From: Catajapyx aquilonaris | Lineage: Eukaryota | NCBI GenBank assembly: GCA_000934665.2 | Contig: JYFJ02001477.1 | Location: 58,722-78,721 of the forward strand | DNA length: 20,000 nt | Direction of reading: 5' to 3' | Notes under the pieces: model-generated | Seen by the model: the letters and a program-made list of their open reading frames with translations, nothing else | Database searches by the model: none | Told to the model about the DNA's origin: nothing | Program-made: the position numbers and the translations under genes | Shown here: piece after piece, positions 1-20,000 of the stretch | How the letters are laid out: each line of letters begins with the position of its first letter | Numbering within the stretch: position 1 is the first letter of the stretch

Positions 1-2299
1 CTTGCATGCCGTGAGGTTATCCGCAGGAAGTTTGAGCAGATGTTGACAGAGGAACATGGAAACAAGGTTCAGGATGTGCTGAACGACATAGTGATGTCAA
101 CAGTGAACACTTATGCGAACGAGGATAAACCAGCGATGCAGAGATCGTTACTTTCTGAGTTTGTATCTCGGCCTCATACGTGCGTCCCTCTTGGAAAGGT
201 TGGTTCAATGCAGAAGAGCTTGACATTGCCTATGATAATCTCACTTTATGACAGGGTAGTTTACGTGATTTTCTTATTTCAGAGCGGGCATCCAGATATG
301 ACTGTAATTACAATTGCAGACTTGCTAACAATGCTGCTCCAGTGCCTTTTTACGGACGACAAGGATTTCCCTGACGCCAACTTTTGGCGGACAGTAACGT
401 TGGACGAGGATGACCTCAAGTCGAAGGCTTTGCTTGGAGTTGTGGATGCATGCGGAGCCAGTGGATACATCTCGCTACGTGATGCGACAGGACGAGTCCC
501 ACTGCACGTTTTGGGCGAAGTTGATGTGACTAAAATTGAAGGACATGTGGTGCACCTGAAGAAGTACAGAGTGACTCGTGAAATGTTCCAGTTTGAACAA
601 GGGCCGAGAAAGCCTGCTGTGTTTCGCAAGTATGTCCAGGTAGAAGCGGAAGACATTGTCATCTTGAAACGTGCTTACAACCCCAACGCAATCCCACCGT
701 TACGTATTAACGATCTGGTGCAGAAAGTGTACCTCCATTTTAAAACACCTCCGTTCTTGCTGCTGGAAAATGGTGTGTACTCCCCTGTGTTTCTGTGTTA
801 CGTGTCCTTCTGCGGATTGGCCAGTGTTGCCCCTTCCAACCTGATTCTCGAGAGTGACTTTGTGTCAATGCGGGACGATACACGTAAGGGCTTGCTGCTG
901 TTCAAGGAGCTCCGATTGTACCATCAGTTAGAGCACAACAATGGGTACCTGGTAGCCGTCCCTTACGCAGGCGACAATCGCGTGTTCTACAAAAAGAAGT
1001 GAGTGTCACTGCAAAAAAATGCAGACAGTGTTACTGATTGTTGCTTGTTTGGCAGGTTCCAGCTCCCGATTTTGGATTCACTCGGAAGCATCCTGCAGAC
1101 AAAGGAGGCTGCTGTTGTACCGACGAAGGCCAGGGTATTCCCTCTGAAAGGGGATGACGAAGAGTCTCGTCTCATGCGCGGCAAGGAGTTGCTCAGCGTT
1201 CATGACGCTATAACAAAAATGGGTGTGGACGAGATGGAATCTGTTGTGGGCGTCTTGCATGTAAGGAAGCACCAGCAGCCCAGGTACCCGTATGTGCACA
1301 GCGCGACCAGAAGCTGCATGAGTTCGGACGACCACTACGGGATTCCAGGGAAGAAGACCCTTATACTGAGCGTTCGCGATGAAAACCTGACTTCCTCCGT
1401 CATCTGCTGCTACGTGTCTCACTGGGACAACACGCAGTATCCACTTGCGCTCTTGCCCGGTTCGAAAATCAGGTTGGACCACGTGAAGAGAAAGCAAGGA
1501 CGATCGCATCCGTACCTTCTGTCGACTCCTCTGACCCGGATTACTGTGCTGACCCTGCCTGTTGAGACCATCGTGGATAACGCTTTTGACGATATGTTCA
1601 ACTGGGGTCCTCACCGTTTCCTGAGCCAAGTGGAGAATATGGGCGCACGTTTTTGGTGTGTGGTGACGCCTACGAAGGTCATGAAACTGTACATTCGGGC
1701 CTTCTGTAAGAACTGTAAGAGCGCCGAAGTTAAAGGCGGGGCGTGCCGATATGTTGGGTGTCTCAAGCGGTACGACCTCAAGTACACAGTGAGATCAAAG
1801 TAAGTGTTTATTTTTTAACTACAATGTCGAGGATAATTTTTAAAAAAACGATTTGTGCTGCAGGGTCCAAGCACAGGATGGAACCAGGGAGGTTTCATTG
1901 TATTTTCGTGGCGATGCTGTTCGCGTGGTTCTCAACATGACCCAGCAGAACTGGACTCGAGTGCTGTCCCTTGCAAACGATACAGGAGAATTCTGCTTCC
2001 TCATGCCTGTGAGTGCCTTTCTCTGCATAGTGTAAATTTAGCACGTACATATTTATGTGATGTTTCAGGCTGCTGCGGATCGTCCCTCGTTGTCCCAGGC
2101 AGGGGCCGTCTTCTTAAAGTACACTGAATGCGGGGCAATATGGCATCCCATTGTCGTGGTGGCAACCAAGATGGAACATGGGGAGGGCACCAGTCGGGCA
2201 GGCAGTGGCGGACACCCTCTCCTGTCCGTCCTACATGCGGAAGCGCACAACCCAAGGAAGCAAGTTAAATTCCTACTCGCACAGCGCAAGAGCACTTGA
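1..2299 (+). CDS. CTC1: CST complex subunit CTC1, 3' portion (start lies upstream of the window); exons <1-198, 283-998, 1056-1799, 1864-2008, 2069-2299
   Basis: Four GT-AG introns (199-282, 999-1055, 1800-1863, 2009-2068; 84/57/64/60 nt) join the track ORFs in phase to a TGA at 2297-2299. The C-terminal half matches remembered CTC1 motifs: YPLALLPGSKIRLDHVKRKQGRSHPY (cf. [25 protein letters not shown]), a zinc ribbon FCKNCKS...GACRYVGC, VQAQDGTREV (cf. LVEDGTAEA) and WHPIVV (cf. LRPIVL). Confidence 0.88.
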
Positions 2300-2946
2300 A
2301 ACGCACACTGGGCGATTCACTCAGCTCAACAAGGAGCTCCAATAATAATTGAGATGAACGAATCAGATTTTTATGTAAGAATTTTCTATTTTTTGATAAA
2401 AATATATTGAGTTCTGTGATATATTTGCCGTCGAGGAAATATATATTTATTAGTTTATTATTTATGAATGTAGTGTCTAAGACAAGGGGGAGTGAATATG
2501 AAGTTGTTTGTGAAGTCTGTGTCAGGTCAACTTGACGGCTCCTGTAAATGCAATAATTGTTATGAATCAATCAGCATTAAAAGTATTATTTATTTATTTA
2601 TTTATTTAATTACCCCATTCTCTGACCTAAGGCCATTTTTAAAGTTTGTATTGTTCATGATGAAAAGTGTGTATAGGTGCTGGATATGATGGGTCTTTAC
2701 AGTTTTCACGGCACACAGTTCAAGGTACATGACCAATTACTTGTACGGTTACGGATGGCATTGACTTTCCCCCCAATTGCAGTTCAACCAGCCCGCCCTC
2801 TGCATCAACCCTGTGGGCTCCAACTGGACCTGCACGCTGGGCTCCCAGAAGGTCCGCATCCAGGAGACTCCGGCCGGGGTGCCAAGGGGATGCATTCCGA
2901 GAAGGTGGCCACTCATGCACTATTTACTATTGACAATAACTAATTA

Positions 2947-3195
2947 CTACAGTCCGGATTTTTAGGCAAATGCCTATTTAGTTCCTTTGCCAGTTGGGAT
3001 GGTTTTGTGAAGAGATCTATCTGTTTCATAAAGTGCAGGATGTGGAAAATGTAGTGTCTAAAATGGCCTATTTCGTGGTTTTGGGAACTATTTTGCCTAT
3101 TGGGCCTTTTTGCGACTTTTCATGCCTATTTGGCCTTTTGGGGGATAGTTTTTGAACTTTTTGAAGCAATTTCGGGACTCTTTGGGCCTATTCCG
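2947..3195. mobile_element. Probable degenerate non-autonomous DNA transposon (MITE-like), right end truncated
   Basis: Left end ctacagtccggatttttaggc; five internal gcctatt motifs; the right end gcctattccg is only a partial inverted match to the left end. No TSD found. Confidence 0.4.
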
Positions 3196-4458
3196 TCAGG
3201 GGCATGTTCAGTGCAAGTCACCGAGACTTGGGGGATACACACAAAAAAATTATGCAGATGTACAGTATGTTAATGACAACGATGAATTAAATTTTTGTGG
3301 AAAAACAACGCAGTTGAATAGGTGTCTTTCAAAAGTATCTCTGTTTCCAGATTTTCCACGTAGCCCGGTTTCTGGATAAATCCGTGCACGTGGTCCCTGA
3401 CGCATGGGTCAGCAAAGCCAATATAAAGAGTGCAAATTAATTTCCACCGGATGATTGGACAGGCCTGGATGTTACCAAGGCGATTTTGGCGCCCAAACCA
3501 CCTGCTGACAAACGCTTACTATCGAAGTGGTATTTACCCGTGGTATGTATGGCTCTGCACTTATCTTATTTGGACCTGGGGCTGTAACTGTGTAGATTGC
3601 ATGCACGTCGCTCATTACTTTTCAAACAATCACTTCTAGCGATTATGAAGAATATAAAACTGCCAGTAAGCACACACTTGGTCCTTGATGTGAGAGTTAT
3701 TCATTTACTGGCACCTTTTCAAAACCTTATAGGCCTGCATTAGTTCAAAAGGAATGAGCCCATTCACCGTAGCAGAGTACTTGCAGCTAATGCTGTGTTT
3801 AAATTACCTTTAAAAGTAGCGATTCCAGAGTAAATGCAGAGTAAATGCAGAGAAAATACGTCACTTGCGCACTATATTTCTATCACCTGGTTTTTAATGA
3901 AATTGTTTCCGCTTGTGCACATATTACTTATTCTGTCCTCAGAATTTCAAGTCCAGATAATCAAGACTCTCACCAATCTGCAGAAGGACATAGCAGAAAT
4001 AAAGCTCATGATGAATGACAGTTCTGCAAGGATGCCTACCATCAGTCATAATGCGAAGGACATATTTTTGGGAATACTTCCCATTAACAGTGACAGCTCA
4101 CTGGAGAGTGTAGAGGGCTACCTGGGAGAATCTCCTGACAACGTTGAAAGGATGGTATGCCTGTTTGTAAATTTTTTCACTTTAACTTAATATGTGATCG
4201 TACAAGGAACACTGCTACGTGACTTGTAATGCGGAGAAATCCCGTACAAAAATTTTGGGCCCGAAGTTATTCTTAAGCGTGTGATTGAATATTTCCTCAC
4301 TTCACAGTGTCCTATTTTTCAACACCTTTCAGGTTTTGTATCTGTCCACGGGTGGACGTGACGACGCCCGAGAATTTCTATCTCCATGAATAATTAAAAG
4401 TGCTCTAACAATTGTTTTGAGAAAATCATGTATCAACGGTTCAAAAAGAATTGTCCCT

Positions 4459-4820
4459 CGCGTCGAGCGGGCAGCCACGCGTCAGGATGAAAGCAACCAG
4501 TTAACTGGTTCCTTTCATCCTGACGCGTGGCTTCCCGCTCGACTGATGATTTGGACTGATGATACACCATTAGATACAGCTCATTTTATATATCAGAAAT
4601 ATCGGGAATATGTTACTAACGAGAAATTCATTTTTAGATTTTTTTTTTTTTTTTCAATGAGCCCCTTCAATTATGCTTCTTTAGTGTAATTTTCTAAAGT
4701 TTTTATTTCAAAGTAAATGCAAGGGAGGTTTTTTTTTCTTAAATAGGATGAGTAAATATGTCATAAAGTACTAGCTTGTACTGTGTATTATTTTATACCA
4801 ATGTCACCCGCAGAGATAAG
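4459..4820. mobile_element. 362-bp insertion flanked by a 7-bp direct repeat tgtccct (4452-4458 and 4821-4827)
   Basis: Removing it plus one tgtccct rejoins DUF4806-like coding sequence. It has no terminal inverted repeats but carries an 82-bp palindrome at its left end. Confidence 0.6.
4462..4543. repeat. 82-bp spacerless palindrome centred on gTTAAc
   Basis: Two 41-bp arms; 39 of 41 positions pair (mismatches 4472/4533 and 4494/4511). Confidence 0.97.
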
Positions 4821-5296
4821 TGTCCCTGCACGTGTCCAGGTTTTTTAAAGTGGACTTCGCATGCCAGCTCCACATTTAATTCAAAAAGTTAATTGAGGTT
4901 CCATTTCAGAGGTAGTGCGGAAGCTCTTTCCGGGCGTAAAGGATCGGGATGTTGAGCTGGACACGGCCAATTATCTCAGGTACAGAGGCCATCAATGTGT
5001 AAACCATTCCCAAGCCATGTTTGCCACTGTTTACATGAAAGTTACGGAGTATAACTTTTAACATGATTGTATGATATAACCATTGTGAATAACATTTTAT
5101 AACAGTTAAATTATATTATTATGATGTAATATAGTAAACTAGGTATAGCGTATATTGCAATAGCTTTCATTGCATTTTGTTGCAGCAGCGAGTAGCAGTG
5201 ACGCAGGTAGCAGCTACTTTTCAATCGCGCATATTCACCTCCCACTCAGTCTGTTGTTCTTCTTTCCAGGCGTCCGAATGCACCCTCTCCAAAATC

Positions 5297-5306
5297 CAAG
5301 ATGGCG
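5297..5306 (+). promoter_or_regulatory. YY1/Pho-type motif CAAGATGGCG in the presumed 5' region of ZNF gene A
   Basis: Exact match to the AAGATGGCG core about 140 nt upstream of the ATG at 5442. Confidence 0.4.
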
Positions 5307-5441
5307 TCCCTCTGAAGAATAATTCTCCTTCGCTTCTCTCTTCCTCTTCGGATTCCCTCTGATTCGCACTGTTCTTGGCGAGGTTCTTGGAAAGGGTTGG
5401 TGAAGAGAAGGAACGCGAGTGGAACGCCCCTGAAGAAGGCC

Positions 5442-7100
5442 ATGTCGCTGACCCAGACCATCAAGAAGGAAGCGGAGGACGAGGAGATCACGACAGAGGA
5501 GACTTGGCTCCTGAGGATCAAGGAGGAGACGCCTTCCTGCCTGGAGGAGGACCCTGGCTTCTTTGAAAGATACGCTTCAGGGGCTGGAGGTGTAGAAGGG
5601 AAGGAAGATGACGGCAGGGTGGCTGAGGTAAGCATGTGGATTACCTCCGTTAATCAGTATAAGGTTATGAGAGAGCATAATGTGGGATCAGATCATAACC
5701 ACAATATCAGAGGACTGCTCATTTCAGTACTTAATATGAAGATTAACTTATCTGAATGCATTTCATTTCAGCCGTCAGCAGGACATGAAGAGGAGGAAGA
5801 GTGTGCAGATGAAAATACAGCTGCGGACAGTGGTTTGATCTTGACCATCAGTGTCAAACCAGAGCCAGAGACACTGCAAAGTTCTTCCACAACGGAAATT
5901 CTTCAGAGCTTCAGGATGATAAAGCAGAACCATTCAGATGATAGTCTGGGGAAGGGAAAGGTGGGTCGCATTGAATTCGAAGCAGGAATTTGTATTGTTA
6001 AATATTTTATGCGATGATTTCATTCGTAGGAAAATGCAATCCAAGAGAGTGTGAAGGCACGGAATTCTTCCCCTTTCCTGGTCCATGGGATGGTTTTTGA
6101 TGAGGAAAAGAAGGCCATAGCCCACAGACTTGCCCACAGTACTTTCCAGTGCGATGTTTGTGGCAAGGTATGCAAGACTTTGGGAAATCTGACCAGACAC
6201 AAGGAGGTCCATCCAGGAGAGAAGCCCCACAAGTGCACCAGATGCGACAAGTCCTTCTTCTCAGAGCACAGGCTGCAGCTTCACATTTCCTCCCATGACC
6301 CTGATGGTGAACTCGTCTGTCACACTTGCAACATGTCCTGCAGCACAAAACGTGCTCTGCGGAAGCATATAAAAGTGCACCAGCGAATTCATGTTTGCAG
6401 TGTGTGCGACAAGGCATTTACAAGCGAATCTGACTTAAAGAGGCATGCACCTGTACATGTGAAGGAGAAACCCTTTCTTTGCGATGTTTGCAACATTAGA
6501 TTTAAGTACATGAAGGGCTTGAAACGTCACAAGAAATGGAATCATGCTGAGCAGAAGCAACTATTAAAATGCAAATTCTGCCCATCCACTTTCAAGAATG
6601 AGATGTACCTCAAGCGTCACTTGAAGAGGCATACGGAGTCAGGCTCAAAGAGAAGGTTCAGATGTACTCTGTGTGGAAAGGCATTCACTATGAGGCATGA
6701 TTTGGAAAGTCATGTTTGTACTCACACTGGGGAAAGGCCCTTTGAATGTGACGCGTGTGGTAAGGCTTTTCGTATGGCAAGGTATTTGAAAAATCACAAG
6801 TTGCTGCACATGGAAGATGAATCTCACTTATGCACAGAATGTGGGAAATTCTTCAAGTCCAGAAATGCCCTTTACTGTCACAAGAGGACCCATAAAAGTC
6901 CACCAAAACAGTTCAAATGCCCCCATTGTTCTAAGTTTCTCAGAAGGAAGGATGAACTAGAGGACCACATTCGGCAGAGGCACACTGGGGAGAGGCCTTG
7001 TGCTTGTGACATTTGCGGGAAAAAATTTGCAAGCAGAGATAATATCAGACAGCATGCTAACAGACACGGTAAGGAAAAGCCACCCAAATCCAGCAAATGA
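5442..7100 (+). CDS. C2H2 zinc-finger protein, paralog A (~481 aa; 11 intact fingers plus 1 degenerate); exons 5442-5627, 5772-5960, 6030-7100
   Basis: Phase-0 GT-AG introns 5628-5771 and 5961-6029 at positions conserved in the paralogs. Acidic N-terminus IKKEAEDEEITTEETWLLRIKEE...VKPEPE, repeated CxxC-x12-Hx3-4H with TGERP linkers. The first finger has lost its Cys residues (PFLVHG vs PCLVCG). The start ATG is inferred from paralog C. Confidence 0.9.
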
Positions 7101-7529
7101 GAAAAGCGTTTCGAGACTCACCCAGGATCAAACTGTAGCTTAGTTGTTTAATTATTACGGGCAACCATTCCCACGTCGTTGTTGTGCCGAGGCTTTTGAG
7201 AGACATCGTGACCTTCTCAGAAGCAAGAAAAAAGTGCTGCGATTTCTCCCAAAACCAAATGAATTTGGAGTGCCATTTGAGGAAATGTTAAGAAGGAAAT
7301 GTGTTACCAAGAGACATGCTCTATAATCTAGATAATTCATGTGCAATCCTCTATTGGAAAAAAAATATATATTTTCCTCAACTCCTTTCCATTCTTTAAA
7401 ACCTCATTTACAGCATGAATGCAAATCCCGGTGGTTTTAATGAATATAATCTGAGTTATATTTAATTAATTAGATTGGATATGCAGCCACTATAATAATA
7501 ATATTAATTGGCCCTTCAAACATCACAGG

Positions 7530-9116
7530 CAAGCGGAGGAGGACGAAGAGATGACGACGGAGGAGACTTGGCTCCTGCAGGTTAAGGAAGAGGACCCTGG
7601 CTTCTTTGAAAGATATGTTTCAGGCGCTAAAGACAGGGTGGGAATGGAGAAAGGTGACGGCAGGGTGGCCACGGTAAGCATGTGGATCGTCTCCGTTGGT
7701 TATTATGAAGGGGCCTGTAGAGAGAGCAGATCAGAGGACTGCTCCTGATGATCGGCCTCTCCATGCATTTAATTTCAGCCGCAAGTAGAACATGAAGAGG
7801 CAGGTGTGGGTGCGGGTGAAAATGCAGCTGCGGATAGTGGTTTGATCTTGACCATCAGTGTCAAGCCAGAGCCAGACGCTTCTTCCAAAATGGAAATTCT
7901 GAAGAGTTTCAGGATGGCCACGTACAAGCATTTAGACAAGAGTCTGGAGAAGGGAAACGTGGGTGATGTAAGGTCACGTAGATTTTTAACCAGTTGCCGT
8001 GACAAGATCCTGCAGAAGTAGTCTTTTTATGATTTCTTGCTGTCATTTTTTGTAGGCAAAGGCTAATCAAGAGAGCAGGAAGGCACAGACTCGTTTCCCT
8101 TGCCCTGTCTGTGGATTGGTTTTTGATGAGGAAAGGAAGCTTGCTTGGAGCCCACAGATGCTCCCACATTACTTTCCCTTGTGATGTTTGTGGCAAGACA
8201 TGCATGACTTTGGGAACTCTGACCACCCACAAGGAAGCCCATCCGGGTGAGAAGCCCCACAAGTGCACCAGATGCGACAAGTCCTTCTTCTCAGAGCACA
8301 GGCTGCAGCTTCATGCTTCCTCCCATGTCTCTGGTGGTGAACTCGTGTGGCCTGTTTGCAATAAGACCTACAGCAAAAGACCTTCGTTAGTGGCTCATGT
8401 AAGAGAGCACCAGAGAACTCATGTTTGCAGAGTGTGCGACAAGGCATTTTTAAGCAAATCTGTGTGGAAGAGACATGCAAGTGTACATGTGAAAGGGAGA
8501 CCCTTTGCTTGCGATGTTTGCCACGGTAGATGTAAGACTAAGAAGACCTTGAAAGTTCACAAGAAATTGAAGCATGCTGAGCAGACGCAAGTATTCAAAT
8601 GCAAACTCTGCCCCTCCACTTTCAATAATGAGACATATCTCAAGTATCACTTGAAGAGACATAAGGGGACAAGGTCAGAGAGAAGGTTCAAGTGCACTGT
8701 GTGTGGAAAGGCATTCACTAAGAAGGGTAATTTGGAACAGCATGGCATGACTCACACTGGGGAAAGGCCCTTTGAATGTGACGTGTGTGGTGCGAGGCTT
8801 TTCGTTGGGCGAGTAATTTAAAAGAGCACAAGTTGCTGCACATGGAAGATGAATCTCATATTTGTGGAGAGTGTGGGAAATACATGAAGTCGAGAAGGGT
8901 CACGAGAGGAGACATATGATTCTACAAAAATGCCCTCATTGTGATAAAGCTTTCAGCTGGAAGAGTGAAGTAGAGGTCCACATTCGGCAGAAGCACACTG
9001 GGGAGAGGCCTTACACTTGTGACATTTGCGGGAAAAGATTTGCAGGCAGAGATAATATCAGGCAGCATTTCAAGGTAGTACATTGTAAGGAAAAGCCACT
9101 CAAATCCAGCAAATGA
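7530..9116 (+). pseudogene. C2H2 ZNF paralog B, 5'-truncated pseudogene; exons ~7530-7673, 7779-7958, 8056-9116
   Basis: Same exon layout as A. A 4-bp cttg duplication at ~8140 frameshifts exon 3 (stop at 8182-8184). It also has a +2 insertion at ~8792, a ~10-bp deletion at ~8898 and Cys>Trp in finger 4 (LVWPVC). It abuts A's 3' flank with no promoter-like region. Confidence 0.88.
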
Positions 9117-10107
9117 AGAAATTGTTTTGAGACTTGCTCAGGATCAAACAGTCACTTATTTATTCTGATGAGAGACCCGCCTTCCTATGTCACTGTTGTG
9201 TCAAGGTTTCTAAAAGACTAATACCTTCTCAGCCTCAAATAAAAGTGCTGCGATACCCTGCAGAATCGAACTCATTCAAGGCTGTTTGAGGAAATGCTAC
9301 GGAAAACGTAGGAGACAATCTCATATTATTTCACTTGTAATCGCATTCATTTGGGAATAGAAGTAAAACAGGTTTTTTTTCTCCCTCAACTGCTTTCCCT
9401 TCTTTAAAACCTATTTTACATGTTGCTTGCAAGTGCTGGCTGTTTAATTGACTAGATCTGGAATTTAATTAATTAAATTGGACCTGCCAACCACAATATT
9501 TGCCCTTGAAATAAATTATTACTTTCATAAATGTACTGAAACAAGGCCGCGCACCTTCACCAGATGATTTTAACCCATTTGATTTCCTCGTGAAACCGGT
9601 ATTTTAACAATATTTTATGGCATGCATTTATTATAATATTTGCATATATTTTCGCTCTTCTTCCATAACTGGTTAGACAGAGTAGCAGTTACACTAGCAG
9701 TTACCTTCATAATAGCGCATAAGTGAGTCCCTGCCTTTGTCAGCCATCGGAATGCGGCCATCACAGAACAAGTGAATAGCGACAGGCGTGCTCTTTTGCT
9801 CAGGCGGCGTCCTTCAGCTAATTAATCGTCATTATTTTGCTAATTGGCGTCGATTTGCTGAACTTTTTGTGGGGGAAAGGAGACTGGTAAGTGAAGGGAG
9901 ACGTTCAGGTGACGACCGCAGTAACCAGTTGGCTTATTAAAACCCGTTGACATATGTAACCAGACCTGGACAAACATTTGCCTGTGGTTGTCAATGGGAA
10001 TGACAATGGTTCGCATGAAATTCTTGGCCATGAGCCCGTGACATTATGCCCGACACACCTTCTGAGAGTAACATGTTTTTTGTTTTTTTTAAACAGTAGC
10101 TAGAACC

Positions 10108-11764
10108 ATGTCGTCATCACTGCGGACCATCAAGAAGGAAGCGGAGGACGAGGAGATGACGACGGAGGAGACTTGGCTCCTGCGGATCAAGGAGGAGACG
10201 CCTTCCTGCCTGGAGGAGGAGGACACTGGCTTCTTTGGAAGATACGCTTCAGGGGCGAAGGACATGGGAATAAAGGAAGAAGATGATGGGAATGTGGTAA
10301 AGAATGTAGATCGGGGGTAACCTGCTCTTCCCACGGCCTCTTTCCATGCTAATGTAATCAAGATTCACCTGGGCAACCAAACATATAAACGAACTTAGCA
10401 TTTTATATTAGAGATTTTAAATAACCTCATGGCTGTGACATTGTGTAGGGCTGTTTGCTCATTGTGGTCCTGATGATTAAGCCATCCATGGGTTTTATTT
10501 CAGCCAACATTTTCAAACAATGAGGAGACAGAGGGTGCGGGTGAAAATGTGGCTGCGGACAGCACTGGTTTGATCTTGACCATCAGGGTCAAACCAGAGC
10601 CAGAAGCAGTCCGAGGTCCTCGCACAACGGATATTCTGAAGCGTTTCAGGATGGCAAAGAAGAACCATTCAGATGGGAGTCCTAGTAAAGAAAAGGTGGG
10701 TCGCATATCATTCAAAGCAAAATTGTACTGTTCAATAATATTGTATGCTACGTAGGCCTACTATTGTTTTGTAGGCACAGACTTCTTTCCCTTGCTTGGT
10801 CTGTGGAATGGTTTTTGATGAGGAAAAGAAGGCCATAGCCCACAGACTTGCCCACAGTACTTTCCAGTGCGATGTTTGTGGCAAGGTATGCAAGACTTTG
10901 GGAAATCTGACCACCCACAAGGAATCCCATCCAGGAGAGAAGCCCCACAAGTGCACCAGATGCGACAAGTCCTTCTTCTCAGAGCACAGGCTGCAGCTTC
11001 ACATTTCCTCCCATGACCCTGATGGTGAACTCGTCTGTCACACTTGCAACAAGTCCTTCAGCACAAAACGTACTCTGTGGAATCATATAAAAGTGCACCA
11101 GCGAATTCATGTTTGCAGTGTGTGCGACAAGGCATGTACAAGCAAATCTGACTTAAAGAGGCACACAAGTGTACATGTGGAAGAGAGACCCTTTCCATGT
11201 GATGTTTGCAACACTAGATTTAAGACTATGGGGAACTTGAAACGTCACAAGAAATTGATGCATGCTAAGCAGACACAACTATTAAAATGCAAATTCTGTC
11301 CCTCCACTTTCAAGAATGAGATGTACCTCAAGCGTCACTTGAAGAGTCATACGGATGCAGGCTCAGAGAGAAGATTCAGGTGCACTGTGTGTGGAAAGGC
11401 ATTCACTAAGAAGAGTCATTTGGCAAGGCATGGTGCTACTCACACTGGGGAAAGGCCCTTTGAATGTGACGTGTGTGGGAAGGCTTTTTGTCAGGCAAGT
11501 AATTTTAAGAGGCATAAGTTGCTACACATGGATGATGAATCTCATGTTTGCGGAGAGTGTGGGAAATGCTTCAAGTCGAGAAGTGCCGCCCTCTACCGTC
11601 ACACGAGGAGACATAAAATTCCACCAAAACAGGTCAAATGCCCCCATTGTTCTAAGTATTTTCAATGCCAGAGCCTTGTAGAGGCCCACATTCGGCAGAG
11701 GCACACTGGGGAGAGCCTTACGCTTGTGACATTTGCGGGAAAAGATTTGCAAGCAGACAAATGA
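10108..11764 (+). CDS. C2H2 ZNF paralog C (11 fingers; 12th lost to a 1-bp deletion; may be a nascent pseudogene); exons 10108-10296, 10504-10695, 10775-11764
   Basis: Phase-0 introns. gagagcct at 11711-11718 lacks one G relative to gagaggcct in the paralogs; restoring it gives YACDICGKRFASRQMIRRHMMLVH and a TAA at 11821-11823. One extra Ala in finger 10 (SRSAALYRH). A 5'UTR acceptor lies at 10095-10096. Confidence 0.8.
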
Positions 11765-12344
11765 TCAGAAGGCATATGATGCTAGTACATGATGGTAAGG
11801 ACAGGCCACCCAAATCTCTCTAATGAGGAAAGTGTGTCGATGTGACTCACTCAGGATCAAACTGTCCCTTAATATTTAATTCTGATGTCTGACCATTCCT
11901 ACGTCAGGTTGTTGAGATACATTATTGTAACCTTCTCAGAAGCTATAGAAATAAGTGCTGTGTATTTCTCTCGAAAACAAACTAATGTATTTGGGGCCAC
12001 TTGAGGAATTGTTATGAAGGAAATGTGTTATGAGAGACAAGATTTATTATTTATATAATGTAATCCTCCAATGGAAATAAAAAAAACATTATTTTCCCCA
12101 ACATTTTTACAATCTTTAAATCCTCATTTACAGCTGGAATAAAGTCCTGGCATCTTTATATTAGGTAACAATCATATAATTATGATTGCTTAATGGTAGC
12201 TATATATTATATTGTATAATTGTTATGCAGCTATTTAACTATTGTATCATAATATGATCATTGTGAACAACATTTTACGACAGATAAATTATGATTATGA
12301 CCAATGAAAATTATGTTTATTCGTGTTGGTTCAGATCTCTTTCA

Positions 12345-12392
12345 TAATAGCAGCTCTAAGAATAGCAGCTCTTTAAGAATAGCAGCTCTTTC
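12345..12392 (+). repeat. Three tandem copies of aatagcagctct upstream of paralog D
   Basis: Directly visible; related TAGCAG repeats lie at 5191-5217 and 9681-9703. Confidence 0.8.
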
Positions 12393-12450
12393 AAACTGCT
12401 AAGCGATTTCTGTCCCGTAGCTACTTGATCGCAACGCCGTTAGGAAACAA

Positions 12451-14838
12451 ATGAGTGGCGTCGAGCGTTCCTCTTTTTCTTCGACCAACGTGCTTCAGGT
12501 AATTAATCATTAATTTTGTTAATTAGGTGTCGATTTACCCGATAATTTCGTGGGCGGAAGTCGAAGAGGAAGGCGTGGGAAGACGGGAAAGGTAACGACC
12601 ACTGTAACCAGTTGACATGTGGTAACAAACCTGGACATAAACAAACCTATACCTTGGTCACTATTGCCAGTGTTTATTTTCCTGTAAGGTGACGTTTCAG
12701 GGATCCGGAAAGGAAGAAGTGAGAGGGCTGCAAGATTTCTGGCTGTATCGATGCACCCATCCTTTGGCTGCACAATGTCACGCCAGAGACCACTGAGATT
12801 AATGCCGTGGTTTAGAACAACCCTTCTTCTCTGCGGCAAAAAAAATGTCAAGGCTAGGTCGTCTGCAACGAAATTCACGGCAACAATCCACACTTGGCCC
12901 CACTGAGACATCACTTGTTGGGAAGAGGGTTTGCCAGTGATGAGGAGGTGAAGTTAGAGCAGGTTATCGCCTGGTTACGTTCACCTGCCCCGAAATTCTA
13001 GGCAGGGGATATAGAAGCCTAGGTGTAATAAATTGACTCAGGCATTATATCAAGCGATAACATTCACCATATCTTCAATATGAGTAAGTGGTGGGCTTCT
13101 GTCATTAAAATTTTCCAAAATAAAAAAAAAAGTTTCACCTTAGTTTCTGGACACCCCTCAGAGCTGTGATATCAGAGGACTGCTCATTGTGGTCCTGATG
13201 ATTGATCCGTCCATGGGTTTAATTTCAGCCCCCAGTGCCATACAAAGAGGAGGCGGAGGATGCGGGTGAAAATGTGGCTGCGGACAGCACTGGTTTGATC
13301 TTGACCATCAGGGTCAAACCAGAACCAGAAGCAGTCCGAGGTCCTCGCACAACGGATATTCTGAAGCGTTTCAGGATGGAAAAGAAGAACCATTCAGACG
13401 GGAGTCCTGGTAAAGAAAAGGTGGGTCATGTAGCATTCAAAGCAAAATGGTATTTTAAATATTAACGTGTTCATGACTTTAATTTCAGTTGTCAGTGACA
13501 AACAAAGACGAGGCAGAGGATGCGGGTGAAAACGTGGCTGCAGACAGTGGTTTGATCTTGACGGTCAGTGTCAAGCCAGAGCCAGACACAGCCCGAGGTC
13601 CTCGTACAACGGAAATTCTGAAGAGCTTCAGGATGGCAAAGCAGAACCATTCAGATGATAGTCTGGAGAAGGGAAAGGTGGGTTGCATGTCATTGAAAGT
13701 AGCCGTGGTAAAAAGTTGTGTTTAAAAGAAATCTATTATAATTTTTATTTTTTAGGCAAATGCAAATCGAGAGAGCAGGAAGGAGCACACTTCTGACCCT
13801 TGCGCCGTCTGTGGAATGGTCTTTGATGAGGAAAAGAAGGCTAACGCCCACAGATGTGCCCACATTGAAAAAAATACTTTCCCATGTGATGTTTGTGGCA
13901 AGATATGCAAGACTTGGTGGTCTCTGGCCAGCCACAAGGAATCCCATCCGGGAGAGATGCCCCGCAAGTGCACCAGATGCGACAAGTCCTTCTTCTCGGA
14001 GCTCAGGCTGCAGCTTCACATTTCCTCCCATGACCCTGGTGGTGAACTCATGTGTGGCATTTGCAAAAAGTCCTTCAGCGAAAGAAAAACATTTTTGGCA
14101 CATGGGAGAATGCACCAGGGAATTCATGTTTGCAGAGTGTGCGACAAGGCATTTAGAAGCGAATCTGTGTTGAAGACACATGCAAGTGTACATGTGGAAG
14201 AGAGACCCTTTCCATGTGATGTTTGCAACACTAGATTTAAGACTATGGGGAACTTGAAACGTCACAAGAAATTGATGCATGCTAAGCAGACACAACTATT
14301 AAAATGCAAATTTTGTCCCTCCACTTTCAAGAATGAGATGTACCTCAAGCGTCACTTGAAGAGGCATACGGATGCAGGCTCAGAGAGAAGGTTCAGGTGC
14401 ACTGTGTGTGGAAAGGCATTCACTACGAAGAGTAATTTGGTACAGCATGGCTCTACTCACACTGGGGAAAAGCCCTTTGAATGTGACGTGTGTGGTAAGG
14501 CTTTTTGTCAGGCAAGTAATTTGAAAGCGCACAAGTTGCTACACATGGAAGATGAATCTCATGTTTGCACAGAATGTGGGAAATCCTTGAAGTCGAGAAA
14601 GTGTCTTTACCATCACATGAGGAGTCATAAGATTCCACCAAAACTGGTCAAATGCCCCCATTGTTCTAAGTCTTTTCAATGCAAGAGCCTTGTAGAGGCC
14701 CATATTCGGCAGAGGCACACTGGGCAGAGGCCTTACGCTTGTGACATTTGCGGGAAAAGATTTGCAAGCAGACAAAATATCAAGCAGCATGTCAAGGTAG
14801 TACACAGTAAGTGCAAGCCACTAAAATCCTGCAAATGA
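12451..14838 (+). CDS. C2H2 ZNF paralog D (12 fingers, ~503 aa); exons 12451-12498 (tentative), 13229-13420, 13489-13677, 13756-14838
   Basis: The exons from 13229 onward are GT-AG bounded, all phase 0 and uninterrupted to TGA 14836-14838. Exon 2 is present twice. The first exon MSGVERSSFSSTNVLQ|gtaatt is in phase but less certain. No TEETWLL exon was found for this copy. Confidence 0.82.
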
Positions 14839-15094
14839 GAAAAGACTAGCTCAGGATTAAACTGTCACTTTGTCTTACATTTTGATGACATATTTTTCCC
14901 ATGTCATTGTTGTGCAGACATCTGAATTTTCTCAGAGGCAAGAAAAAAGTGCTGGGAATTCTCTTGAAATCAAATGTATTTGCAGCCATATGAGGAAATG
15001 TCACGAAGGGAATGTGCTATGAGAGACTTGCTTTATTATTTATAATTATGCAATCCTCTATTGAAAAGAGATATTTTCCTCAACTCTTGTCCAA

Positions 15095-15225
15095 ATTGTT
15101 TCGAGTCTCACTCAGGATCAAACTGTAATTGTTAGAGTTTAATTCTTATGTGTGACCATTCCCAAGCTGTGGCTGTGACATGGATTTTTGGACACATTTA
15201 TTTCATCTACTCAGGTTTAAAAATG
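15095..15225 (+). repeat. Extra partial copy of the ZNF 3' flank
   Basis: ttgtttcgagtctcactcaggatcaaactgt... matches the post-stop sequence of A (7105-), B (9121-), C (11840-) and D (14845-). Confidence 0.8.
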
Positions 15226-15239
15226 TGGTGTGATGTCTA

Positions 15240-15548
15240 TCTCTCTATATGAAGCAGAATCTTGGTCCTTACGTATATATGTCACAGCTACCTAACGCAC
15301 TTCGACTCCTCCGAGAGACCTGAAATTTGTCACACCAACGTCTTAGTCTTGTTGTTTCACGGAAAAGTCCTACATTGCACTTTTCTCAGTCTAAATACGC
15401 AAAACTTATGATTTTTATGGTTTATAGGTTGTGGAGAGCATTTCTCTTTTTTTTTTTGCACAGGTGGAACAAAAACAGTTTTGAGTGTCCCCAAAAACTT
15501 TTTTTCTTTCTTTTCTCATAAATCCAACGTATGTTGGGCAGCGACTAA
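15240..15548 (+). mobile_element. Probable short non-autonomous Helitron
   Basis: 5' a|TCTCTCTATAT start, internal ctgaaatttgtcaca, 3' hairpin ccaac-gtat-gttgg (15524-15537) followed by CTAA (CTRR) at 15545-15548. No TSD. The expected 3' flanking T is absent. Confidence 0.55.
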
Positions 15549-15650
15549 AATTAACAGTAATGATAATTATTTACCCTGATATTATACACGACTGAAAAAC
15601 ACGCTCACATCATCGTCACATTTTCATACATCTCATGTCTTCTGTCATCG

Positions 15651-15681
15651 ACAATAATAACAACAACAACAATAATAATAA
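15651..15681. repeat. (AAC/AAT)n microsatellite
   Basis: acaataataacaacaacaacaataataataa. Confidence 0.85.
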
Positions 15682-15785
15682 GGTAATGATAATCATATAA
15701 AAAAGTGAGAAATGTTTACAACTTCTGATGAGCTGTTCGACATTTAATGCTTGCACATTATGCACTGTAAATTCCGAAGACCACT

Positions 15786-16815
15786 TCAACTCGTAACAAG
15801 TTCCGCACTGGTCTTCCCAAAAGTATAGTTGCTGCAGGTGTCACGAAATTGATGCAAGTAAATTCTGTAAGTGACCAATCCACGGGCCTTGTCAAGGGGA
15901 ATTTCCGACACCTTCCATTTATTATAAGCCTTGGATGTCGTACTTCTGTAGGAACAACTCGTACATCTGTTTTGACACTTCGGACTGTAGTCAGGTGTCT
16001 CTTGGTTTTGTTGTACTTGTACGGATTGAAAGGAAGAGACCTGATGTGGTCTGTGATCAGCTGGAGTTTTGCAGGGTCTGTCTCTCGAGGGTTATTTCCA
16101 TGCTTCCCGCGCAGCTCTTCTGGCACCTGCTTCCGGCTCGCTAGAAGAGCCAGCCTCCTCATCCGTCCAGGACGCACGTTGTGGAGGGAGCAAAACGCCT
16201 TCAAACACACGACACTGCCACACCTGTTTGGGTACACTTATCATATATCAAAAAGTACTGTACACTAATTAATATGTACCAAGCAGGACAGTGTAGATGT
16301 ACGTAGCAGTCCTTGGGGAGCGTTTTAGTTGACTGTCACCAGTGCCACGCTTGCGACGGCGTAGTATTGGTGTTGTAGTGATGCAGTGTTGAAGATAGAT
16401 GTCCTGGGCAACTTTCCCTCTCTTTTGCAGCTGCTTGAACTTTCTGAGGATAGCTTTCCGTTTGTACGTGGGTACGGCAGCGAGACAGTTCCGGCGGCAT
16501 CTGCAAGTGGCGCACGGTTGACTGCAAATTCAGTTACTGCGTACCCAATACTTACCTGCAATCGTTATGTCTCTGAACGTTGCATGTACCAGGACGTAAA
16601 GGATCATTGGCACTGTCCACAGGCTCCAGCTTCTTGGTCAAGACCATTTCTTCCTCCTACTACTCCTTGACGTCATGTTTGGCCTCCATAACACTGATGG
16701 TAGACTCATTGCCTATGTCCAAAGTGGCCTCCTGCTTCACTTGCAGCAACCACGTCTCCTCTGTATCAACACTGTCTGCTGCTTCCTCCACCTCAGTCTT
16801 GACTTTCACTTCCAT
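15786..16815 (-). pseudogene. Spliced fusion gene: TEETWLL acidic module plus Sola-like transposase N-terminal region; exons 16815-16556, 16500-16280, 16223-15786; apparently disabled
   Basis: Manual translation: MEVKVKTEVEEAADSVDTEETWLLQVKQE...VKE**EEEMVLTKKLEP...HNDC|RCRRNCLAAVPTYKRKAILRKFKQL...QDIYLQHCI...RRRKR...RTATYIYTV|..VVCLKAFCSLHNV..GRMRRL...ELRGKHGNNP...ITDHIRSLP...RHL...SVK/QMYELF../..VTYRIYLHQF...NYTFGK...*. Introns are 55 and 56 nt, plus a 56-nt 5'UTR intron at 16875-16820. Lesions: TAG TAG at 16662-16657 and 1-nt frameshifts near 16280/16223, 15972 and 15935. The Sola assignment is from remembered motifs. Confidence 0.75.
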
Positions 16816-17030
16816 TGCTCTGAAAATGCACGTTATCAGTCTGCGTGCTCACATTTGCATTCCTGGACCTGTTACTTAAGTAACGGCTTCTGCTGTACGT
16901 TATTCGCGACTCGTTAAAGTACGTACTTTTCCCTTATACCTATGTTTTCCCCTATCTCCCTTTTTGCAGTGAATAAACCACAGACCACATTAAGCCTCAG
17001 TTTGCTTAACGCACCCTCTGCTACGGTCAC

Positions 17031-17901
17031 ACCACACACGTTACATTCAAAGGGCCTTTCCCCAGTGTAAGTAGTGGCATGCCTTTGCCAAATTACTCTT
17101 CGTAGTGAATGCCTTTCTGCACACAGTGCAACTGAACCTTCTCTCTGAGCCTGCCTCTGTATGCTTCTTCAAGTGACGCGTCCGGTATTCCTCATTCTTG
17201 AAAGTGGAGGGGCAGAGTTTGCATTTTAATAATTGGGTCTGCTCATCAGCAGGCTTCAAGATCTTGTGACGTTGCGAGTTCTCCATTAACTTAAACCAAC
17301 TGTTGCAAACATCAAAAGCAAAGAGTTTCTCTTCCACATGTACATTTGCATGCTTTTTTAAGTCAAAGTTGCATATCCTCCTGAGACCTGATGTCCAATA
17401 TATTGGACATCAGCAAAAAAAAAAAAAAAGTCAACTGAAATAGACGCACCTTTTTTTTTTTTTTTTTTTTGCTGATGTGTTTGCTGATGTCCAATATATT
17501 GGACATCAGGTCTCAGGAGGATATAAATGCCTTGCTGCACACTCTGCAACCATTTATTCGCTGGTGCACTCTTACATGATTCAAAAATGCTTTTTTTTTG
17601 TGTGTGCTGTAGGTCTTGTTGCAAATGTGACGCACAATAAGTTCACCACCATCTTAAGGAACATGAAGCTGCAGCCTGACCTCGGAAAAGAAGGACTTGT
17701 TGCATCTGGTGCACTTGTGGGGCTTCTCTCCCGGATGGGATTCCATGCGTGTGGAGGCTCAGAGATTTAAAATCCTTCTTGCCACAAACATCACACAGGA
17801 AAGCATTCCACTCAGTGTGGGCACGTCTATGGGCCTTGGAAGTCTTTTCCTCATGGAACACCTTAATTTCCACAGACTGGGCAAGGAAAAGAAGTCTGTG
17901 C
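17031..17901 (-). pseudogene. C2H2 ZNF paralog E, inverted exon-3 fragment (fingers 1 to the start of 9)
   Basis: The acceptor tag|gcacagacttc at 17901 is like paralog C's. Finger sequences are homologous (FFSEVRLQLH; CKLCPSTFKNEEY; CTVCRKAFTTKSNL). It has multiple frameshifts and a MITE insertion, is truncated at 17031, and exons 1-2 are not seen. Confidence 0.88.
17377..17520. mobile_element. 144-bp MITE, piggyBac-like CC...GG ends, perfect 41-bp TIRs, ATAT TSD
   Basis: TIRs at 17377-17417 and 17480-17520 are perfectly inverted; ATAT at 17373-17376 and 17521-17524. Excising it with one ATAT restores the finger KAFICNFDLKKH in frame. Confidence 0.92.
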
Positions 17902-17911
17902 CTACTAAAAA

Positions 17912-17931
17912 AATCAATCAATCAATCAATC
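17912..17931. repeat. (AATC)5 microsatellite at the point where homology to the ZNF intron ends
   Basis: aatcaatcaatcaatcaatc. Confidence 0.9.
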
Positions 17932-18987
17932 AGCTATGCGATGTGCAGCGACCGGCTCCTGCAGCATCCAGAGGACACGAGATTTGGCCGACACAAGGCG
18001 GTCCAATACCTGAAATGACATGCCGGAAGTAATCTCCTTTTCCTTACGCATTCGGCCAGTCGCCTATTGGCTATTATACGAATATAATAATATAGAAATA
18101 TGTATAGGCTGCACGTAAAATTGAATGGCGACTGCGGTCTGCGGAGGCGTTGAGCTCCTTGAAGGCCCAGGTGATGGCAGTCCCCACGACGATGACCATT
18201 GATTGCATCTTGGATTGCATAGTGGTCCACAGCGGCTGGGAGGAGACCAGCGTTGGAGGCTTGGAGAGCCACGACTGCTGGAAGACGGCCAGCATGGAGC
18301 CGTTGGCCATGGGCTGCCAACTGCCAACCAATACGGAGCCGCAAAGTTATTGTTGAAGGAGAGGTTTGAGTACCGGGTGACCTACTGCGCCTGGTTGGGT
18401 CCGGCAGGGACCAACTCTGGATGCACCTGGCGCAGGAACTCGTGGTATAGGCCTGGCTTATGCGTGAGTCCCCCACCACAAATAAATGCAAAGTCGTTGC
18501 GGCTTCCCCAGTACCTGATGTACCGGAAGCATCGCTTCACATCCAGCTCAGAATAGAGTATGGGCGAGGAGCAGTGGCACCCTATAATTATTATTTCAAT
18601 TTTTCTTTTACTTTTGCTGCCCAAGAAATAAAACATGAGAGGTTCATTCGGTTGCAAGCAGTAGACTTTTATTATTATTTCATATCTGCTGCTGCTGGAT
18701 GGCGGAGACCATCCACTATGGAGGATCATCGGATGAATGGCGGTGGTGGTGGTGGAGTGTGATGTGCCATAACCGTCATCATCATCAGCAGGTGGGTCGA
18801 TTGGTCTTGGGCACTATAGGGCAGTCCGTCCGATGATCGTCGTCGTGGTCGTGGACCCCTACCGCAATTGTTCTAATAACGCCATCAGCCCGCAGTCTGC
18901 TGCGGCACCTTTCAAGCATGTGGAGAGTCTCGAATCCGTCTCATCGCAGCATTTATCGCCCAAACAGTTGATTAAATTGGCAACTGT

Positions 18988-19009
18988 GAAGAAGAAGAAG
19001 AAGAAGAAG
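18988..19009. repeat. (GAA)n microsatellite
   Basis: Seven GAA units. Confidence 0.9.
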
Positions 19010-19454
19010 ATACACAATCATGAGAGGCGTGAGTACTCGTCTCCACATATTAGTCCAGTGCCGCCTGCATCAGAATGAAGCAGAGAGAAATAACTTGAAC
19101 TAGTATAGTCTCGGCACAAGAATGGGGCCGTGATAATAACCCTACCCTACACCCTATACTCTTCAGGAGAGTCAGTTAGTGTCACCATTGCCGCTGTTTC
19201 CAACCCACAAATTGCCCCTGATATCTCGTCTGACCAATATAATTATGGTACACATTCCCGACATGATGTGTCCTGATACTCATCTTGTCTCCTTTTAGAA
19301 AACGCACCACATTCCCCCGCTCATATCGTCTCGTCTTCAATATTATTTTTGTAGCGAGTTATTTACATACAGTTGGAACCATCATAATTTTAATGATATA
19401 TTCTGTCTACCTACCTGTCAAGAGCCAACTAATAGAACCCTTATTATTATTATG

Positions 19455-19482
19455 ACTAGCAGGATACCCGGCGTTGCTCGGG
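19455..19482 (-). mobile_element. Helitron 3' terminus (element extends to higher coordinates; 5' end not identified)
   Basis: Minus strand reads CCCGagcaacgcCGGG-tatcctg-CTAG|T, the canonical hairpin followed by CTAG and a T target base. Confidence 0.65.
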
Positions 19483-19945
19483 TTGTGAAATACTTTTCCA
19501 TAGGAGTGACTCGTTGATTTGGTAGTAACCTTTACAATCATTATGGTTATACAATGTTGACATGCATGTAACATGGCGCATATTGCATGTGCAACATTGC
19601 GGATGTGAGAGAGTAAGAAAATACACAATGTGCCTTAAAAATCCAGTAATATAGTATGTAATGAAAAATTGAAGGATGTGCAGTAAATGTAGAATACCAT
19701 TGAAAGACCGGCACCTCTCTTAGTTATTCCCCAACCCCAAAATGGCCAACCTGGCCCAGGTGACTGTGCCAGCAGGCAGCTATGGGGTCACTGGAGAACT
19801 CAAGGCCCACCACCACGTCAAGGTGGAGATACCATCGATGTGTTTTTTTTTTTTTTAAATAAGTGAGAATGAAGTGTGACATGGTACTAATCTGTTGTGG
19901 TGTGATGAATTAGGATGTGAGGAAGTGAGCGTGAAAGAGTGTCAG

Positions 19946-19976
19946 GGAGAGCGAGAGAGAGAGAGAGAGAGAGAGA
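19946..19976. repeat. (GA)n microsatellite
   Basis: Directly visible GA run. Confidence 0.95.
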
Positions 19977-20000
19977 AGGTGTCATGATGTAATGATCAGC

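Follow-up and report, generated by a model that had tools for sequence, protein, structure and literature searches.

We propose that the N-terminal head of gene A, a C2H2 zinc-finger gene in the 20 kb stretch of DNA analysed here (20,000 nucleotides, "the window" below), is the effector of a lineage-specific tandem C2H2 family. Judged from its sequence, the head is probably, though by no means certainly, repressive, and would act in a SUMO-dependent manner through short motifs. From the sequence and its open reading frames, positions 5442-5960 are coding exons 1 and 2 of this gene, which is intact and has three exons (Table 1). Exon 3 matches Pfam zf-C2H2 (E = 1.4e-40) and zf-H2C2_2 (E = 7.5e-46), with 11 finger motifs.

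Table 1. Genes, exons and remnants discussed in the text, numbered along the window.
Feature	Position	Strand	Description
Gene A, coding exon 1	5442-5627	+	62 codons; ATG at 5442; donor GT at 5628; no Pfam family
Gene A, conserved core	5460-5528	+	IKKE 5460-5471, acidic run, TEETWLL 5493-5513, IKEE 5517-5528
Gene A, intron 1	5628-5771	+	GT..AG, 144 nt, open in frame
Gene A, coding exon 2	5772-5960	+	63 codons; GLILTISVKPEP at 5832-5867
Gene A, intron 2	5961-6029	+	GT..AG, 69 nt
Gene A, exon 3	6030-7100	+	coding 6030-7097, then stop codon; linker and 11 C2H2 fingers
Paralogue B, probable pseudogene	7530-9116	+	exon 1 remnant 7530-7673, exon 2 7779-7958, finger exon from 8056
Paralogue C	10108-11823	+	exon 1 10108-10296, exon 2 10504-10695, exon 3 from 10775
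Paralogue D	13229-14838	+	tandem exon-2 copies 13229-13420 and 13489-13677; finger exon 13756-14838; without exon 1
Decayed transposon-like remnant	15616-16529	-	downstream of E; pieces in three frames; ORF reading
Copy E, orphan exon-1-like ORF	16663-16815	-	51 codons; VKTE, TEETWLL, VKQE; ends TAG TAG
Decayed C2H2 zinc-finger remnant	17047-17921	-	upstream of E; Pfam zf-C2H2 E = 7.3e-07 on ORF 17047-17409

Every exon junction is in phase 0, and the splice sites are canonical in all copies. For exon 2, the TTTCAG acceptor and the GTGGGT donor are retained in five of five copies. Splicing was followed in contigs from three sequencing runs (X1, X2 and the public run X5). An X5 contig of 230 nt, with no other letters, joins position 5958 to 6028 and skips 69 nt (GT..AG, cut +2). 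The joint across intron 1 in an X5 contig runs from 5620/5621 to 5771/5772, and its donor position is that of paralogue C. In the DNA runs X1 and X2, contiguous contigs span both introns and no such joints were found. The kind of run X5 is not on record, but it is probably RNA, since its contigs carry exon-exon joints. Its contigs leave 5200-5412 and 7117-7300 without cover, and nothing is concluded from these gaps. The exons of gene A are spliced as modelled, exactly so between exons 2 and 3 and through the C-type donor between exons 1 and 2. The placement of the head on separate phase-0 exons, claimed in the preliminary description, agrees with these joints. Upstream of gene A there is a single AAGATGGCG element, and its pattern at ≤1 mismatch is not enriched over shuffles. 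An ORF resembling CTC1 is present at 1-999 of the window; a word-index search with it gave 2555 candidates, of which none scored. Rfam gave no matches in the window.

Gene A sits in a tandem cluster with the decaying paralogues B, C and D. B is missing its first ~12 codons and has no upstream ATG; its finger exon is frameshifted, with the ORFs 8033-8821 and 8853-9116 in different frames. Exon 3 of C has a late one-base deletion near 11715. The finger exon of D is intact and encodes 12 fingers. Part of the conservation described below may reflect recent duplication, because only one of the four plus-strand genes in the window (gene A) is intact. Between paralogues, the finger contact positions -1, 2, 3 and 6 are 34-60% identical and the other finger residues 73-84%. 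The DNA-contact residues of the fingers are the fastest-diverging part.

A six-frame scan of the 20 kb found TEETWLL four times: in A, in B (7557-7577), in C (10162-10182) and on the minus strand in copy E (~16764-16744). The same scan found L[IV]LT[IV]xVKPEP five times, once each in A, B and C and twice in D. Residues T18-L24, K27 and E29 are invariant in all four exon-1 copies. The exon-2 alignment has 26 invariant columns, which include AADSGLILT and VKPEP, with K29 and E31 among them. The motif is flanked by psi-K-x-E sites as the preliminary description had it (IKKE or VKTE before TEETWLL; IKEE, VKEE or VKQE after), and VKPE stands beside the hydrophobic stretch in five of five exon-2 copies.

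The most constrained part of the gene is exon 1. Over an 18-codon core, the DNA of A, B and C is 84-94% identical, compared with 69-79% in the rest of exon 1 and 49-74% in intron 1, so the head is more conserved than its surroundings, as had been suggested. Calculated over 48-63 codons in three or four paralogues, dN/dS is 0.23-0.37 for exon 1 (A, B and C), 0.35-0.71 for exon 2 and 0.65-0.90 for exon 3. Conservation here is a comparison of paralogues within the window; relatives from other organisms were not found.

Could this pattern be no more than a trace left by gene conversion and recent tandem duplication, with the head a mere spacer or an expression or solubility tag? We think this very unlikely. 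In its favour, three of the window's four plus-strand genes carry damage, the models predict a disordered head, and the 86% identity between A and C in exon 3 marks the copies as young. However, the dS of exon 1 (0.37-0.75) is at least that of exon 3 (0.16-0.33), and yet its dN/dS is the lowest; the adjoining introns have also diverged to the extent given above. Copy E resembles A, B and C at the DNA level over one 37-nt stretch only (78% to B). Its dN is ~0.8, saturated outside the motif, and the remainder is unalignable, yet TEETWLL is kept through three synonymous base changes and both psi-K-x-E sites are at the same positions as in the other copies. The organism's DNA, like run X5, also contains many more variants of the core sequence. 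The paralogue letter G at 5495, in the core, occurs in 12 contigs of X1, 7 of X2 and 8 of X5; only two copies in the window have G at the equivalent position. The summed depth in X1/X2 is 881/1170 in the core bin, the highest of the N-terminal part, and 90-98/133-187 in the two bins with intron 1 only, where contig depth is not copy number (a stated warning of the tool).

The SUMO-consensus pattern, [VILMAFP]-K-x-E, is present in a context predicted to be coil or short helix. Compared with within-exon shuffles, there are three sites in A (0.43 expected, P = 0.007), four in C (0.50 expected, P = 0.001) and two in E (0.35 expected, P = 0.04). The enrichment is 7-8-fold (P = 0.001-0.007), and the positions are conserved, including in copy E, in line with the SUMO-consensus sites pointed out in the preliminary description. 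A SUMO-interaction motif has a hydrophobic core of the form psi-psi-x-psi or psi-x-psi-psi beside acidic or serine residues. ILTI (ILTV in one copy) follows ADS in all five exon-2 copies, but the pattern is not above shuffles (P = 0.07-0.12).

The composition of exon 1 raises another possibility. It is 29% D+E, the head has a net charge of -11, and W22, L23, L24, F40, F41 and Y44 are embedded in acidic runs. The head might be an acidic activation domain in which W, L and F (EETWLL, GFFERY) are kept exposed for co-activators, with psi-K-x-E at most a SUMO-dependent damper ("synergy control"). The accessible part of a human screen describes such a composition, acidic with W, L and F in between, for activation domains, and bifunctional domains are also reported there (DelRosso et al., bioRxiv 10.1101/2022.08.26.505496). 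In the same part of that study, however, deletion of psi-K-x-E rarely altered activators and abolished most repressors bearing the motif. A constant head, fast-diversifying contact residues and a tandem birth-and-death cluster are, moreover, the architecture of the repressive KRAB and FiNZ families, as far as the available sections of PMC10547256 describe it. We consider activation unlikely, though it deserves to be kept in view.

AlphaFold2 models of the exons, built from only four to five near-identical sequences, have a mean pLDDT of 57.5 for exon 1 and 62.5 for exon 2 (pTM 0.22 and 0.16) and are mostly coil. Helices are predicted, at low confidence, at residues 19-29 and 40-45 of exon 1 and at 40-52 of exon 2; the first of these covers EETWLLRIKEE. 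The best-predicted block is GLILTISVKP, with a mean pLDDT of 84 over 10 residues. With these pLDDT values and short helices only, the head appears to be disordered, with short motifs embedded in it, and the earlier term "module" is not supported in the sense of a folded domain. The predicted helix is conserved and amphipathic, with W22, L23 and I26 on one face. It could pair paralogues, so that the head would be a self-association (dimerisation) element like ZAD, SCAN or BTB; according to the available text of PMC7913770, insect zinc-finger proteins homodimerise through their ZAD heads. We find this scarcely credible, as no folded domain is predicted, the likeness to the ZAD profile is at the level given below, and a lone 11-residue helix with a strong net negative charge would make a poor dimer interface.

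The 125-residue head is uncatalogued and apparently lineage-restricted. With hmmscan at E ≤ 1, no Pfam family, among them KRAB, ZAD, BTB/POZ (PF00651) and SCAN (PF02023), was found in exon 1, exon 2 or copy E, and their absence had already been noted in the preliminary description. A KRAB box follows the pattern VTFxDVxVxFSxEEWxxLDxAQxxLY, and ZAD is a zinc-binding four-cysteine dimerisation fold. Aligned by hhalign to 42 KRAB heads (taken from proteins matching the finger exon), the exon-1 and exon-2 alignments gave probabilities of 0.1% and 0.0%, versus 99.9% for a control of one half-set of KRAB heads against the other. The probability against 13 ZAD heads was 0.1%, versus 99.7% in the ZAD control, and there is no invariant cysteine in either alignment.

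The read-through translation of 5442-6014 (both head exons and the in-frame intron) had no phmmer match at E ≤ 0.001 among 1,835,955,588 representatives, a threshold out of reach for a gapped likeness of 25 residues. Metagenome contigs gave 87 and 597 pattern matches, none of them confirmed. In a word-index search, exon 1 gave 52 candidates among longer proteins, none of which scored, and the finger exon gave 2118 proteins at E ≤ 1e-20. The best 120 of these 2118 come from arthropods, vertebrates and molluscs, and all are generic zinc-finger proteins of 25-39% identity. Against these best 120, the five head exons reached an E of 0.074 at best with phmmer, and a regular expression found no head of the EETW type. 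The best score of exon 1 in the ESM Atlas was 0.80, to unnamed clusters, which is chance level. No occurrence of the string "EETWLL" was found in literature text, and a search of the literature on newly described zinc-finger-associated domains surfaced only ZAD and FiNZ. Text searches for short motifs of the FiNZ type turned up no relevant paper.

Several known systems are close in organisation. KRAB (PF01352) of tetrapod KRAB-ZNFs and the "KRAB-like" head of ray-finned fish ZNFs (described in the accessible part of PMC11603059) are, like the head proposed here, N-terminal acidic effectors on separate exons. They share with it rapidly diversifying finger arrays in tandem clusters and an expected repressive role. 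The head differs from KRAB in the profile results above and in having no predicted fold. ZAD (PF07776) of arthropod ZAD-ZNFs is likewise a lineage-specific N-terminal partner of expanding C2H2 families, but the head has no conserved cysteine quartet and no match to the ZAD profile. The SUMO-consensus repression motifs of human factors such as SP3 and MGA, as far as their published description was available, share identical IKEE and IKKE, and also VKPE, in a disordered acidic context. Here, in contrast, three sites surround a hydrophobic strand and a W-L-L helix that is conserved, and they recur throughout a gene family as its constant head; SUMOylation is a prediction from sequence.

The closest system is FiNZ, a short (28 aa) glutamate-rich N-terminal sequence of fish zinc-finger genes that repress transposable elements, as described in the available sections of Wells et al. 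2023 (PMC10547256). In gene A, a core of ~25 residues from residue 7 is similarly short and glutamate-rich. The published FiNZ start-site morpholino, reverse-complemented, encodes MAFIKEE, so FiNZ also begins with an IKEE site, at residues 4-7, compared with IKKE at 7-10 in A and 8-11 in C. Beyond these residues, FiNZ would carry an EETF-type patch and then another psi-K-x-E, in parallel with EETW...IKEE. In the accessible part of the report, the FiNZ sequence has its own exon ahead of the C2H2 finger exon, belongs to a large tandem family with diversifying fingers, and is unlike catalogued domains, all as here; the comparison made in the preliminary description is apt. Compared by description and by its first seven residues (MAFIKEE) only, FiNZ is analogous to the head and is possibly related to it.

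The core might be a diverged relative of FiNZ (or of the actinopterygian KRAB-like head), in which the helix would bind a TIF1-family protein such as TRIM33 and the SUMO sites would be incidental. FiNZ proteins co-precipitate with TRIM33, according to the available portion of PMC11603059. On the other hand, according to the part of PMC10547256 available, FiNZ genes occur only in cyprinids and consist of two coding exons, whereas there are three here and the second is also part of the head. The head here is ~125 residues long, with a second conserved exon (LILTIxVKPEP) and the core TEETWLL. The host is not recognisably cyprinid: the best 120 of 2118 finger-exon matches are 25-39% identical and come from many phyla, which argues against a cyprinid origin. 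The phmmer search of the head against the 1.84 billion representatives likewise gave nothing at E ≤ 0.001. Taken together, we judge such kinship improbable.

Copy E had been read in the preliminary description as a transposase fusion, and the head was on that basis taken to work with two or more kinds of DNA-binding domain. The frame of E stops at TAG TAG after 51 codons, before the decayed remnant, and the transposon-like ORFs lie in three other frames; no frame joins both. These ORFs have no Pfam match, and no terminal inverted repeats bound the remnant. In the ESM Atlas, its look-alikes are unnamed eukaryote clusters (0.91), with DUF7869 the nearest named family (0.79). The earlier observations stand for gene structure, motifs and flanking sites, whereas the transposase fusion is not supported. 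A bolder reading, which we regard as quite improbable, is that the head is a portable SUMO-switched cassette that moved between host and transposon, or that its core is a distant FiNZ homologue. In the cassette case, the decaying DDE-type transposon-like gene just downstream would originally have had E as its N-terminus; either the element would have captured the head of a host silencing factor, or the zinc-finger family would have obtained its head from the element. If the core were a distant FiNZ homologue, the FiNZ-type head would extend well outside cyprinid fish.

Returning to the reading we favour, a motif-based repressive effector, the head is an acidic stretch of ~125 residues, predicted to be largely disordered, that would work through short linear motifs instead of a folded domain. 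Its core of ~25 residues consists of psi-K-x-E, an acidic run, TEETWLL and a second psi-K-x-E, with the predicted short amphipathic helix EETWLLRIKEE, and a second acidic and aromatic patch (GFFERY) follows. In exon 2, a predicted extended hydrophobic strand leads into a third psi-K-x-E (GLILTISVKPEP) and then into a putative short helix. The finger array, with its paralogue-diversified contact residues, would bring the protein to DNA, and the constant head would decide the effect on transcription, in all likelihood repression. Most likely, SUMO would be conjugated to K8, K27 and exon-2 K29 (numbered in gene A), and SUMO-binding co-repressors would be recruited in this way. The amphipathic helix may add to this route or replace it by binding a cofactor of the TIF1 type, a mechanism proposed for FiNZ. 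Human data point the same way. In the accessible part of the screen, psi-K-x-E was needed in 149 of 166 repression domains containing the motif, and a 10-residue MGA tile with IKEE was sufficient for repression (bioRxiv 10.1101/2022.08.26.505496). Against this, 12.3% of inactive 80-residue tiles in that screen also carry psi-K-x-E. From the earlier interpretation, an uncatalogued and apparently lineage-restricted head with SUMO-consensus sites and a likeness to FiNZ is kept, and two DNA-binding partners and a folded module are not supported.

Among large, fast-evolving zinc-finger families that police transposable elements, those with KRAB as their constant head are the only ones understood in mechanism. 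How the effector works in FiNZ and in many uncharacterised animal expansions is an open question, as the available text of PMC10547256 puts it. KRAB and FiNZ genes become active at about the time of zygotic genome activation. A small motif-based head with three conserved SUMO-consensus lysines suggests that SUMO, and not a folded adaptor, may recruit the silencing machinery. If confirmed, the head would amount to a compact repressor (or bifunctional) module of natural origin, and to one more independent animal invention in which a constant effector accompanies a DNA-reading array that diversifies.

In this window of animal DNA, C2H2 zinc-finger genes are clustered in tandem, as seen from open reading frames and Pfam (see the table). 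The reading frame of gene A is intact, with phase 0 at every exon junction. Its N-terminal region (the head, encoded by exons 1 and 2) lies on separate exons ahead of the finger exon, as the preliminary description had stated. From this layout, 5442–5960 comprises both head exons and the intervening intron. The downstream paralogues B, C and D are each damaged in their own way, as read from the sequence.

Features of the zinc-finger gene cluster and the minus-strand remnants
Feature	Position	Strand	Description
Gene A exon 1	5442–5627	+	62 codons, ATG at 5442
Gene A intron 1	between exons 1 and 2	+	GT..AG, 144 nt
Gene A exon 2	5772–5960	+	63 codons
Gene A intron 2	between exons 2 and 3	+	GT..AG, 69 nt
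Gene A exon 3	6030–7097	+	short linker and 11 fingers
Paralogue B	7530–9116	+	lacks first ~12 codons of exon 1; several exon 3 frameshifts
Paralogue C	10108–11823	+	head exons intact; 1-base deletion near exon 3 end
Paralogue D	13229–14838	+	exon 2 twice in tandem, intact 12-finger exon, no exon 1
Copy E, orphan exon-1-like ORF	16815–16663	-	51 codons, then TAG TAG
Transposon-like ORF pieces	16529–15616	-	frameshifted; three frames, all other than that of E
Decayed C2H2 finger remnant	17921–17047	-	from ORF reading and Pfam

The tandem exon 2 copies of D (13229–13420 and 13489–13677) both have a TTTCAG acceptor and a GTGGGT donor. The first is nearest to that of C (dS 0.11), and no exon 1 of D was seen in the window. 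Acceptor-like sites, aaacag 11 nt before the ATG of C (10090–10107) and cacag directly 5' of the truncated exon 1 of B (7520–7529), hint at a non-coding upstream exon in some paralogues. No stop codon interrupts the exon frame within intron 1 of gene A (open over 5316–6017, + strand), so that retention of this intron would add 48 in-frame residues between the head exons. The observed/expected CpG ratio is 0.40 in gene A (5442–7100) against approximately 0.7 in intergenic DNA and 0.87 in two CTC1-like ORFs, which suggests a CpG depletion biased to gene bodies.

Exon joints were observed in contigs of X5, a public sequencing run of the same organism. A 230 nt contig without mismatch to the window joins 5958 to 6028 and skips 69 nt with GT..AG ends, which is exactly intron 2 of gene A. 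A second contig (186 nt, two differences) joins 5620/5621 to 5771/5772, corresponding in frame to a donor position of the paralogue C type and the exon 2 acceptor. Neither joint was seen in the DNA runs X1 and X2, where perfect contigs cross both introns. We infer that X5, a run of unrecorded kind, is transcript-derived. Several family members are present in its contigs. The paralogue letter at core position 5495 is carried by 12 contigs in X1, 7 in X2 and 8 in X5. Only two such copies lie in the window, which means that the family extends beyond this locus. Summed contig depth, which by the tool's own warning is not copy number, is maximal over the core (881 in X1, 1170 in X2); the two bins wholly within intron 1 have depths of 90–98 in X1 and 133–187 in X2.

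The head is conserved beyond its surroundings, as had been proposed. Among A, B and C, DNA identity is 84–94% in the 18-codon core around TEETWLL, compared with 49–74% in intron 1. It is 69–79% in the remainder of exon 1, 74–81% in exon 2 and 81–86% in exon 3 (74–82% and 81–87% for exons 2 and 3 with D added). The dN/dS values (Nei–Gojobori), estimated from few codons, are lowest in exon 1 (0.23–0.37), followed by exon 2 (0.35–0.71) and exon 3 (0.65–0.90). The finger contact positions -1, 2, 3 and 6 share 34–60% identity between paralogues versus 73–84% at the remaining finger residues.

A six-frame scan of the window found TEETWLL four times, in A, B, C and the diverged copy E, which agrees with the preliminary description, and L[IV]LT[IV]xVKPEP five times (A, B, C and twice in D). 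T18–L24, K27 and E29 are invariant in all four exon 1 copies, and 26 columns, including AADSGLILT, VKPEP and FRM, in all five of exon 2. The likeness of E to A, B and C is limited to 37 nt (78% to B). The TEETWLL of E has three base differences, all synonymous, and both flanking psi-K-x-E sites (the SUMO consensus) are in the same place. These sites are where they had been reported: IKKE and IKEE around TEETWLL in A and C, VKEE after it in B, VKTE and VKQE in E. VKPE is found in each exon 2 copy. Compared with composition-preserving shuffles within each exon, psi-K-x-E sites number 3 in A (0.43 expected, P = 0.007), 4 in C (0.50, P = 0.001) and 2 in E (0.35, P = 0.04). The hydrophobic pattern likened to a SUMO-interacting motif showed no enrichment over shuffles (P = 0.07–0.12).

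A transposase fusion as a second DNA-binding partner of the head is unsupported in this window: E stops at TAG TAG, and the downstream pieces lie in three other frames. Pfam matched none of these pieces. In Atlas features, they come nearest to eukaryote clusters without a name (0.91; most commonly Arthropoda and Mollusca), and the nearest named family is DUF7869 (0.79), one cluster of which also carries DDE_Tnp_ISAZ013 on 11% of its members. No inverted repeats bounding a transposon-like element were found. A perfect 45 nt inverted repeat (17373–17417/17480–17524) lies within the decayed finger remnant; an A15 run overlaps the end of its first arm and a T-rich run is in the 62 nt spacer. It looks like a small hairpin or a MITE-type insertion.

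The head has no recognisable KRAB or ZAD, as claimed earlier. At E ≤ 1, Pfam-A gave no family for either head exon or for E. Profile–profile comparison with 42 KRAB and 13 ZAD heads, drawn from proteins among the listed word-index matches to the finger exon, gave probabilities of 0.1% or less (split-set controls: 99.9% for KRAB, 99.7% for ZAD). Exhaustive phmmer with both head exons against 1.84 billion representative proteins returned no match at E ≤ 0.001. No relative was found by word-index or ESM Atlas searches with exon 1 or by two metagenome-contig scans for the head, and a literature text search found no occurrence of the core motif string. The finger exon matched generic zinc-finger proteins only, at 25–39% identity in many phyla (120 matches listed of 2118). 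Evidently, the protein collections searched contain neither the source organism nor its close relatives.

Elsewhere in the window, two long ORFs (1–1002 and 1003–1803, + strand) share one frame with a single stop codon between them. Pfam weakly matches the second to CTC1 (E = 1.6e-06; 26.4 bits, under the 27.8 cut-off), and a word-index search with 1–999 found no relative. The region (1–1803) could represent either a CTC1-like gene with few introns or a processed pseudogene. AAGATGGCG, a YY1-type core, occurs once exactly at 5298–5306, 136 nt upstream of the gene A ATG, where it starts a four-codon upstream ORF. Gene C has no such site upstream, and when up to one mismatch is allowed the pattern shows no excess over shuffled sequence.

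AlphaFold2 models built on small alignments have mean pLDDT of 57.5 (pTM 0.22) for exon 1 and 62.5 (pTM 0.16) for exon 2. Helices are predicted at residues 19–29 (EETWLLRIKEE) and 40–45 of exon 1 and 40–52 of exon 2. The best-predicted block, exon 2 residues 21–30 (GLILTISVKP; mean pLDDT 84), has no assigned secondary structure. Exon 1 is 29% acidic with a net charge of -11. Because of this composition and the low-confidence models, the head looks like a disordered region with short linear motifs rather than a folded domain.

Most likely, the three conserved psi-K-x-E lysines would carry SUMO, and SUMO-binding co-repressors would then be brought to finger-read sites. This proposal is made because psi-K-x-E was needed in 149 of 166 human repression domains containing such motifs in a tiling screen, according to passages of bioRxiv 10.1101/2022.08.26.505496; there the SP3 site is IKEE, and a 10-residue IKEE tile of MGA was enough for repression. 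The same passages provide the basis for the main rival, that the head acts as an acidic transcriptional activation domain, and report bifunctional domains. Thirdly, the core helix might dock a cofactor, by analogy with FiNZ and TRIM33, as proposed for these two (co-immunoprecipitation, PMC11603059).

FiNZ is described in passages of PMC10547256 as a 28-residue glutamate-rich N-terminal sequence without similarity to known domains, unique to cyprinids and located on exon 1 of two coding exons. The published translation-blocking morpholino, reverse-complemented, encodes MAFIKEE, so that an IKEE site stands near the start of FiNZ, as psi-K-x-E does in the head; the comparison with FiNZ suggested earlier is apt. 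It covers the description and first seven residues of FiNZ. Beyond these residues, FiNZ probably has an EETF-type patch and then another psi-K-x-E, which would be a close parallel to the core. However, gene A has three coding exons and its finger exon is non-cyprinid in look, which speaks against simple FiNZ membership. The overall build of this cluster is that of the KRAB-ZNF and FiNZ-ZNF families described in PMC10547256, with separate exons for a constant head, contact residues that diversify and tandem copies evolving by birth and death. The head thus exists as a conserved and spliced region that is absent from domain catalogues. It falls within an already known kind, the lineage-specific effector heads that expanding zinc-finger families carry, and its motif make-up yields a concrete SUMO-based hypothesis.

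Follow-up and report, generated by a model that had tools for sequence, protein, structure and literature searches.

Transposase capture is an established route to new transcription factors. The closest described systems are host–transposase fusion genes such as KRABINER, which combines KRAB with mariner (Cosby et al., bioRxiv 10.1101/2020.05.07.082677). In its main text, that survey is based on tetrapods and treats fusions in which KRAB is paired with donors such as mariner, hAT and pogo, and the word ‘Sola’ has no occurrence there. The unit described here is probably of this known kind, a host–transposase fusion, in which a TEETWLL head is combined with a DUF7869-type donor. As in the fusions presented in that main text, a putative effector head from clustered zinc-finger (ZNF) genes stands before a transposase-derived region, the unit lies in a ZNF cluster, splicing appears to be involved, and the transposon-derived part is a non-catalytic N-terminal region. 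It departs from them in four respects: the head is a lineage-specific acidic TEETWLL sequence and not KRAB; the donor is DUF7869-type; the boundary between the two parts lies inside an exon, whereas all the cases presented there have distinct exons; and the copy at hand is a pseudogene.

The window, a 20,000-nt stretch of a Catajapyx aquilonaris contig (JYFJ02001477.1), carries four C2H2-ZNF genes on the plus strand, in which an acidic first coding exon is followed by a VKPEP exon and then by a zinc-finger exon. The motif TEETWLL is present in plus-strand ZNF first exons at 5496, 7560 and 10165. These heads recall the FiNZ/KRAB heads as Wells et al. portray them (2023, PMC10547256), being short glutamate-rich N-terminal sequences on their own exon, upstream of a zinc-finger array and in tandem gene clusters; unlike FiNZ/KRAB genes, the genes here have the extra VKPEP exon, and the likeness to FiNZ is one of description only. 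At the beginning of the window, positions 1-1803 hold a CTC1-like open frame (Pfam CTC1, E = 1.6e-6, just under the cut-off). The fusion unit itself lies on the minus strand, and its features and those of its immediate surroundings are as follows, in the direction of minus-strand reading.

17027..17912, minus strand: decayed, truncated C2H2 zinc-finger exon (pseudogene), directly upstream of the fusion unit; Pfam zf-C2H2.
17377..17520, no strand assigned: MITE-like insertion of 144 nt in the ZNF pseudogene, with perfect 38-nt terminal inverted repeats (TIRs) and ATAT on each side.
16860..17030, no strand assigned: filler/repeat piece of 171 nt, from the ZNF pseudogene to the fusion unit, with the palindrome CCGTTACTTAAGTAAC/GG at 16869-16886.
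16820..16859, minus strand: 3′ end of an upstream intron with the acceptor ttttcag (AG at 16821-16820); likeness to other DNA copies begins at 16859.
16556..16819, minus strand: coding exon 1, with ATG at 16815 and an acidic head containing TEETWLLQVKQE, ending in ...QRHNDC plus 2 nt.
16501..16555, minus strand: intron 1, 55 nt, GTAAGT...TTGCAG (GT-AG), with a 6-nt direct repeat, TTGCAG, on both flanks.
16280..16500, minus strand: exon 2, transposase-derived, (C)RCRRNC ... QDIYL ... RRRKR ... YIYTV.
16224..16279, minus strand: putative intron 2; the 56-nt version (acceptor 16224) is out of frame and a 43-nt version (16279-16237) is in frame.
15786..16236, minus strand: exon 3, transposase-derived, in three frames, VCLKAF...RGKHGN...HIRSLP, KQMYELFLQKY, then KAYNKW...YRIYL...NYTFG.
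15784..15813, minus strand: relic of a DxCxxC motif, DQCGTCYELK, in a different frame and just past the stop, recognised against the family proteins P0012-P0015.

The ZNF pseudogene read from 17912 to 17027 is 72-85% identical to the four plus-strand copies (blastn), and its homology ends at 17027-17031, some 290-340 nt before the plus-strand ZNF exons end. Paralogue DNA contigs continue as ZNF sequence past this break (loose ends at 17030/17031). In the uninterrupted plus-strand ZNF copies the site of the MITE corresponds to a single 4-nt site. By blastn within the window, there is no zinc-finger exon downstream of the fusion unit on the minus strand.

The reading of the unit as a fusion began with a minus-strand exon said to resemble the first ZNF exon, and this resemblance is real, though short. 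From its ATG at 16815, exon 1 reads MEVKVKTEVEEAADSVDTEETWLLQVKQE...; after a TAG TAG it continues through ...EEEMVLTKKLEP... to QRHNDC. EETW, located at 16761-16750 on the minus strand, occurs four times in the six-frame translation of the window: in three plus-strand ZNF first exons and in this exon. Over the ten codons of TEETWLLQVK, exon 1 and ZNF copy B are identical in protein and differ at six nucleotides, all synonymous. The match is thus old and was once constrained, and chance or recent conversion is ruled out as its source by these same differences. Composition-corrected BLASTP against the ZNF head aligns WLLQVKQE alone (7/8 identical, E = 0.002). At the level of alignment, therefore, what exon 1 has in common with the ZNF head is a short motif of 12-13 residues and no whole domain, although it meets the description of the ZNF N-terminal module, TEETWLL(Q/R)(V/I)K(E/Q)E about 20 residues past the start of an acidic exon. 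A further likeness, drawn between MVLTKKLEP in exon 1 and the LILTISVKPEP of the second ZNF module, did not hold up: MVLTKKLEP... gives no BLASTP local alignment to the VKPEP exon at E <= 100. Exon 1 gave no match in a word-indexed search of longer proteins (E <= 1) and no usable match in the ESM Atlas.

The part that follows the head was interpreted in the sequence-only reading as the N-terminal part of a transposase, and all the motifs quoted for exons 2 and 3 are present on the minus strand. Phmmer, tblastn and hmmsearch all lead from it to a transposase-like family. With exon 2, phmmer against 1.84 billion representatives returned six matches at E <= 1e-3, five of them credible (36-46% identity), namely uncharacterised Nilaparvata and Homalodisca proteins and one further record. 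The best-scoring match, P0001 (E = 1e-20 over 12 stretches), was set aside as an artefact: the protein is built of tandem repeats, and its score adds up a weak likeness across repeat units that are almost the same. Aligned with the five homologues, exon 2 of the window has 15 invariant columns.

A profile search for longer proteins yielded six full-length relatives of 511-614 residues, four of which carry PF25273 (DUF7869) at about residues 270-490. When a four-protein family profile was run against the minus-strand frames by hmmsearch, it found exon 2 (E = 9.8e-15, positions 34-111) and exon 3 (E = 4.8e-12, positions 119-191). In tblastn of eight family proteins against the window, exon 2 was matched by six of the eight (E = 9e-15 to 3e-4) and exon 3 by three (E = 9e-15 to 2e-8), with nothing below E = 0.3 in the rest of the window. 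Exons 2-3 align to about residues 50-260 of the DUF7869 proteins (P0012-P0015; transposase-like proteins of insects and molluscs, with Homalodisca and Callosobruchus among the sources), and share with them an invariant C, C, R, C, QD, RxR and Y, followed by VC..F, RGK and HI. In shifted frames, KQMYELFLQKY at 15972-15940 and KAYNKW...YRIYL...NYTFG at 15932-15816 continue the motif order of the family. Judged from these motifs, the CxCxxxC motif, the basic RRRKR, the helical VCxxAF...RGKH...HIxSF and the MYxLF...FG that follow the TEETWLL head are a DUF7869-type N-terminal region. The transposase interpretation of exons 2-3 was thus borne out, as homology to the non-catalytic N-terminal part of these proteins.

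Other searches were less informative. Pfam gave no match, PF25273 included, when six translations of the unit's exons and relics were searched; a word-indexed search of longer proteins with exon 3 gave none; and a PDB sequence search with the family profile returned only ribosomal protein L23, at E = 0.6-0.7. In the ESM Atlas, exon 3 gave leads only, the best at 0.91 (a eukaryote cluster) and DUF7869 clusters at 0.77-0.79.

The window differs from the DUF7869 proteins in having no PF25273, the part with the DDE/DDD-like core, in having no upstream basic region and in carrying a foreign head. Neither tblastn nor hmmsearch found a match to the catalytic core anywhere in the window, in agreement with the original expectation that it is absent. 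Since the PF25273 part is missing, what the window holds is a fragment derived from the family and not a member protein. Translation had been said to stop just after NYTFG, before any core. This is correct for the frame of exon 3, which ends at TGA 15788-15786 after NYTFGKTSAELVTS, just before the DxCxxC motif of the family and far before the RNase-H-like core. The likeness to the transposase does not stop there, however, and goes on in another frame as DQCGTCYELK, the last recognisable transposase-derived sequence, beyond which there is only low-complexity sequence.

The 55-nt GT-AG intron with an in-frame join was also correctly recognised, and the frame reads NDC|RCRRNC across 16555-16501. 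What has to be revised is the view of this splice as the seam at which host and transposase were joined. In all relatives covering that region the D-C-x-C-x-R-x-C motif is contiguous. In the window, exon 1 ends, but for 2 nt, with the codons for its Asp and first Cys, the invariant residues with which the transposase CxCxxxC motif opens. The coding sequence on both sides of the 55-nt intron is therefore already transposase-derived. By this alignment, the host/transposon boundary is within exon 1 and not at the 55-nt intron, which may be native to the transposon, a later gain or a small insertion. Owing to the 6-nt direct repeat around the 55 nt, an insertion-free DNA allele would be indistinguishable from a spliced transcript. 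The relatives have a basic stretch of about 50 residues before CxCxxxC, which hmmsearch did not detect here; the TEETWLL head occupies its place.

The second proposed junction, 16280/16223, fared worse, as its join is out of frame. There is no in-frame canonical join for the 56-nt version, and an AG at 16238/16237 would make a 43-nt in-frame intron 2. The intron-2 stretch is present in DNA contigs (records 3 and 11).

The window copy is dead and cannot make the fusion protein. The stops and frameshifts reported for it are confirmed: exon 1 is closed by TAG TAG at 16662-16657, and exon 3 has +1 frameshifts at 15973-15970 (A4) and at 15934-15933 (CC). In addition, the upstream part has been lost at 16859/16860, where the unit breaks off 39 nt upstream of the exon-1 acceptor. 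DNA contigs part from the window on either side of this point, and from 16860 onwards those belonging to other copies have an upstream sequence in common that differs from the window's. Where its own intron should be, the window copy therefore adjoins the repeat piece of 171 nt, with the truncated ZNF exon beyond it. An inverted-repeat scan of 14800-17300 found only a 20-nt pair at 85% and a 14-nt pair at 86%, neither of which flanks the unit, so the earlier impression that no TIRs are evident stands.

Sister copies were sought in public contigs of the species. Five public runs carry the stretch, none of them recorded as RNA, and three were examined: X1 and X2, which are DNA, and X5, whose type is unrecorded. 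The X5 contigs lack 15662-16363, 16634-16662 (the site of the stops) and 16850-17011, leaving exon 3 and intron 2 uncovered in that run. A DNA contig over 15809-16215 differs from the window by 12 substitutions and lacks one nucleotide each at 15933 and 15970; with this variant applied, an unbroken frame of 135 codons runs across both frameshift sites. For this single pair, window against open variant, eight of the changes are non-synonymous and four synonymous; the resulting pN/pS of 0.57 is not significant (p = 0.31), which leaves the domestication proposed in the sequence-only reading a conjecture. At the stop site, the window's GAG TAG TAG GAG is replaced by GAG GAG GAG (VKEEEEEMV) in a loose end at 16658. 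Among the exon-1 indels of the contigs, five of the six rows listed are of 3 nt (those at 16630 and 16631 are possibly one event).

Two X5 contigs bear on splicing. In record 18, position 16502 is joined to 16558, skipping exactly 55 nt. Four letters at this joint fit either side, the flanks in the window share six (TTGCAG), and a GT-AG cut fits. The same contig has five substitutions at 16613-16626 in common with an intron-containing X1 DNA contig, and no contig with the 55-nt-skipping joint was found in the DNA runs X1 and X2. Record 19 carries exon 1 with in-frame indels of -3 and +3 and parts from the window exactly at the acceptor AG (16821); the DNA contigs follow the window up to 16859 and part from it at 16860. 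Its 30-letter upstream continuation is absent from the window, where the only fuzzy match lies at 825-850, with eight errors and on the other strand. Because two independent exon-boundary coincidences are involved, X5 is most likely RNA-derived. The fused splice proposed at 16556/16500 has a possible counterpart in a contig without exactly these 55 nt, from a run of unrecorded type.

The AlphaFold model of P0012, a full-length family member, has a mean pLDDT of 55.5 and a core in the order beta-beta-beta-alpha-beta-alpha-beta. Foldseek gave 20 matches to it at E <= 0.001, with TM scores of 0.13-0.17 by query; among the matches listed are the Mos1 transposase, retroviral integrases and the IstA transposase. 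The core of the DUF7869 family, as seen in this weak model, looks like a DDE/DDD nuclease with an RNase-H-like fold. The 83-residue exon-3 piece is modelled as four helices (pLDDT 66), with no Foldseek match at E <= 0.001 (best E = 8.9) and a best VIA-align Z of 2.8, which leaves both a helix-turn-helix in this piece and the DNA-binding role named in the sequence-only reading putative.

The sequence-only reading had named the donor as Sola1, and a literature search found no paper naming DUF7869. Sola1 DNA transposons were reportedly described by Bao et al. in 2009. According to the part of the literature consulted, Sola cores still lacked a Pfam family in 2017 (PMC5751038), and what is reported of Sola elements covers target-site duplications and sizes, with no motif that could be compared. 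DUF7869, for its part, is a recent family in which three acidic positions are conserved. There are two points of likeness in what is given of Sola1 in PMC3845634: a 630-aa open reading frame in insects, similar in size, and an AWWT-type duplication, of which the ATAT at the MITE 0.5 kb from the unit is an instance. Set against this, the TIRs or target-site duplication of the parent element were not found. Sola1 is a possible label for the donor family.

On balance, we think that the window holds a dead, 5′-rearranged (pseudogenised) copy of a small, lineage-specific host–transposase fusion gene family. The ZNF-type head and the transposase-derived sequence lie on the same strand, the first splice is in frame, and variants are open where covered. 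An intact version would comprise about 308 residues and no nuclease, and would keep the presumed end-recognition part of the transposase while carrying the putative ZNF effector motif. By analogy with KRAB–transposase fusions, such a protein may sit on cognate transposon or MITE ends and recruit there whatever the ZNF head recruits; alternatively, it might act merely by blocking access of the transposase. That there is an expressed family of this kind, about 308 residues long, with the TEETWLL motif on a DUF7869 (possibly Sola1) end-recognition region and acting as a core-less repressor of cognate ends, is a tentative proposal, and one that we would call unlikely as it stands. Against the fusion-family reading as a whole speak the pN/pS value from one pair, which gives no sign of constraint, the fact that the in-frame alternative for intron 2 is only 43 nt, and the brevity of the host likeness. 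The same holds for the unrecorded type of run X5, for its gaps over the stops, exon 3 and intron 2, for the direct repeat around the 55 nt and for the putative status of DNA binding by the transposase part.

Two more observations speak against that reading, as they would suit a mobile chimeric element too: the sequence exists in several versions in the DNA runs, and the boundary at 16859/16860 is sharp. A DUF7869-type element, non-autonomous or once autonomous, may have captured a fragment of a ZNF first exon, or its own protein may have such a head in this lineage, in which case the copies would have spread by transposition and the transcripts would be transposon transcripts. At >=90% identity, each part of the unit recurs in the DNA runs in several versions (16318-16457, for example, in two contigs with 4 and 11 differences), and the likeness to other copies ends abruptly at that boundary. 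The position of the 55-nt intron inside transposase-derived coding sequence also suits such an element. Contig depths add up to 28-135 over the unit, compared with 10-20 in neighbouring low-depth X1 bins, but these depth sums are not copy numbers. Moreover, no TIRs flank the unit and the window has no catalytic core; a TEETWLL-like head was seen in none of the 11 family proteins inspected; the basic region of about 50 residues that precedes CxCxxxC in the relatives was not detected; and the unit stands in tandem order within the ZNF cluster. We therefore consider a transposon-borne origin of the chimera doubtful.

An origin by fortuitous juxtaposition appears similarly improbable. Under this explanation, a transposon fragment truncated at both its 5′ and 3′ ends came to lie beside an orphan ZNF first exon, the transcripts are noise and the fusion was never selected. 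The two stops and at least two frameshifts of the window copy are what would be expected of such debris, as are the non-significant pN/pS and an intron 2 with no convincing in-frame splice, and the adjoining ZNF exon is itself a pseudogene with a MITE inside. Debris of this sort does not, however, readily account for one variant that is open across both frameshifts and another that has no stops, or for exon-1 indels that are mostly in frame among the variants. Nor does it account for the way in which the Asp and first Cys of CxCxxxC are kept in frame across a GTAAGT/TTGCAG intron, together with a contig that lacks exactly this intron.

A chimeric join or indel errors in the assembly, which could have created both fusion and frameshifts, can be dismissed as highly improbable: although both frameshifts fall in short homopolymers (A4 and CC) and no window-identical contig covers 15826-16185 in X1 and X2, window-identical DNA contigs cover 15688-15825, 16583-16735, 16796-16888 and 16859-17100, with near-identical ones at 16186-16305, variant contigs connect exon 1, intron and exon 2, and the 12 substitutions beside the two indels cannot be homopolymer errors.

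Should the tentative proposal of an expressed, core-less repressor family hold, it would represent a fusion from a transposon superfamily that the main text of the survey by Cosby et al. does not mention, and a case in which a ZNF effector is re-used with a DNA-binding part other than zinc fingers; the nearby MITE with its ATAT flanks, at a distance of 0.5 kb, would be among the candidate targets. A live copy, if there is one, would extend the present picture of such fusions on two counts: through its donor, the little-known DUF7869 transposases (perhaps Sola1), and through its host part, the lineage-specific head of a ZNF cluster. It would also offer a direct test of whether the TEETWLL head is a repression module, because the cognate transposon ends, as its target, would be predictable.

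Besides the fusion unit itself, a decayed minus-strand copy that joins the TEETWLL head to the N-terminal part of a DUF7869-type transposase (its donor), the window holds the following features.

1-1803, plus strand: CTC1-like frame, about 600 codons long
8795-8860, plus strand: break in the zinc-finger frame of ZNF copy B
13223-13725, plus strand: VKPEP exon, tandemly duplicated (13313 and 13570), upstream of the fourth ZNF gene
15651-15681: (AAT/ACAATA)n tract, adjoining a dispersed repeat
16501-16561: 55-nt intron of the fusion unit with its flanking 6-nt direct repeat, TTGCAG
16860-17030: 171-nt piece separating the fusion unit from the truncated ZNF exon; contains the palindrome CCGTTACTTAAGTAAC(A)GG
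17377-17520: 144-nt MITE-like insertion inside the minus-strand ZNF pseudogene

The CTC1-like frame lacks introns and carries one in-frame stop, at 1000-1002; its Pfam CTC1 match of 26.4 bits falls slightly below the cut-off. The frame represents a processed pseudogene or else a gene with unusually few introns.

Among the four plus-strand C2H2 zinc-finger genes, copy B has a first exon without the usual start, and its zinc-finger frame is interrupted after ...ERPFECDVCG, restarting about 30 nt further on in a different frame. Copy B may be another pseudogene. For the fourth gene, no TEETWLL exon was found within the window.

The stretch at 15500-15660 is a dispersed repeat, about 93% identical to part of a 1983-nt contig from X5, a run of unrecorded type. 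Summed depth over these positions was high in the DNA runs. In contigs from the same organism's DNA, the 171-nt piece is a separate repeat that has other neighbours elsewhere, one of which carries a similar palindrome.

Within the fusion unit, the 55-nt intron splits the DCxCxRxC motif, which is uninterrupted in every relative seen. The intron could have been gained via a small insertion or duplication.

The MITE-like insertion is bounded by perfect terminal inverted repeats of 38 nt, contains one A20 and one T20 run, and is flanked by ATAT on either side; at this position, the intact ZNF copies show just one 4-nt site. The ATAT flanks are consistent with the AWWT duplication described for Sola1 and Sola2 elements in excerpts of two reports (PMC3845634, PMC3627910). 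The insertion and the fusion's donor may belong to the same transposon group.
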